Of a stretch of 64,000 nucleotides of DNA, positions 1-64,000 are shown one piece after another. This stretch comes from an uncultured Candidatus Saccharibacteria bacterium (GTDB lineage Bacteria; Patescibacteriota; Saccharimonadia; Saccharimonadales; UBA10212): positions 5,795 to 69,794 of the forward strand of contig CAZMNA010000002.1 in NCBI GenBank assembly GCA_964567555.1, given 5' to 3'. The notes under the pieces were generated by a model. The model ran no database searches and had not been told where the DNA came from. It saw only the letters and a list, made by a program, of their open reading frames with translations. A program made the translations under genes and the position numbers. How positions within the stretch are numbered: position 1 is the first letter of the stretch; every line of letters starts with the position of its first letter.

Positions 1-38
1 GGAAAAGGTCAGAGGTTCAAGTCCTCTATCACCCACCA
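1..38 (+). tRNA. tRNA, 3' fragment only (window starts inside the gene); isotype not determinable
   Basis: T-arm AGAGG/TTCAAGT/CCTCT followed by acceptor 3' strand ATCACCC, discriminator A and encoded CCA ending at nt 38. It overlaps the last codons of tgt on the other strand. Confidence 0.6.
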
Positions 39-1117
39 TTTTGATATTGCTCGCAGATTCTTTGCAGGTAGCGCAGGTTGTGAATAGAGGTTAGATTGCC
101 GCCCAACGAATTATTGGTCTTAAATAGTTGGCGCATATATGCCCGGCTGAAGCCCTGGGCGCAGGTATAACAATCGCAACCTGTTTGAATAACCTTATTG
201 TCGGTTTTGTAGGTGTTATTGGTTAGAATCATTCGCTTGTCTTTAGCACCCCAGACCATGCCGTGGCGGCCATTGCGGGTGGGTAAAACACAGTCAAACA
301 TATCAATGCCATGCTCAATGGCAAAACGCATGTCTACTGGATCACCGACACCCATCAGATAGCATGGTCTGGTTCTATCGTTAAGGGGCGCCAATAATCT
401 GAGCATAGTGTGCATCTCTTCCCGACTTTCGCCCACGGATAAACCACCGATAGCTATACCATCTACACCTTGTGACTGAACAAATTCAAGACTTCTTTGA
501 CGCAGGTGTTTATTAAGCCCGCCTTGAGCGATGCCGAAAAGAAGCGGCCGGTTGCCAGCTGGTGTTCCTTGGGTTTGTTTTTTAAACTCCCCGGCGCAGC
601 GCTCTAGCCAACGGTGGGTACGCCCCAAGGCCTCCGCCGCCCGGACGCGTTCGGTTGGCGCTAGACCAGTCAGATCGTCTAATGCCATGATGATATCTGA
701 ACCTAGTTGGAGCTGTATTTGAATTGACTTTTCAGGGGTTAAAAATATCTTATCGCCGGTTTTAGGATCCTGAAATTCAACCCCTTCTTCGCTGATTTTA
801 CGGATTTTGGATAGTGAGAAGATTTGAAAGCCACCGGAATCTGTTAGGATAGGCCCCTCCCAGCCAGAAAACCTGTGGAGACCGCCCAGTTTTTTTATCG
901 CATGCTCCCCCGGGGAAAGGTGTAGGTGGTATGTGTTGCAGAGCAAGACTTCCGCTCCGGTGGAGACAACCTGCTCAGGGTTTAATCCCTTCACTGCTCC
1001 GTGAGTGCCAACCGGCATAAAAAACGGTGTTTTAACAAGACCCCGGCGAGTCATTATAACTCCCGAGCGAGCTAGTTTCGGGCCTGCGCTTAACTCCTTA
1101 AAATGGCTTCCGGGCAT
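29..1117 (-). CDS. tgt: queuine tRNA-ribosyltransferase (tRNA-guanine transglycosylase)
   Basis: 362-aa ORF with Tgt hallmarks LTDSGGFQ, GIAIGGLSVGE and the C-terminal zinc site CDCYTC...H. Confidence 0.9.
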   Translation of the reverse strand: MPGSHFKELSAGPKLARSGVIMTRRGLVKTPFFMPVGTHGAVKGLNPEQVVSTGAEVLLCNTYHLHLSPGEHAIKKLGGLHRFSGWEGPILTDSGGFQIFSLSKIRKISEEGVEFQDPKTGDKIFLTPEKSIQIQLQLGSDIIMALDDLTGLAPTERVRAAEALGRTHRWLERCAGEFKKQTQGTPAGNRPLLFGIAQGGLNKHLRQRSLEFVQSQGVDGIAIGGLSVGESREEMHTMLRLLAPLNDRTRPCYLMGVGDPVDMRFAIEHGIDMFDCVLPTRNGRHGMVWGAKDKRMILTNNTYKTDNKVIQTGCDCYTCAQGFSRAYMRQLFKTNNSLGGNLTSIHNLRYLQRICEQYQNGG

Positions 1118-1195
1118 GCCCCTATTGTAAGCATTTTCTATTGACCGGGATAGCCGTTTGTGATAACTTTATCCAGTTAATAGTGAGGTGAGATT

Positions 1196-1303
1196 TTGAG
1201 TACCAAGAAGATTGGTAAGCCGCTTGACGGGTTCAAGCTTTTTTACGAAGAATTAGTAACTAAACCGGCAAACACTAGGGTTCGAAGGGTCAGACGCGGC
1301 TAA
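1196..1303 (+). CDS. small basic ORF (35 aa, TTG start), hypothetical
   Basis: Not in the ORF track. GAGGTGAG SD-like sequence lies 5 nt upstream of TTG. Product MSTKKIGKPLDGFKLFYEELVTKPANTRVRRVRRG. TTGACC -35-like box at 1141, and a strong terminator 30 nt downstream. Confidence 0.3.
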   Translation: MSTKKIGKPLDGFKLFYEELVTKPANTRVRRVRRG

Positions 1304-1334
1304 AAGTTACCGATAAATAAGATTTTAAAAGAAC

Positions 1335-1361
1335 GCCCCTCTACATCAAGAGGGGCTTTTT
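1335..1361 (+). terminator. rho-independent terminator (usable from both strands)
   Basis: GCCCCTCT-acatca-AGAGGGGC followed by TTTTT. The complement also has a T-rich tail, so it could also end the minus-strand ORF 1425..1661. Confidence 0.7.
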
Positions 1362-1424
1362 GTGACCAAAAACGGTGCACTTATCCGGCGACTATCCCCT
1401 CAAGACAGGTAGACACTGCGGACT

Positions 1425-1661
1425 TTAGGAGCGTCCACGTAAGCGATAGAAAATAGCTTTCAAGCCAGTAGGTGGAGGTGGGGATATTGGCTTTTCGGAA
1501 TAAAACCCATCGATTGGACTTGGGTTGCGTCTTTCACCTTCAATCGCAAGCTTTATCAGATTTCCTCTTCCGACTTTTTCTCTACGCTCCTGGTCGGGAG
1601 TAGCAGGTTCAAATCCATCGTCATCATGTCGAACTGGTGGCTCTATTGATCTTTCATCCAT
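1425..1661 (-). CDS. hypothetical acidic/Pro-rich protein (78 aa)
   Basis: ORF only; no recognisable motif; terminator downstream. Confidence 0.3.
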   Translation of the reverse strand: MDERSIEPPVRHDDDGFEPATPDQERREKVGRGNLIKLAIEGERRNPSPIDGFYSEKPISPPPPTGLKAIFYRLRGRS

Positions 1662-1786
1662 AATTTATTAGTCCTTTACAACTATAAAGTATTGTATCAC
1701 CGCTTAACGTAAATTCTACTTGTTGCGACGGTATAGTCGCCACTTATCCACTAGCTTTTTGGCAAGGATTATATCAATATGTAGCT

Positions 1787-2200
1787 ATGGTATGCGTGTA
1801 CTGCGGCGGCAAGACAAGGGTGAGCAATAGTCGCATCCAAAAAAGAAATAACCAGATTTGGCGCCGGCGGGCTTGCTTAGATTGCGGGACCACCTTCACC
1901 ACACACGAGCTAGCTTTTCTGCCAGATTTATTTATGGTTGATAAAAGCGGCGCCCTTACGCCATTTGAACCCTCAAAGCTGCTAATTGACCTATCAGATG
2001 CTCTAAAACACCGTCAGGACCGCTACGTAGCGTCCAGGGAGCTAACGGCCATTATTATTAACAAATTTAGATCAAGCATAGAGGATAAGCCGGTTTTGAG
2101 CGCTAGAGACATTGCTAAAACGACAGCTGATACACTCCGGCACTTTGATAAACGCGGCTGGCAGCGATTTGTGGCCGATTATGCCTATTTAGAGAGTTGA
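1787..2200 (+). CDS. nrdR: NrdR-like transcriptional repressor
   Basis: N-terminal zinc ribbon CVYCGG...CLDCGTTFTT followed by an ATP-cone-like region; 137 aa. Confidence 0.75.
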   Translation: MVCVYCGGKTRVSNSRIQKRNNQIWRRRACLDCGTTFTTHELAFLPDLFMVDKSGALTPFEPSKLLIDLSDALKHRQDRYVASRELTAIIINKFRSSIEDKPVLSARDIAKTTADTLRHFDKRGWQRFVADYAYLES

Positions 2201-3805
2201 GGTACTGGGGCGTTCACCCTTAACGGCCTTCTCTGTTGGAATCAGCCAGCCGATGTACCAGCCAAGCATCAAGCGTGTCTGTGAATATATTGCGGAAAAT
2301 GCCCCATAAAGAATCGATACAAACGGCAGATATGCCCATTGCAGAAGTATCCAAATAGTACGGTGGCGTCTGTAGTGCTCGGGTTTGGGCGGAAGAGTCT
2401 TAAAGCTTATATAAAGCGACACACTAACACCTAAAACTAGGGCGAATAGTTGAAGACGACTAGCTAGATGCGGCAATTGGTTGGCCAAATAGCTTTGGGG
2501 GTGGAGAAAAAGGAGCGGATAAGCAGCAATCAGGATAATAAGCGGCGCGGTTGACCAGCTAACGTGACTTTCCAGCAATCTAAAGAAGCGAACGATTAAA
2601 AGGCGCTTGGAAATATTATTCTTCTTAATAAAGCTGTTATAACCAACGTAAGCGATGTCTGAAGCACCCCACGCCCAGCGGCGCAGCTGGATAAATTGCA
2701 TCTTTAGGGTTCGCCGGTAGGTATCTGCTAAGACCGCATCTTGATAGATTGGCGTAAAAATCGGGTAAACCTCGTGTTTGCCATCGTAGCGAAAGAATGT
2801 CCGCCAGTACTGATGGCCGTCTTCAACAATAGTTCTAACACTCCAAAAATCAGTGTCTATCAAAGCGGCCATGGGCTGGGAGTGGGCCGAAAAGTTCCTC
2901 AGCATATGCGGACGCAGCGCCAACATGGTGTTCCACATAGAATTACCTGTAGCAATTACCCTCATCGGGGCTGGCGCATCCCAGATATTGTTCAGGTAAA
3001 GTGTCACCGGCTGGTAGGAGGCATAGCGCGGCTCTTCGGTTGAACAATAAGTGTAAGTCAAAGCTGCAAAATAGTTTCTGTCAGGCCTATTGTCTGCGTC
3101 CAGGGTCGTTACCAGCACATGCATTGGATCCAGCTTAACTTTAGCTAAATATTTTTTGAGCTCTCGGGCAGCATAGGTAGCATTACCGCCCTTGCCGATG
3201 ATTTCTCCGGCCATCGGCCAGGGGTGCATTACAGCCATAGCGTGGTAAAAATGTTTGCCGAATTTTTTAATAAGGTAATCTGCTGTGGCTTCGATTTCTG
3301 GGCCGCCGCGTTGCTCGTAGCCAAGCACAAGTATCATTTTTTTACCGTCATAGTTGCTATCAACAATCGACTGGATGGTCGGCACCAAAATATCGCGGGA
3401 CTCATTCCAAAAAAGTACCATAACCACGTGGTAGACTTCGCTTGGTTTGATGCGGCTGGCACCGATATATTTTTCAACTCGTTTTAGATTACGGTAATGC
3501 CAGTTTGGTGCTTTTTTGGTATGGGGCACTAGGTCTTCTAAGTCCTGGTTTAAGCCGGTCCAAGGTGCAGCTTTATGCTCGGCCACCAGGCGGTTGGCCT
3601 GAAGGGCTCTTAGGCTAACGCCAATTCCCCTAAACAGCCAAAAAATCAGGTAGGCCAACACAAAGACAGCCGTTATCTGTGGGCCAATTAAGCCCAAAAT
3701 CAGCGGAGACAATAAGATAAGCCACGTTAAAGCCCCTGGCAAAATTTCAAACGCTCGATAGCGCCAATCGCGCTCATCCGGCTGGGGGATTTCGATTGTT
3801 CTCAT
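2189..3805 (-). CDS. processive family-2 glycosyltransferase (cellulose/chitin/hyaluronan-synthase-like), integral membrane
   Basis: 538 aa with TM segments at both ends, LDADNRPD (DxD-type) motif and QLRRW (QxxRW) motif typical of processive GT2 synthases. Confidence 0.75.
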   Translation of the reverse strand: MRTIEIPQPDERDWRYRAFEILPGALTWLILLSPLILGLIGPQITAVFVLAYLIFWLFRGIGVSLRALQANRLVAEHKAAPWTGLNQDLEDLVPHTKKAPNWHYRNLKRVEKYIGASRIKPSEVYHVVMVLFWNESRDILVPTIQSIVDSNYDGKKMILVLGYEQRGGPEIEATADYLIKKFGKHFYHAMAVMHPWPMAGEIIGKGGNATYAARELKKYLAKVKLDPMHVLVTTLDADNRPDRNYFAALTYTYCSTEEPRYASYQPVTLYLNNIWDAPAPMRVIATGNSMWNTMLALRPHMLRNFSAHSQPMAALIDTDFWSVRTIVEDGHQYWRTFFRYDGKHEVYPIFTPIYQDAVLADTYRRTLKMQFIQLRRWAWGASDIAYVGYNSFIKKNNISKRLLIVRFFRLLESHVSWSTAPLIILIAAYPLLFLHPQSYLANQLPHLASRLQLFALVLGVSVSLYISFKTLPPKPEHYRRHRTIWILLQWAYLPFVSILYGAFSAIYSQTRLMLGWYIGWLIPTEKAVKGERPSTSTL

Positions 3806-4158
3806 AGAAGTGATATAAGAGCGTTAGCCACTATAACGGATAGGATTAGCAATAAATCCGCCGAGGCTAGGATGAAAAGAGACATGGATCGCCGCAGTGC
3901 ATACATTTTGTTGCCCAAAAAAATAGCGGCAGCAGCAGTAATCACCATGAAAATAGCTAATGAATAAAGATCGATTGGCTTGCCGCTTTGATAACTGGAG
4001 CCAGAGATATTGGTCCGCCAAGCGACAACAATCGTGGGGTTTTTAGAGACATCAAAGCGTATTAAAACTGAAAGTACACCAACAGTTACCAGAATAGCCA
4101 TAGCCGTTGCCAGCAACAGTACTACCCGATCATGAAAAAACTTCTTATTTGTCTCCAT
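3802..4158 (-). CDS. small multi-pass membrane protein, co-transcribed with the GT2 synthase
   Basis: 4-nt overlap with the GT2 start; hydrophobic helices. I prefer ATG at 4158 (METNKKFF), which has a TAGAAT box at 4182..4187. The track ORF extends to 4248. Confidence 0.5.
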   Translation of the reverse strand: METNKKFFHDRVVLLLATAMAILVTVGVLSVLIRFDVSKNPTIVVAWRTNISGSSYQSGKPIDLYSLAIFMVITAAAAIFLGNKMYALRRSMSLFILASADLLLILSVIVANALISLL

Positions 4159-4307
4159 AAAGCTACCCCATATTCTAGCACGGTCACCCCATACAAAACT
4201 CAGCAAAGGATGGGTATAAATGGTGCGAGATACGAGAATCAAACTCATGCCTCTTGCTTGGGAAGCAAGCGTACTATCATTATACTAATCTCGCCTATTA
4301 AGCTCTT

Positions 4308-4384
4308 TGGAGCCACCTCGGGGACTCGAACCCCGGACCCCCGCTTTACGAAAGCGGTGCTCTAGCCAGCTGAGCTAAGGTGGC
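4308..4384 (-). tRNA. tRNA-Thr (anticodon CGU)
   Basis: Manual cloverleaf on the minus strand: GCCACCT/TA/GCTC-AGCTGGCTA-GAGC/A/CCGCT-TTCGTAA-AGCGG/GGGTC/CGGGG-TTCGAGT-CCCCG/AGGTGGC/T/CCA. Confidence 0.9.
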
Positions 4385-4436
4385 CTGACACCTGAAAGTA
4401 TAACAAAAACTAGCCTACAGGCTGATCTGGCAGGGC

Positions 4437-4991
4437 TTAGCTGTATCTTTTCCGCGCGATACGCTGCATTCGCTTTAGAACCATTTCATCGTCACCCTCA
4501 GACTCGGGACTGTAACCTACAAACGCCAGCCTAGCTATCAATGAGTAAATCAACTCTAGCCTCATTAAAGCTCTGCGTTCTTGGGGGCTATATTCCGTCT
4601 GGGATGCAAACGGATTGATGCTAAAGTTTCCACCCATAGCCTTATGAAAGATTCTGCTCGCTCTATCCATGTGATAATCGGCTGTAACTAGGTTAGCGGC
4701 ACTAAACTGCTCGGGCAACAAAATGTCTCTTTTTGTATAAATAGCGTTGCCAACGGTTTCACGGGAATGGGGCTCAATAAAGATTGCACCTTCAGGAGGC
4801 CCAAGTGGTTCAAAACCGAGCTCGTCTTTCATCAATTCAGAACTGCTGCCTACCAAAATAAGTGGTGTGCCGGTATCTTGCCAAACGTTTAGGCCCAAGT
4901 CTAGTCTCGCCTGTGTATCATTTGAAAGCCCTCCACGTTCACCGCGCGGACCACTTAAGACTACGGTTCCAGTTTTTGTTTTTTCGGGCAC
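4437..4991 (-). CDS. DUF218 (YdcF/SanA/ElyC-like) protein
   Basis: 184 aa. LILVGSSS...GNAIYTK...LVTADYHMDRASRIF resembles the DUF218 core. GTG start preceded by TATAGT-N6. Confidence 0.6.
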   Translation of the reverse strand: MPEKTKTGTVVLSGPRGERGGLSNDTQARLDLGLNVWQDTGTPLILVGSSSELMKDELGFEPLGPPEGAIFIEPHSRETVGNAIYTKRDILLPEQFSAANLVTADYHMDRASRIFHKAMGGNFSINPFASQTEYSPQERRALMRLELIYSLIARLAFVGYSPESEGDDEMVLKRMQRIARKRYS

Positions 4992-5028
4992 AAGTAAACT
5001 ATAGAAAAGAAAGAAATAATAATCAACC

Positions 5029-5060
5029 TGGCGGACCTTAGTGGAGGAAGTGCGGGACTA
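5029..5060 (-). repeat. diverged tRNA-3'-end-like repeat (variant R')
   Basis: Minus strand TAGTCCCGCACTTCCTCCACTAAGGTCCGCCA. It is close to 6513->6483 (AGTTCCAGACTTCTTCCACTAAGGCCCGCCA) and ends in CCGCCA like tRNA-Asp. Confidence 0.5.
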
Positions 5061-5828
5061 CTTTCTGGCGAAGTCGGTAACAATCGGATAATGGTCGGTT
5101 AAGACCTTTGATACAACCTCGCTTCTAACCAGAACGACACCTGAGTACAATATATGGTCTATTTTGCCTCCTTTTGGAGTCGTCCCCAAAGCCTGTAATA
5201 CCTCTTCAAATCTACCTGACCGTAAAAGTTGGGGGAAGAATTCTAGGAGCGATGGATAATCTAGATTGAAATCACCCTGTAGGATGCCATCTCCAATTGA
5301 AGTTGCTAATACTCTTGCTTCCATATCTTCTAATACGGGTTTCGCCAGTTCTGAATAAGGATCAACGCCAAAAGCCCTGAACGGCACTGCGTGTAGTGTT
5401 TGGGCTTGTAAGACAGCTTTGTTGCCCAAGGCAAGATGAACGGAAGTCACGCCCTTATCGTGGCTTCGGGTAGCCCACTCGGCTGTATACCCAGGGTTTA
5501 TAAAGGTTTGGAAGGTGTGATTATCCAATGGGTACCTTGAAATAACCGCTTGCCCAAGATGATAGTCGGGGTCTATATGCGACTCACCGTAATGATCATT
5601 GACCCAGTATGGGTACCCAGCGGCTTCGGCAATTTCTGCAGTCTGGCTGGAGCTACCGTTTTCGTGAGTTTCCTGCAGTGTAACAATATCCGCATTGCTT
5701 TCCTCGATCGTATCAATAATTTCCTCTAAGCCCTCCTGGTCGTAGGGGAAAAGCGTAGGGTCAGCATCAGGGTGGCGTACTTTACCACCACCGATATTCC
5801 ATTGAAGAGCACGGATTACCTCAGACAT
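5058..5828 (-). CDS. endonuclease/exonuclease/phosphatase (EEP) family protein
   Basis: 256 aa with WNIGGG, DIVTLQETH, GDFN and SDHYPIV-type C-terminal motif (LTDHYPIV). Confidence 0.8.
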   Translation of the reverse strand: MSEVIRALQWNIGGGKVRHPDADPTLFPYDQEGLEEIIDTIEESNADIVTLQETHENGSSSQTAEIAEAAGYPYWVNDHYGESHIDPDYHLGQAVISRYPLDNHTFQTFINPGYTAEWATRSHDKGVTSVHLALGNKAVLQAQTLHAVPFRAFGVDPYSELAKPVLEDMEARVLATSIGDGILQGDFNLDYPSLLEFFPQLLRSGRFEEVLQALGTTPKGGKIDHILYSGVVLVRSEVVSKVLTDHYPIVTDFARK

Positions 5829-5867
5829 AAAATAAACAATACCACAAAAAGTGGTATTTGTCTATAC

Positions 5868-5897
5868 TGGCGGGGCATAGAGTCGGATTTCAGAACT
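5868..5897 (-). repeat. tRNA-Asp 3'-end-like direct repeat, copy 3
   Basis: Minus strand AGTTCTGAAATCCGACTCTATGCCCCGCCA, compared with tRNA-Asp GGTTCAAATCCCGTCCGCCCCGCCA. Confidence 0.7.
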
Positions 5898-5908
5898 TTG
5901 TATAGTAG

Positions 5909-6034
5909 CTAGTACCCAATATTTGTGCCGAGATTATGATAAATCACGACCAGCGCTCCAATTATTGCCACAGCTAGGAATATCGCTGAAAGAATAACTA
6001 GCCGGCGATTGTTTATGGTTTTTCTTTTACTCAT
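5909..6034 (-). CDS. 41-aa single-pass membrane peptide
   Basis: Not in the ORF track. Product MSKRKTINNRRLVILSAIFLAVAIIGALVVIYHNLGTNIGY. TATGAT box 6 nt upstream of ATG. Hairpin AATACCAC-aaaaa-GTGGTATT (5838..5858) downstream. Confidence 0.45.
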   Translation of the reverse strand: MSKRKTINNRRLVILSAIFLAVAIIGALVVIYHNLGTNIGY

Positions 6035-6070
6035 GTGGACATCATACAAAAAATAAGCTCCTTACTCAAA

Positions 6071-6110
6071 GTGCTTATGCTTGGCGGGGCTTAGAGTCGG
6101 ATTTCAGAAC
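6071..6110 (-). repeat. tRNA-Asp 3'-end-like direct repeat, copy 2 (includes 11 nt of tRNA 3' flank)
   Basis: Minus strand GTTCTGAAATCCGACTCTAAGCCCCGCCAAGCATAAGCAC. CCCCGCCAAGCATAAGCA is identical to the end and flank of the genuine tRNA-Asp. Confidence 0.75.
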
Positions 6111-6209
6111 AATATTTGCTTAGTTTGGTAAACCTTAGCTATCTGACTTTACGACTAGACAGTAATCTAACAACAGCAAAGATAGCGGTCAACAGAGTTA
6201 TAGCGACTG

Positions 6210-6410
6210 TTACATAAAAGAGTCTGTGAAGCCGGGATGAGCATAGACAAAGTTACAGCCGTTGAGAGGACAATTAAAAACACCGTGAGCGGGATAAACT
6301 ACATTATTAAATACATAGGCCATAGAGTTTGAATAAATGCCTAGGATAATCGTTGCTATAAGTTCGCCAGCGATAATAATAAGTAACTTAACCACGCTCA
6401 AGTGCTTCAT
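6210..6410 (-). CDS. 66-aa membrane-anchored Cys-containing small protein
   Basis: N-terminal TM helix. TATACT box at 6417..6422, 6 nt upstream of ATG. Confidence 0.5.
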   Translation of the reverse strand: MKHLSVVKLLIIIAGELIATIILGIYSNSMAYVFNNVVYPAHGVFNCPLNGCNFVYAHPGFTDSFM

Positions 6411-6427
6411 GAGCTTAGTATATCAAA

Positions 6428-6468
6428 GTGCTTATGCTTGGCGGGGCATAGAGTCGGATTTTAGAACT
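6428..6468 (-). repeat. tRNA-Asp 3'-end-like direct repeat, copy 1
   Basis: Minus strand AGTTCTAAAATCCGACTCTATGCCCCGCCAAGCATAAGCAC. Confidence 0.75.
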
Positions 6469-6482
6469 ACACAGGTCAGTTT

Positions 6483-6513
6483 TGGCGGGCCTTAGTGGAA
6501 GAAGTCTGGAACT
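6483..6513 (-). repeat. diverged tRNA-3'-end-like repeat (variant R')
   Basis: Minus strand AGTTCCAGACTTCTTCCACTAAGGCCCGCCA, lying 15 nt upstream (in the transcription sense) of copy 1. Confidence 0.5.
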
Positions 6514-6532
6514 ATTTTATATCAGAGCAAGC

Positions 6533-7012
6533 TCATGTTCTGGTTGAATAACCCTGGCCTCGGACCTTTATCAGCGCTTGCTCCAGCTCAGTATAAGGTT
6601 CAACTTGTTTAAGCAGGTTACGACTTACCAGTAGAAAGAGGTGGTAGCGATTAGATTGATTATCATAAACCCAAATGCTCATACTGCGTCCTGGTATGCC
6701 TATTCGTTCTATCCGTAAATTGGCTACCGGCAGACGAAAGATTTCTTGGTTTTGTGCATCTTTTAGCAATAGCTCATTATTGACCAGTGTTAGCCTGCCG
6801 CCTTTATTACGAAACGAATTATAATCTCTCAGAACTTTTACCAGATTCCAGGTAAATTGATACCACCTGCGAACGGTACTTTCGAAATCTGCATTCAATG
6901 TTGGCTGAGCTTGTATGGCCTGTTCAGTTTGGCGGACATTCTTTGTTCGGTAGAGAAATAACAAGATAATTACTAAGGGGCCGCCTAATATGACAATCAG
7001 AGTCACAGCCAT
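6533..7012 (-). CDS. membrane-anchored protein (159 aa), possible PH-like C-terminal domain
   Basis: N-terminal TM helix. ATG at 7012 preceded by TATAGT-N6. The track ORF starts 6 nt earlier at TTG. Confidence 0.5.
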   Translation of the reverse strand: MAVTLIVILGGPLVIILLFLYRTKNVRQTEQAIQAQPTLNADFESTVRRWYQFTWNLVKVLRDYNSFRNKGGRLTLVNNELLLKDAQNQEIFRLPVANLRIERIGIPGRSMSIWVYDNQSNRYHLFLLVSRNLLKQVEPYTELEQALIKVRGQGYSTRT

Positions 7013-7040
7013 AGTCAAACTATACCATAATGCTTATGCT

Positions 7041-7116
7041 TGGCGGGGCGGACGGGATTTGAACCCGCGACCTTCTCCGTGACAGGGAGACGAGCACTCC
7101 GCTGCTCCACCGCCCC
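7041..7116 (-). tRNA. tRNA-Asp (anticodon GUC)
   Basis: Manual cloverleaf GGGGCGG/TG/GAGC-AGCGGAGT-GCTC/G/TCTCC-CTGTCAC-GGAGA/AGGTC/GCGGG-TTCAAAT-CCCGT/CCGCCCC/G/CCA. Confidence 0.9.
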
Positions 7117-7170
7117 TCGCCGCAATTTATGCGCTAGAACAGATGTAAGTTTAGCAAAAACCGGCGCCCC

Positions 7171-8277
7171 TTAAAAGTGGACGTAGGTGTGGGCCGGCTC
7201 TTTAGCCTTGATGGGATCTATGAAGGTGGCGATTGGTTTGAGGTTGATGGTTATGTGTTGAGCCGAAACAGCATCGCCACTAACACTGTTAACCTTGATA
7301 ATTTGTAAAGACGAACCGGCGTCTATGATGTTAGAGATTTGGCCCGGCTTCTTAAGGCTAAAAAGCGCGTTAACCACATCCGGCGGAATGTTAGGGTTGT
7401 CGCGGGTGATGGATATGCCGTAATCGCCACCGTTAGATTTGGCGGACGGGTCGTCAGAATATTTCTTGGCTACATCAGAAAAGTCTGCGCCGCTTTTGAT
7501 CTTTTTAAGAGCGGCCTGGGCCCGAGCATAGTCAGTGGTGTCTAACTTGGCCAGGACCTTATCGGCCAGCATTTGGTCCTTAAGCGAGCGTCTAAAATCA
7601 GCCACGCTCCAACCCCAATAATTGCGCAGCACATCGGCGAACACTTTGTTGTCACTGCCCAAGCGGTTTTGGGCACGAACCTCGGCAATACGAGCGTTAA
7701 CTTCACCCTCCGAGACAGAAATATGATTGGTAGCGGCTAACTGTTTAATGTAGGCACCATTTATCACATCGCTTAGGGCTTGTTTCCTGAAGGCAAGCAA
7801 CTGCTGGCTACCCGAACCCGAAAAAGTTTGCTGCTGTTGGGACTCATAATAATGAACGTAGTGACGCAGCTCGAACAAATAGTTTTCATAATCCACGTAC
7901 CGCCCGCCTACTTTGGCTATTGGGAACGGCACTATTTGGGTGATGCGGTAAAGGAAAGTATTGGACTGGTAATAATGGTAAAGGGCCAGACTGCAGTAAA
8001 CACTAAAACCGATAATTGCGGTGATGATTATGCCTATCGTTATAGTAACAATCTGATGTTTGGAATGCTGAAGTGGGTAAATGTACTTGCGGGCACCCGA
8101 TAAAACATCCTCACGGTGTTCGGTGATGTTCTGGTTAGTTATGCGTGGTACGTCTGATAAAGGCGTTGGTTCGTCCAGTTTGGGCGTTAGTGGATTAAGC
8201 GCTACAGCTTTTTCACTCACACGCTCAGTTACCTGGTTTTTAACCTTCTTGATTTTGCGTTTGAATGGTTTCTTCAT
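7171..8277 (-). CDS. membrane-anchored parvulin-type peptidyl-prolyl isomerase (PrsA/SurA-like)
   Basis: PpiC-type motif FSDVAKKYSDDPSAKSNGGDYG and an N-terminal TM helix. I prefer ATG at 8277 (MKKPFKRK), 1 nt after the upstream stop. Confidence 0.75.
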   Translation of the reverse strand: MKKPFKRKIKKVKNQVTERVSEKAVALNPLTPKLDEPTPLSDVPRITNQNITEHREDVLSGARKYIYPLQHSKHQIVTITIGIIITAIIGFSVYCSLALYHYYQSNTFLYRITQIVPFPIAKVGGRYVDYENYLFELRHYVHYYESQQQQTFSGSGSQQLLAFRKQALSDVINGAYIKQLAATNHISVSEGEVNARIAEVRAQNRLGSDNKVFADVLRNYWGWSVADFRRSLKDQMLADKVLAKLDTTDYARAQAALKKIKSGADFSDVAKKYSDDPSAKSNGGDYGISITRDNPNIPPDVVNALFSLKKPGQISNIIDAGSSLQIIKVNSVSGDAVSAQHITINLKPIATFIDPIKAKEPAHTYVHF

Positions 8278-8278
8278 T

Positions 8279-8860
8279 TTAGGATTCAATAACTTTCTGC
8301 TCGTCAGCTGTGCCTGGCCGGACACTGGGGTGAATACCAAGCGTTCTTAAAATATGCACCATCTTTTGCTGAATGCGCTCCGGATGGTGCACCTCGTGAA
8401 TGACCAAGTCCCCCACATAGGTTTGTACAATTATTGTACCAAAGTGCAGCAGGGTCTGTTCCAGGCCGGCAATCTGGTAGTTTATCATTTGAATTTGGTC
8501 TAGCGATATATCAACCACATTTACCTGCAGCAGGCTTCTAGTTTGTTGTATGAAGCGGTGGCTGGTCATTATATAAACACTAAAATACCAGCGGACCCAC
8601 CATGGGAAAATCAAAATGCAGCCAAGCACAAAACTCAAGCCCACCGATTCAAAGAAAAAGCCCATAGTGGGCGGGGTGTTGGGGTGGATGGAAACCAAAA
8701 TTAACGTATAAATCGGCCCCAGCACTAGCGCTATGGATGCTAAGACAAGGCCCCTGCGCATCACGATGGGATGTTTTTTAAAGACCAACAAAACATCTTC
8801 TTCGTCAAACTGTTCGCGGAAGTGCTTCCCTTTGGGTTTTTTGGCAACTTTGGTGCTCAT
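8279..8860 (-). CDS. membrane protein with bacterial PH (YdbS/YdbT-like) domain
   Basis: Two TM helices, then the pattern YIMTSHRFIQQ...ISLDQIQ...GTIIVQT typical of bPH domains. Confidence 0.45.
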   Translation of the reverse strand: MSTKVAKKPKGKHFREQFDEEDVLLVFKKHPIVMRRGLVLASIALVLGPIYTLILVSIHPNTPPTMGFFFESVGLSFVLGCILIFPWWVRWYFSVYIMTSHRFIQQTRSLLQVNVVDISLDQIQMINYQIAGLEQTLLHFGTIIVQTYVGDLVIHEVHHPERIQQKMVHILRTLGIHPSVRPGTADEQKVIES

Positions 8861-8902
8861 GCTTATTATTTTAGCTTAAAAGAGCTAGAATTTATGCTAT
8901 AC

Positions 8903-8978
8903 GCCCTGGTAGCTCAGTGGATAGAGCGCCGCCGTCCTAAGGCGGGCGTCGCAGGTTCGAATCCTGCCCAGGGTACCA
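8903..8978 (+). tRNA. tRNA-Arg (anticodon CCU)
   Basis: Manual cloverleaf GCCCTGG/TA/GCTC-AGTGGATA-GAGC/G/CCGCC-GTCCTAA-GGCGG/GCGTC/GCAGG-TTCGAAT-CCTGC/CCAGGGT/A/CCA. Confidence 0.9.
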
Positions 8979-8983
8979 TGGAA

Positions 8984-9018
8984 AATAATACCGCTCATTT
9001 GGGCGGTTATTATTTTGC
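8984..9018 (+). terminator. rho-independent terminator after tRNA-Arg
   Basis: AATAATACCGC-loop-GCGGTTATTATT followed by TTTG. Confidence 0.6.
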
Positions 9019-9113
9019 ACGATGTTTCGTGCCAGGATTCGAGCCAAGGTTCGGTCATCAAGTGGTCACGCGCAGGAGCTGGCTCCGAGCATGACCCGAA
9101 GATGTGCTCTAGT

Positions 9114-9129
9114 CTGCCCAGGGTACCAT
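9114..9129 (+). repeat. 16-nt direct repeat of the tRNA-Arg 3' end
   Basis: CTGCCCAGGGTACCAT is identical to 8964..8979. Confidence 0.8.
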
Positions 9130-9132
9130 TAT

Positions 9133-9627
9133 CTAAAGAGTCAAGTGCTCGTCAGCGGTTTTGTAATCAAACAGTTCGCCGTCTGAGAACCAGTGGGCCA
9201 CCTCGGCTTTGGCTTCCTTGGCGTCACCCGAAGCATGGATAACATTTGGCAAACCGCCGTCACGCGCATTGGCGTGATCATAGCTCATATGGGCAAAGTC
9301 ACCGCGCACAGTCCCCGGATGAGCACTCTTGGGCTCGGTGTCACCAACCATTTTACGGACCAAATCAGCTGCACCGATAGCCTCTAGGGCAACGGCTATT
9401 ACTGGACCGGACATCATAAAGGCAGTGTTACGCTTATAAACCTCTTCGCCCCGACGTGATATAAGTTTGCCAATGTCTTCATAGTGTTTGTGGTAGTGCT
9501 CCTCGTCTGGTGAAACCATTTTCATGCCAACAATTTTAAGTCCGGCCCTTTCAAAGCGTGACAGAATCTCGCCAACCAGTCCGCGCTGAACGGCATCGGG
9601 CTTAAGGATAATTAGTGTGCGTTCCAT
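9133..9627 (-). CDS. ndk: nucleoside diphosphate kinase
   Basis: MERTLIILKPDAVQRGLVGEILSRFERAGLKIVGMKM... and NVIHASG active-site region. Confidence 0.9.
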   Translation of the reverse strand: MERTLIILKPDAVQRGLVGEILSRFERAGLKIVGMKMVSPDEEHYHKHYEDIGKLISRRGEEVYKRNTAFMMSGPVIAVALEAIGAADLVRKMVGDTEPKSAHPGTVRGDFAHMSYDHANARDGGLPNVIHASGDAKEAKAEVAHWFSDGELFDYKTADEHLTL

Positions 9628-9907
9628 ATGCCATGAATTTTAACAGATGGAAAAGGCTAATGCTAGTCTGAACAGTTAATTTGTTCTTTTGGCCTCATTA
9701 CTCGATTTTGTTTCAGCCTCAGCTAATTCTTATCGCCTGCAAATTGCATACCGCTCGTTGCTTTACTTTACAAGTACAGTTCCTCACCTGAATTATTTTC
9801 GGCAGATAAAAATTAGTTCCACTTAACAAAACACTATCGACTAATGAGTCCACTGATATTGTGCGACGTAGGTTGTGCTATAATGTTAGTGCTAAGAAAA
9901 GACAAAA

Positions 9908-10822
9908 ATGAAATATGACCAAGCCGTAGCCGAATTTTTGGAGTACATGGAGCTAGAGCAAAACCGCTCTGCTAAGACAATTGAAAATTATAGCCACTAC
10001 CTGACCCGCCTATCCGACTTTGCCGGCGATATAAAGGTGTCTGATATAAATAGTGAGCTCATCCGCAAATGGCGCCTGTGGCTTAACCGGCTTGGCACTA
10101 ATACATCTGATGAATTGTCCAAAACTACCCAGAACTATCATTTAATTGCCGTGCGAAGCTTCTTAAAATTCTGCGCCAAGCGTGAATTTAGTGCCCTGCC
10201 CGCCGATAAAATTGAACTTGCCCGGACAACCCGGCCACAAGTGACTTTTTTGACTCCTGAGGAACTAGAAAGATTAACCAGCCAGACTAAAACCGAAAGT
10301 CTGTCCGGGCTGCGCGACAGAGCGATTATTGAACTGCTGTTTTCTAGCGGGCTTAGGGTCAGTGAATTAGTTGGTCTGGACGGCGACCATATTAATTTAG
10401 CGCGCCGGGAGTTCATGGTCCGCGGTAAAGGCCAAAAGGACCGGCCGATTTTTATAAGTAAAGAAGCAGCGGACTGGATAAGTAAATACCTAGAAAAACG
10501 TGAAGATAACGCCAAACCCATGTTCATCCGCTATAGTGGGCGCAGTAAAGCCGATACCAGCGGCAATTTTCAGCGCCTAACGGCGCGCAGCATCCAAAGA
10601 ATGGTTGCCCGTTATGCCCGTCTAGCCGGCATAACTAAGCACGTTTCTCCGCATACCCTGCGTCATAGTTTTGCTACTGACCTGCTTATGAATGGTGCGG
10701 ATTTACGCTCTGTGCAGGCTATGCTGGGCCACTCAAATATCGCTACTACCCAAATCTATACCCATGTAACCGATCCCCACCTGCGTGAGGTGCACGAAAA
10801 GTTCCATCGGAGCGGCAAATAG
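9908..10822 (+). CDS. tyrosine recombinase XerC/XerD-like
   Basis: C-terminal HTLRHSFATDLLMNGADLRSVQAMLGHSNIATTQIYTHV (R..HxxR..Y catalytic pattern). TGCTATAAT box at about 9872. Confidence 0.85.
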   Translation: MKYDQAVAEFLEYMELEQNRSAKTIENYSHYLTRLSDFAGDIKVSDINSELIRKWRLWLNRLGTNTSDELSKTTQNYHLIAVRSFLKFCAKREFSALPADKIELARTTRPQVTFLTPEELERLTSQTKTESLSGLRDRAIIELLFSSGLRVSELVGLDGDHINLARREFMVRGKGQKDRPIFISKEAADWISKYLEKREDNAKPMFIRYSGRSKADTSGNFQRLTARSIQRMVARYARLAGITKHVSPHTLRHSFATDLLMNGADLRSVQAMLGHSNIATTQIYTHVTDPHLREVHEKFHRSGK

Positions 10823-10914
10823 CTATTGCTTGCTAGGTCTCGCAAACGCGCGTTAAAGTAGGTGCTAAGCGACTCTTTCCGTCCCTAGTACCTCAAAATT
10901 AAGGAGGAGTGGTC

Positions 10915-12003
10915 ATGCGCGCAGGACACGTGCTGGCACTTAGCGCTGCTGTTGGTAGCGCCGCCCTCATAGCTTCGGGGGTAGCGGTAAAGCCGGCTGC
11001 GGCCAGCTGTAAACCCACCAAGGTGGATAGTTACACAATCTATCCGCCGGACCCAAAGATGATCCCGCCGGCTCCGCCGGTGAGAATTGACGTCACCTAC
11101 ACCGTCTTCATCGACGACGACGGTGTGACGTACTTGAACTTTAGCGGTGCAGTCGGCGATCAAGAATACTGGAACCCCAGCAATGGTTCCGGTAAATACA
11201 CCTTTACACGGTGGTTCGACGTCCCCAGCAGTTACCGTGGTCATCCTCAAGAAACGCTGGAGTTCTCCGGCGCCTGCATGAGCGGGTCGCTTCGGTACCG
11301 GGCCCGTATACCGCGGCCCGGTCAGTCCCCCGTAACGGTGACAAAACCGGTGGGCCAGGCTTCCGGCGGTTGTAGCCAAGACGTGGTCCTGGACCTGCAC
11401 GGATCCGGGGCCAAGGCGGGAGAAGATAGCAAGGTCGGCCGGCAGTTTGCGGCCGCCATGCACAGTCTTCACCCACGCCATAGCAATCAACTGGTACCGG
11501 TACCGTTCGCAGCGGCGGGCGGAGCGGCTCTGGTTGGTGCGTTCCTGCACTTACCGGGCCCGTACCACAGGTCCGTGGTCCGCATGAAGGACTGGTTGCG
11601 GAGCAAGCTCCGCAACCTAGCCAAGAAATGCCCGGCGAGCCACGTCTTTTTGGTTGGTCTAAGCCAGGGAGCTCAAGCCGCCGGCGACGTGTTTGCTGAG
11701 CAACCGTGGCCACAAATCAAGGGTGTCGCGTTGTTTGGCGACACCAAGTACAATCACCTGGACACAGTCGATCGGTTTGGGCTGAACGCTAGCCCGAAGT
11801 ACCGAAGGACGTTCAGGGACGGAAGCTTAGGTACTCGCGCCGTCTGGCCAGCCAGCAAGCACTCACGGGTGCTTAGTTTCTGCCACTTTGGCGATCCCGT
11901 GTGTGCCGTTGACGTAATTGCTATGATCTTTGAGCGATTCCGTCAACATGACAACTACGGGCGCTTTGGCGAGCCAAAGAAGGCTGCCCAGCGCTTTGGC
12001 TAG
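10915..12003 (+). CDS. secreted cutinase-like serine esterase (GC-rich, probably foreign)
   Basis: Signal-peptide-like N-terminus, nucleophile elbow GLSQGAQ, C-terminal CHFGDPVC...QHDNY (cutinase Asp/His/disulfide pattern). AAGGAGG lies 7 nt upstream of ATG 10915. Confidence 0.7.
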   Translation: MRAGHVLALSAAVGSAALIASGVAVKPAAASCKPTKVDSYTIYPPDPKMIPPAPPVRIDVTYTVFIDDDGVTYLNFSGAVGDQEYWNPSNGSGKYTFTRWFDVPSSYRGHPQETLEFSGACMSGSLRYRARIPRPGQSPVTVTKPVGQASGGCSQDVVLDLHGSGAKAGEDSKVGRQFAAAMHSLHPRHSNQLVPVPFAAAGGAALVGAFLHLPGPYHRSVVRMKDWLRSKLRNLAKKCPASHVFLVGLSQGAQAAGDVFAEQPWPQIKGVALFGDTKYNHLDTVDRFGLNASPKYRRTFRDGSLGTRAVWPASKHSRVLSFCHFGDPVCAVDVIAMIFERFRQHDNYGRFGEPKKAAQRFG

Positions 12004-12019
12004 AAAGCCTTTTGGGACG

Positions 12020-12047
12020 CGGGCGGGGCGATATTTTGCCCCGCCCG
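12020..12047. terminator. GC-rich hairpin between convergent genes (terminator-like, no clear U-tract)
   Basis: CGGGCGGGGC-gatatttt-GCCCCGCCCG, a 10-bp perfect stem. Confidence 0.4.
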
Positions 12048-12069
12048 GTGACGGAAAGTGTCGCTCACT

Positions 12070-13239
12070 TTAAAAAATTGGGCCAGATATATTGGCAGGA
12101 ACGCTGCAACTGCTATCTGCATTAGGGTCAGGATTGGCGGGGTCATACATATTTGCGCCACTGACAGGTATCCTAAATAATTTGCAAACGGTGTCCATGG
12201 ATTGGCCGGCAAAACTGTCTTGGACTTTTAGGCGCACAACGGCTTCAATCCGCTGCAGCACATCATTAGCTTCCCCGGTTGAATCCACTACCGCTACTAC
12301 GCCCGGGATGGCCACCGGCCCCGAGCCATCAGTTGCTTGGACGCCTATCGTTAGGTCTTGGTAAAAGGCCGTCATTTTGACATAAAAATCCTGAGCGCCG
12401 CCGTTATTTTGGTCCAGATCTTGAACCTCGGCATTACAAAAGCGGGATGGTACCGATGTGAATGGTAAGCCAAGTGAAGTTGGTGTATTGGAACTGTTGC
12501 AAAAACCATCCACAAAGGAGCCGTCGGTTGAAGCCGTTTTGTAACTAACAGCGCAGATGTGGCCGCCACTGCACGAGCGATTATCCGGGTATAAAAAGTA
12601 GTGGCGGGAGAGCGAATTAAGCTGATTGTTAGTTAGGGAGCTGTTGGGAGCTGCATAGATATCTACCTCTAGCAACCCAGTCGAATTTGGGCTAATGCCT
12701 TGTGGCCCTTTGTTCTCCTGAGGCAATTGGTGGGGCGGATAGGCTGTATGCGCCGGATCAGATAACACCTCCTTTGTGGCACCCTGATAGTCCTGGTTTT
12801 CCCAAGAGAAAAACAGTTTAGATAGATTAAATACACCGGTTATTTCAAAAGTTTGGGATTTGCCGGCACTCAATGGAAAGGGTAGTTCCGGCGGCTTTGG
12901 GTTGATAGTCAAACAAGAATATTGCACCAGCCCGTTGCCGTACAGATTGCCGTTGGGAGCAAAGTATGTACCGCTGGGCTTACAATTCTTTATTACGGTT
13001 GTTGGGTTAGCATTTGAATATAAAGTAGCATCGTTTATGCCCGATTCGGCAGCATAGCGGGCTACATCAGACAGCTGGCGATCTAGAGCCTGCTGGGACT
13101 CACGGCCGGCCAAATGGGCAAAGCCCAGCGTAATTAGTGCAAGGATTGTTACGATAACACTGACAACCAAAAAAGAGACTAAACCGGCTTGATTGGAGGA
13201 TTGACGGCTTTTCATGGTGCTTATATTTAATCGTAGCAT
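12070..13239 (-). CDS. pilus-associated protein, PilX-like N-terminus
   Basis: 389 aa. N-terminal hydrophobic segment AGLVSFLVVSVIVTILALITLGF without Glu5. It is the last gene of the pilin gene run. Confidence 0.5.
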   Translation of the reverse strand: MLRLNISTMKSRQSSNQAGLVSFLVVSVIVTILALITLGFAHLAGRESQQALDRQLSDVARYAAESGINDATLYSNANPTTVIKNCKPSGTYFAPNGNLYGNGLVQYSCLTINPKPPELPFPLSAGKSQTFEITGVFNLSKLFFSWENQDYQGATKEVLSDPAHTAYPPHQLPQENKGPQGISPNSTGLLEVDIYAAPNSSLTNNQLNSLSRHYFLYPDNRSCSGGHICAVSYKTASTDGSFVDGFCNSSNTPTSLGLPFTSVPSRFCNAEVQDLDQNNGGAQDFYVKMTAFYQDLTIGVQATDGSGPVAIPGVVAVVDSTGEANDVLQRIEAVVRLKVQDSFAGQSMDTVCKLFRIPVSGANMYDPANPDPNADSSCSVPANISGPIF

Positions 13240-13868
13240 TAATAACTTTCTAAAACTGTTGAACTGTAGTTAGCCGTGGCGCAGTACTGTGAACCGGCCA
13301 GAGCGCCGGTGCACTGGGCATCGGCGGCTTTATAGGCCGGGGTGGAGCCCGATGGGGATTCAAACACAGTGTTGTCTACACCGTAAAACACCAGATTGAT
13401 AGTAACCGTGCAAAGTCCATTCGGACAACTTACGGTAAGGTTGTTGAGCTGCATACTGTTGCCTGCCATTTCTGCACCGCTAGTGTCACCGGCGGGGTCA
13501 GGGCAACTCCCGGAAATATCTGTCCGCTTTAGGCCAAAAGCCGCGCCATAGCCAACATGAGCACCGAGCAGGAATTTATACTCATGATTGCCAATGCAAA
13601 AATACTTGGTTTGGTGGTCGGTGCTAGTAATGACGACTGGCGTAAACGGTTTATTATAGAACTGGATATCGCTGGTTATACTGCTGGTTATGTTGCGCGC
13701 GTCTTCTTGAACTAAGGTCATGTTGACACCTTTAGAAAACACTCGCCCAATCTGCAAAAAAGTGACCAAGCATATCATTAAAAGTATGGTAAACACAGTC
13801 ATGGCAATCATTAGCTCCAAGATTGTGAAGCCTGCTTGATTTTGGTGGTTGTTGGTTGACTGTTTCAT
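13239..13868 (-). CDS. minor type IV pilin (prepilin-type N-terminal cleavage/methylation domain)
   Basis: NQAG/FTILELMIAMTVF class III signal. Confidence 0.75.
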   Translation of the reverse strand: MKQSTNNHQNQAGFTILELMIAMTVFTILLMICLVTFLQIGRVFSKGVNMTLVQEDARNITSSITSDIQFYNKPFTPVVITSTDHQTKYFCIGNHEYKFLLGAHVGYGAAFGLKRTDISGSCPDPAGDTSGAEMAGNSMQLNNLTVSCPNGLCTVTINLVFYGVDNTVFESPSGSTPAYKAADAQCTGALAGSQYCATANYSSTVLESY

Positions 13869-14434
13869 TTGGCGCGGTAATAGACCTGAGCTATGTTGAC
13901 CGGACCGCCACCCAGGTTATTCCACCTGGCACTAACCGCATAGACCGTGGGGTTAGTTCCGCTTGGCCCATTTGGAGTAGTCGTGGCAATGTTGATGAAA
14001 TACTTCTGGTTTGACGGGCTTGAATCGGTTTGGCCGCTGTCGTTTCTGGCACATTCATAATTATAAGGTTTTGATGAATTAGGTGAGCCACCGGATGTAG
14101 CAGCCACCAAGGTATCGAGTGGCGATGCATTGTTATCATAGTGCCCCCAATTACCATTGGCAGGGTCGCTGGCCGATTCATCCAAGCAAAAATTCATATT
14201 TGACGCCGCAAACGTAGAGTCAAAGTTGGCAGGATCCAATTTGTTGCGCAACTTAAGAGCTGCAATCTGGCTTTCTACGATATTTAAGGCCTGATTACGT
14301 TCCCGCGCGCTTATGGCTTCGTTAAGCGCTCGGCTGGCCACCGCATAAGCTGAACCAATGGCAAAGGCGGCGATCGCCAAGGCAATCATAACTTCTATAA
14401 TGGTGTCGCCATGGTTGGGCTTGGGCAGCTTCAT
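13865..14434 (-). CDS. minor type IV pilin-like protein
   Basis: HG/DTIIEVMIALAIAAF (Glu5 present). Confidence 0.65.
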   Translation of the reverse strand: MKLPKPNHGDTIIEVMIALAIAAFAIGSAYAVASRALNEAISARERNQALNIVESQIAALKLRNKLDPANFDSTFAASNMNFCLDESASDPANGNWGHYDNNASPLDTLVAATSGGSPNSSKPYNYECARNDSGQTDSSPSNQKYFINIATTTPNGPSGTNPTVYAVSARWNNLGGGPVNIAQVYYRAK

Positions 14435-15333
14435 GGGCAGCTCACTCTTCCAAACCTTAGGTTTGTTTGAGGCCCAAGCCCACTACCGCTAGTAATGGTC
14501 AGGGTGGCGGTTTCATTGTCATTGTCATTAATAAAGCACAGCTTGTATGTGTCTTGTGCCGGCGGCCAATTGGGCGAAGGCGTGGCGCCCATGGATAAAG
14601 GCTGAGCGCACGTGCCAGTCAGTTCCAGGCAAAGCTGGACTTCGTGGTGACCAGTTATGTTACTAGGCGGAACATTGCTAGTAAGTGGGTAAGCCACTGC
14701 GGTTAAATCATTACTGCCGTTGGCAGCACTGGCGGTCGCTGTGCCTAAACTATTAAAAAACCCTATCAACTGGTCTGCGCCAGTTATTGTACCGGGGTAA
14801 CTTTCTACGGTGCTACTTACAGATTTGAGGTTCAGGCCGCCGCCTAAAAGATATGTCTCGGTGAAATCCAGACCAGAATTATCATAGCCAGTGGCAGCTA
14901 TCGGCATGGCTTGCCCCATGTTGCTTACTAATTCACCATTGGGTTGGGCACGGCGCCCAAAAATCGAGTAAGCAATAATCTTACCCGACTGTCCCGAAAC
15001 GCAGCCGCTGCAACTGCCGGTAGTGGTGAATTGGAGCGCCTTGCCCAAAAAAATACATTCCGGTTGGACAGAACCACTGCCAGTACTCAGCTTCGGCCGA
15101 TTGACTGGCGTAGTACAGCTGTAATTTGTGGCACTGCCGCTGCCCGGGAAGCCGTCGCTCACATCGTTCATCCAGCTCTGAACCTTGGAATTAACATCTC
15201 TCATACTTTGGGAGAATTGGGTCTCGGCATTTTTGCCGCCGACAGCCACCAGCGCTCCGGCGAGCAGTGCCGCGGAGATAGCCAAAAAAAGCATTACTTC
15301 CAAAATGGTGTACCCGCCTAACACCTGTCGCAT
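14431..15333 (-). CDS. minor type IV pilin-like protein
   Basis: LGG/YTILEVMLFLAISAALL. GCTTATGCTATACT box ends 7 nt upstream of the ATG. Confidence 0.65.
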   Translation of the reverse strand: MRQVLGGYTILEVMLFLAISAALLAGALVAVGGKNAETQFSQSMRDVNSKVQSWMNDVSDGFPGSGSATNYSCTTPVNRPKLSTGSGSVQPECIFLGKALQFTTTGSCSGCVSGQSGKIIAYSIFGRRAQPNGELVSNMGQAMPIAATGYDNSGLDFTETYLLGGGLNLKSVSSTVESYPGTITGADQLIGFFNSLGTATASAANGSNDLTAVAYPLTSNVPPSNITGHHEVQLCLELTGTCAQPLSMGATPSPNWPPAQDTYKLCFINDNDNETATLTITSGSGLGPQTNLRFGRVSCP

Positions 15334-15365
15334 AGGTATCAGTATAGCATAAGCGGGTAGTTGTT

Positions 15366-16199
15366 TTAGCCGGTAACTAAGCGCTTATACCAATCAATCA
15401 CCGGCTGGCCAAACAGCATCACAAAAGCCGTAGCTGCGATTAAAAACGGTCCGAACGGTAACTTTGAACCTATGTTTTTGGTGCCGGTAATTATGTGCGG
15501 CAAAGCGATAACTAGGCCCGCCAAAGAGGCGAAAAATATCATAGCTAGAGCTTTAGCTGGGGTCGCGACTAGCGTGCCGGTAATTAAGCCCAGACGCACA
15601 TCGCCGTAACCAATCAACCGGCCACCAGACAATCTAAACAAAAGCCAAAAAATACCGCTGGCTATTGCCAGCGCTGCCAGCCAAGCCAAGACGTCCCGGC
15701 TCGGCTGAGATGAATAAAAGATGATGTACCCCGCCCTGCCAATGACGGCTAAGCCAAGCGTTGGATAAACTATGTGGTTTGGCAAAATCATCCAGCGCGC
15801 ATCGTATATAGCCAGCGCCAGTAAGCCAACGCTGGCAGTCAGCCATGAACCAAACAGCAGCCACTGGCCTGGTAAGGTAAATGAAACCGGCCAAAAAATG
15901 TAAGAAAGCACAAAGACAAGTGCCATCACCAGCTCAGCTATCGGGTACTGCGGACTAATTCTGACCTGGCAATAGCGGCAGCGGCCCTTCAGGGCTAAGT
16001 AACTTAAAACCGGCACTAGATCTAACGCTGAAAGCTTGTGTTTACAAACCGGGCACATAGAACGGCCGCGCAAAATTGAATAATCCCGTGCCCTGACTTT
16101 TGGCGTATCTGCAACATGCTGAATAAATAATCGCCAAACCAGTGCGTTAGCAAAGCTACCCATCGCCAAGCCTAAAATCACCAGGATAATAATGAACAT
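15366..16199 (-). CDS. pilD: prepilin peptidase / N-methyltransferase (A24 family)
   Basis: CPVCKHKLSALDLVPVLSYLALKGRCRYC zinc motif plus a polytopic membrane domain. Confidence 0.9.
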   Translation of the reverse strand: MFIIILVILGLAMGSFANALVWRLFIQHVADTPKVRARDYSILRGRSMCPVCKHKLSALDLVPVLSYLALKGRCRYCQVRISPQYPIAELVMALVFVLSYIFWPVSFTLPGQWLLFGSWLTASVGLLALAIYDARWMILPNHIVYPTLGLAVIGRAGYIIFYSSQPSRDVLAWLAALAIASGIFWLLFRLSGGRLIGYGDVRLGLITGTLVATPAKALAMIFFASLAGLVIALPHIITGTKNIGSKLPFGPFLIAATAFVMLFGQPVIDWYKRLVTG

Positions 16200-16219
16200 T
16201 GCCCTTATGTTAGCATATT

Positions 16220-16253
16220 AAAAACAGCCCTACTCAGAGTTCGGGCTGTTTTT
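16220..16253 (-). terminator. rho-independent terminator after pilA (bidirectional)
   Basis: CAGCCC-12 nt-GGGCTG with a T5 run on both strands. Confidence 0.7.
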
Positions 16254-16264
16254 AATAACTTGCT

Positions 16265-16759
16265 CTATTTGTTGTCTACGCAATAGAGCGCACCGCCATC
16301 AAGGGCAGTCCAAATTGCATAGTTGCGTGCTGAAGCACCTGTAGTTCCGACTCCCGTAACTGACGCGGCGCCGCCGCATACGTCACCGTTGTGGTAGTAA
16401 ACGACCTGTGTTGTGCTACCGCCTGGTGTTGTCGGCACGGTTGCCACTGTAGGCTGGTAAGTAAGCGTAATCGCAGAACCAGTTTCAGGATCTTTAAAGG
16501 GGTTACCGGTTAGATATTGGCCGTTAAAGGTTGTTATATTGGCAGCTGTGGTAGGAACTTGACCTTGATTGTTGCTACCATAGTTATCCAGCTCAGTCTT
16601 AATGCGATTTGTTAAATCCTTGCGGGCGCTGTTATGCGCATTGCGCGTCAGTGCTGGTGCCGCAATCAAGACAATCAGTATTATCAGTCCGGCTACAGCC
16701 AACACAATCATGACTTCTATGATGGTAAAGCCTTTTAATGGTTGTTTAAATTTTTTCAT
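16265..16759 (-). CDS. pilA: major type IV pilin
   Basis: PLKG/FTIIEVMIVLAVAGLIILIV. It has its own strong terminator, and a C-terminal Cys pair. Confidence 0.8.
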   Translation of the reverse strand: MKKFKQPLKGFTIIEVMIVLAVAGLIILIVLIAAPALTRNAHNSARKDLTNRIKTELDNYGSNNQGQVPTTAANITTFNGQYLTGNPFKDPETGSAITLTYQPTVATVPTTPGGSTTQVVYYHNGDVCGGAASVTGVGTTGASARNYAIWTALDGGALYCVDNK

Positions 16760-16845
16760 TTTCTAACAAATGCCCCCTTTGTCAGGTTAATTTCTTGCTT
16801 ATGGTTACATCTTAGGCGAGATACAAATAAAATGCAATAGCTTTT

Positions 16846-18066
16846 TTATACTTGGAATTTGCCCACTAGGCCATAAATCGGCAATAGAACGGCTGCGACA
16901 ATAACCAAGGCGGCAATGCCCATGACTACCATCAAGAGCGGCTCAATTAGGCTGGAGATGGTTTTAATTTCGTTATCAAGTTCTTTTTCATAATAGTCGG
17001 CCGTGCGGCCCAGCATTGCCTCCATGGAGCCGGATTGTTCGCCAATTTTAATCATCTGGGGAACCAGGCTCAAAAAATTCGTATCCCCAGTTAAGCTCTC
17101 ACTTAAGGCTTTGCCGCCTTTGACTTTATCTGCTGCAGTATTTAAGGAGTGGGCAATCTGGGTATTGTCCACGGCCTTGCCAACAATATCCATTATCTGC
17201 AACAGCGGTACGCCGCTGGCTACCAAAGTCTGAGAAGTACGCGTAAAGCGGGCCATGTACATCTTCATAAACAGGTTATTAAACGGCCAGGCCCTAATCT
17301 TGAGGCGGTCCATTGTTTCACGACCCGGTCCAGTTTTACTCCAACGACTAAAGTAGTAGCCACCGCCAGCTAAGATCAGTAAGCATACCCACCAAAAATG
17401 CGTTATAAAGTTCGACAAGTCCAGCAAGATGACTGTTATAAAAGGCAGGTGGGCGCCGGGCAAACCCTTATAAAGTTCCTGAACACGCGGCAAAACAGCC
17501 GTTAGCATAAATATGACTACAGCTATCATTACCAGCACAACAATCAACGGATAAATAAGTGCACCGCGGACTTTTGATACTATTTCGGCATCTTTTTCCT
17601 GCTGGTTTGCCAGCCTTTCCAGCGCGCCATCAAGCGTACCAGAAGTCTCACCAGCGGCAACTAAGTTTACGTAAACCGCGTTAAATTCCTTAGGGTGCTT
17701 TGCCAGTGCATCTGAAAAGCTAGAGCCGCCTTCTACGTCGGATATAGTATTGGCCAAAATTTGTTTGAAGCTTTTTTTGGACGTCTGCTCCTGAACTGCC
17801 CGCAGGCTCTGCACCAAAGGTAGGCCAGCGTTTATCAAAGTAGACAGCTGGCGCGAGAAAATAACTTTATCTTTTGTGCTTATGCGATTGGCGAGATTTG
17901 TGAGACCATTTTTGGCGCCTTCGTCTTTGGTTAGCGTAATCTCCAGCGGCAAATAACCCTGTTCTTTAATATGCTTAACGGCATCGTGCTCATCAGACGC
18001 CTGGACCGTGGAGTTTATTTTGTTGCCGCTTTTTGGGTCGCGCGCCGTAAAACTATAGGTCAACAT
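16846..18066 (-). CDS. pilC: type IV pilus platform protein (GspF/PilC family)
   Basis: 406 aa with duplicated T2SSF-type domains and 3 TM segments. Confidence 0.9.
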   Translation of the reverse strand: MLTYSFTARDPKSGNKINSTVQASDEHDAVKHIKEQGYLPLEITLTKDEGAKNGLTNLANRISTKDKVIFSRQLSTLINAGLPLVQSLRAVQEQTSKKSFKQILANTISDVEGGSSFSDALAKHPKEFNAVYVNLVAAGETSGTLDGALERLANQQEKDAEIVSKVRGALIYPLIVVLVMIAVVIFMLTAVLPRVQELYKGLPGAHLPFITVILLDLSNFITHFWWVCLLILAGGGYYFSRWSKTGPGRETMDRLKIRAWPFNNLFMKMYMARFTRTSQTLVASGVPLLQIMDIVGKAVDNTQIAHSLNTAADKVKGGKALSESLTGDTNFLSLVPQMIKIGEQSGSMEAMLGRTADYYEKELDNEIKTISSLIEPLLMVVMGIAALVIVAAVLLPIYGLVGKFQV

Positions 18067-18070
18067 AGCA

Positions 18071-19138
18071 TTAACTTCTCATCAAACGGTCTAGTTCGTT
18101 TAGGTCCACTGCGTAATTTTTAGCTTCATCATAGCTAATGGTGCCGTCACGGATGAGCTTGACCAACGTTGCGTCCATGGACTGCATGCCAAATTCTGCA
18201 CCGGTTTGAATCACTGCTTCCAGCTGATGAGATTTACCTTCACGGATGATATTGCGCACTGCCGGCGTGGCTATCAAAATTTCGGCCGCCGCTACCCGTG
18301 CACCACCAATTGATGGTATTAAGCGCTGGGAACAAATGGCCATCAAAATATTGGACAATTCGCTTCTGGTCTGTGCCTGCTGATGCGGCGGAAAAACGTC
18401 AACAATACGGTCAATCGTTTGGCTAGCGCCGTTAGTATGCAAGGTCGCCAGCACCAAATGCCCGGTCTCAGCAATTGTTATGGCTGCCGCGATGGTCTCA
18501 AGATCGCGCATCTCACCAATTAAGACGACGTCCGGATCTTCACGCAAGCTTGAACGAAGAGCCATAGAAAATGAATAGGTATCATAGTGCACCTCGCGCT
18601 GAACGATGACCGATTTATTTGATTTGTGAGTATATTCTATCGGATCCTCTACCGTAATAATATGGCGGGCTTGGTTTTGGTTAATGCGGTCAACAAGTGC
18701 AGCCAAGGTAGTAGATTTACCAGAACCGGTCGGACCGGTTACCAGCACAAGTCCCCGCGGGAAATCAGCGAAAGTGTTAACAATCTGCGGCATACCCAGC
18801 TCTTCTATACTCAAAATCTTGTTTGGTATTAGACGCAAAGCGGCGGCCAAATTACCACGCTCATGAAAGGCATTAACACGGAAGCGCCCTAAATCCCCAA
18901 AGGCAAAGGAAAAATCAAACTCTTTATCACGCAACAGTAGCTTTTTTTGGTCTTCGTCTAAAAGCGCAAATACAAGGCTTTCAACGGTTTGTTCATCCAG
19001 CGGGGGTTGGTTTACCATTGGCGCTAACGCCCCGTCAACACGGAGGATTGGCGGCAGACCCACTTGCAAATGAAGGTCCGAAGCTTTGCGCCGGACAACT
19101 TCTTCCAATAGGACTTCTATTTTTGGCTGCGGTTTCAT
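18071..19138 (-). CDS. pilT: twitching-motility retraction ATPase
   Basis: 355 aa. Walker A GPTGSGKSTT, VLIGEMRD, PilT-size ATPase. Confidence 0.9.
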   Translation of the reverse strand: MKPQPKIEVLLEEVVRRKASDLHLQVGLPPILRVDGALAPMVNQPPLDEQTVESLVFALLDEDQKKLLLRDKEFDFSFAFGDLGRFRVNAFHERGNLAAALRLIPNKILSIEELGMPQIVNTFADFPRGLVLVTGPTGSGKSTTLAALVDRINQNQARHIITVEDPIEYTHKSNKSVIVQREVHYDTYSFSMALRSSLREDPDVVLIGEMRDLETIAAAITIAETGHLVLATLHTNGASQTIDRIVDVFPPHQQAQTRSELSNILMAICSQRLIPSIGGARVAAAEILIATPAVRNIIREGKSHQLEAVIQTGAEFGMQSMDATLVKLIRDGTISYDEAKNYAVDLNELDRLMRS

Positions 19139-19160
19139 ATTCCCACCCTTAGACTACTCA

Positions 19161-20972
19161 TTAGTTATCATCGCTCGCCGCTACGCGGTTAATTTCGGTT
19201 AGTGTCGAAATGCCGGCTAGAGCCTTTAGGTAACCATCTTGGCGCATGGTTATCATACCGCTGGTTTCCATAGCCGACCGTTGGATCATGGAACTGGTAG
19301 CGTGTTTTATGATTAAATCTTGAATACTTTCTGTCACCTCAAAAGCCTCGTATAAACCCATGCGGCCTTTATACCCAGTGGGGTTTTCCACTGTTGGTTT
19401 GGCCTTAACAAGAGTATAAGCGCTTTGGCGTGATAGGGGCAAGGTTTTGTAGCCCAAATCTTTAGCAACTTTTGGCATATCTTGCCTTGTTTTAGGTAGT
19501 AAATTGCCAATTGTTTCTGTGATTTCGGCTGTCTCTACCTTGGAAGATGAATAAGGTTCGCCGCCTGAGATTACCCGACGGACCAGCCTTTGACCAATGA
19601 CGGTGTGCACAGTGGAGGCAATCAAAAACGGCTCCACGCCCATGTCTAAAAGACGCGGCAAAATACCGGCAGCAGTGTTGGTGTGCAAAGTTGAGAAAAC
19701 CAAGTGGCCTGTCAAAGCAGCCTGGACGGCCAAGTTAGCCGTTTCGCGGTCACGAATTTCCCCCACCATCACAACATCCGGGTCCTGGCGCAAAATTGAG
19801 CGAAGCCCAGTCGCAAAAGTAAGCCCGACCTCCGGGTTAATTTGGATTTGGTTAACGCCGTCCATTTTGTATTCCACTGGATCTTCCAGCGTCACAATGT
19901 TAATGCTCTCTTTTTTGATCTCCTGAATCATGGCATACATGCTGGTGGTCTTACCAGAACCGGTCGGACCAGATGTCAAAATCATGCCATAAGGCCGCTT
20001 TAGACCTTTTCTGATTAAACGTAAGGTGCGGCCGGTGTAGCCCATAGCTTCCAGCTGGAAGCTGGAGCCCGATTTATCCAGTAAACGTAAGATTACCTGT
20101 TCTCCCCACACTGTCGGGCTAACGGCCACACGCAAGTCTATTTCATTTTTCTCTACCCTAATTGTGAATTGACCGTCCTGCGGAACCCGGTGCTCATCAA
20201 TTTTAAGGTTAGCCAAAATTTTTATACGTGAGATTAAGGGCGCTTCGGTGGATTTAGGCAGTCGCATAACCTCGCGCAATACGCCGTCTACCCGGCAACG
20301 GACTTTAAGTTCCTTTTCTTGGGGCTCAATATGGATGTCGCTGGCTTGGTTGCGCGCGGCAAATTCCATGAGAGCGTTGAGGGCTTTACTTATGGGTGAA
20401 TCTTCGTTAATAATCTGGACTTTTTTGCCGGCTTCTTTGGGCGTCAGTGCAGCCGTAGCAGCTTGGGCAGTCGCCTCGGCGGCCTCTTCGGCCTTAACCA
20501 GCAGGCTGGTCACGCCTTCGTCTATGTTACGGTCATATTGAGTGAGTGCTTTTCTTATTCCGGATTCGCTGGCGGCATAAACTTGCAAGGGCCGTCCAAT
20601 TTTATTACTCAGAAAATCGACAGCTTGGAGGTTGTCGGCATTAAGCATTGCCACCACCAACTTTTCATCCATTTCGCCAAGCGGGATAGCCATGTAGTGC
20701 TGGGCGGTATCGCGCGGTAATAGCGCCAGTATTTCCGGACTGACTTGGGGTGATTCGCTTAAATTGACGTATGGTATGCCATTAACAATAGCCGAGGCAC
20801 GGGTGAATTCTTCATCGGTTACTTTGCCTTCGTTTAAAAGGAGGCTAAAAAGCGGCTGGTGAGCGCTTGCCGCCTTCTTTTTATATTCAGCCAGGCTAGC
20901 CTGCGAGATAACGCCGTCTTTAACTAGCTCATCTTCCAGTTGGGCTTGGGTAGTCGCGTTTAAAACGCTCAT
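19161..20972 (-). CDS. pilB: type IV pilus assembly ATPase (GspE/PilB family)
   Basis: GPTGSGKTTS, VMVGEIRD. The start is set at ATG 20972 (MSVLN); the track ORF extends 15 nt into the repeat element. Confidence 0.9.
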   Translation of the reverse strand: MSVLNATTQAQLEDELVKDGVISQASLAEYKKKAASAHQPLFSLLLNEGKVTDEEFTRASAIVNGIPYVNLSESPQVSPEILALLPRDTAQHYMAIPLGEMDEKLVVAMLNADNLQAVDFLSNKIGRPLQVYAASESGIRKALTQYDRNIDEGVTSLLVKAEEAAEATAQAATAALTPKEAGKKVQIINEDSPISKALNALMEFAARNQASDIHIEPQEKELKVRCRVDGVLREVMRLPKSTEAPLISRIKILANLKIDEHRVPQDGQFTIRVEKNEIDLRVAVSPTVWGEQVILRLLDKSGSSFQLEAMGYTGRTLRLIRKGLKRPYGMILTSGPTGSGKTTSMYAMIQEIKKESINIVTLEDPVEYKMDGVNQIQINPEVGLTFATGLRSILRQDPDVVMVGEIRDRETANLAVQAALTGHLVFSTLHTNTAAGILPRLLDMGVEPFLIASTVHTVIGQRLVRRVISGGEPYSSSKVETAEITETIGNLLPKTRQDMPKVAKDLGYKTLPLSRQSAYTLVKAKPTVENPTGYKGRMGLYEAFEVTESIQDLIIKHATSSMIQRSAMETSGMITMRQDGYLKALAGISTLTEINRVAASDDN

Positions 20973-21082
20973 CCCGTTTGACTCCAATAAACGACCGTTA
21001 ATTTATAAGCGGCTTGAAGCAAGCAGTGGTGTTCAGGCGTTACACCTGAGCTGTAGGCTAAGTGGAGTCTTACGGGACTCAT
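20970..21082 (-). mobile_element. 113-nt inverted-repeat element, copy a (MITE-like or structured leader) on the pilB start codon
   Basis: Minus strand ATGAG-TCCCGTAAGACTCCA...TGGAGTCAAACGGG-ATGAG. See findings. Confidence 0.65.
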
Positions 21083-21343
21083 CTACTGCCCCGTGAATGG
21101 CTGTGGGTTAGTTTTCCCGCCAATTCTAATCAGCTGGGTTGGGTCTATCGCTCCCGGATTAAAGATTTTTTGGTAGCTGGGGTCACTTGATACCGATGGA
21201 AAGTTGGCGCTAATAGGCGTAACCACCGGAACTTGTACAGAACGACTCCCCGGTGAGCCAAAGACTGCCTTTGATATAACCAGGGAAAAGATAGCCGCCA
21301 CAATACCAACTACAATTATGAGATAAAGATCGCTGCGCTTCAT
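21083..21343 (-). CDS. 86-aa membrane-anchored protein of the pilus operon
   Basis: N-terminal TM helix, Pro/Ser-rich tail. It lies between the pilO-like gene and pilB, flanked by two repeat elements. Confidence 0.55.
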   Translation of the reverse strand: MKRSDLYLIIVVGIVAAIFSLVISKAVFGSPGSRSVQVPVVTPISANFPSVSSDPSYQKIFNPGAIDPTQLIRIGGKTNPQPFTGQ

Positions 21344-21453
21344 CCCGTTAGAACCTCACTTGACTTATTGCCCTTGGCTAACATTGGATAATCCGTGCTT
21401 GCTTCAAACGTCCTATGAACATTTAGTGCTTTCTGAGTTCTTACGGGATTCAT
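21341..21453 (-). mobile_element. 113-nt inverted-repeat element, copy b, on the start codon of the 86-aa gene
   Basis: Minus strand ATGAA-TCCCGTAAGAACTCA...TGAGGTTCTAACGGG-ATGAA. Confidence 0.65.
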
Positions 21454-22121
21454 TTGACCACCTTCTTAACGCTCAAGTTGACCGCTTGTGACTGCTGGTA
21501 GTAACTGTTCATGGTAAGAGTCATCTGCAATTGGCCATCACTGCCGGATAGTTCCAAAGTTGAAACATCAAACGGCCTGATAGACTTTTCAAAATCCTGC
21601 ATCACTTTTTGGTCAGTGTTGTAATCACTGGTCCCAGAAAGGCTAAAGCTCATAACCACGGAGCTTGGTTTGGCCACCGAAGTATTTGGATTACTGGCCG
21701 AATCATCAGTAACGCTGATGGATTGTATGTCCACGCCGTGATTACTCAAGATTTTTTCTACCGTTGAAGCTAGCGCTGGTGCGTCATAAGTACTTGGCAA
21801 AGCGTCTAAAACTATCTGGGCATTGTTACCATCCGTACCGCCACTGCCTGCCACGTTGCCCCCTAGTATATTTGGGTCAGCAGAAGCAAAGTTTTGATAG
21901 GCTTTGGCCAGTGCCTGAGCGGCAGTGTAGTTGGACTCTAACTGTTTGACTGCTTGGTTTTTGGCCGTTAGCACACGCTGTTGGTAGGCGCCTTTGCTTA
22001 TCATAGCCTTAATACCAAACAGGCAAAAAATGACTATAACCACAGATGCCGCCACAACGCCCAGCATTGTAGTTTGAGCTTTGTTTAGTTCGGCGTGTTT
22101 GCCCGATATATGCAGTGCCAT
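21450..22121 (-). CDS. PilO-like pilus alignment protein
   Basis: 223 aa; N-terminal TM plus coiled-coil region; position after pilN. Confidence 0.55.
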   Translation of the reverse strand: MALHISGKHAELNKAQTTMLGVVAASVVIVIFCLFGIKAMISKGAYQQRVLTAKNQAVKQLESNYTAAQALAKAYQNFASADPNILGGNVAGSGGTDGNNAQIVLDALPSTYDAPALASTVEKILSNHGVDIQSISVTDDSASNPNTSVAKPSSVVMSFSLSGTSDYNTDQKVMQDFEKSIRPFDVSTLELSGSDGQLQMTLTMNSYYQQSQAVNLSVKKVVK

Positions 22122-22810
22122 TACTGACCAACCCCTGAGGTACTGGTCTGACCAGTGAAAACTGGCGGCGCATTAGTGACCGATTGTGTGGTTACTTGAC
22201 TTGGTACGGCAAGCGAAATTGACTCATTCGGCATCAGCAGGTCCGAATTATAGTTGGCTGTGATGGTATAGCTGGCGCTTTTGCTGTCACGATTTACGGT
22301 GGATAGGACTACGCTGCTAAAGGCATCTTGAGAACTGCTGTTGCTTGCAGTAGTAAATTTGGTGAACTTCAGCGTATCAACAAATTGATTGACGGTCGAT
22401 ACTGTGTTGGCGGACCCGGTAATGGTTATGGAGCTGGCTGTGGTGTCTAGGCTAAATTGGTTGATACCGGCGTTTGACGGTGTCAGCTGATGTAAATAAC
22501 CAAAGAAGCGCGAGGTGAGGTGCTTCTGATTATGCAGCCCGGGCAAAGCATTTAGTTGACCCTGAATGGTCAAGATTTTACCAATGTTGGGGATAGCAGC
22601 AATTTGGCTGGCCGTAGAATTGATTTTTTTATCCGCGCTGGAAAGCAGAGTTTTTTGACCTAAGTCAACGCTTAAAAAGGTTATTAAAAAGACGGCTACG
22701 GCTATGCCGCTAACAAGTGCGCATATATAAAGAACCTTGCTCTGAGTACGCCGCGCTGATTCATAGGCTACCTTGACATCCGGCAACAGGTTAAATTGGA
22801 GTTTAGCCAT
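22121..22810 (-). CDS. PilN-like pilus alignment protein
   Basis: MAKLQFNLLPDVK (the conserved NLLP start of PilN) followed by a TM helix. Confidence 0.65.
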   Translation of the reverse strand: MAKLQFNLLPDVKVAYESARRTQSKVLYICALVSGIAVAVFLITFLSVDLGQKTLLSSADKKINSTASQIAAIPNIGKILTIQGQLNALPGLHNQKHLTSRFFGYLHQLTPSNAGINQFSLDTTASSITITGSANTVSTVNQFVDTLKFTKFTTASNSSSQDAFSSVVLSTVNRDSKSASYTITANYNSDLLMPNESISLAVPSQVTTQSVTNAPPVFTGQTSTSGVGQ

Positions 22811-22816
22811 CAGAAC

Positions 22817-23854
22817 TTACTCTCTCTCCGCCAGACCGGCTGCGACCGCAAATTTATAAGACAGTCCCATTAGTTCACTTTGCTTGTCAGGCGGGTACGC
22901 CACATTCGCCCAAGCATAACCAATTTCTACATTTAAGCCCAATTTGTTGGCAACGTACAGAGGGAATTCTGGCAAGGTCGAGGCACCACCCGTTAGTACA
23001 ACCTTATCCAGCTTGGTGCCAGGATAGCGCCCAGCAAAAAATTTGACTGATTTTTGGGCCTCGGCTATTAAATTATCAACCACGCCAATGATAGCCTCGT
23101 AAACTTGGCCCTCTAGTTTATCGTGGGATAGGCCAAACTTATGGACAAATTGTGAGGCTTGGGTAGCGTTAATACCCAGCGCAGACGATGCAGCGCGGAT
23201 AAGAGCCGATATTCCGGTGGGTATGGAACGCGCCAATCGAATTGTACCGTTGATAGTGATAATCATATCCGTTGCCAATGTGCCGACTTCTAAAATCATA
23301 TGCACCCCGCTGACGTCCGGCGGCAAAAGCGACCGCACCAAGGCCAGGCTATTGGGCTCAAAAGCTAGCACGTTTAGGCCAATCGACTCTAATAAATCAA
23401 GACGCCCCTCAACGTAATCATTAGGCACACTGGTTAAAATAACTTCATCCTGGTTGGGCACACGTGGCGACGGGCCCAAGAGCGCCCAGTCAATCTTGCT
23501 CTCCGCCAGCGGCGTGGGGACTATGGAATCAGCCTGGAAGCGGATGGCTTGGGCCAGCTCTTCTTTGGGCAGTTTGTCCATATCAATAACCGACGTAAAA
23601 ACCCGGTTGGATGGTATGCCAACCGCTACGTTTTTGCTAGTCACACCGGATTGCTTTATCAGCTGGTCAATGGCTGCTGCCAGTTTAGGCCAGTCAGCTT
23701 TAGAATCACTAACGGCTAAGGTACCCTCTACGGGCAGGCTGGCGTACCGAAGCAGAGTTTTAGGGTCGCCAGGCTTTAGCTGGACAAGCTGGATAGATGC
23801 CGGACTTATATCAAGACCAAAAAAATCGTCTGTCCCACCGCTTAAGATACTCAC
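22817..23854 (-). CDS. pilM: PilM actin-like ATPase
   Basis: 345 aa, FGLDIS...; actin/FtsA-like fold pattern; first gene of the pilMNO block. Confidence 0.8.
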   Translation of the reverse strand: MSILSGGTDDFFGLDISPASIQLVQLKPGDPKTLLRYASLPVEGTLAVSDSKADWPKLAAAIDQLIKQSGVTSKNVAVGIPSNRVFTSVIDMDKLPKEELAQAIRFQADSIVPTPLAESKIDWALLGPSPRVPNQDEVILTSVPNDYVEGRLDLLESIGLNVLAFEPNSLALVRSLLPPDVSGVHMILEVGTLATDMIITINGTIRLARSIPTGISALIRAASSALGINATQASQFVHKFGLSHDKLEGQVYEAIIGVVDNLIAEAQKSVKFFAGRYPGTKLDKVVLTGGASTLPEFPLYVANKLGLNVEIGYAWANVAYPPDKQSELMGLSYKFAVAAGLAERE

Positions 23855-23903
23855 CTTTTATATCCCTAATCCGTTTTTATTACCGGTGCCCATAACTGGT
23901 TGG

Positions 23904-23930
23904 ATTATAGCATAAGCCTCATTGGTACAA
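23904..23930 (-). promoter_or_regulatory. candidate promoter of the pilM operon
   Basis: Minus strand TTGTAC-N15-(TGC)TATAAT inside GGCTTATGCTATAAT. Confidence 0.45.
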
Positions 23931-24045
23931 CATCCTACTTTTTAAGCCTGGAAGGAAAAAGAGCAGCCCGAGCAAAAATCCTCCGCCGGCTGGCGGGTTT
24001 TGCCCGGTGCGATGAGAAAAAACCATCCGGTTTTGTCTTATGGTT

Positions 24046-26841
24046 TTAAAACACCGGAGGCAGGTTATAAAGGCCATTTAGCTTAGAGTTAGGCCAACTG
24101 AAGTTTGGTGTCCCCAGCACCATGCTCGGCACGTAATTAAAGATTTCGGCTGGGTCTGAGCCAACTCGGAAGCCTTTGCTGGTGTAGCCGGGGTCTTGCG
24201 GCCCAACCGTGCCATGGCCGCGCAAAAGATCATATTTTTGGGCGATGACTTCCCCGTTGACCGTCAACTGACGGGCACAGGAGGTACCATGTTCGTTGTT
24301 ATCGCAGGTAGCAAAAATACCTTTGTTGCCGCCACTATCCGGCTGGGCAATATATAGTCCGTCCAGATTCTTGACATTGCCAGAAAGCGTAATATTGCCT
24401 TTGGCAACTATCGCCAAAAATGGAATGTTAGACGGGTCGGTTGGGTTAAAGCTGCCAACATAGGTAATATCATTTTTTATAGTTACATCGCCATCGACAA
24501 ATATGGTTACCTGCTTCTTAAAATTTGAGGTAGCGTAGTTAATGTTTAGGGGACCGGTAGCGGTATACCGGCCGCTAGATAAGGTATTGATGTGTCGGTT
24601 GTTTAGCGGGGTAGTTGCGCCTTTGTAATTATCGTAAAAGTCCGGCACGCAGTGGGCCTGGGAGTTGGAGTTTAGGTAGCCGCCCAGCGGCGCAGTAGCG
24701 CCGCCGGTAGCCTTATCGGCAAAAAGTATGCCGCTTCCGCTTGCGCTATAAAAGCCGTAATGATCCGTTAGGTTACCGTATATTACGCCCAGCGCATCTA
24801 CGGCGTAGTCACCGTGCGAGCCCGCACCACTGGTAGCGTAAGCCTTAATGCCGCCTAGTGACGTGTCAGCATCGCTAGGATATGGAGTGGTTTGGGTGCA
24901 GTTGCCGTTAGTGTCATAAAAGCCGCCGCCGGTAAAGAAATCGCCCATATGATAGACAAAGTACGGCCGGGTGCTTGGCGTGGCGCTCCCCCCGGGGCAT
25001 GGAGTTACGCCGCTAGTAGGGTCAGTTACCTTCGCGCTAAATGTGCCCGTATATGCCAAGTATCCACTAAAGGGGACTGTTGTATCATATGGGGCTCCAG
25101 GGCTGAGATTGGTAACCGTTTGCGTGGTTGGGCCAGTTACATAGGCTCCCGGGTGAACGGTTAGCACAACCTTATAGTCGCCGCCATCGCCACTGCCGCT
25201 GGCTGTAATCGCAACTTTATATAACGTCGAGTCGCTTTGCCCGGGCTCCACATCATCACTCTCGGTAACGTTACAATTAACGGTAATGGTTGGGGTAGAG
25301 CCTGTACCGCAATTCCCACTGTCCCAGTTCACCTCCTGGGCGTCGCTGCCGGTATCATCATAAAGAACAAAACTTACAGCCTCATTCGCAGGTTTGACAA
25401 AGTAACCTGTGTTGTGTGGGAAGGGTGGGCTGGGTTCCTTCGTCTTCGTAGAAATTCTGCTTTCTTTAGGCTGGAAATTTAGGCTAAATCCACCGCTCGG
25501 CCAGTTTTGTTTTACCTTTTGTACTATGACTGGTTTACCTTTATATCTCTCCCTAACCTGGAAACCTCTGCCCCACTTATAGTTTGCTGTGTTGGTTACC
25601 GTAACTTGTACCTGGGTACCGGTGGTATCGCCCTCTACCGGCGTTGCCTTGCAGGTAAAGCTTGTGCACGTATACGATTGTCTGGCCGAAAATTCATCAA
25701 ATGGCACATACATTTGTATGGTGTTTATCTGGTTTACGTCATAAAATGCCAGGCGGTATCGGCGGGTGGTATGGGCCGTAAAGTCAATCTCATCGTACTG
25801 CCCACTGCCTGATTGAAATCCATTAGGATTGGTATTCTTGTCATATACCCCACTTAAAGTATTCTGAACGTGCCAGTTAAAGCCCGGGTCAGACCGCACG
25901 TCATAGCTAAGCGTCGCCTTTAAATTTGGCTGAGAGTACTCGGTCTTGTCCATGTCATACAAAAGAAGACTGGTTTTATCGTTATCATCTGCCTTGCCGG
26001 CTAAAATAGTGCAGTCCGGTGCAAATTGGAATGACCAGTCAAAGTTATTGGCGGTTGGGGGCCCTAGTTTTAGTTTAGGGTCTAGCTGGCGGCCGTAAAC
26101 ACCGGTATACGAAGTGGGGGACCCTACATTGCATTTGTTTTCGCCGTATCTGATCCCTAGCTTACAGCCCGTTCCCGGTACCGGTTCGGCCAGCCCAATG
26201 TACGAGCCCGGTTTAGCTCCCCCGCCGGTATATGAGCCGGTGGCAACCTTAATACGGAAAAGTTGTTCGGTAGGCGTGCAATCCGGTTTGCCTTTGGTAT
26301 TATCCGGGTGTCCGCAGGTTGTATCATTCAAAAGATGGGCTTGAACGGCAAATGTCCGCCAGCCTTCGTCATTGGCGCCTTGAGTGACAATCACGCCACT
26401 TCTGTGCGTGTTTATTGTTACTGTCCTTAGGTCTTTACTGCCGCTATCCGAACAACTGCTACTAGTTGAGGAACCGATTAGCGTAAAATCTCCGTTCTTT
26501 CCTCCGTTTTTGTCAATGTAGTAGACTGTGTACTTAACCTTCGGGTCGCCGAGGTTAGTTCCACACGGTGCTAATTCTACCGTGAAGTTTATGGTTGTCG
26601 CGTTAGCCGGCGCATAAGCCTTAACATAAGCGTAGGGCCCATAATAAGCGCCCATTCCCACCGCCAAGTACGGCGTAAATTGTGTGGTGTGATTGGCATC
26701 AGGCGTATAGGCATCGCCGGTTTGGGACAGCGGCGCTTGGCCGCCAATGGTAGTATTGCTTAAAGCACTTATCTTATGAGCAGGCCAAAACACCAGCCCG
26801 GCTGCAACCGCCGCGGCTAGCCACATTTTTTTGCCCATCAT
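24046..26841 (-). CDS. large secreted Thr/Gly/Asn-rich protein (931 aa), function unknown
   Basis: Signal-peptide-like N-terminus MMGKKMWLAAAVAAGLVFWPAHKISA. Two stem-loops with T-runs downstream (about 23975..24040). Confidence 0.6.
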   Translation of the reverse strand: MMGKKMWLAAAVAAGLVFWPAHKISALSNTTIGGQAPLSQTGDAYTPDANHTTQFTPYLAVGMGAYYGPYAYVKAYAPANATTINFTVELAPCGTNLGDPKVKYTVYYIDKNGGKNGDFTLIGSSTSSSCSDSGSKDLRTVTINTHRSGVIVTQGANDEGWRTFAVQAHLLNDTTCGHPDNTKGKPDCTPTEQLFRIKVATGSYTGGGAKPGSYIGLAEPVPGTGCKLGIRYGENKCNVGSPTSYTGVYGRQLDPKLKLGPPTANNFDWSFQFAPDCTILAGKADDNDKTSLLLYDMDKTEYSQPNLKATLSYDVRSDPGFNWHVQNTLSGVYDKNTNPNGFQSGSGQYDEIDFTAHTTRRYRLAFYDVNQINTIQMYVPFDEFSARQSYTCTSFTCKATPVEGDTTGTQVQVTVTNTANYKWGRGFQVRERYKGKPVIVQKVKQNWPSGGFSLNFQPKESRISTKTKEPSPPFPHNTGYFVKPANEAVSFVLYDDTGSDAQEVNWDSGNCGTGSTPTITVNCNVTESDDVEPGQSDSTLYKVAITASGSGDGGDYKVVLTVHPGAYVTGPTTQTVTNLSPGAPYDTTVPFSGYLAYTGTFSAKVTDPTSGVTPCPGGSATPSTRPYFVYHMGDFFTGGGFYDTNGNCTQTTPYPSDADTSLGGIKAYATSGAGSHGDYAVDALGVIYGNLTDHYGFYSASGSGILFADKATGGATAPLGGYLNSNSQAHCVPDFYDNYKGATTPLNNRHINTLSSGRYTATGPLNINYATSNFKKQVTIFVDGDVTIKNDITYVGSFNPTDPSNIPFLAIVAKGNITLSGNVKNLDGLYIAQPDSGGNKGIFATCDNNEHGTSCARQLTVNGEVIAQKYDLLRGHGTVGPQDPGYTSKGFRVGSDPAEIFNYVPSMVLGTPNFSWPNSKLNGLYNLPPVF

Positions 26842-27365
26842 AGCTTATCCATTTGCTGTTTGATGTCTTGGGCGCCGGCACTATCTCCCTGTGCCTGAAG
26901 CAGGTCAATTAATTTCTGGTCGTAAAATTTTTCTTTGCTTTTATTATTTAGCGCTCTTTGCACGCCAACCATTGTGGCGTAAGATTCGTAGTTTATTTTG
27001 CCGGCCGGTACCTTAGCAAAAACCTCGTTCATATAGCTTAAGGCATCCTTTGGGTCATTATTATTCAAATAGTTCTGGGCTATTGAACTTTGCCCGTTCT
27101 GGTAATTTGCGTAGTCGCCGTTTTTTAAATAGTCTTGAGAGTATTTACTGGCGTTGTCCGCATCTTGTTTTAAAAAGCTGGCTACACTAGTTGGCTGGCT
27201 TTTGTGGTAGTGCCGCCACACTAGCCTGCCAGACGCTATAACTAAAACAATCACAGCCACCAAGGCAACCCACCGCAGTGGCTCGCGTAGCCTGCCCGAC
27301 CCGTATTTATTATTAACAGCCGATTGGTCAATTACCCTTTTATCTGGCCGCCTAACCCACTTCAT
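26838..27365 (-). CDS. single-pass membrane protein (175 aa), helical repeat-like ectodomain
   Basis: 4-nt overlap with the 931-aa gene; TM helix WVALVAVIVLVIASG. Confidence 0.5.
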   Translation of the reverse strand: MKWVRRPDKRVIDQSAVNNKYGSGRLREPLRWVALVAVIVLVIASGRLVWRHYHKSQPTSVASFLKQDADNASKYSQDYLKNGDYANYQNGQSSIAQNYLNNNDPKDALSYMNEVFAKVPAGKINYESYATMVGVQRALNNKSKEKFYDQKLIDLLQAQGDSAGAQDIKQQMDKL

Positions 27366-27457
27366 ACTTAAGCATTATAGTTTTGGCCAGCCGGCTTAGC
27401 AAATTTATCAAGATTTTTACCCCGCACCGCTAACTAGCGGTGCGCGGTTTGAACCCA

Positions 27458-27925
27458 CTAACCGTTGTAGATCCGCTGCGTCCAGATTTTGACCAAAGCC
27501 CGGTAGCCCGGCGAGCTGAAGATGAACTTTTGCTTCACTGGGTGATGGTTTGGCAGGCCGGCGGCATAGGTAAAGGCCACTCTCACATTGACAATGGCGC
27601 ACGAACAGACCTTCTTGAACTTGCAGACGAAGCCGCCGTGAGTCGCGGCGCAGTGCCGGTTGCTGGCCTTGACGGCCGTGACGCCCGCCGGCTTGACGTA
27701 GCGGAGCGTTACTGGCATGGTCTTGCCGACAGCGAAGCCGACGCTGTACTTGTCCGTTTCTCCGGCTGAGGGGTTGTAGTTCGGATCCAATCCGAAGCCG
27801 TCCACCGGAACCTTTCTGGCCAATCCTAGCGCCTCGGCCGAGGCACTGGCGCCAGTGAAGACAGTGCCAAACGTAAGCACCAGCGGCACGATGGCCGCCA
27901 GGAAAAGTTTGTAATGTCTACTCAT
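27458..27925 (-). CDS. GC-rich small secreted Cys-containing protein (155 aa), unknown function
   Basis: Signal peptide ...FTGASASAEA. GGAAGGGG SD upstream. Hairpin CGCACCGC-taacta-GCGGTGCG lies just after the stop. Confidence 0.55.
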   Translation of the reverse strand: MSRHYKLFLAAIVPLVLTFGTVFTGASASAEALGLARKVPVDGFGLDPNYNPSAGETDKYSVGFAVGKTMPVTLRYVKPAGVTAVKASNRHCAATHGGFVCKFKKVCSCAIVNVRVAFTYAAGLPNHHPVKQKFIFSSPGYRALVKIWTQRIYNG

Positions 27926-28295
27926 GCGACCCCTTCCTTGGTTATAGTTATAAGTCCAAAAACGTGCCGGAGACCGCGAGTCTCTACCTTTTTGAAGCGG
28001 AGAATACTCCGAATCTCTCGCTATTCTATTAATACCACTTCTTTGGCCATAAAAAAATTGCTCATGTTTATTGACACCTTAATAAAATCTTTAAGCTTGT
28101 TGTCAAAATTGTTGCTTGCCCCGTACTAAACCTGAGGCAATAATCTGCAATCCCATATCTTTTCAGCTCTTTTCGCAATCTGGTTGCAGACTGCTCAAAA
28201 TATGGAAAAGCAACGGGACAGGTCAGATTATGGCGCACCGGGAAATGGCGCGGGGTGCTTTTAGTTTTTGATTAAAAAAATGTTTTCTTTTGCGC

Positions 28296-29963
28296 TTATT
28301 TTTTGTGTATTTTGGCCAGCAATCTGTCAAGGTGGCCTCTGTAAATAATGCCGCCAATCGCCAAGACGTGGTCCCCGGCGTAGCAAAATACAGTTCTGCT
28401 TTGTCTTCCAAGCTCGGTTTTAAGACTCAAGCCCGGGGTCTCGGTAGGTTTAAGCTCATAAGTGATGAGTTCTTTGGGTTCACCGTCCACTAGAAGTTTC
28501 ACTCTTTTATGCTTTTTGGCTGGCTTGGCGCCAGCTATACGCCCATTTACGTAGGTTGGCGAACTCATGTACTCCAGGATTTTGTTTACGTCTTCTTCCA
28601 AGCCCGGGGTATTTTTGTGAGTTTCCAAAAATTCATTGACCATCTTTTTAAACTTATCTGAGCCCTGGGAGTGAAAATCACCGTTGGTATCAAAGTGAAC
28701 TAGCGTGAAGCTGGGCGCGCTCTCTAGCTCCGGGCTACCAGCAGGCGTTTCATCTTCCTCGCTTTGTTTTACTCTGCCTAATCTTCGGCGCTTGACTTCA
28801 CTAGTATCAGTCCCGCCGTTGTTAGCTTGTTCTATCGCCCTAGTGCCAATGTGTTTAAACAAACTGGGATTACGGCGGGCTACGTATTCTATGATTTTAT
28901 CCAGTATGTTTGATAAAGCAGCCTCGTAGTCAAAGTCTTCGCGCCTGATAGCATTGCCCGCCAAATCCCAAACGGCTCTTTTTATATGGTTAAGCTGGTA
29001 TTGCAAATCCTCTTTCCCCTTTACTACGGGCCTAGTGTATTCGCGGGGCCATATATGTATAGAATCCGCCAAACGTTCAAGCCCTTCAGTGTCAAGGGTT
29101 ACTCCGGAAGCCAACTCCACCAGCCCCACCAGAGCTGTCATGCCAACCAATTTTTCTTCAGGTAATCCCGAGCCCGCCTTAGAAGCTTCCCAGCCCAGCA
29201 GATCACGGGCAATAAAACGATCGTATACACCTTTATCTAAGTGCTCGCCAAGCAATTTGGTCACTTTTGAGCCTGTGGGCGTGTCTGCTGTGTGCACCAA
29301 AAGGTTAAGCCACTGAAGGGCTTGAAGATCATGCGCCCTTTGCAGATCCAGATGAGCATCTTCATGAAGCTGCTCGGACTCCACCGTCAAAAGCAGCTTC
29401 AAAAATTCATATTCTGCGGCGGGGTTGCCTTCAATTTGCCCAAATACTTCATCTTGGACTGAGTCTTTATGCTCATTTACCCCCCAAATGAATTCGTGGA
29501 TGGCGGCACTGAGGTTCGGCAGGCCATTTATAAACTTTCTGCCAGCAGGTGTGGTTATATATGCGGGGTTGGCGGCCGTAGCTTCCAGTATCTCGCGGGT
29601 TTTTTGCTGCCGCTCATCAGTCGATACGTAGTCCAAGACCATGTGTCCGAGATAAATTCCCGCGGCGGCCACTAACGAATTAAGATCGTTCTTATAGCTT
29701 TCAGGGATGCTACGCCGCTCTGCTCGTGAAACAGAAGGCTCTAACTCTCTCATCACTTCGTTTATCTCGTTTCTCAGCCGGCTGGACGTTCCGTCTGAAA
29801 ATAATTCCTGAATCAGTAAGACTTTCATATCAACGCCAACTACGTCTTCTAACTGGGGGAAACGCTCAAAAAGCTGAGCATGGTCAAACTCCACCAAAAA
29901 AGGAGTAAGGCTTTCAGTGAGTTGTTCAGGACTCTCACCCACAGGGGCTTGCGACATGCACAT
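28296..29963 (-). CDS. hypothetical 555-aa protein; C-terminal approx. 100 aa reminiscent of the RelE/ParE fold
   Basis: Long uninterrupted ORF. C-terminal pattern LKTELGRQSRTVFCYAGDHVLAIGGIIYRGH. Confidence 0.5.
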   Translation of the reverse strand: MCMSQAPVGESPEQLTESLTPFLVEFDHAQLFERFPQLEDVVGVDMKVLLIQELFSDGTSSRLRNEINEVMRELEPSVSRAERRSIPESYKNDLNSLVAAAGIYLGHMVLDYVSTDERQQKTREILEATAANPAYITTPAGRKFINGLPNLSAAIHEFIWGVNEHKDSVQDEVFGQIEGNPAAEYEFLKLLLTVESEQLHEDAHLDLQRAHDLQALQWLNLLVHTADTPTGSKVTKLLGEHLDKGVYDRFIARDLLGWEASKAGSGLPEEKLVGMTALVGLVELASGVTLDTEGLERLADSIHIWPREYTRPVVKGKEDLQYQLNHIKRAVWDLAGNAIRREDFDYEAALSNILDKIIEYVARRNPSLFKHIGTRAIEQANNGGTDTSEVKRRRLGRVKQSEEDETPAGSPELESAPSFTLVHFDTNGDFHSQGSDKFKKMVNEFLETHKNTPGLEEDVNKILEYMSSPTYVNGRIAGAKPAKKHKRVKLLVDGEPKELITYELKPTETPGLSLKTELGRQSRTVFCYAGDHVLAIGGIIYRGHLDRLLAKIHKK

Positions 29964-30011
29964 GTTTTATCATTTACCGTCCGCTTAGTCAAATCCGGTA
30001 GAATAGTAAGA

Positions 30012-31082
30012 GTGGCTTTATCTATAGGAATCGTAGGCTTGCCCAATGTGGGCAAGAGCACCCTATTCAACGCATTAACCGATGCCGAGGTTCTGGCGGC
30101 TAACTACCCTTTTGCCACGATTGAGCCCAATACTGGCATCGTACCAGTGCCCGACGAGCGCATAAAAAAACTGGCGGCAATATATAAGACAGACAAGATC
30201 GTGCCAGCCACTGTCCAATTTGTCGATATCGCAGGTTTGGTGGCTGGTGCTAGTGCTGGCGAGGGTTTGGGTAACCAATTTTTGTCCCACATCCGGGCCT
30301 GCAATGCCATTTGCCAAGTTGTGCGGGCATTTGACGATCCAAATGTTCAGCAAGCCGGCTCGGCCGACCCACGAAAAGACGTGGAAATTATTAATACCGA
30401 ACTAGCTTTGGCAGACCTACAAACACTTGGTAAGCGCCTGTCGCGCCTAGAAAAAGAAGCTAAAGCCGACCCAAAACTGCGCCCGGCTTTGGAAACTTAC
30501 CAAAAAGCCAAAACCTTGCTGGAATCTGGCTCATCACTGTTAAATAGCGGCCTGAACGTGGAAATTCTGGCCGATTTGCACTTGCTATCAGCCAAGCCGA
30601 CAATTTTTGTGTTCAACGTTGATGAGCAAGCTCTACAAAACGATGAGCGCATGCAAGAATTGTCCAAAATCGTTGCTCCGGCCATCAGCGTTTTTATTTG
30701 CGCCAAGCTGGAAAGTGAACTCAGGGGCTTGGATGAAGCCGACAGGCACGAGCTTTTAAACAGCTACGGCCAGCGCGCGAGCGGGCTTGTCCAGCTTATC
30801 TATGCCGCCTATAAAACATTGGGGCTGCAAAGCTTTTTGACTGCCGGTGAAAAGGAAGTGCGCGCCTGGACGGTTCCGGTTGGCGCCGCTGCGCCTATAG
30901 CCGCTGGTACCATCCATAGTGATATGGAACGTGGTTTTATTGCCGCCCAGGTGGTTAATTACGGCGACTTGGTAGCCGCAAGTTCCCTTGCCGCGGCCCG
31001 GGCCGCCGGCAAAGTGCGACTAGAGGGCAAAGACTACCTTATGCAAGAAGGCGACGTGGTGGAATTCAAATTCAACGTTTAA
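30012..31082 (+). CDS. ychF: ribosome-binding ATPase YchF
   Basis: ALSIGIVGLPNVGKSTLFNALT at the N-terminus and a TGS-like C-terminus. GTG 30012 is preceded by TAGAAT-N7. The track ORF start at 29880 is an artefact. Confidence 0.9.
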   Translation: MALSIGIVGLPNVGKSTLFNALTDAEVLAANYPFATIEPNTGIVPVPDERIKKLAAIYKTDKIVPATVQFVDIAGLVAGASAGEGLGNQFLSHIRACNAICQVVRAFDDPNVQQAGSADPRKDVEIINTELALADLQTLGKRLSRLEKEAKADPKLRPALETYQKAKTLLESGSSLLNSGLNVEILADLHLLSAKPTIFVFNVDEQALQNDERMQELSKIVAPAISVFICAKLESELRGLDEADRHELLNSYGQRASGLVQLIYAAYKTLGLQSFLTAGEKEVRAWTVPVGAAAPIAAGTIHSDMERGFIAAQVVNYGDLVAASSLAAARAAGKVRLEGKDYLMQEGDVVEFKFNV

Positions 31083-31102
31083 TTTACTTTAGAAAAGTAG
31101 GC

Positions 31103-31296
31103 AAATTCTTCACGCTTTGGACGGCAAAGCGTAGCAAACCGCCGGGCTGCGTTCAAACTGGAGCGTTCTTTACTTGCTAAAAAGCGGGCCAAGCCGAACT
31201 CCCTGACAGTCAGACATGTGTTTGGCCGCGTTTTTCCAGCTTCGCTTGAACTTCTGTTTGAGCCGATGCCCGGACCCAATTTTTCAGGCTCGAGCA
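31103..31296 (+). repeat. structured repeat family, diverged copy A
   Basis: Aligns along its length with 56515..56700 and 58356..58532, sharing blocks GCAAACCGCCGGGCTGCGTT, AGCGGGCCAAGCCGAAC and CCAGCTTCGCTYGAACTTCTGTTTGAGCCGATGC. Confidence 0.7.
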
Positions 31297-31472
31297 AACG
31301 GAAGGGAGCGAGGAGTGAGCCAAAAGCCCAGAACCGAGGACTGTTTGACCTAGCACCTACCTCTGGTAGGTGCTAGGGAGTCCCGCAGGTTCACTTTTGG
31401 CAAGCGAATAAGCGACCGTCTTTGTTTGCGAATGCCTGAGAGTTTTGGCGCCACCTTTTCGGTAAAAGGTGG

Positions 31473-32426
31473 TTAGTTTGAGTCCATGAAAGCCTGGGTT
31501 TGAGCGGTCATCTCCGCAATTTTGGCAAAGCTCGCTCCGCTGGTAAAAATAGACAGGATATACGTTTTGTTACCAGACGAAACTATACCTACGTCATGGC
31601 GGACATTGCCCAGATCGCCAATTTTATCTGATACATCGCACTGCGGGCAGCCAGCCGGTATGCCGCTGCGGTATATCTGCTGGCTCAGTGCGTCCAAGAT
31701 AAACTGCCGGCTGTCGCTATCAAAAAGATTACCGCTATAAAGCTGGCTTAAGTATTTAGTAGTGTCGGCGGCTGTAGTTACCGGACCGCTGGCTCTATTT
31801 AGAACCGTGCTGGTGAGACCGATAGATTTTAACTGCGTATCAGCCCAGGCCCAACCAACGTAGTCACCCACCGCCAAACCGCAAGCATTATCAGACACTT
31901 TTAGCATGGCGCTCACGCAGTCTTGCACGCTGAGCGTGCGGCTGCCAACCTTAAGCTTGGTGGTAGCCCACTGCGCATAGGGCAATTTTTGGCTAAGTGG
32001 ATACAGAAGTAAAAGTTTATAAATGCTGGCCGAGTTATATACTTGGCCGGCGTTGTAATTGGCTGTCACAAGATCCGTGCCCAAGCCCTGCACACTGACG
32101 GACCACATAACCTGCGGGTGAGACTGCGCAAAGCTAGCAATGATGCCATCCAGGCGGCTGCTTTCGCCAACTACCGGCTGAGTAGTTTGCAAGGTTGGCT
32201 TGAGCTGGAGCGGGCTGGCTACGGTCGTTTGCAGCGACTGGACGCTGGCTTTACTGCTGGTGTGGGCCGATACCTCAGCCTGGAAAATGGCTAGGTTGGC
32301 TGATAGTAAACTGGCCACCAAGACCAGGCCCACATAAATACCGGGTCTTATGCCACGTTTTTTGGCAAGACCTACTCTATACTCATAAGCCAGCTGACGC
32401 TGGCGTCTATAAAATAAGCGCTTCAT
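31473..32426 (-). CDS. membrane-anchored class A beta-lactamase-like / serine hydrolase
   Basis: SxxK (SIYK), SDN (KVSDNAC) and a KTG-like triad (DKIGDLG); N-terminal TM anchor. Confidence 0.7.
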   Translation of the reverse strand: MKRLFYRRQRQLAYEYRVGLAKKRGIRPGIYVGLVLVASLLSANLAIFQAEVSAHTSSKASVQSLQTTVASPLQLKPTLQTTQPVVGESSRLDGIIASFAQSHPQVMWSVSVQGLGTDLVTANYNAGQVYNSASIYKLLLLYPLSQKLPYAQWATTKLKVGSRTLSVQDCVSAMLKVSDNACGLAVGDYVGWAWADTQLKSIGLTSTVLNRASGPVTTAADTTKYLSQLYSGNLFDSDSRQFILDALSQQIYRSGIPAGCPQCDVSDKIGDLGNVRHDVGIVSSGNKTYILSIFTSGASFAKIAEMTAQTQAFMDSN

Positions 32427-32508
32427 TTTAGTTTTTTAAAGCTTTTTGTTTCCCCGAAACCTATTTATAAGAATAAACCACTTAAGCTTAGGCTGGCAAG
32501 GTTAAAAA

Positions 32509-33231
32509 TTATTTTTTTACTGCAATAGGCCGCAAATTATAGAACCGCTCCAGGTTTCCTTTGGCCCCGGATACGTCTGAATCTGCTTTGTCCGTGATGA
32601 CAAACATGCTTTTAGCCCAGTCTTCAAAATCTTTTAGAATCATCCGGCGAAGGCGGTCATTTTTGACCACGCCTTTATGCAAATTTGGTGCACTAGATTC
32701 AAATTGCGGCTTTACCATCGCCACAATCTGCGTACCTGCCCCGCTCATGACCGCTACCGCTGGCAAGATTTCGCGCAGTGAAATAAAACTGACGTCAATA
32801 ACGACAATATCTGGCGTAGCAGCTGGCTTAAAGCTGCGAATATCGGTTTGTTCATGCAGCTCCAGCCGTGAATCATCGCGCAGGCTAGGGTGCATTTGGT
32901 CCGTACCGACATCTACCGCTATAACCTTGGCGGCGCCATGTTTCAGGGCATAATCACTAAAACCGCCAGTGCTGGAACCAACGTCTAGCACCACTTTGTC
33001 TTTGAAGTTAAGCCCTAGTTTGCCGGCCACGCTGGCTAGTTTCAACCCTGCCCGGCTGACATATATTTCGCCGGCTTCAATTTTTATTTTGTCATTAGGC
33101 TCTACCCGCTGGCCTGGTTTAGTGACAACCTGCCCGTTTAGTTTAATCTTGCCAAGCTTAATATAACTCTCCGCCTGGCTACGGCTAGCGACCAATCCCC
33201 GGCCAAAAACGGCTTGGTCTAAACGCATCAT
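32509..33231 (-). CDS. tlyA: TlyA family rRNA (cytidine-2'-O)-methyltransferase
   Basis: N-terminal S4 domain plus FtsJ-type VLDVGSSTGGFSDYAL. Confidence 0.85.
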   Translation of the reverse strand: MMRLDQAVFGRGLVASRSQAESYIKLGKIKLNGQVVTKPGQRVEPNDKIKIEAGEIYVSRAGLKLASVAGKLGLNFKDKVVLDVGSSTGGFSDYALKHGAAKVIAVDVGTDQMHPSLRDDSRLELHEQTDIRSFKPAATPDIVVIDVSFISLREILPAVAVMSGAGTQIVAMVKPQFESSAPNLHKGVVKNDRLRRMILKDFEDWAKSMFVITDKADSDVSGAKGNLERFYNLRPIAVKK

Positions 33232-33722
33232 TTTAGGTAATACTCTTTTTTAACACTTTTAATCATACGGCCGGATTTCTTAAGACGCACCTGGGAAATT
33301 AGTGCAAAGCTATCAATAATCAGCTCCTGGCGCTCTTTGTAATCCCAGTCTTTTTGCAAGTGATTACGCAAAGCAACATGCGGTGTATATTTAGCACCTA
33401 AATAATCTTTTTGGTGGACTGGAAAACCGTTTTTCTCCAGCCCGTGAAAGACGGCCCAGTGCAGCTGATGGAACTCACCTGGATCATCAATAAGAGCTAC
33501 GTCATATTTATCTTTTATGCCCCATGTTTCACGCTTGCCAGCACTAACAATAAAGGCCTGCGTCTTGCTGGCAATTCCGGACAATAAATTATCCAGTTTC
33601 TTAAAATCAAAACACGGGAACCACGGCACGATTGTGATGTGCGGTGGCCAGACTTCAAATTCTTTCCCTTTCTCAAGCTGCTCGAGCATTACTACAATTA
33701 AATGCTCGTTACGCACAGCCAT
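33228..33722 (-). CDS. 2H phosphoesterase superfamily protein (LigT-like)
   Basis: Two HxT/A-type motifs, PHITIVPW and TPHVALRN. Confidence 0.5.
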   Translation of the reverse strand: MAVRNEHLIVVMLEQLEKGKEFEVWPPHITIVPWFPCFDFKKLDNLLSGIASKTQAFIVSAGKRETWGIKDKYDVALIDDPGEFHQLHWAVFHGLEKNGFPVHQKDYLGAKYTPHVALRNHLQKDWDYKERQELIIDSFALISQVRLKKSGRMIKSVKKEYYLK

Positions 33723-33729
33723 ATAAAGC

Positions 33730-34293
33730 TTACTTTACGCGCTCCCGGTAGGCGCCTGTTTCGGTGTTAACGGAGATAATATCGCCAGTTTTTACGAATG
33801 CCGGCACTTTGATAGTGATGCCAGTTTCTAACTTTGCGTCTTTGGTAATGGCGGTTGAGGTGTCACCCCGGACCGCGTTTTCTGTGTAAGTAACTTTGAT
33901 GGGTAGATTCTTGGGCAGTTCAATATTAATAATCTGGCCATCAAAAAATTGGGCCGTTACATTATCGCCATCTTTCATAAAGCCAGCCTGGTTTTCCAGA
34001 GCATCGGTGCCAAGCTCAAACTGCTCATAAGAGTCTGGGTCCATAAAAAAGCAGTTGATACCGTCGTTATATAGATATTGCACCGGGCGACTGGCGACAT
34101 CGGCATTATCAACGGTGTCATTGCCGTGGAAAGTCTTGTTTAGCACTTTACCGGAAGTTAAACTTTTGATTTTGACGTTAACGCTGGCACCACCGCGCCC
34201 CATGACTTTGTGGCTATATTCCAAAACCCGGTAAGGTTCGCCGTCCAGCGCAAAGACAGTCCCTTTTTTAAGGTTAGTGATGCTAAGCGCCAT
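33730..34293 (-). CDS. efp: elongation factor P
   Basis: 187 aa with a typical EF-P N-terminus (NLKKGTVFALDGEPYRVLEYSH...GRGGA). Confidence 0.9.
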   Translation of the reverse strand: MALSITNLKKGTVFALDGEPYRVLEYSHKVMGRGGASVNVKIKSLTSGKVLNKTFHGNDTVDNADVASRPVQYLYNDGINCFFMDPDSYEQFELGTDALENQAGFMKDGDNVTAQFFDGQIINIELPKNLPIKVTYTENAVRGDTSTAITKDAKLETGITIKVPAFVKTGDIISVNTETGAYRERVK

Positions 34294-34802
34294 TACTGAT
34301 TGCTTCTGTAGAGGAGCGCTGGGCCGCCGCTATAGAGCGACCCCCCATCTATTTCTTCAAGGTCGCCAGGTGTATGCACTGGCTCTATAAGGCCATACAG
34401 GGCTTGCGCCGATTCTAATTCATTGGTGATGACATATCCATTCGGCCTTAGAAGATGAACAACAACATAGGCATCGAGTATCCGCGCGTTAAGCCCTATC
34501 AAGGCATCAAACCGATCTTGCCGCGGAACTCGCGCGGCAAATTCGGCGGCAAACTTGCGCGGCCAACCAGTATAACTTATATAGCCGAGCCTGTTCAGGA
34601 TATGAGTAGAATTATGGCTAATATTAACATTTACAACTCGCTCTCGGCCCAAGGCAGCTGCTGCTGTGACATCCGTGTTGCTTCGGAGGTCAGCGTAGTG
34701 AGGATCCGTCGCTAGGTCCATGTAGTCCTTGAGTTCAGCCAGTCGGAGCGCTAAATCTACAGACCCATAGGTCCCCGGAGCTAATTCGGGAATATTTCTC
34801 AT
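34293..34802 (-). CDS. hypothetical protein (169 aa)
   Basis: ATG 34802 with GGAG 4 nt upstream; no recognisable motif. Confidence 0.45.
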   Translation of the reverse strand: MRNIPELAPGTYGSVDLALRLAELKDYMDLATDPHYADLRSNTDVTAAAALGRERVVNVNISHNSTHILNRLGYISYTGWPRKFAAEFAARVPRQDRFDALIGLNARILDAYVVVHLLRPNGYVITNELESAQALYGLIEPVHTPGDLEEIDGGSLYSGGPALLYRSNQ

Positions 34803-34809
34803 AGGACTC

Positions 34810-35013
34810 CTATCCGTTAGATACGAATGGTAACAGTGCAATGTGGCGGGCGCGTTTAATTGCGCGTGCTAGCTGACGCTGTTTAGACTCAGTCAAGCCG
34901 GTTTTCTTGCGAGTTTCAATTTGTCCGTATTGGTTAACGTAGCGTTGTAGGGTCTTAAAATCCTTGTAGTCAAAAAAGGCTACGTCAGTTCGGTGTTTAA
35001 AAATTTTAGCCAT
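34810..35013 (-). CDS. rpsR: 30S ribosomal protein bS18
   Basis: TGLTESKQRQLARAIKRARHIALLPFV. Confidence 0.9.
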   Translation of the reverse strand: MAKIFKHRTDVAFFDYKDFKTLQRYVNQYGQIETRKKTGLTESKQRQLARAIKRARHIALLPFVSNG

Positions 35014-35031
35014 TTATTCTCCTTCTCTTTT

Positions 35032-35298
35032 CTAAGCTACTTGATGCCAAGGGTTAATTTCTGCGCATTGTAGCTGAACCGCAGCGCCCATAAGAGCGTT
35101 CCTGCCTAAAACTAAATTTTTTGTATGCACAAACACCGTATCGCTTTCTGGAAAGTGAACTCCTGAGGGATTAATCCGTACATCCGCGCCATTTGCGGCA
35201 ACTTTTTCTAGTATTTCTCTTACTTGCTTGTGCCTTTTAAGAGGATTTAAAGATAGATCCAGTGATGCAGCTTCTGCTAATGTGAGTCCTTCAATCAT
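35032..35298 (-). CDS. hypothetical 88-aa protein inserted between ssb and rpsR
   Basis: ORF only; no motif recognised. Confidence 0.4.
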   Translation of the reverse strand: MIEGLTLAEAASLDLSLNPLKRHKQVREILEKVAANGADVRINPSGVHFPESDTVFVHTKNLVLGRNALMGAAVQLQCAEINPWHQVA

Positions 35299-35306
35299 CG
35301 TCGTCC

Positions 35307-35786
35307 TTAAAACGGGATATCGTCTAGATTGATTGGCTCGTCGCCAATATCCTCTATCACGACTTCCTCGTCATCTTTCTTCTTGCTAGAGCTTTTTTTG
35401 GCTGGAGCTGGTGTCTGATCTATATCGTCATTTCCGGCTGGCGCACCGCCACCCCCCGGACCGCCCAAGAACGTCACATCGTTTGCGACCACTTCAACTT
35501 TGCTACGCTTTTGGCCGTCCTGCTCCCAGCTGCGGCTTGTTAAACGGCCACTCACCAAGGCTGGGCGGCCTTTGGTCAAATATTGGGCAACCCGTTCGCC
35601 CAAAGTCCCCCAAGCCACTATGTCAATAAAATCAGTAACTTCTTGCCATTCGCCGTCAGCATTCTTGTAGGAACGGTTAAGCGCCAGGCTGAAGTTACAT
35701 ACGTTGGTACCGTTCGGTGTGGTACGCATTTCCGGGTCACGAGTCAGGTTCCCCATTAAAATAACCTGATTAAAAGACCTCGCCAT
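35307..35786 (-). CDS. ssb: single-stranded DNA-binding protein
   Basis: OB-fold N-terminus NQVILMGNLTRDPE, Gly-rich linker, acidic tail ending DDIPF. Confidence 0.9.
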   Translation of the reverse strand: MARSFNQVILMGNLTRDPEMRTTPNGTNVCNFSLALNRSYKNADGEWQEVTDFIDIVAWGTLGERVAQYLTKGRPALVSGRLTSRSWEQDGQKRSKVEVVANDVTFLGGPGGGGAPAGNDDIDQTPAPAKKSSSKKKDDEEVVIEDIGDEPINLDDIPF

Positions 35787-35816
35787 TGCTAAACTCTCCC
35801 CTTTATAGTCACTATT

Positions 35817-36203
35817 CTACTCCTCACTGGAACTTTCTTCACTGTTTGATTCTTCTTCAGAACGTTCGCCGGCTTTTTTGACCTTCTCTGCCTTCAAAAC
35901 CTCGGCTTTGGCCATGGCTTTTAGGTCCGGTCTGGTAACCAAAAAACGGATGATCTCATCAGTGATGTTAAAAGTTTGTTCAATCTTGGCCGGCGCGTCA
36001 GCTGGTGCCTCAACCGTATAAAAAACATAGACAGCAAAGTCCTCTTTTTTTATCGGGTAGGCCAATTTGCGCTTGCCCCAATTGTCAGTCTTGGTAATTT
36101 TACCGCCATTACTCTCAATGATTTTCTTGACGCGGCTTTCCGCCTTATCTAAATCAATTTCAAGTGACGGGTGATATAACACAGCAACTTCGTACGTATT
36201 CAA
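35817..36203 (-). CDS. rpsF: 30S ribosomal protein bS6 with acidic tail
   Basis: MNTYEVAVLYHP...WGKRKLAYPI. Confidence 0.9.
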   Translation of the reverse strand: MNTYEVAVLYHPSLEIDLDKAESRVKKIIESNGGKITKTDNWGKRKLAYPIKKEDFAVYVFYTVEAPADAPAKIEQTFNITDEIIRFLVTRPDLKAMAKAEVLKAEKVKKAGERSEEESNSEESSSEE

Positions 36204-36267
36204 CTGGCATTCCTTTCCTTGGTTAAAGGCTGGGTACCTGCGAGTGTCCCAACCTAAAAGGTTTGTT

Positions 36268-37164
36268 TTACGCTGCTAATTGTACTCGCTCGACCTCTGT
36301 TTGTAAAGTCTCCCCGGCTGAATTGGACTCGACAAATTCTCTGAACAAGATACCATTCGCAATTGTAAGCAATGTCTTATGCGAGGGAGTCCTGACCGGA
36401 TAAAAGTTAGGATCAGTTGATAATCTACGATCGGCAAGCTTATTGATATAGGGATCTTTTAGCGCTAGGGCCAATCTTTTGAGCGCGCTAGTGACGAGTC
36501 TTGGTTCGAGCACTTCGGCTGAAGATACCCCTCTTTCAGCGTCTGCCCGGGCTTCTTGCATAACCTCGCGTCTTTGAAAGATATCCACGTCCTCGATCCA
36601 AGGCGGATTGAACGAGCCTACGTCTACGTTGTATTGGTTATTACCATTCAATAAATTAAGGTATATTGCTGATGCTCCTACTACATCTAGTCGCCGGAAG
36701 TCTCTGAGAGCCATCTCTATGGTGGCCATGGGCGGACGAGTACCGTATATTTCATGAACGTCGTGGTACATTTCTTCGCTACCTATGCGCATATGCAGTT
36801 GTTGATAAGTTGAGCCCCTAAACCAGATTAGTCTTTCATCTCTCTCTTCTTCCGGTAAGCTTTCTTGCTTATATACAGTTTTTGGATGATTCACATGATG
36901 GTATTCCCAACCACGGGTAGCGTATAGGGGGACAAACAGTGGATTTCGGTGTAAGTACATCGAAAGTGCGTCCATATCCACAAGCCCACTCTCTAAAGTC
37001 GGCACTGGCTTTTCGTGTCTCGCCCTTTGTATGCTTTCCTTTTTTCCCGCGGGAACGGAACCGAAATAAGCCTTCCCATTTAAAGAAAAAACCGTGCGTG
37101 AGGGCACGGATAGAGGACTTTGCAGTGGAGGACTGTGCTCATGTAGCTCTAGTCCCCTAGGCAC
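36268..37164 (-). CDS. hypothetical protein (298 aa, GTG start)
   Basis: Long ORF between ftsK and rpsF; no recognisable motif. Confidence 0.45.
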   Translation of the reverse strand: MPRGLELHEHSPPLQSPLSVPSRTVFSLNGKAYFGSVPAGKKESIQRARHEKPVPTLESGLVDMDALSMYLHRNPLFVPLYATRGWEYHHVNHPKTVYKQESLPEEERDERLIWFRGSTYQQLHMRIGSEEMYHDVHEIYGTRPPMATIEMALRDFRRLDVVGASAIYLNLLNGNNQYNVDVGSFNPPWIEDVDIFQRREVMQEARADAERGVSSAEVLEPRLVTSALKRLALALKDPYINKLADRRLSTDPNFYPVRTPSHKTLLTIANGILFREFVESNSAGETLQTEVERVQLAA

Positions 37165-37288
37165 TTTATTATTCCCAGTATTTTTATTTCACTCACTAAT
37201 CTTATTTTAAAGGGCTTATGCTAATTTTGGCAAGCCTGTTTTAGAGCTTCGCTGATGAGGGAAAGGTAGTAGCTCGGCTTGGTTTGCT

Positions 37289-37313
37289 AAAAAAAGCAAA
37301 CTCAGCTTTTGCT
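37289..37313 (-). terminator. rho-independent terminator after ftsK
   Basis: Minus strand AGCAAA-agctgag-TTTGCT followed by T6. The T-run/AGCAAAC beyond it can form an alternative hairpin. Confidence 0.6.
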
Positions 37314-37348
37314 GACCGAGCGTTGAAGGAAAACCGCTAGGTTGTCCT

Positions 37349-39643
37349 TCAAGTCTCGTCCGGCATGTCGTCGTAGACGTCGCCGTCTGGGTTGGCTGGC
37401 GCGGCGGTAACTTCTGCCGGTTCGGCCTCTGTTTCTGGCCCGGCCGGCGGCTCTGGTGCCGCGTCCATCGCACCAAAAACGTCATCCGCACTGGACACTA
37501 AAACCTCACGCGGGCGGTTGGTGCCATCAGAACCGGCAATAATGCCCCGCTCTTCCATAATATCCATCAGGCGTGAGGCCCGGCCGTAGCCAATCCTAAG
37601 CTTGCGTTGAAGTAAGCTTGTGCTGGCTTTGCCGGCGGCTGTCACAACCTCCACAGAATCGCGCAGGGCGGCATCGTCTTCACCGCTATCGCTAGACATC
37701 ATGGTACCTTTACCACCGATGGTAACCGGCTGGGAAATAACTTCATCGTCATACTGCGGGCCGCGCTGTTTACGTAGAAAATCACAGACTTTGGTTGTCT
37801 CGCTATCGCTAATTAATGAGCCCTGGACACGCTTAGGCTTCATGTATTCGGGAATACTAAATAATAGGTCGCCACGGCCCAGCAGTTTCTCTGCGCCGGC
37901 CTGGTCAATGATAGTCCGGCTGTCCACCTGGCTAACCACAGTAAAGGCAATCCGCGCCGGGATGTTAGCCTTAATTAGCCCGGTTATAACGTCCACGCTA
38001 GGCCGCTGTGTAGCAATGATTAAATGGATACCAGCGGCACGGGCTTTTTGAGCCAACCTTACGATGAGCGATTCTACATCGCGTGCGGCCATCATCATAA
38101 GATCCGCCAGCTCATCAATCACAATTACAATGTAGGGCATGCCTTCTTCTTGCTTGACTTCGTTATATTCGGCGATGTTGCGCTTGCCTTCAGCGGCAAA
38201 CGCCTTAAGGCGGCGTTCCATCTCTGCCACGGCCCATTTGAGGGCGGAGATACACTTTTCCGGCTCGTGAACCACCGGTGCAAGCAGGTGCGGGATGTCT
38301 TTGTAAAGATTCATCTCAACTTGTTTGGGGTCCACCAAAATTAATTTGAGGTCGGATGGCCCGTTTCTATAAAGCAGGCTGGTCAAAATCGTGTTGATGG
38401 CAACGGATTTACCAGAGCCGGTCTGGCCAGCTATAAGCAGGTGCGGCATTTTTTCTAGGTCACCCAGCACCGGCAAGCCAGAAATATCTTTACCAATGGA
38501 GATTTCCAGCGGGCTTTTGGCTTCCCCCCACTCGGGGCTGGCCAGTAGCGAATGAATCGTAACGGTCGCGGCTTTGACGTTGGGCACTTCAATTCCCACC
38601 GCCCTTTTGCCCGGAATTGGGGCTTCCATGCGGATAGAACTGGCGGCTAAATCAAGTGCCAGGTTATTTTCCAGTGCTGTTAAGCGACTGAGTTTTACGC
38701 CGTGCGGCGGCTTGAGTGTGTATTGGGTTACACGCGGCCCGACGTTGGCGCCCTCAACATCTACATCAATATTAAAGTTGGCAAAAGTATCTTTAATAAT
38801 CTCGGCGTTTTGTTTAACATCACCGGCATCAGCCTTGTCTTGATTGGCATTAAGTAAATCCAAAGACGGGAATTTCCAGTCGGGGTCAGAGGCCGTCACT
38901 AGCGCGGCGTGGTCCTGCTCTGGAGCCAGTTTTTGGGCAGTGTTACGTAGTGACGACATGCGAGCGGTCGCCGGCATCCCCTGATGATGTTCCACTGGTA
39001 CACCCTCATGCAGCTGGAAGTCCGGGTTCATTTTGGCCTTTAAGGCCGCCAGGTCTTCTTCACTTTTTTCTTTGGGCTCGCGTTTAAACAGTTGGGATAA
39101 TTTAGCCAGGCTTTTGGGGTCAATTGAAAAGGTAAACATTATGGCAAACACACCCAGTAGGAAAAATACCAGCGAGGATAAAAAGTTGCCCAAAGCGTGA
39201 GCTAGACCGTTGCCAAAAAACTTGCCAATCGCTCCGCCGTGACCGCCGACTTGCTGGGCGGAGTTTAGGGCGCCATGCAAAAAGGCTGTATGCAACCAGC
39301 CAGCCCAAAAGACTAATAATCCCAGTACCCCAGCCATCTTAGGCAGCGGCACGCGGCGATCTTCGTTTATGAATTTGAGTGAGCCGAGGTAGATTAGGGC
39401 GAACGGCACGATAATGGTTACTGTGCCAAGCGCCCACCAGACGCCGTGCCAAAAATCGTGTGGAATCGGCGCGTGGGAGAATGAGCCAAAGGCTAGCACC
39501 AGCCCAGCTAGAATAAAGCCGATCGCCCAGACGCTGCGCCAAAAAGCCGTTAAATCGCGCTTATCGGCTAAAGCCTTTTTGCGCGATTTTTTTAAAGCCG
39601 TAGTTTTAGAACTTTTTCTTTTCTTTGGCATGCTTACATTCAT
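37349..39643 (-). CDS. ftsK: DNA translocase FtsK/SpoIIIE
   Basis: N-terminal TM block, motor domain with GQTGSGKS and the C-terminal gamma (winged-helix) region LLQRKLRIGYGRASRLMD. Confidence 0.9.
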   Translation of the reverse strand: MNVSMPKKRKSSKTTALKKSRKKALADKRDLTAFWRSVWAIGFILAGLVLAFGSFSHAPIPHDFWHGVWWALGTVTIIVPFALIYLGSLKFINEDRRVPLPKMAGVLGLLVFWAGWLHTAFLHGALNSAQQVGGHGGAIGKFFGNGLAHALGNFLSSLVFFLLGVFAIMFTFSIDPKSLAKLSQLFKREPKEKSEEDLAALKAKMNPDFQLHEGVPVEHHQGMPATARMSSLRNTAQKLAPEQDHAALVTASDPDWKFPSLDLLNANQDKADAGDVKQNAEIIKDTFANFNIDVDVEGANVGPRVTQYTLKPPHGVKLSRLTALENNLALDLAASSIRMEAPIPGKRAVGIEVPNVKAATVTIHSLLASPEWGEAKSPLEISIGKDISGLPVLGDLEKMPHLLIAGQTGSGKSVAINTILTSLLYRNGPSDLKLILVDPKQVEMNLYKDIPHLLAPVVHEPEKCISALKWAVAEMERRLKAFAAEGKRNIAEYNEVKQEEGMPYIVIVIDELADLMMMAARDVESLIVRLAQKARAAGIHLIIATQRPSVDVITGLIKANIPARIAFTVVSQVDSRTIIDQAGAEKLLGRGDLLFSIPEYMKPKRVQGSLISDSETTKVCDFLRKQRGPQYDDEVISQPVTIGGKGTMMSSDSGEDDAALRDSVEVVTAAGKASTSLLQRKLRIGYGRASRLMDIMEERGIIAGSDGTNRPREVLVSSADDVFGAMDAAPEPPAGPETEAEPAEVTAAPANPDGDVYDDMPDET

Positions 39644-39678
39644 TTTACCCCAGCGTTAGCACTATGGGTAATGTTGTA

Positions 39679-39708
39679 ATTATAACATGATTGTGCTTAT
39701 TGAGTCAA
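39679..39708 (-). promoter_or_regulatory. candidate ftsK promoter
   Basis: Minus strand TTGACT-N18-TATAAT with a TGT extended -10. Confidence 0.5.
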
Positions 39709-39839
39709 GCAACTCAAAGATCTCTGCTTGGTTCCGCCTGTAATGAAAGGGCCTGATTAAGCATTACCTGGCCGGCTTCAGAGACATAGCCAAAGGGCTG
39801 CCTAAAGGCTTGATTCGCATCCTTGGCTCAACCTGTATC

Positions 39840-41867
39840 CTAGTCAACGCGGGCGTCTTGGTTGAGCAACTGTTGCCGCATCTGGGCAAAGCGTCTTTGC
39901 TGGTCGGCCGCTACTTCTTCAGATGATTTTTGCATGGCCTCGGCGTGACCGTGCAGGCCGTTATTGGTCTTTTCATTGCGACTGCCAATGACGTTCACTA
40001 CCGGTATAACAATCGGTGAACGGGCCGTTTGCTCGTACAAAAAGTGAGTGACATAATCTTTAAGCTCGGCCTTGAAGCGGTCCAAATCCACGCGCTTAAA
40101 GCGCTGTGTCACTGCCCTTCTAAGCTCCTCACGGAATTCGGTCATCAGTTCCTCGTTGTCCTTCATATATATGAAGCCGCGGCTGATGATATCCGGGCTG
40201 GTCAAAAGTGCACCGTTCTTTTTGTCTATAGTCAGAACAACCGCTACTAAGCCTTCTTCGGCCAGTAGCACGCGGTCTTTGACTACCACGTTTGAGACAA
40301 TCGCGCCGGTTTGGTCCACCAAAATTGTGCCATGCGGCACTTCCCCGTCCAGCTCCATCTTATCTTTAGTAAGTTCAACTACCTGGCCGTTTTCTACGTT
40401 GTCCAAATTTGTCCGCGGGATGCCGGCCTCTATGGCTAGGTCAATATGGTATTTCTTGGCCGTGTAGTCGCCGTAAATCGGCAAAAAGAACTTGGGGTGG
40501 ATGAGCTCAATCATTTCGCGGTATTCGTCTTGGGAGGCGTGGCCGGAAACGTGTAGCGGGCCGCCGTGGTCCACTTCGTACGTCTCGTGACGATGGACAT
40601 GCATACCTTTTCTGAACAAATCGTCCACCATAGCCCGAATTAAGGCGTCGTTGCCCGAATATGGGATTGGCGTAGACGAAAGTATGACCGTGTCTTGCTC
40701 TTTGAGCGTTATGTATTTGTGATCGCCTAGGCTCATGCGCTGCAGAGCGGAGTTAGGTTCGCCCTGAGAGCCGGTACAAACCACCACAACTTCCTCGTCC
40801 TTGAGCTTAGGTACGCTGGAAATCGGCACAAAGGTGCCCTTGGGGATCTTCATGAAGCCGTTTGTGACGGCCATCTCAAGGGTAGAGATCATGCTGCGGC
40901 CATCCATGGCAACCTTGCGGTTGTGTCTGACAGCGGCGTTTACAATCATTTGTACGCGGTTCATGTTGGTAGAAAACACGCCGACAAAAATTCGGCCGGG
41001 GGCTGACTCCATGATATCCACGTAGCTTTGTTCAATGGTGGATTCACTAGGTGTACGGCCAGGACGCTCGGTCGTCGTGGATTCGCTCATTAGCAGTAGC
41101 ACGCCTTCATCAGCTAATTGTTTTAGTCTGTCTGAGTCAGTGCGCTCGTGGTCCAGTGGATTGGGGTCCAAGCGGAAATCTCCGGTGTTAATGACGCGCC
41201 CAACCGGCGTATCTACAACCACCATGGTACTGCCCGGAATAGAGTGCGTTACCCTAACCAGCTCCACAAAAAATTGGCCGATTTTAAGCCGTTCGTGAGT
41301 ATCCTCGTTCATGACTTTGGTGCTTAGCTTAAAACCTTCCGGCAGAGGCAAGCCAAAGTTTTCAAATATTTCTTCTACCCGGCCGATGGTAAAGCGGCTG
41401 CCGTAAACCGGCACGTTGTACTTAGGCAAAATGTGCGGCAAACCGCCCATGTGGTCCAAGTGGCCGTGGGTAATCACAAAAGCTTTGATTTTGTTCTTAA
41501 TTTGGTCCAAATAGGTGGTGTCAGCGATGCCGTAGTTGATGCCAGGCAAATCAACACCAAGGTCATTGCCGCAGTCAATTACAATCGCGTCGTTTTGGTA
41601 CTCAAGCACCATCATATTTTTAGAGCCGCCGCCGTCCATACCTCCTAAGCCGACAATTCTAAGGCGCGGGCTGTCATCAATTAAGTTAGCGCGGCGTGGT
41701 TTTACGACCTGTGCAGCTGAAGCGTCACGGTACTGGTTGGCGATGCGGTTAGCATCGGCTACTGTGCGTTTTTGGGCACGCAAAGCCGCCCCGCGGCTGA
41801 CTTTAGCGGTCCGGTTAGACCCGTCTTGCGGGGCTTTTGGTCTGGAATTTTTTGGTTTGTTATCCAT
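39840..41867 (-). CDS. rnj: ribonuclease J (beta-CASP metallo-beta-lactamase) with basic N-terminal extension
   Basis: HGHLDHMGG motif; beta-CASP and C-terminal domain lengths fit RNase J. Confidence 0.85.
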   Translation of the reverse strand: MDNKPKNSRPKAPQDGSNRTAKVSRGAALRAQKRTVADANRIANQYRDASAAQVVKPRRANLIDDSPRLRIVGLGGMDGGGSKNMMVLEYQNDAIVIDCGNDLGVDLPGINYGIADTTYLDQIKNKIKAFVITHGHLDHMGGLPHILPKYNVPVYGSRFTIGRVEEIFENFGLPLPEGFKLSTKVMNEDTHERLKIGQFFVELVRVTHSIPGSTMVVVDTPVGRVINTGDFRLDPNPLDHERTDSDRLKQLADEGVLLLMSESTTTERPGRTPSESTIEQSYVDIMESAPGRIFVGVFSTNMNRVQMIVNAAVRHNRKVAMDGRSMISTLEMAVTNGFMKIPKGTFVPISSVPKLKDEEVVVVCTGSQGEPNSALQRMSLGDHKYITLKEQDTVILSSTPIPYSGNDALIRAMVDDLFRKGMHVHRHETYEVDHGGPLHVSGHASQDEYREMIELIHPKFFLPIYGDYTAKKYHIDLAIEAGIPRTNLDNVENGQVVELTKDKMELDGEVPHGTILVDQTGAIVSNVVVKDRVLLAEEGLVAVVLTIDKKNGALLTSPDIISRGFIYMKDNEELMTEFREELRRAVTQRFKRVDLDRFKAELKDYVTHFLYEQTARSPIVIPVVNVIGSRNEKTNNGLHGHAEAMQKSSEEVAADQQRRFAQMRQQLLNQDARVD

Positions 41868-41914
41868 AATTATCCTTTCTTTTTAGGGGTTATTAATATG
41901 AATTTCTATAAAAA

Positions 41915-42646
41915 TTATTTGATTGCACTTAAGATTTTAGGAATCTTACTAAAATCATCTATTAAAGTTTGGCGCATGCCGCCGTTATAAAGAGCCGCCG
42001 CTGGGTGAAACAGTGGCAGGATGACCCAGGACGTAAAAGCCTGCTCACCGGCAGAGCCGGCGACACCGCTTTTACTGGCGGCACGTTTCTGCGTTGCAGG
42101 CTGCGGCTGCTCCTTCGCAGTACCTTTTTGTACAGCTTCAATCCGCTGCTCGCTTGCGCCTTGAACCGCACTCGCCTCTGACTCCCCTGCCAGCTTAACT
42201 TTGATTCGTTTTGGTTGCCCATGGCAGATGCCGATTCTTAGTCCAGGAATTAGCGTTTCTAGACTATGCCTACCTAGGGTAACGATTAACTTGGGCTTAA
42301 TAATCTCTAGCTGGCGCTTTAAAAACGGCAAAAAGGCCATCTTTTCATCCGGCAGTGGGTCACGGTTAGCCGGCGGCCGGTATTTGACAATGTTGGTGAT
42401 GTAAACATCCGAACGTTTTAGACCAATACCAGCCAACATCTCGTTTAAAAACTTGCCAGCCGCACCGACGAACGGCAGACCCTGCAAGTCCTCGTTTTTG
42501 CCTGGCGCCTCGCCAATAAAGACAATCTCGGCTTCGGGCGATCCATCGCCAAACACCAATTGTGTGGCGTTTTTGGCTAGTCCCTCGCAAATGTTTTGGT
42601 TAATGATGTCCTCTTGCACTTTTTGTAACTCGCTAGCGTTGCTCAT
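41915..42646 (-). CDS. family 4 uracil-DNA glycosylase
   Basis: GEAPGKNEDLQGLPFVGAAGKFLNEML. A low-complexity insertion lies near the C-terminus. Confidence 0.85.
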   Translation of the reverse strand: MSNASELQKVQEDIINQNICEGLAKNATQLVFGDGSPEAEIVFIGEAPGKNEDLQGLPFVGAAGKFLNEMLAGIGLKRSDVYITNIVKYRPPANRDPLPDEKMAFLPFLKRQLEIIKPKLIVTLGRHSLETLIPGLRIGICHGQPKRIKVKLAGESEASAVQGASEQRIEAVQKGTAKEQPQPATQKRAASKSGVAGSAGEQAFTSWVILPLFHPAAALYNGGMRQTLIDDFSKIPKILSAIK

Positions 42647-42664
42647 AGTCGGTTTTAAAGTTGT

Positions 42665-52753: not shown

Positions 52754-53637
52754 AGGTGCAGCAAGCCTAAAGTATTTTCTAGGACGAACCCTAGTAGGTG
52801 TTTGGCGCGGGCTTTTCGGTCAATCCCAGTCTCTTTTAGGTCGGCGTCGGCGTCTTTTTGCAAGCCAAGCGTGCGCTGCAAAATTACAGCCATCAATTGC
52901 TCCTTCATGTGCGGCGCCATATTGGCTTTTTTCATGAAGGAGCTCAAAAAATACTTGGCGTGGTCGGGTGAATCGGCAAAACCATACAGGCGGGTGTAGC
53001 TCCAAGCAACGTCAAAGTAACGGGCCGCGTGGGTAGTAAAGTTTTCAAAATCTATCAGGGCAATTTTGCCGTCCTTGCTCAAGTAGGCGTGCTTGTATGG
53101 CGACATGTCGCCGTGCGCAATCCGCGGCTCTAGATACTTACCCAGCCCGATGGAAATTTCTTTGGCGCGGGCGCCTTCTTCTTTGGTCATTATGCCATCA
53201 GCAATGTTTTCATCCGCCCAGCGAGGGATACTATTCGCCAGATTTTGGTAGTTGGATGAGCCTATGTAGCCGGCCGGCTCTGCCGGCAGGTCCAGCCCGT
53301 CAATCTCGGCCAAAAGTTCTGCCAAATGGTCCAGCCGCGGTTTGGCATGCTCAAATGGCGTATCCTCGTTTACCACCGGCTCGTCTTTTATAAACTCGCG
53401 GATGTAATAGCCTGGGCCGGATTCATAAACTATCGGCACCCAGAGCTGGAGTGTTGGGTGCTTATCTGCCAGCTCGGCAAAAAACTGCATGCCCAAGACG
53501 TCATTATTAACCCGCTCAATCCTAGTTAGTGGTGCTGAGGGTTTGGCGGTTTTTTTGACAGCCTTTTTACCTTGCCAATCGGTAGTCTCTACCAAAAAAT
53601 TGGCGTCGTCTTGCAATACTCTCTTGTACTCAGCCAT
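52750..53637 (-). CDS. aminoglycoside/choline-kinase-like phosphotransferase (APH family)
   Basis: Catalytic loop HGDMSPYKHAYL and IDFENF (HxDxxxxN...D pattern). Confidence 0.65.
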   Translation of the reverse strand: MAEYKRVLQDDANFLVETTDWQGKKAVKKTAKPSAPLTRIERVNNDVLGMQFFAELADKHPTLQLWVPIVYESGPGYYIREFIKDEPVVNEDTPFEHAKPRLDHLAELLAEIDGLDLPAEPAGYIGSSNYQNLANSIPRWADENIADGIMTKEEGARAKEISIGLGKYLEPRIAHGDMSPYKHAYLSKDGKIALIDFENFTTHAARYFDVAWSYTRLYGFADSPDHAKYFLSSFMKKANMAPHMKEQLMAVILQRTLGLQKDADADLKETGIDRKARAKHLLGFVLENTLGLLHL

Positions 53638-53748
53638 AAACTCAATTTTATCAGTTCGCCGCGGCTATGATGCACTAAAGCCCTAAGCACCCAAAGTCTA
53701 AAACGTAGGCTTTTTTGCTATTACAGTGACCGATAGTAAAATTGGGGG

Positions 53749-54084
53749 ATGAGAAAAACAAAAGAAGAATATCAGGAACAAGCGGATCGGGCGATCATCA
53801 AGATTCTATCGGATGCCGGACCCGAAGGGATGAATTCTTCAGATCTCTTGCTAGCAGCTATGGAAATACCGGCGGAGCCAACCCGGATGCACCGTTTTGG
53901 TGATACCCTGCTGAATTTTGTTGGGAAAGGACCTAAGACAAAGAGGCGTTATTTACCAAATGCCGCCGCGTACAGACGTTTAAGAGAACAAGGTGTAATA
54001 GTTTCCACTGACCAAGAGGCGGCCGACTCGCCGGATGGCGTTTCACATGTTATCAATCGTCTGGCAAAGCCGCCGCAAGAGTAA
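53749..54084 (+). CDS. hypothetical 111-aa protein
   Basis: ORF only. Confidence 0.35.
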   Translation: MRKTKEEYQEQADRAIIKILSDAGPEGMNSSDLLLAAMEIPAEPTRMHRFGDTLLNFVGKGPKTKRRYLPNAAAYRRLREQGVIVSTDQEAADSPDGVSHVINRLAKPPQE

Positions 54085-54113
54085 GCGCCCGCGTCCAAAA
54101 ATAGTTTATTGGA

Positions 54114-55637
54114 CTATTGCTTGTTTGGTCTGGTAAGTATGGTGTTTGTTTTTGGTGTGGTATATATGCTTGTAGGCTCGTACTTTGGCGGGTCGCTATA
54201 AACTGGCATATGATAAGCTCCCGCGCCCCAAAGAAAATCTGCTTCTTTTGCCAATCTCTGCCCGTGCCCTTTATGAGGATGGCTAAACTCCGGGTGACCG
54301 TGCATGTCGGCACGGCGGCGTGAGCGGAATGAAACTAAGTCAGCGATTTGACTGAGATCTGTGTATAATTCTGCATCGGCTTGAACATCTTGCCGCTCCA
54401 GCTGCATTCTAATGCCCCGTTCAACTAGGTACCAGATCACGTTGTCCCAGTCACCTCCGCGCCAGAGAGTATGTTTCATGTGATTGTGCGCGTCGTATTC
54501 TGGCTCATATTTACCTACGCTTGGCCAAGGATATCTGGTTTTAAAGTCGTCCCTCAATTGTCCGGCTATAGATTTTAGCTGGTCGATTTCAATATTAGGC
54601 AAGCAGATTGGGAATACGTTGCTAATACTAAGCACCTCTACCTTTTGTGGCTCAGCGACGGCATTTTCGCCATAAAAAGCGCCCTGCCCGCCCCTGGCAT
54701 CTTTGTCCCACATTTTCTCTAAAATTGCATGCTCGACATCTTTGGCAAGCTGTCCATAACGTTTCTGCTCCGCCAGGAAATGTTCTACTTCCAATAGGTG
54801 TTTGCCCGGTTCATCTTGCGCCAATATGCCCATTAAGTCCGCCATTACACGGAGGTTATCGGCATACATACAGTTGTACATAACATCAATAAACCAGAAT
54901 GATTCGCGCATTTTAGCCAAGTTCCAGTTATTGCGCTTTTGGGATTTGGTAAACTCCAAGGCATCATGCCAGTTGGCCAAGGCCCGCGCCGTACCGTAGC
55001 CTTTGGATAAAACCGGCACTTCGTTAGCCATCAGCCAGCGGAGAGGCGGCAATTTTTTGAGCCATTTTTTAGCAAAGTCAAAGGTTGGGTCGGAGTCTCT
55101 ACCGGTTTCGTGTGGGTGAATAACGCCTACACGAGGGTCATCCGGGCTGTTCCGACGGTATTTGTCTTGATAATCCATTGACTTGGAGAGTTTAGAGCAA
55201 TTACGAAACAGAAAAGCGCGGCCTTCTGCTTCTCGACCCGCACGTACAAATGCCTGGTAAGTCTCAAGCGTAGCCAAGGCTTCCAGCGGTGGCTGCCCGT
55301 AAGAGCTGTAACGATTAGGAAAACGGAAGTATTTTCTCTCGGGATCAATTAAGTGGCGCTTCGCGTCTGGAATAGCCAGGTTCGGAATCATGCCGTCGGG
55401 CCGCATATGGGACAGCAGTGATTCAATCTCTTCCACCGCCAGGTCAGGATTACCTTCACGGGCGAAATACACAGCACCCTTCGCCGCATCCCAGCGATAT
55501 TGGCCCAAGTAGTGTTCGGGTGACGGTGATGTATACATTACCGGCCGGCCGAGTTTTTTAGAGACGATTTCGCGGCTGCGTAGGCCCAAATCCGTCGCTG
55601 GGGTTGGGCTTCTTTTACTTTCTAGTTCAGTTGCCAT
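54114..55637 (-). CDS. (alpha/alpha)6-barrel glycoside hydrolase, GH63/MGH/trehalase-like
   Basis: YGQPPLEALATLETY and HPHETGRDSDPTFD resemble the acid/base region (ESGxDxSP) of GH63-type hydrolases. Confidence 0.5.
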   Translation of the reverse strand: MATELESKRSPTPATDLGLRSREIVSKKLGRPVMYTSPSPEHYLGQYRWDAAKGAVYFAREGNPDLAVEEIESLLSHMRPDGMIPNLAIPDAKRHLIDPERKYFRFPNRYSSYGQPPLEALATLETYQAFVRAGREAEGRAFLFRNCSKLSKSMDYQDKYRRNSPDDPRVGVIHPHETGRDSDPTFDFAKKWLKKLPPLRWLMANEVPVLSKGYGTARALANWHDALEFTKSQKRNNWNLAKMRESFWFIDVMYNCMYADNLRVMADLMGILAQDEPGKHLLEVEHFLAEQKRYGQLAKDVEHAILEKMWDKDARGGQGAFYGENAVAEPQKVEVLSISNVFPICLPNIEIDQLKSIAGQLRDDFKTRYPWPSVGKYEPEYDAHNHMKHTLWRGGDWDNVIWYLVERGIRMQLERQDVQADAELYTDLSQIADLVSFRSRRRADMHGHPEFSHPHKGHGQRLAKEADFLWGAGAYHMPVYSDPPKYEPTSIYTTPKTNTILTRPNKQ

Positions 55638-55773
55638 TTTTGTTTTTGTTTAACAGGGGTAATCATAGCATAAGGGGTTTAAATTTGCAACTACCTTGGC
55701 CCGCCAAACACATCTGCTTCCTCGAGTCCGAAATAAAGAGCTGATGCTAGCGACCCGTTTTTTCTTGCACTCG

Positions 55774-55794
55774 CATTATAATTTTATTATAATG
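55774..55794. promoter_or_regulatory. palindromic operator overlapping the promoter of the AbrB-Doc module
   Basis: CATTATAAT-ttt-ATTATAATG, a perfect 9-bp inverted repeat. TTGCAC lies upstream and the ATG 6 nt downstream. Confidence 0.55.
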
Positions 55795-55799
55795 GTGCA

Positions 55800-56012
55800 A
55801 TGGTTCAGAAATTAATTAAAATCGGTACCAGCACCGGACTAATTGTGCCTAAAAAGCAGCTCGATGAGTTAGATTTGCGGGCCGGTGATGAAATTGACTT
55901 CACTATTTCCAAGCGAGCAAGCAATACCGTCAAGCATTCCCAACTCCTCAAAGACTTGGAGGGCTTCATGAACACTTACGACCAGGATCTTCAGAATCTA
56001 GCCAAAAGATAA
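55800..56012 (+). CDS. AbrB/MazE/SpoVT-type antitoxin
   Basis: KIGTSTGLIVPKKQLDELDLRAGDEIDF swapped-hairpin motif; its stop overlaps the doc start. Confidence 0.8.
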   Translation: MVQKLIKIGTSTGLIVPKKQLDELDLRAGDEIDFTISKRASNTVKHSQLLKDLEGFMNTYDQDLQNLAKR

Positions 56013-56395
56013 TGAATTACCTATCTGCAGAAGAAATTCTGCTGATTCACTTCATGTTGATCGAGCGCTACGGCGGCTCGCACGGCACACGCGACCTAGA
56101 GCGCATAAAGTCAGCCGCTGTAGCCCCTTCGCAGGAAGTCTTCGGACAAAAACAATACCCGACAGTCTTTGAAAAAGCTGCGGTTTACGCCTGTAATATT
56201 ATTGCTGATCATCCATTCCGAGACGGCAACAAGCGGACAGGGATGGCCACCGCCGCAATGTTTCTAAAAAGAAATGGTTATTTATTCACTGCACCTAAAG
56301 GTAAAGTCGAGGACTTCGCGGTCTATATTGCGGTTAAAAAGCCAGAGGTCTCAGCAGTGGCCGAGTGGTTCAAGAGATACTCCAAGAAAAGTTAG
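56012..56395 (+). CDS. doc: Doc (death-on-curing) toxin, Fic fold kinase
   Basis: HPFRDGNKRTG (Doc-type Fic motif). Confidence 0.85.
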   Translation: MNYLSAEEILLIHFMLIERYGGSHGTRDLERIKSAAVAPSQEVFGQKQYPTVFEKAAVYACNIIADHPFRDGNKRTGMATAAMFLKRNGYLFTAPKGKVEDFAVYIAVKKPEVSAVAEWFKRYSKKS

Positions 56396-56514
56396 CCACC
56401 TAAAAGCCCGCGCCAAAAAATAATTTTCAACCATTTGCTTTTTGGCAAATGCGGGTGTTCTTTTTCAAGCCCACTATGCCGAAGTAGCCTCCGGCTACGA
56501 AGGCTGTAAGAACC

Positions 56515-56691
56515 AAATATTTTCACACTTTGAGCGGCAAAGTGTGGCAAACCGCCGGGCTGCGTTAAAACTGGAGCGTCCAGAGCTCGCTTTAAAAGCG
56601 GGCCAAGCCGAACGCCTTCGCTTTGCTCAGTTAAACATGCGTTTGGCCTCGCCTTTTCCAGCTTCGCTCGAACTTCTGTTTGAGCCGATGC
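56515..56691 (+). repeat. structured repeat family, copy B (177 nt, identical to copy C)
   Basis: Letter-by-letter identical to 58356..58532. Confidence 0.9.
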
Positions 56692-56754
56692 CCGGACCCG
56701 TGGCGCAAAAAGACGTCGAACCAGTAGGATGAGCCAATGTCCGGAGCCAAAAAC

Positions 56755-56783
56755 TGTATTCACCGTCCCAAAAAATATATAAT
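56755..56783 (+). promoter_or_regulatory. promoter-like module TGTATT-N17-TATAAT upstream of heliorhodopsin
   Basis: CTGTATTCACCGTCCCAAAAAATATATAAT with the ATG 9 nt downstream. Similar modules lie at 58616..58644 and 60747..60775. Confidence 0.5.
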
Positions 56784-56792
56784 GCCAAAAGC

Positions 56793-57554
56793 ATGAGCGT
56801 TATAACTATGCCCAAACTGCGGCGGCTAAACCTAATCGCCGGCTTGCTCCACCTGGCCCAAGGCGTGGCAGTACTACTCCTTTCTACCAATTTCAGCTTG
56901 CCTGTTACCGGCGGATATTTAAAATTTAACTCGGCTACAAAACACTTAGACCCGGGCAGTAACACGCTGTTTCATTTGCCCCTACCCTGGCTGGTGGCCA
57001 TCTTTTTCTTCTTGTCCGCCGCCTTCCATTTGGCTATCGCCACGTTTTATAACAAAACTTATGTCGCTAATCTGGCAAAAAATATCAACCGCGCCCGCTG
57101 GTTTGAATATTCGCTGTCGGCCGGTGTCATGATGGTCGCCATCGCGATGCTGGTGGGTATCTACGACGTCATGAGTCTACTGATGATATTTGTGCTGGTA
57201 GCCATAATGAACCTCACCGGCCTCGCCATGGAAGTTTATAACCAAGGCCGACAGAAGGTTAACTGGCTGGCTTACAGGCTCGGCAGTTTGGCCGGCATCG
57301 TGCCCTGGCTGGCGGTGGCTTTTTATATTGGCAACTCCAACCACGTCGGCAGCGGCGCACCGACCTTTGTTTACTTTATTTTTGGCAGCATCTTTATATT
57401 CTTTAGCTGTTTTGCACTCAACATGTACTTGCAGTACAAGTGTATCGGCAAATGGGCAGACTATCTTTACGGCGAAAAGGTCTACATTTGGCTAAGCCTC
57501 ATCGCTAAAAGCTTGCTTGCTTGGCAGGTCTTCGCCGGCACCCTCCGCCCTTAA
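56793..57554 (+). CDS. heliorhodopsin
   Basis: 253 aa, 7 TM. Strong resemblance, from memory of HeR 48C12, to RWVEYSLSSSVM (here RWFEYSLSAGVM), GIVPW (identical) and SLVAKSALAWQIFSGTL (here SLIAKSLLAWQVFAGTL, containing the Schiff-base Lys). Confidence 0.85.
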   Translation: MSVITMPKLRRLNLIAGLLHLAQGVAVLLLSTNFSLPVTGGYLKFNSATKHLDPGSNTLFHLPLPWLVAIFFFLSAAFHLAIATFYNKTYVANLAKNINRARWFEYSLSAGVMMVAIAMLVGIYDVMSLLMIFVLVAIMNLTGLAMEVYNQGRQKVNWLAYRLGSLAGIVPWLAVAFYIGNSNHVGSGAPTFVYFIFGSIFIFFSCFALNMYLQYKCIGKWADYLYGEKVYIWLSLIAKSLLAWQVFAGTLRP

Positions 57555-57564
57555 AACTGCTTGC

Positions 57565-57592
57565 CCCGTCAGATGCTTTTGCATCTTTCGGG
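57565..57592 (+). terminator. hairpin after heliorhodopsin (terminator-like)
   Basis: CCCGTCAGATGC-tttt-GCATCTTTCGGG. A structural homologue with different apical sequence lies at 58588..58615. Confidence 0.45.
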
Positions 57593-57666
57593 TGTATCCC
57601 CCACCCGCTTTTTGGCGTCTGCTTATGCTTGCGCTAAGACATGCAATACCTTAATTTGGTCTAGTA

Positions 57667-58335
57667 ATGGGAATGGTCAATAAAGACAGCTCTGTTAGAC
57701 CTATGCAGGATGAGGCTAGGGATTTGCGTCTATGTGCGGATGGCCGCCATGACTTCGAGGAATTATCCCCCACCCAGCAAATAGCGGCCATAAGAGCCCA
57801 GCATTCGCTTAACGTCATGGATATGCGCGGTCATATAAGTCTGCGCGAGTGTAAAAGGATGTTTGAGTTCGGTGCAGGTACTGGCGGCTCCGGCTTTGTG
57901 TTAGCCCATTTAGCCCTAATTAATGGTGGCTGCGTAGAAGTAGTGGAAATAGAATCAGATAGAGCCAACGACATTGTACAAAGTGGCATCTTGCCGGCAG
58001 AAAGCGTCCACACCGGCGATGGAGTCCAGAGGCTCCAGCAGCTGGAGCGTGTTGGCAAAAAGTTTGATTTAATAGCCGCCTTTATGTTTGGGCCTGATCT
58101 TAGCGGCGCGCGCATAACAAGACTACTGCCCGCAGCGGCTGATGCTCTTGATGACGGGGGCAAATTATTAGTATCCTCAGACCCCGATACAATGCAAGCC
58201 GCCAGGATTGTGTGTGCCGCTAAGGGGATGGAGTTTGGCGATTACTCCCCGCCTCGGCGAACTTATTATCTATACAAGCCGGACAAAGTGGACACGATTG
58301 TAGTCCCTCGGGCAAATATGCCAGCTGGCTTATAA
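57667..58335 (+). CDS. class I SAM-dependent methyltransferase-like protein
   Basis: Motif I FEFGAGTGGSG, acidic beta-2 end VEVVEIE, FDLIAAF, DDGGKLLV. Confidence 0.6.
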   Translation: MGMVNKDSSVRPMQDEARDLRLCADGRHDFEELSPTQQIAAIRAQHSLNVMDMRGHISLRECKRMFEFGAGTGGSGFVLAHLALINGGCVEVVEIESDRANDIVQSGILPAESVHTGDGVQRLQQLERVGKKFDLIAAFMFGPDLSGARITRLLPAAADALDDGGKLLVSSDPDTMQAARIVCAAKGMEFGDYSPPRRTYYLYKPDKVDTIVVPRANMPAGL

Positions 58336-58355
58336 CCTCTAACCATCCATCCACT

Positions 58356-58532
58356 AAATATTTTCACACTTTGAGCGGCAAAGTGTGGCAAACCGCCGGG
58401 CTGCGTTAAAACTGGAGCGTCCAGAGCTCGCTTTAAAAGCGGGCCAAGCCGAACGCCTTCGCTTTGCTCAGTTAAACATGCGTTTGGCCTCGCCTTTTCC
58501 AGCTTCGCTCGAACTTCTGTTTGAGCCGATGC
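58356..58532 (+). repeat. structured repeat family, copy C
   Basis: Identical to 56515..56691. The downstream TTCAGGCTCGAGC block is shared with copy A. Confidence 0.9.
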
Positions 58533-58587
58533 TAGGGACCCATTCTTGGTTTCTTCAGGCTCGAGCCAAAAAGCTAGCGCTGCCTGC

Positions 58588-58615
58588 CCCGTTTGAGAAA
58601 AATTTCTCTTTCGGG
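58588..58615 (+). terminator. hairpin, structural homologue of 57565..57592
   Basis: CCCGTTTGAGAAA-aa-TTTCTCTTTCGGG. The flanks TGCCCCGT / TTTCGGGTGTAT are conserved and the apical stem is changed in a compensatory way. Confidence 0.45.
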
Positions 58616-58644
58616 TGTATTCCCCACCCCAACAGAGGTATAAT
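58616..58644 (+). promoter_or_regulatory. promoter-like module TGTATT-N17-TATAAT
   Basis: TGTATTCCCCACCCCAACAGAGGTATAAT, directly upstream of the helicase remnant. Confidence 0.45.
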
Positions 58645-58645
58645 T

Positions 58646-58777
58646 GTTAGAACCCGCTCGGGCATAAATGTCAAAGGCATAACGCACGTCATCAACCTTG
58701 ATCCGCCGTAAACCTACGATGATTATATTCACCGTATTGGCCACGCTGGCCGCGCCCTGACCTTCGTAGAACGCTAA
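58646..58777 (+). pseudogene. remnant of a DEAD-box RNA helicase C-terminus
   Basis: Translates to [42 protein letters not shown]. This corresponds to motifs V/VI (ARGID...HVINYDLP...YVHRIGRTGRAG) with an in-frame stop, and the first ~350 codons are absent. Confidence 0.7.
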
Positions 58778-58799
58778 AAAAACTCACGCTAACAAGCCT

Positions 58800-60629
<1,830 letters not shown>

Positions 60630-60652
60630 TTAATGCAAAGGAGGGTGGAGCT

Positions 60653-60721
60653 ATGGCAAAAGGTAAAGGGCGCAAAACGCGCAGAGAAATACGCAAGCCA
60701 AAACAAATAAAGACCGAATAA
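60653..60721 (+). CDS. 22-aa highly basic peptide (possibly bTHX-like ribosomal peptide)
   Basis: Not in the ORF track. AAGGAGG lies 7 nt upstream. Product MAKGKGRKTRREIRKPKQIKTE. Confidence 0.35.
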   Translation: MAKGKGRKTRREIRKPKQIKTE

Positions 60722-60746
60722 ATCTTAGGTCCGGCCGCGCAAATGC

Positions 60747-60775
60747 TGTATTCCCCACCCCAACCAAAGTATAAT
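60747..60775 (+). promoter_or_regulatory. promoter-like module TGTATT-N17-TATAAT
   Basis: TGTATTCCCCACCCCAACCAAAGTATAAT, with the ATG 8 nt downstream (leaderless-type). Confidence 0.5.
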
Positions 60776-60783
60776 TGCAGCAA

Positions 60784-63261
60784 ATGGCGAAGGAAGCTTC
60801 TGCTCGAATTAAAATTAACAAGCTGCTTGAGGCGGCTGGCTGGGAGTTTGGCAAGAATATTCAGCTTGAAGCTGGCATCAAACTTGAAGATCTAGGCAAC
60901 GACTTCGAAAATGCCAAACAGGGCTACATTGATTACTTGCTTTTGGACGACAAAGGCTTCCCGCTGCTTGTACTCGAAGCTAAACGCGAAGACAAAAATC
61001 CTCTGGATGGTAAAGATCAAGCTCGCAATTACGCTCGCAACAATAAAGCTCGCTTCATCATCCTTAGCAACGGCAATCTTCATTATTTTTGGGACACCGA
61101 ACACGGCACAGAAAAGCTGATTACAGAGTTCCCCACCCAGCAGTCGCTTATAAATCTAAAGGATTACCGGCCTAACTTTAAAGCACTGGCATCCGAAAAG
61201 GCTGATGCTGACTACATCGTGCTCAGCCAGATGCCGCGTTATGCGGACGATCCGGACTGGCAGGCCGGTGGTGCCAAACGTGATAATTTTATTAGTCGTT
61301 ACGGTCTCAAATTCCTCCGGCCCTATCAGCTGGACGCCATCACAGCCATTCAAAAAGCTGCGTCGGAAGACAAAGAGCGTTATTTACTAGAAATGGCTAC
61401 AGGCACCGGCAAAACATTAACTACCATCGCCATATCCAAGCTGTTCTTGCGCACCGGCAACGCCAGTCGGATATTGTTCCTAGTTGACCGCATCGAGCTA
61501 GAAATCCAAGCCAATCGTGACTTCAAAGTTCTCAAAGACGATTACACGGTGGCCATATACAAAGAGAAGAGGGACGATTGGCGCAAAGCCAGTGTAGTGA
61601 TCTCAACCGTTCAGACTCTCATGGCTGGCGATCGCTACAAAAAAGAGTTTAGTCCTACTGATTTTGACTTAGTCATTTCTGATGAGGCACATCGCTCAAT
61701 TGGCGGCAATTCACGCAGTGTATTCGAATATTTCATCGGCTACAAACTTGGTCTGACTGCCACACCCAAGGACTACCTAAAGAACGCTGGCGATAATAAA
61801 AATAGCCAAAAAGACACAGAGCGACGCCAGCTACTTGATACGTATAAAACTTTTGGCTGCGAAAGCGGCGAACCAACCTATCGCTACGACTTGGCCAAAG
61901 GCGCCAGTCAAGGTTATTTGATCCAGCCAACCGTTGTCGATGCCCGGACCGAGATTACTACCCAGCTTTTAAGCGATGGAGGCTATGAAGTCGAACGCAA
62001 AACCGAAGACGATCAAGTAGAAACCCAGGTCTATTTTAGCCGTCATTTTGAACGTAAATTTTTTAACGAAGAGACAAATGTAGCCTTTGCTAAAGCTTTT
62101 GTAGAAAACGCTTTGCGCGATCCAATCAGCCAAGAGCTGGGCAAAAGTCTAATTTTTTGCGTTAGCCAAGCCCATGCCAGCAAAATTACCCAGCTTCTTA
62201 ATAAAATTGCTGATAAAAAATGGCCCGGCAAATACAATTCAGACTTTGCCGCCCAGGTAAGCAGCAATATTGATGCCGCCCAAGACATGAGCACCAAGTT
62301 CACTAACAATAACCTAAATGGCACTACCAAATTCCTGGATGGCTATAAGTCTAACCGAACGCGTGTTTGCGTAACTGTTGGCATGATGACCACTGGCTAC
62401 GACTGCCCGGATCTGTTAAACGTTGCTTTCCTACGCCCAATATTTAGCCCAGCAGATTTTATTCAGATGAAAGGTCGCGGTACTCGCAAAGCTACCTTTG
62501 AATATGAAGACACAGACGGCCAAAAAACTGTCATGGGAAAAATAGGCTTTAAGCTTTTTGATTTCTTTGCTGTATGCGAATACTTCGAAACCAAATTTAA
62601 CTACGACGAGCAACTCAAGTTACCACCTACTATCGGCCTTAAAAATATAGACGAAGATGGTGACCCAAAACGCTACATTCAGGATGATCTGGACGCGGCA
62701 CAAGCTGATCAGCTAAAAACAATTAAAGAAGAGCGGGTTAGTGTCGAAGGCATGCGGGTAGATCGCGAAGCTTGGGGCGAGCGTGCCAAAGAAACAATTG
62801 CCGCAGACGAAGAAGTGGCAGAACTTTATAAGTCTGGCGATATTTATGGCGCAGAAAAAGCCGTAATAGAAAAGCATTTTGATAAAGCCCAACTTTACAT
62901 TAACCGTAGTCGATTTAAACAAATGCTTGGCCTAGACCGTCGCCCAAGAATTACAGAAATTCTAGAGTTCGCCTTTGGTGACCGCGACAAATTCCAAACT
63001 AAAGACGAGATTGTAGCCGATGAATTTGCCGACTTTGTCCAAAACGAAGCTATCGAACCCGAAAATTATAATTCTGCCCGAGATATTTTCAGTGCCTACA
63101 CTACTAGTGCTGAGGTTCGAGAGATCATAGACAGTGGCCAATACGGCAAGCTAGATTTTGCCGGTGTCGATATGAAAGAATGGACCGACCTACCCGATCA
63201 TCTGCGCAAACGTATCCCTGAGTACGCTCGAGATTACGTGCTAGAAAAAGTAGCTGATTAA
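60784..63261 (+). CDS. orphan type I restriction R-subunit-like nuclease-helicase (HsdR-like)
   Basis: N-terminal PD-(D/E)xK region YIDYLLLDD...LVLEAKRED, helicase motifs MATGTGKT and DEAH(RS), QMKGRGTR, and an EcoEI-R-like C-terminal region. There is no hsdM/hsdS in the window. Confidence 0.7.
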   Translation: MAKEASARIKINKLLEAAGWEFGKNIQLEAGIKLEDLGNDFENAKQGYIDYLLLDDKGFPLLVLEAKREDKNPLDGKDQARNYARNNKARFIILSNGNLHYFWDTEHGTEKLITEFPTQQSLINLKDYRPNFKALASEKADADYIVLSQMPRYADDPDWQAGGAKRDNFISRYGLKFLRPYQLDAITAIQKAASEDKERYLLEMATGTGKTLTTIAISKLFLRTGNASRILFLVDRIELEIQANRDFKVLKDDYTVAIYKEKRDDWRKASVVISTVQTLMAGDRYKKEFSPTDFDLVISDEAHRSIGGNSRSVFEYFIGYKLGLTATPKDYLKNAGDNKNSQKDTERRQLLDTYKTFGCESGEPTYRYDLAKGASQGYLIQPTVVDARTEITTQLLSDGGYEVERKTEDDQVETQVYFSRHFERKFFNEETNVAFAKAFVENALRDPISQELGKSLIFCVSQAHASKITQLLNKIADKKWPGKYNSDFAAQVSSNIDAAQDMSTKFTNNNLNGTTKFLDGYKSNRTRVCVTVGMMTTGYDCPDLLNVAFLRPIFSPADFIQMKGRGTRKATFEYEDTDGQKTVMGKIGFKLFDFFAVCEYFETKFNYDEQLKLPPTIGLKNIDEDGDPKRYIQDDLDAAQADQLKTIKEERVSVEGMRVDREAWGERAKETIAADEEVAELYKSGDIYGAEKAVIEKHFDKAQLYINRSRFKQMLGLDRRPRITEILEFAFGDRDKFQTKDEIVADEFADFVQNEAIEPENYNSARDIFSAYTTSAEVREIIDSGQYGKLDFAGVDMKEWTDLPDHLRKRIPEYARDYVLEKVAD

Positions 63262-63854
63262 GCTCGCTCGATAATCTTACTCAGCATTTGACTCAACGGT
63301 TTCTCGTCACCATTATATCCGGCGATACAAGCTGCAATGTTTTCTTTGCGGTCCATGTCACCCCATGCAATATTCCAGCCTAGGTCCTCAGCCAACATTG
63401 ATAGCAGCGTTCTTATCGCGCGACCATTTCCTTCGCGGAAAGGGTGCACCACATTTAATTCACTGTAGTAGTGCGCAAGATGTCTGACAAATTCATCTTC
63501 ATCTAAACCGTCCAGATAATTTTCACTTGCCAAAGACTTAAAGATTACTTGTAGACTTGGAACAATGCTATCAATTCTGGCAAAACTCGTCCTGCCCTTA
63601 CTAAATTCGATTGTTCTTATCTTTCCTGCCCAGTCATAAATATCGCCAAAGATGTAATGGTGCAGCTCGCAAAGTAGTCTCCAGTTAAATTCTTTAAGGG
63701 GCGGCTTGTCTTCAATGGTCAAAGTCGATATTTGAACGGCGCTAATCTCGGCCTCGGCTTGATCTAGTTCTTTTTGATTAGTTATACCAAGTAAATTCCT
63801 CAAAACACCCGTCTTTTTATTTAAGTACGGGTCGTTATCGACGTCGTAAGGCAT
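63258..63854 (-). CDS. Fic domain toxin (FicT/VbhT-like adenylyltransferase)
   Basis: HPFREGNGRAIR, a canonical HxFx(D/E)GNGRxxR motif. Confidence 0.85.
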   Translation of the reverse strand: MPYDVDNDPYLNKKTGVLRNLLGITNQKELDQAEAEISAVQISTLTIEDKPPLKEFNWRLLCELHHYIFGDIYDWAGKIRTIEFSKGRTSFARIDSIVPSLQVIFKSLASENYLDGLDEDEFVRHLAHYYSELNVVHPFREGNGRAIRTLLSMLAEDLGWNIAWGDMDRKENIAACIAGYNGDEKPLSQMLSKIIERA

Positions 63855-63856
63855 AT

Positions 63857-64000
63857 TTACTTAGTCTTGCGGGTAACGAATTGGCCAGTCACGCTCGAGC
63901 GCAATGTTTTTGCACTTATTTTTCCGTCGGCGTAATTTCTAAGTTGTTTTTGTGTTTGTGCGGATGGGTGCAAGCCTTCGGCTCGCACAGAACCAACCGC
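63857..64000 (-). CDS. VbhA/FicA-type antitoxin, C-terminal part (5' end outside window)
   Basis: Partial ORF ...AVGSVRAEGLHPSAQTQKQLRNYADGKISAKTL...TRKTK*. It contains the inhibitory motif [S/T]xxxE[G/N] as SVRAEG, and its stop lies 2 nt before the fic ATG. Confidence 0.65.
   Translation of the reverse strand, partial: AVGSVRAEGLHPSAQTQKQLRNYADGKISAKTLRSSVTGQFVTRKTK

Follow-up and report, generated by a model that had tools for sequence, protein, structure and literature searches.

Among the interspersed repeats of bacteria, MITEs and REPs fold into long stem-loops, and REPs show a bias to convergent gene pairs and influence mRNA stability (PMC3184786). MITE-type elements (ERIC/IRU, Correia, RUP, Nezha) measure 100-400 bp, lie between genes, carry no transposase gene, form a long stable stem-loop and leave internally deleted and truncated derivatives (PMC3184786). 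The REP is a GC-rich stem-loop of 20-40 nt that occurs in hundreds of copies per genome, and in BIMEs inverted subtypes (Y and Z) are paired across a short linker. Integron attC sites, in which structure is conserved over sequence, are imperfect palindromes with a variable terminal structure at the 3' ends of genes. The element described below has likenesses to each of these systems.

The window (the whole 64-kb stretch of DNA that was analysed) contains three direct copies of this element, A, B and C, each located behind a plus-strand gene (Table 1). The three-copy family proposed in a sequence-only reading of this DNA is real: B and C share 99% identity across 180 nt (56512-56691), and A aligns with B at 81.7% identity over 186 nt (blastn E 6e-46), far above chance. 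These three copies, which come from one genome, have variants in common that are absent from the copies of other genomes. A fourth copy, A', is diverged and inverted. It scores 16.2 bits (E 0.035-0.08) against the covariance model; the nhmmer match (E 2.9e-20) is circular because A' is part of that profile. Folded alone, A' forms the same 5' hairpin and rod as its relatives (-81.7 kcal/mol, z -6.6). No additional copy was detected in the window by the covariance model or the nhmmer profile, giving four copies per 64 kb. The earlier reading took the 370 nt behind ychF for a separate feature headed by copy A, which in it is followed by two extra hairpins, one of 12 bp and one of the form CCACCTTTT-cggt-AAAAGGTGG. 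Both hairpins exist, and they are the apical stem and the P1 of A'; the 370-nt region is thus a tail-to-tail pair of copies, A and the inverted A', and not a feature of its own.

Table 1. Positions of the repeat copies, their stems and associated features in the window
Feature	Position	Strand	Evidence or remark
Probable 5' extension of copy A, CTTTAGAAAAGTAGGC	31087..31102	+	weak hairpin CTTT-aga-AAAG, named P0
Copy A	31103-31278	+	covariance-model match 185.7 bits, E 2e-43
Copy A, P1	31112-31119/31125-31132		
Copy A, P2	31142-31147/31268-31273		
Copy A, P3	31151-31157/31257-31263		
Copy A, P4	31159-31163/31252-31256		
Copy A, P5	31176-31184/31231-31240		
Copy A, P6	31187-31194/31220-31227		
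Copy A'	31279..31480 (read from 31480 to 31279)	-	local alignment to E and E2, z ~18 vs shuffles
Copy A', P1	31472-31451		CCACCTTTT-cggt-AAAAGGTGG
Copy A', apical 12-bp hairpin	31376-31350		
Copy A', P2 arms	31438-31434 and 31289-31285		
doc (Fic/DOC)	56012-56395		
Copy B	56516..56700	+	covariance model 164.5 bits
Two-gene accessory cassette	56793..58335	+	bracketed by near-identical direct copies B and C
Heliorhodopsin gene	56793-57554		PF18761, E 2e-91
Methyltransferase-like gene, 222 aa	57667-58335		just 3 relatives among 5.8 billion proteins
Copy C	58357..58542	+	covariance model 147.5 bits
3'-tail remnant of an inverted A'-type copy (tentative), plus-strand TTCAGGCTCGAGCCAA	58554..58569	-	A/C flank alignment, direct reading

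Related copies occurred solely in Saccharibacteria-type contigs, namely at L007/L020 (one of which is named as an uncultured Saccharibacteria genome), L009 and L011 (two copies each), L008, L013 and L019; full-length copies number 10 in all. The family is found only in a narrow Saccharibacteria clade of peat, rhizosphere and soil metagenomes, with JGI 3300028573 and its sister samples as the peat and rhizosphere source. Matches of 19-20 nt to other contigs (Saliniramus, Stutzerimonas, TARA and others) fail to extend and are attributable to chance. At the five loci of the four nearest YchF relatives (70-76% protein identity, different neighbours), no element stands behind ychF. The intergenic region between ychF and its neighbour is 390 nt long in the window, and the relatives have overlapping genes there.

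The units are 175-233 nt long, typically about 180-200 nt, and have in common a 9-bp 5' hairpin (P1), a CAAAC(U/C)C linker and a rod of roughly 140 nt (P2-P6). An optional weak CUUU/AAAG mini-hairpin and an A/U-rich leader precede P1, the single-stranded CAAA(A)C(U/C)C follows it, and the rod is one imperfect palindrome, P2-P3-P4-P5-P6, with a variable tip. The 23-nt P1 is separated from the rod in one truncated copy only. The 16 nt ahead of copy A probably belong to this unit as a 5' extension, a boundary inferred from sequence: they recur, with one change, ahead of copy E after clpC in a different genome (L009), and D, E2 and the 5' fragment at L019 likewise have a CTTT..AAAG mini-hairpin in front of them.

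Pairing in this family survives extensive sequence change. In the model-based alignment, 91% of cells are paired and 40 of 48 pairs have changed on both sides, a level reached by none of 500 shuffles and set against 30-53% in slid controls, these strongest covariation figures coming from an alignment fitted to the covariance model. The stems of the type I copies alone are mostly invariant. Between type I and E2, GUUCAAAC/GUUUGAGC is replaced by CUGAGAAAC/GUUUCUCAG and GCCAAAAAG/CUUUUUGGC by GUUUUUAAG/CUUAAAAAC, and the stem base changes from CCGGGC/GCCCGG to UCGGC/GCCGA, all with unambiguous anchors. Folded singly, eight of 11 copies (A, D, E, F, E2, F', I and A') adopt P1 and a rod closed by P2/P3, with z of -3.8 to -6.6 against dinucleotide shuffles; for copy A, whose minimum-energy fold is P1 plus rod, z ranges from -2.6 to -3.8. 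Copies B and C fold singly into local hairpins, and the fold of G is non-significant (z -1.4). The very diverged copies A', F' and I keep ~85-95% pairing, and in A' and F' the P6 tip has been swapped for unrelated GC-rich hairpins. The pairing of these three copies exceeds what old insertions decaying neutrally would retain, and thus speaks for structure being selected locus by locus.

The individual stems named in the earlier reading fared unequally. Its first hairpin is present as described, copy A having ACGCTTTG-gacgg-CAAAGCGT where B and C have CACACTTTG-agcgg-CAAAGTGTG, and the double change from A:T to G:C is real; the further copies add C:G and other variants, at neighbouring pairs too. 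The GGCCAA/TTGGCC stem is likewise present, and it is invariant. The third, CTYGAAC-ttct-GTTTGAG, can be read in all three window copies A, B and C; the wider family does not bear it out, its covariation there being no greater than in shuffles. GTTTGAG instead pairs at long range with GTTCAAAC, replacing the local hairpin, and the long-range helix of GTTCAAAC with GTTTGAGC runs on into CAGAG/TTCTG.

The placement of the copies is extragenic and biased towards 3' ends. Copy A begins 20 nt past the ychF stop and copy C 21 nt past that of the methyltransferase-like gene, while copy B lies ~120 nt past doc and 92 nt ahead of the heliorhodopsin gene; the first bases of A' overlap the TAA stop (31473-31475) of a beta-lactamase-like gene. 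In seven copies (A, A', C, D, E, F' and G) the unit starts 0-30 nt past a stop codon. The A/A' pair, D, E and the F'/F pair are all situated between convergent genes. Each pair consists of a type I copy and a diverged type arranged tail-to-tail, with A and A' standing one behind each of two convergent genes. The proposed rule that the element is always 3' of a gene does not hold family-wide: between divergent genes, one complete copy stands on the 5' side of a gene, and tail fragments occur in promoter-side regions. Where genes converge in a compact genome, an intergenic copy can hardly avoid being sense to one of them and close behind it. Only the co-directional copies B, C and E2 are informative, and all three are sense to local transcription; behind a fourth, G, the contig ends. 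The orientation of copy I is sense to its downstream gene. The genes preceding copies include the core genes ychF, clpC and rpmA, and neighbours are often of accessory or defence type (doc, the beta-lactamase-like gene, a 169-aa ORF in L009). Read by eye, the 169-aa ORF contains a putative RNECAH (HEPN-like) motif. A homologue of the methyltransferase-like gene in L007/L020 sits 1.3 kb from copy D, and a 734-kb contig carries the window's methyltransferase-like gene. Scars of rearrangement adjoin copy C: its tail is altered (GCTAGGG in place of GCCCGG in the 3' P2 arm), and beside it lie an inverted tail remnant and a Helicase_C pseudogene fragment. The remnant, which is short, is tentatively assigned to an A'-type tail by comparison with 31283-31298 beside A.

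Signs of duplication and decay accompany the full copies. There is an internally deleted mini-copy and there are tail-only fragments (L013, L001/L019), a 5'-only fragment (L019, 6810-6744) and additional tail fragments stacked behind copy I, and assemblies break within the repeat. No transposase, RAYT-type or integrase gene was found among the annotated neighbours (~33 of the 61 window ORFs and those at the other loci), nor any TnpA or TnpB domain among the annotated neighbours of the copies. The palindrome's left arm lies ~40 nt inside the unit, and no terminal inverted repeats are present. Direct reading of the flanks, which are A/T-rich (AAAT(A)TT left and AAT(A)TT right in A, D and F), gave no consistent target-site duplication, B, C and E included, and close relatives offered no empty site from which exact insertion boundaries could be read. 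The sampled strains of the window population all carry an identical A/A' with no polymorphism found, so any mobility of the element is putative.

What speaks for an interspersed, duplicative repeat is the presence of truncated and decayed copies, of a copy in a divergent region, of mixed-type tail-to-tail pairs and of variants shared within one genome, along with the missing element behind ychF in relatives; such a repeat may also act in 3' UTRs. On balance, we consider it somewhat probable that the element represents a family of non-coding, structure-conserving interspersed repeats, duplicative in nature and found only in a narrow Saccharibacteria clade. The non-coding, structured character that the sequence-only reading had assigned to it is supported. 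By analogy with BIME, ERIC and MITE, it would be of a familiar bacterial kind in a form previously undescribed. Transposition in trans, or else recombination and duplication, would multiply the unit inside a genome, and because the genome is compact the survivors would be limited to a handful of tolerant intergenic sites, most of them directly after a stop codon. Its hairpin shape may be conserved because it is needed for propagation or because it is useful when co-transcribed in a 3' UTR. There, by analogy with REP and BIME, such a hairpin could block 3' exonucleases, or terminate transcription and insulate convergent genes from each other. The copies may also supply homology for rearrangement, for example of the heliorhodopsin cassette between B and C.

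The likeness to REP, BIME and REPIN elements lies in the interspersed, non-coding and palindromic nature of the element and in its location behind genes and between convergent genes. The A/A' and F'/F pairs resemble the Y/Z REP pairs, being inverted subtypes across a short linker, and folding of the element would be expected within 3' UTRs, the setting in which REPs stabilise mRNA (PMC3184786). It differs from REPs in size and architecture (180-200 nt in two modules, P1 and the 140-nt rod), in the few copies seen per 64 kb, in the lack of a RAYT transposase among the annotated genes and in its host, a candidate-phyla-radiation bacterium. Like MITEs, the element is shorter than 400 bp, occurs in several intergenic copies, includes no transposase gene, has a long stable stem-loop and leaves internally deleted and truncated derivatives. 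Unlike in MITEs, P1 and the linker are part of the unit in every subfamily, and their position beyond the left arm makes the inverted arms (CCGGGC..GTTCAAAC and GTTTGAGC..GCCCGG) non-terminal. No target-site duplication was found in the flanks read, no parent insertion sequence was found in phage, plasmid and viral collections, and the subfamilies have diverged almost wholly in sequence with their pairing kept. IS200/IS605 derivatives (PATE, solo omega RNA) have subterminal hairpins that resemble each other at the left and right ends, with tnpA or tnpB close by; in the element, P1 and the 3' region are unrelated in sequence.

It is possible, if less than probable, that the element is instead a dedicated functional RNA under selection, either a cis-acting 3'-UTR module (a stabiliser, a terminator, or a processing or localisation signal) or a small RNA derived from a 3' UTR. 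Recognition would in that case fall to the single-stranded CAAAACUCUC linker and to the C/U-rich apical loop. This explanation accounts for pairing kept although the sequences of A', F', E2 and I have turned over almost completely, and for the single-stranded motifs kept across subfamilies, namely the linker CAAA(A)C(U/C)C and the apical GC(C/G)GAACUCC. It also agrees with the sense orientation of B, C and E2 to transcription and of I to its downstream gene, and with the start of so many units just past stop codons. Three G:U pairs are kept across type I copies of different genomes, and on the sense strand G:U cells outnumber A:C cells 41 to 16, an excess that favours that strand only weakly and stems from a biased, RNA-scored alignment and from shared ancestry. 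Fold energies, however, show no strand asymmetry, the antisense minimum-energy folds being equal or better. Truncated, internally deleted and tail-only copies, the full copy 5' of a gene in a divergent region and the absence of the element after ychF in relatives also argue against a dedicated RNA. The units hold no conserved promoter or U-tract terminator: a consensus scan for intrinsic terminators at unit ends gave nothing above shuffles, P1 is followed by GCAAACC or CGCCAAA, and a U-run after the rod occurs in A only, 6 nt away.

In its ~180-nt length and covarying rod the element is comparable to structured RNAs of Rfam 15 (6S RNA, HEARO/omega RNA, group II intron domains), but, unlike single-copy housekeeping RNAs, it is multi-copy with decayed copies. 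As the earlier reading supposed, no known RNA family is matched: at gathering thresholds, Rfam 15 returned four tRNAs and nothing else from the whole window, and more permissive scans of A/A' (E up to 10) and of five other loci (E up to 1) yielded no match better than chance. HEARO (RF02033) did not match the element. The stretch GAGCCGAU is reminiscent of group II intron domain V; it has no partner strand and no Rfam match. Literature on Saccharibacteria and the candidate phyla radiation yielded no relevant repeats or structured RNAs. We regard as rather doubtful the joint proposition that the element is either a new structured RNA of the candidate phyla radiation, composed of the 5' hairpin, the CAAAACUCUC linker, the 140-nt rod and the C/U-rich tip, or a new mobile element. 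The RNA may be selected at each locus and exert its effect within 3' UTRs or after processing into a small RNA; the mobile element may be hairpin-dependent and non-autonomous, without terminal inverted repeats or target duplications.

A site-specific recombination site at cassette boundaries, acting like attC as a folded single-stranded hairpin, is improbable. The rod with its variable tip at gene 3' ends is attC-like, the direct copies B and C flank an accessory cassette of heliorhodopsin and a rare methyltransferase-like gene, other neighbours are of accessory or defence type, and rearrangement scars adjoin C. Against this, the element lacks the R''/R' core (RYYYAAC/GTTRRRY) and has CCGGGC/GCCCGG at its stem base; its internal AAAC/GTTT box reads GTTCAAA, GTTAAAA or GTTTGAG and not GTTRRRY. 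Annotated neighbourhoods contain no integrase or attI. Convergent pairs and single copies 25 kb apart take the place of co-oriented arrays, and copies stand behind housekeeping genes and carry an added 5' hairpin module. The identity of B and C is, moreover, explicable by duplication or gene conversion.

Origin as a decayed protein-coding gene or as one end of a known insertion sequence, either of which the sequence-only reading had named as refuting it, is largely ruled out and very improbable: gene callers did place ORFs of 96 aa and 108 aa across B and C, and the short stretch FPASLELLFEPMPGP is in frame between A and B/C, but among 5.8 billion proteins the ORF of B has no homologue except that of C, A and B differ in frame through indels of 1, 7 and 1 nt (the claim that no frame is conserved was essentially right), substitutions track base-pairing and not codons, and nothing related turned up when viral contigs were scanned with three patterns or when phage and plasmid records were searched by blastn, the 16-mer matches being chance hits that fail the covariance model.

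In the streamlined genomes of Saccharibacteria and the rest of the candidate phyla radiation, DNA between genes is nearly absent. A repeat of 180 nt that takes up entire intergenic regions stands out against such economy, and either of the two new classes considered above, if true, would burden a genome probably below 1 Mb with a passenger or tool of unusually high cost. For annotation, the 'proteins' currently placed on B and C are spurious. The element could mark the shuffling of accessory genes in these episymbionts, such as the heliorhodopsin gene, a toxin-antitoxin pair and the beta-lactamase-like gene. If its fold acts in RNA, it would be among the very few lineage-specific structured RNAs known from the candidate phyla radiation.

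The claimed repeat family was recovered by repeat finding, MAFFT and blastn, which returned three direct copies in the window, A, B and C. Identity is 99% between B and C over 180 nt and 81.7% between A and B over 186 nt (blastn, E 6e-46). The hairpins quoted in the sequence-only reading are present as claimed, including the A:T to G:C change on both sides of the first hairpin. That reading also described an ORF-free, hairpin-rich region of 370 nt headed by A; the hairpins exist, but they do not form a separate feature. The CCACCTTTT-cggt-AAAAGGTGG hairpin, which begins one base beyond the TAA stop of the beta-lactamase-like gene on the minus strand, is the 5' hairpin (P1) of a fourth, diverged and inverted copy, A'; the perfect 12-bp hairpin forms the tip of the rod in A'. 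The region is therefore A and A' tail to tail, one behind each convergent gene. The 5' half of A' aligns with copies E and E2 of contig L009 (z about 18 versus shuffles), and A' alone folds into the family shape (-81.7 kcal/mol, z -6.6); an nhmmer match to A' (E 2.9e-20) is not independent, because the profile included A'. The same layout is seen in contig L011, with copy F' behind rpmA and copy F on the opposite strand.

Coordinates of repeat copies, fragments and associated features (window positions unless a contig is named)
Feature	Position	Strand	Context or evidence
45-nt motif (..TGGCGGGGCATAGAGTCGGATTTCAGAAC), three copies	5852-5896, 6066-6110, 6423-6467
ychF-tlyA interval	31083-33231		beta-lactamase-like gene and 390 nt of repeat
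Copy A	about 31103-31278	+	20 nt past ychF stop codon
Contig ends inside A/A'	31240-31480		L043-L045
Copy A'	31480 to 31279	-	covariance model, 16 bits, E 0.035-0.08
Tip of A' rod	31350-31376
P1 of A'	31451-31472
Beta-lactamase-like gene	31473-32426	-	PF13354
Copy B	56516-56700	+	~120 nt past doc (Fic/DOC domain)
Heliorhodopsin and methyltransferase-like genes	56793-58335		two-gene unit
Motif TTTCGGGTGTAT(T/C)CCCCACCC	57584-57606, 58616-58640, 60747-60777		intergenic
Copy C	58357-58542	+	21 nt past stop of 222-aa methyltransferase-like gene
Remnant of inverted A'-type tail, 16 nt	58554-58569	-	beside C
Helicase_C relic, 47 residues	58640-58777		between C and bipA; profile positions 77-109, E 6e-7
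Perfect 25-nt piece of 3' tail (CTTGAACTTCTGTTTGAGCCGATG)	L001 19540-19564, L019 1637-1661	inverted	directly upstream of start codon of DUF2779 gene
Copies E and E2	L009 5951-7243	E +, E2 -	tail to tail around two minus-strand genes

Exact-protein matches assign the window to a 100-kb JGI contig of a peat or rhizosphere metagenome, with genes characteristic of Saccharibacteria. A 20-mer scan of 185,579 species genomes gave two chance matches and a single one that extended, in a genome from uncultured Saccharibacteria (L007), and a 19-mer scan of metagenome contigs gave extended matches in six contigs resembling the window in composition (L008, L009, L011, L013, L019, L020). A dozen 19-20-nt matches without extension beyond the pattern were rejected as chance. 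Five full copies were then used to build a covariance model, which picked up more diverged members: E2 in L009 (127 bits), F' in L011 (30 bits), G in L008, I and a 5'-only fragment in L019, and a tail-only copy in L013. The last contig also holds a mini-copy that retains 15 nt from the 5' end fused to 35 nt from the 3' end, and tail-only pieces of 25-45 nt in promoter-side regions. The tail piece in L001 lies about 4.3 kb past the window's right end; before the DUF2779 gene, such a fragment may have been re-employed as a 5' leader.

From its 5' end, the unit consists of a weak CUUU/AAAG mini-hairpin, present in some copies and near-identical base for base in A and E despite different preceding genes and genomes, a leader rich in A/U, the 9-bp hairpin P1, the single-stranded linker CAAA(A)C(U/C)C, and a long single rod with a variable tip. 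The rod comprises P2 (CCGGGC/GCCCGG), P3 (GUUCAAA/UUUGAGC), P4 (CAGAG-G-ACU/AGU-C-UUCUG), P5 (GCCAAAAAG/CUUUUUGGC) and P6 (GGCCAAGC/GUUUGGCC). Folded alone, 8 of 11 copies adopt this shape (z -3.8 to -6.6); B and C favour local hairpins instead, and G is not significant (z -1.4). In an alignment fitted to the covariance model, 91% of cells are paired and 40 of 48 pairs are altered on both sides; none of 500 shuffles matches this pairing, and slid partners give 30-53%. The comparison of the A-like subfamily (type I) with E2 does not rest on the model, its register being set by conserved anchors: P3 is GUUCAAAC/GUUUGAGC versus CUGAGAAAC/GUUUCUCAG, P5 GCCAAAAAG/CUUUUUGGC versus GUUUUUAAG/CUUAAAAAC, and P2 CCGGGC/GCCCGG versus UCGGC/GCCGA, with one pair gone on both sides. 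In F', P3 reads CUGAAAAAC/GUUUUUCAG and P4 has a wholly different sequence, yet is fully paired. The P6 tip is replaced by unrelated GC-rich hairpins in A' and F'. When the five type I copies are aligned by sequence only, their stems are 91% paired and mostly invariant, so the covariation signal arises from comparison between subfamilies. A, B and C do contain the third stem proposed earlier, CTYGAAC-ttct-GTTTGAG, but across the family its pairing (78.8%, versus 75.8% in shuffles) shows no covariation; a local third hairpin was rejected, GTTTGAG being part of the long-range P3.

The genes flanking A/A', D (L007/L020), E and F'/F are convergent; those flanking B, C and E2 are co-directional, and all three copies are sense to them. 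G stands behind a plus-strand gene, and its contig ends within the copy. A position always 3' of a gene, as first supposed, is not general: copy I sits 5' of a gene, between divergent genes, with two more tail fragments behind it, of which one resembles type I and the other A', and the tail pieces are promoter-side. Convergent genes in such a genome usually touch or overlap, so that every insertion that survives would adjoin a stop codon. In relatives, ychF and its convergent neighbour share 4 nt (L026, L029) or are 66-90 nt apart (the remainder). Five loci surveyed around four of the nearest YchF relatives (70-76% identity) lack the element, both behind ychF and elsewhere, and their genes between ychF and tlyA differ from the window's; the interval is therefore variable. 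The ychF-tlyA (S4 plus FtsJ) interval of L026-L030 contains a bPH_3 gene, in most cases accompanied by a Crp-like regulator, and has scarcely any intergenic DNA, or none. Identical A/A' occur in 9 of 9 assemblies of the window's own population, as far as each extends. Three same-population contigs end inside A/A', one turning E-like near its end, which is typical of assembly broken by a repeat; the element fragments metagenome assemblies and can yield chimeric joins.

Copies neighbour core genes (ychF, clpC, rpmA) and accessory ones (doc, the beta-lactamase-like gene, a 169-aa ORF in L009). The latter ORF, one of the two genes between E and E2, has an RNECAH motif that by eye resembles the HEPN Rx4-6H signature. 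The neighbourhoods that were annotated, about half of the genes in the window, showed neither a transposase nor an integrase. Between B and C lie a heliorhodopsin gene (PF18761, E 2e-91) and the methyltransferase-like gene, whose product has 3 relatives among 5.8 billion proteins and a homologue in L007/L020 1.3 kb from copy D; the pair looks as if gained or duplicated via recombination between element copies. Beyond C, the Helicase_C relic is the C-terminal end of a DEAD-box-type helicase with an in-frame TAA, the remainder of the gene being lost. Together with the altered tail of C and the inverted tail remnant, it looks like a rearrangement scar.

Two other short repeats were observed in the window. 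One copy of TTTCGGGTGTAT(T/C)CCCCACCC, behind the heliorhodopsin gene, is terminator-like (hairpin plus CTTTTT), and another directly precedes a TATAAT box upstream of bipA. On a quick reading, the 45-nt motif seemingly lies upstream of short minus-strand ORFs resembling small membrane proteins, and may serve a small set of paralogous genes as a common promoter or leader.

The element is best explained as an interspersed repeat that conserves structure, of the general kind to which REP/BIME, ERIC and MITE elements belong. It is non-coding, palindromic, intergenic and multi-copy; some derivatives are truncated or internally deleted, inverted pairs combine different types, and copies from one genome share variants. 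MITEs have been reviewed as carrying terminal inverted repeats, target duplications and long RNA stem-loops, and REPs as showing convergent-gene bias and influencing mRNA stability (PMC3184786). The Saccharibacteria repeat fails the strict definitions of both: unlike in MITEs, its inverted arms are not terminal, no consistent target duplication showed on direct reading of the flanks, and no parent insertion sequence was found in phage, plasmid or viral collections; its unit is much longer than a REP. It also differs from integron attC sites in having neither attC core sites nor integron context. By analogy, we infer a role as a 3'-UTR hairpin that would stabilise or terminate transcripts.

The main rival explanation, a dedicated functional RNA, keeps some weight through the almost complete pairing of strongly diverged copies and through conserved single-stranded motifs. 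As to action as RNA or as DNA, the sense strand has 41 G:U cells versus 16 A:C cells, and type I copies have three G:U pairs in common; common descent and RNA-based scoring of the alignment inflate the count. Antisense-strand fold energies equal or better those of the sense strand, and neither a conserved promoter nor a U-tract terminator was found at the unit ends. Rfam annotated four tRNAs and nothing else in the entire window, with no match above chance level around the element even at E up to 10, in agreement with the earlier failure to match it to an RNA family. A protein-coding origin of the ORFs called on B (96 aa) and C (108 aa), already suspected to be spurious, is rejected, because the B ORF has the C ORF as its sole homologue among 5.8 billion proteins and A and B differ by frame-shifting indels of 1, 7 and 1 nt.

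What stands of the sequence-only reading is a structured, non-coding, unmatched element; its single region, third stem and 3'-of-gene rule do not. As an interspersed repeat, the element is notable for its host, a streamlined candidate-phyla-radiation bacterium, and its structural conservation is unusually deep.

Follow-up and report, generated by a model that had tools for sequence, protein, structure and literature searches.

A heliorhodopsin and methyltransferase-fold gene pair between identical copies of a structured intergenic element in Saccharibacteria

What are the two identical repeats that enclose a pair of genes in an uncultured Candidatus Saccharibacteria bacterium, and could they have carried the pair in or out of the genome? 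Few mobile elements have been recognised in the tiny genomes of Saccharibacteria and other CPR bacteria, and for this reason the gain and loss of their accessory genes are poorly understood. The pair lies in a 64,000-nucleotide stretch of DNA (the window), and a sequence-only reading of that stretch had described two genes bounded by perfect 177-bp direct repeats, spaced 1,841 bp apart and left by a very recent recombination or duplication event. Consistent with this description, comparison of the window with itself at an offset of 1841 gave a single unbroken identical run of 177 nt (56515-56691 and 58356-58532), and these repeats enclose exactly two ORFs, a heliorhodopsin gene (56793-57554) and a methyltransferase-fold gene (57667-58335). 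A repeat finder also recovered these two repeats, as 180 nt long and 99% identical, and a 20-nt core of the repeat occurs three times in the window versus 0.00 expected by chance. The recent date also holds, since all 177 positions agree within the window and just one of the 177 differs in one other sample. The strongly diverged third repeat, placed earlier near 31103, was found at 31102-31277, 81.7% identical with four gaps.

The first gene (56793-57554, + strand) encodes a full-length heliorhodopsin of 253 aa, residues 9-251 of which match profile positions 1-242 of 242 of Pfam PF18761 (E value 2.1e-91; 306 bits, cut-off 26.7). Its translation contains ...WLSLIAKSLL..., in which SLIAK fits SxxxK, the retinal-lysine motif of the last transmembrane helix in heliorhodopsins (PMC9166423). 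We found 4,461 homologues at an E value of <=1e-20, several of them named by their source as heliorhodopsins from Saccharibacteria or Saccharimonadales, and the gene neighbourhood differs in every related genome examined. A TATAAT-containing promoter-like motif lies upstream of the gene; downstream, a terminator-like hairpin with a T-run (57589-57607, + strand) belongs to a recurring hairpin/TATAAT motif, and a related hairpin motif precedes the second gene.

The second gene (57667-58335, + strand) encodes a 222-aa protein with a Rossmann-like class I SAM-methyltransferase fold of the COMT/TrmR-like type, as judged from its relatives, AF2 and Foldseek. The protein itself has no significant Pfam match (sub-threshold, PCMT at E value 0.026 and Methyltransf_12 at 0.23), and its family, with 221 representative relatives at an E value of <=1e-3, has no Pfam model of its own. 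The protein P0003 is a 28-37%-identical homologue. An earlier structure prediction from three sequences was unusable (pLDDT 40.7); when it was repeated with 50 homologues, the AF2 model had a mean pLDDT of 92.6 and a pTM of 0.88, and Foldseek returned 763 PDB matches at an E value of <=0.001, headed by TrmR, Rv0187 and COMT (E value 1e-8, TM about 0.5). Glycine-rich motif I (E/DxGxGxG) reads FEFGAGTGG, with G69 and G73 invariant and G71 at least 90% conserved among the 50 homologues. The label 'methyltransferase-like', first given from the letters alone, is thus backed both by the fold and by 19 of 50 family members that match Methyltransf_23.

The repeat itself had been treated as anonymous, and this view did not survive. 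We found that it is a copy of an approximately 185-nt element, here called E, which is structured, multi-copy and intergenic and belongs to one Saccharibacteria lineage. Copy A (56513-56700, + strand; 164 bits and E value 1.6e-36 with covariance model R1) starts 117 nt past the doc stop codon and consists of the perfect repeat followed by a canonical tail, CCGGACCC. Copy B (58354-58548, + strand; 150.6 bits with R1, and alignments) starts 18 nt past the methyltransferase stop codon and ends in a variant tail, TAGGGACCC. Copy C (31100-31284, + strand; 184 bits with R1), which is 82% identical to A and B, starts 17 nt past the stop codon of a ychF-like GTPase gene. Convergent with copy C lies a degenerate E-like copy, E' (31280-31483, - strand; 22.7 bits and E value 0.0013 with R1), which starts at the stop codon of a beta-lactamase-like gene and whose 5' hairpin sequence (CCACCTTTTACCGAAAAGGTGG) is that of the second E copy in contig L040. 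Outside the window, R1 matched E in full in L013/L051, in L042 and twice in L040. Its matches were weaker or partial at a second, convergent copy in L042 and in L044, L039 and L050, the last three being solo or minimal copies that retain the 3' 40 nt alone. Most copies start about 17-40 nt past the stop codon of a co-oriented gene. Internally, copies differ by 1-nt and 7-nt indels, and the 3' end of E (CTTCTGTTTGAGCCGATGCCCGGACCC) is nearly invariant.

A GTDB scan with a 20-nt E core returned one Saccharibacteria MAG and two unrelated chance matches, and 12 of the 18 matches in a JGI scan for E were chance. Searching the whole window against Rfam at gathering thresholds gave four tRNAs only; at an E value of <=10, the best matches to copies A and C were at chance level (3.5-8.9), and ARAGORN and Rfam placed no tRNA or tmRNA at E. 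Full-text searching of the literature found no paper on such an element in Saccharibacteria, and we regard E as a conserved element of CPR bacteria, RNA or DNA, that was previously undescribed and has no Rfam family. The idea that E is a protein-coding repeat was dismissed, given its 1-nt and 7-nt indels and the lack of a family for the 96-aa and 108-aa ORFs that run across it in public contigs. Nor is E a general companion of Saccharibacteria heliorhodopsins, as none was found near the 72-86%-identical genes (L036-L038 and L057-L061).

That E folds on the sense strand, into a 5' hairpin followed by a long four-helix stem, is supported by covariation and by G·U pairs specific to that strand. 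Under this fold, 94.5% of cells in the alignment are paired, compared with at most 58.7% when the partners are slid, and seven pairs have changed on both sides, versus 2.1 in shuffles, a count reached by 0 of 500. The 5' hairpin covaries between CACAC/GTGTG, CCACC/GGTGG and GTAC/GTAC, there are 33 G·U cells as against 6 A·C, and the closing helices are conserved beyond what pairing requires. Folding single sequences gave the same architecture, with z scores of -2.6 and -3.9 on the sense strand versus -0.9 and -2.5 on the antisense strand. E is probably co-transcribed as a 3'-UTR-type RNA.

ERIC and REP elements are multi-copy imperfect hairpins in transcribed intergenic DNA that occur in both orientations, with internal indels and local rearrangements (PMC3184786). 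E resembles ERIC/IRU and REP/BIME in being multi-copy, 100-200 nt long and foldable into a long imperfect hairpin, in occurring in either orientation at gene 3' ends or between convergent genes, and in its internal indels and local rearrangement. By contrast, its 5' end forms an additional hairpin that covaries, its closing helices are very strongly conserved, its sequence resembles no Rfam family, and its hosts are Saccharibacteria (CPR). As in MITEs, E copies are multiple, intergenic, folded into long hairpins and found in both orientations; the 5' end (AAATWTTTCAC) and 3' end (GCCCGGACCC) of E are not inverted copies of each other in the manner of ERIC/Correia MITEs, and we found no clear target duplications, only vague A/T-rich flanks.

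The limits of the duplication follow those of E. Identity between copies A and B sets in exactly where E family homology begins (AAAT.TTTCAC) and stops 8-9 nt short of the family 3' end, with 0 differences in 177 positions and then 3 in 9 (GATGC|CCGGACCC versus GATGC|TAGGGACCC). Beyond the tail, copy A passes directly into the cargo and TTYTTCAGGCTCGAGC is additionally common to copies B and C; in this post-tail sequence, a significant 19-mer was found in B versus C only, A versus C and A versus B being at shuffle level. Both ends of the duplication coincide with those of E itself, as expected for recombination between two E copies. The resulting 1,841-bp unit (56692-58532, + strand) contains a tail, the heliorhodopsin gene, the methyltransferase-fold gene and one E. 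A phage or plasmid origin was dismissed: the unit does not differ from its flanks in GC content, it had no blastn match in plasmid or phage collections, and two E cores had 0 matches in IMG/VR. The genes between or adjoining the repeats contain no transposase domain that would point to an IS or composite transposon, and no recombinase is encoded within or adjoining the unit. A diversity-generating retroelement, with its template/variable repeat pair, was dismissed by reasoning, the repeats being identical and non-coding, with no reverse transcriptase among the annotated neighbours.

We consider it probable that recombination between E copies underlies gain, loss or amplification of the unit. 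Because neither the unit nor its neighbourhood encodes a dedicated recombinase, the most likely engine is host homologous recombination, for which E copies would supply the only homology. A circle carrying E could enter a resident E by Campbell-type integration, giving E-cargo-E; recombination between the flanking copies would yield an empty site and a circle, and unequal exchange between E copies would generate tandem units. Under this scheme, the event could have been an insertion or a deletion. As with rrn- or IS-flanked segments and with MITE pairs around an integron, the locus combines an E-cargo-E arrangement with contigs that show a single-E empty site and a junction of circular or tandem type, and it encodes no enzyme of its own. 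Unlike them, its homology is just 177-185 nt within a structured non-coding element, and its cargo is a sensory rhodopsin with a methyltransferase-fold gene, carried by an episymbiont whose genome is reduced. A MITE-flanked integron may likewise be excised by homologous recombination (PMC3184786). The locus also recalls islets at tRNA/tmRNA 3' ends, in which direct repeats of a structured RNA surround cargo and the left copy stays intact, but E is no tRNA or tmRNA, the unit has no integrase, and the duplication takes in nearly all of the element, not just a short stretch at its 3' end.

Two observations sit less easily with recombination between E copies. The E of an integrating circle would have needed identity over 177 nt to the resident E although the third copy is 18% diverged, which demands either that the circle re-entered its home locus or that gene conversion followed. 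In addition, the 72-86%-identical heliorhodopsin genes in related contigs have no E nearby.

Metagenome contigs from the population, which are 99.8-100% identical to the window outside the repeat, show several arrangements. Three JGI contigs from different samples (L002, L014 and L015) carry the full arrangement and span both repeats, and L014 has a private SNP in copy A only (window 56615, C>A). The largest k of the JGI assembly was taken to be 127 from the 127-nt terminal overlap of contig L004; with this k and the L014 SNP, copies A and B share no 127-mer, and the path is unambiguous. The three spanning contigs and the SNP mean that the A/B duplication is no assembly artefact. The window apparently stems from a short-read metagenome assembly, in which a repeat longer than k might let a single E be collapsed or expanded, but copies A and B differ in their tails and flanks as well as in the copy-specific 127-mers of L014, and the three contigs that span both are independent of one another; we give this explanation next to no credence.

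Alternative arrangements exist as well. The deletion allele proposed by the sequence-only reading, a single E joining doc to the helicase remnant, is present in L022 and L025, which align at 99.8-99.9% to window positions 58353-59313 and 58353-59115. The proposed circular junction also has matching contigs, L004 and L017, in which a circularly permuted methyltransferase-E-heliorhodopsin order is found; L004 is a 1,968-bp contig (1,841 + 127) with a 127-nt terminal overlap. In L007, a single 1.9-kb MEGAHIT contig, the heliorhodopsin/methyltransferase pair lies behind copy C and adjoins ychF, with private SNPs on both sides and junction 141-mers that are not present in the window genome. The single-repeat and permuted contigs, and the placement of the pair behind a third copy, agree with the cassette-like behaviour proposed earlier. 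The deletion allele and the circular junction are suggestive, however: the repeat (177 nt) is longer than the assembler k (141 according to contig names, 127 as deduced above), so the assembly graph of a purely cassette-bearing population would also permit the empty-site and circular contigs. One further contig, L016, in which 10 nt of microhomology link the methyltransferase gene to a Ymh gene in inverted orientation, was excluded as a probable chimera. Overall, the contigs suggest that the pair is present in some cells and missing in others of one population.

One possible explanation that involves no movement is that A and B are old E paralogues around resident genes, that a recent conversion homogenised their first 177 nt, and that the variant contigs are graph walks or chimeras. 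Both Lf-E-Rf and U-E-U are legal walks when E exceeds k, contig breaks at 56655, 56551 and 58496 imply graph branches at E, and the sharp GATGC| boundary suits the end of a conversion tract. The L007 junction falls within 30 nt that form the longest stretch common to copies A and C, precisely the place at which a chimera is to be expected. In L013/L051, from a related MAG, E is followed by another gene and then by a 64-66%-identical homologue of the methyltransferase-fold gene, a hint that E and the latter gene have long been neighbours. By contrast, the same pipeline gave the full arrangement in 3300028556 (L002) but the empty site and a closed 1,968-bp loop in 3300031595 (L025 and L004), and this differing resolution suggests different read-pair support. 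The 141-mers foreign to the window genome and the private SNPs in both halves of L007 also speak against a static locus, as does the coincidence of both duplication ends with the ends of E, and we consider it unlikely. As for L007 itself, 30 nt of identity would allow only inefficient homologous exchange between copies that are 82% identical, which counts against recombination between E copies.

Alternatively, the 3' end of E could serve as the attachment site of a trans-acting recombinase, as in attC sites or Xer-exploiting elements. The L007 exchange point lies in the last 30 nt of E, A/B identity stops at GATGC|, the closing helices are conserved more than pairing demands and the minimal copies in L044, L039 and L050 keep only the 3' 40 nt. 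Similar to attC, E folds into a long imperfect hairpin that follows an ORF immediately on its 3' side, just past the stop codon, with one site per circular unit and exchange compatible with its 3' end. Integron attC sites are 57-141 nt long, compared with about 185 nt for E. At the base of E, GUUCAAAC pairs with GUUUGAGC and contains AAAC/GTTT, outside the R''/R' consensus (RYYYAAC ... GTTRRRY). The window does encode a Xer-like tyrosine recombinase (9908-10822, + strand; Pfam Phage_integrase, E value 5e-45; XerC/XerD/XerA-like in NCBIfam), the only one among the window proteins examined, which lies 46 kb from the unit. However, it is no integron integrase, scoring 141.7 bits with the integron-integrase model versus a cut-off of 265, and no recombinase lies in or adjoining the unit. 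IntI, attI, Pc and an array of promoterless single-ORF cassettes are all missing from the locus: E copies are scattered, 25 kb apart or after housekeeping genes, and both genes of the unit come with promoter-like motifs of their own. The high number of G·U pairs indicates RNA folding, the last 30 nt are also the longest identical A/C block, so the exchange point does not discriminate, and there is one relocation contig only. A site-specific system of this kind seems to us distinctly improbable, and that a lone Xer-like enzyme, for example, moves promoter-bearing, E-carrying units among E copies behind housekeeping genes, integron-like but without IntI, attI or an array, seems very improbable.

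Of the explanations considered, we favour homologous recombination between E copies. On the left of the unit, as the sequence-only reading had stated, lies a toxin-antitoxin module on the + strand, composed of an AbrB/doc_partner-like antitoxin (55800-56012; TIGR02609, E value 1.3e-6, under that model's cut-off) and a Doc toxin (56012-56395; PF02661, E value 4e-19, 69.6 bits versus a cut-off of 24), with the antitoxin stop codon overlapping the toxin start codon. On the right, 128 nt past the repeat, is a C-terminal remnant of a DEAD-box helicase (58661-58774, + strand; 44 codons), which aligns to residues 358-401 of the 404-aa helicase of L038 (tblastn, E value 2.5e-10) with an in-frame stop and a 6-residue deletion; the TypA/BipA GTPase gene (58800-60629, + strand; profile match) forms the right-hand housekeeping flank. 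The remnant is real, but the suggestion that the event destroyed the helicase gene fails because the remnant reads the same in the empty-site contigs: L022 and L025 both cover it, and their mismatches lie elsewhere, at 58355 and 59093.

For the biology of these bacteria, the locus suggests that members of a single natural population differ in having or lacking a heliorhodopsin, and that the break points fall within a small structured element. It offers two testable objects, an approximately 185-nt CPR element with a covariation-supported structure and no Rfam family, and an uncomplicated way to shuffle accessory genes without a recombinase. If exchange at E were site-specific, it would constitute a new cassette system. 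The function of heliorhodopsins is still debated; if the polymorphism is real, its distribution across samples in relation to environment could probe the role of heliorhodopsin in an episymbiont.

A self-comparison of the window at a 1,841-nt offset revealed a single unbroken identical run of 177 nt (56515-56691 and 58356-58532), a pair that a repeat search also recovered. Together with the ORF content, this bears out the sequence-only reading of perfect 177-bp direct repeats around exactly two genes. A third copy of the repeat (31102-31277) aligns at 81.7% identity and with four gaps. All three belong to an element of about 185 nt, E, which extends from AAAT(W)TTTCAC... to ...CTTCTGTTTGAGCCGATGCCCGGACCC when copies A, B and C of the window are aligned with copies from other contigs. 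A search with a covariance model derived from six distinct copies placed copy A at 56513-56700 (+ strand, 164 bits), copy B at 58354-58548 (+, 151 bits), copy C at 31100-31284 (+, 184 bits) and a degenerate copy, E', convergent with C, at 31483-31280 (-, 22.7 bits, E-value 0.0013). Identity between A and B starts where homology across the family starts and stops at GATGC|, 8-9 nt short of the family 3' end; three of the next nine positions differ between the canonical CCGGACCC of A and the TAGGGACCC of B. The tail of copy A leads straight into cargo sequence (GTGGCGC...), and beyond the tail TTYTTCAGGCTCGAGC is common to copies B and C. The duplication therefore begins and ends where E does. 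Recombination between two E copies whose flanks are unrelated would give such ends, and a random tandem duplication would not. The 1,841-bp unit consists of the tail, both genes and one E; in GC content it is no different from its flanks.

Full-length E was also found in the public contigs L013 and L051; L013 is a GTDB Candidatus Saccharibacteria MAG and was the sole relevant match to the repeat core in GTDB. Two full-length convergent copies surround two small genes in contig L040, a full-length copy and a weak second match converge in L042, and L044, L039 and L050 hold reduced or partial copies. The arrangement in L042 is the same as that between ychF and a beta-lactamase-like gene in the window, where the intergenic region consists entirely of two convergent E-type elements (31100-31284, +, and 31280-31483, -) overlapping by a few bases. 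In L044, a 'mini-E' in which the 5' start is joined directly to the 3' 40 nt (nt ~1330-1390) and a solo 3' 40-nt motif (nt 2476-2515) share one orientation, are spaced 1,127 nt apart and surround a response-regulator-like gene on the opposite strand. Wherever a neighbouring gene is visible, E lies 3' of a co-oriented gene. The gap from stop codon to E is 17 nt for ychF, 18 nt for both the methyltransferase-fold gene and a ClpC-like gene, 25 nt for a 146-aa ORF and about 40 nt for a DUF2000 gene, the sole long gap being that after doc (117 nt); E' begins at the stop codon of its own neighbour, the beta-lactamase-like gene. None of the four tRNA genes of the window (Gly-CCC, Thr-CGT, Asp-GTC and Arg-CCT; 4221-4384, 7041-7116 and 8903-8978) is accompanied by an E copy.

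In both RNAalifold and single-sequence predictions, E forms a 5' hairpin and then a long four-helix stem; its two most conserved stretches (CCGGGC UGC GUUCAAA... and ...UUUGAGC CGAU GCCCGG) close this stem. In an alignment fitted to the model, a bias that favours the structure, 94.5% of cells were paired compared with at most 58.7% when partners were slid by one to three columns, and seven pairs had changed on both sides compared with 2.1 in shuffles, the observed value being reached in 0 of 500. Covariation in the 5' hairpin was plain in a structure-free MAFFT alignment (CACAC/GTGTG, CCACC/GGTGG, GTAC/GTAC, and TTTG/CAAA to TTTT/AAAA). G·U cells outnumber A·C cells 33 to 6, which makes the pairing strand-specific, and the sense strand had better fold z-scores (-2.6 and -3.9) than the antisense strand (-0.9 and -2.5). 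Together, these features point to E being a putative RNA that is co-transcribed with the upstream gene.

The first cargo gene (56793-57554) encodes a full-length heliorhodopsin (PF18761, E-value 2.1e-91) in which the SxxxK motif described for this family (PMC9166423) reads SLIAK. Several of its closest relatives are labelled Saccharibacteria or Saccharimonadales by their sources; heliorhodopsin in Saccharibacteria is already known, and is common in the class (PMC9166423). These relatives and the GTDB match of the repeat core place the organism of the window in Saccharibacteria. Heliorhodopsin genes of 72-86% identity (in contigs L036, L037, L038, L057, L058 and L060) have a different gene neighbourhood in every contig, the order in L058 being heliorhodopsin, antitoxin, doc. 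The second gene (57667-58335) encodes a 222-aa protein that has no Pfam match of its own; neither Pfam nor NCBIfam has a model dedicated to its family. A profile search gave 221 representative relatives at E-values of <=1e-3, 161 of them at <=1e-10; among 50 that were scanned, 19 matched Methyltransf_23 and 18 matched MTS. AlphaFold with those 50 sequences returned a mean pLDDT of 92.6, and the top Foldseek matches in the PDB were TrmR, Rv0187 and catechol O-methyltransferases (E-value 1e-8, TM about 0.5). Its fold is that of a class I SAM-methyltransferase. In L013 and L051, a homologue of it (64-66% identical) lies 3' of an E copy and a DUF4238 gene replaces heliorhodopsin, so E and the methyltransferase-fold gene may be older neighbours than E and heliorhodopsin. 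A promoter-like motif with TATAAT precedes the heliorhodopsin gene, and a related hairpin motif with a T-run, terminator-like, lies between the two genes. The recurring motif, TCTTTCGGGTGTATTCCCCACCCC...TATAAT, combines a GGGTG/CACCC hairpin with a -10-like box and occurs upstream of the heliorhodopsin gene (56755-56785), the methyltransferase-fold gene (57584-57606), a helicase remnant (58607-58646) and an 828-aa ResIII/HsdR-like gene (60747-60777); at 57589-57607 a T-run follows and the score is terminator-like.

Exact-protein look-ups gave many contigs that match the window at 99.8-100% identity outside the repeat, and we compared the locus with these. The full arrangement was present in L002, L014 and L015, contigs of three JGI samples. 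At nt 8949 of L014 (JGI 3300028573; window 56615), copy A carries a C>A change that is absent from copy B, so the two copies are not always identical. This change makes each 127-mer inside E copy-specific and hence the L014 assembly unambiguous, assuming that the largest assembler k-mer length (k) was 127. The duplication of E at the heliorhodopsin locus is real, and not the assembly artefact that the sequence-only reading had allowed for. An empty site, consisting of doc, a single E with a B-type tail, the helicase remnant and typA, was found in L022 (ENA ERZ27245403) and L025 (JGI 3300031595). A permuted junction, in the order methyltransferase, E, heliorhodopsin, was found in L017 and in L004; the latter, from the same sample as L025, is 1,968 bp long (1,841 + 127) with a 127-nt terminal overlap. 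The predicted deletion allele and circular junction therefore both exist as contigs, but because E is longer than k (141 according to contig names; 127 inferred), both are also legal graph walks of a cassette-bearing genome that coverage gaps could produce. Faced with identical repeats, the same pipeline assembled one sample as the full arrangement and another as an empty site plus a closed loop, which hints at real alternative arrangements without proving them. Contig L007 (ENA ERZ27245396) joins the 3' end of ychF and copy C, complete to its last base, to GTGGCGC..., heliorhodopsin and methyltransferase; the exchange falls in the final 30 nt of E, with one private SNP on either side of the junction. 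At k=141, no legal walk of the window genome gives this junction. L007 is a single short contig joined at the longest A/C identical block, where a chimera would form, and copy C is unoccupied in all ten beta-lactamase-side contigs examined. In L016 (ENA ERZ27245404, nt 771-780), the methyltransferase-fold gene and the first 45 nt of copy B are joined through a 10-nt microhomology, GCAAACCGCC (window 58388-58397 and just past the window end), to an inverted Ymh-family gene that lies about 6 kb farther right; the join reflects an assembly chimera or else a rare inversion.

As the sequence-only reading described, the unit is flanked on the left by an antitoxin/Doc pair and on the right by a truncated DEAD-box helicase. 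The latter is a C-terminal fragment of 44 codons with an internal stop (58661-58774), and a TypA/BipA gene comes next. Its suggestion that the repeat event may have destroyed the helicase did not hold. The remnant begins 128 nt past copy B, and the empty-site contigs match the window stretch that holds it at 99.8-99.9% identity, the remnant itself without mismatch. In the related contig L058, doc lies directly before a homologue of 58576-58640, with no E between. Hence the helicase was truncated before the E event and independently of it. Farther right (60775-63261, 63258-63854 and, in L014, past the window end), the region resembles a defence or accessory island, with a ResIII/HsdR-like helicase-nuclease, a second Fic protein, a Ymh-family protein, several small ORFs and an 855-aa N6_Mtase/Eco57I/Methylase_S fusion.

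The best-supported origin of this arrangement is homologous recombination from one E copy to another, which could have proceeded by Campbell-type integration and excision or by unequal exchange. For 177 nt without divergence to stand beside a diverged tail, either a circle must have returned to its home locus and re-integrated there, or recent gene conversion must have left a tract ending at GATGC|. No recombinase or transposase was found in or beside the unit. The only tyrosine recombinase among the proteins examined (9908-10822, +) is Xer-like, lies 46 kb away and scores under the integron-integrase cut-off; XerC, XerD and archaeal XerA models score it about equally, and the curated cut-off is passed for XerA alone. 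Conceivably, a site-specific mechanism acts at the invariant 3' end of E, as the exchange point in L007, the solo copies that keep just the 3' 40 nt and the conservation of the closing helices beyond the needs of pairing would suggest, but each of these has a simpler explanation and such a mechanism lacks an enzyme to go with it.

The whole locus behaves as any segment between direct repeats, and E acts as intergenic repeats of the ERIC or REP type do; these are co-transcribed hairpins 3' of genes and also recombination substrates (PMC3184786). E falls outside every described family: it matched no Rfam family and no tRNA or tmRNA, and has no terminal inverted repeats. It also matched no IMG/VR contig. 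E and the unit also failed the defining tests for an integron cassette, an IS element and a tRNA-targeting island. What is new is the E family itself, together with the suggested natural polymorphism of an E-bounded heliorhodopsin unit; if exchange at E were site-specific, the finding would be of much greater interest.
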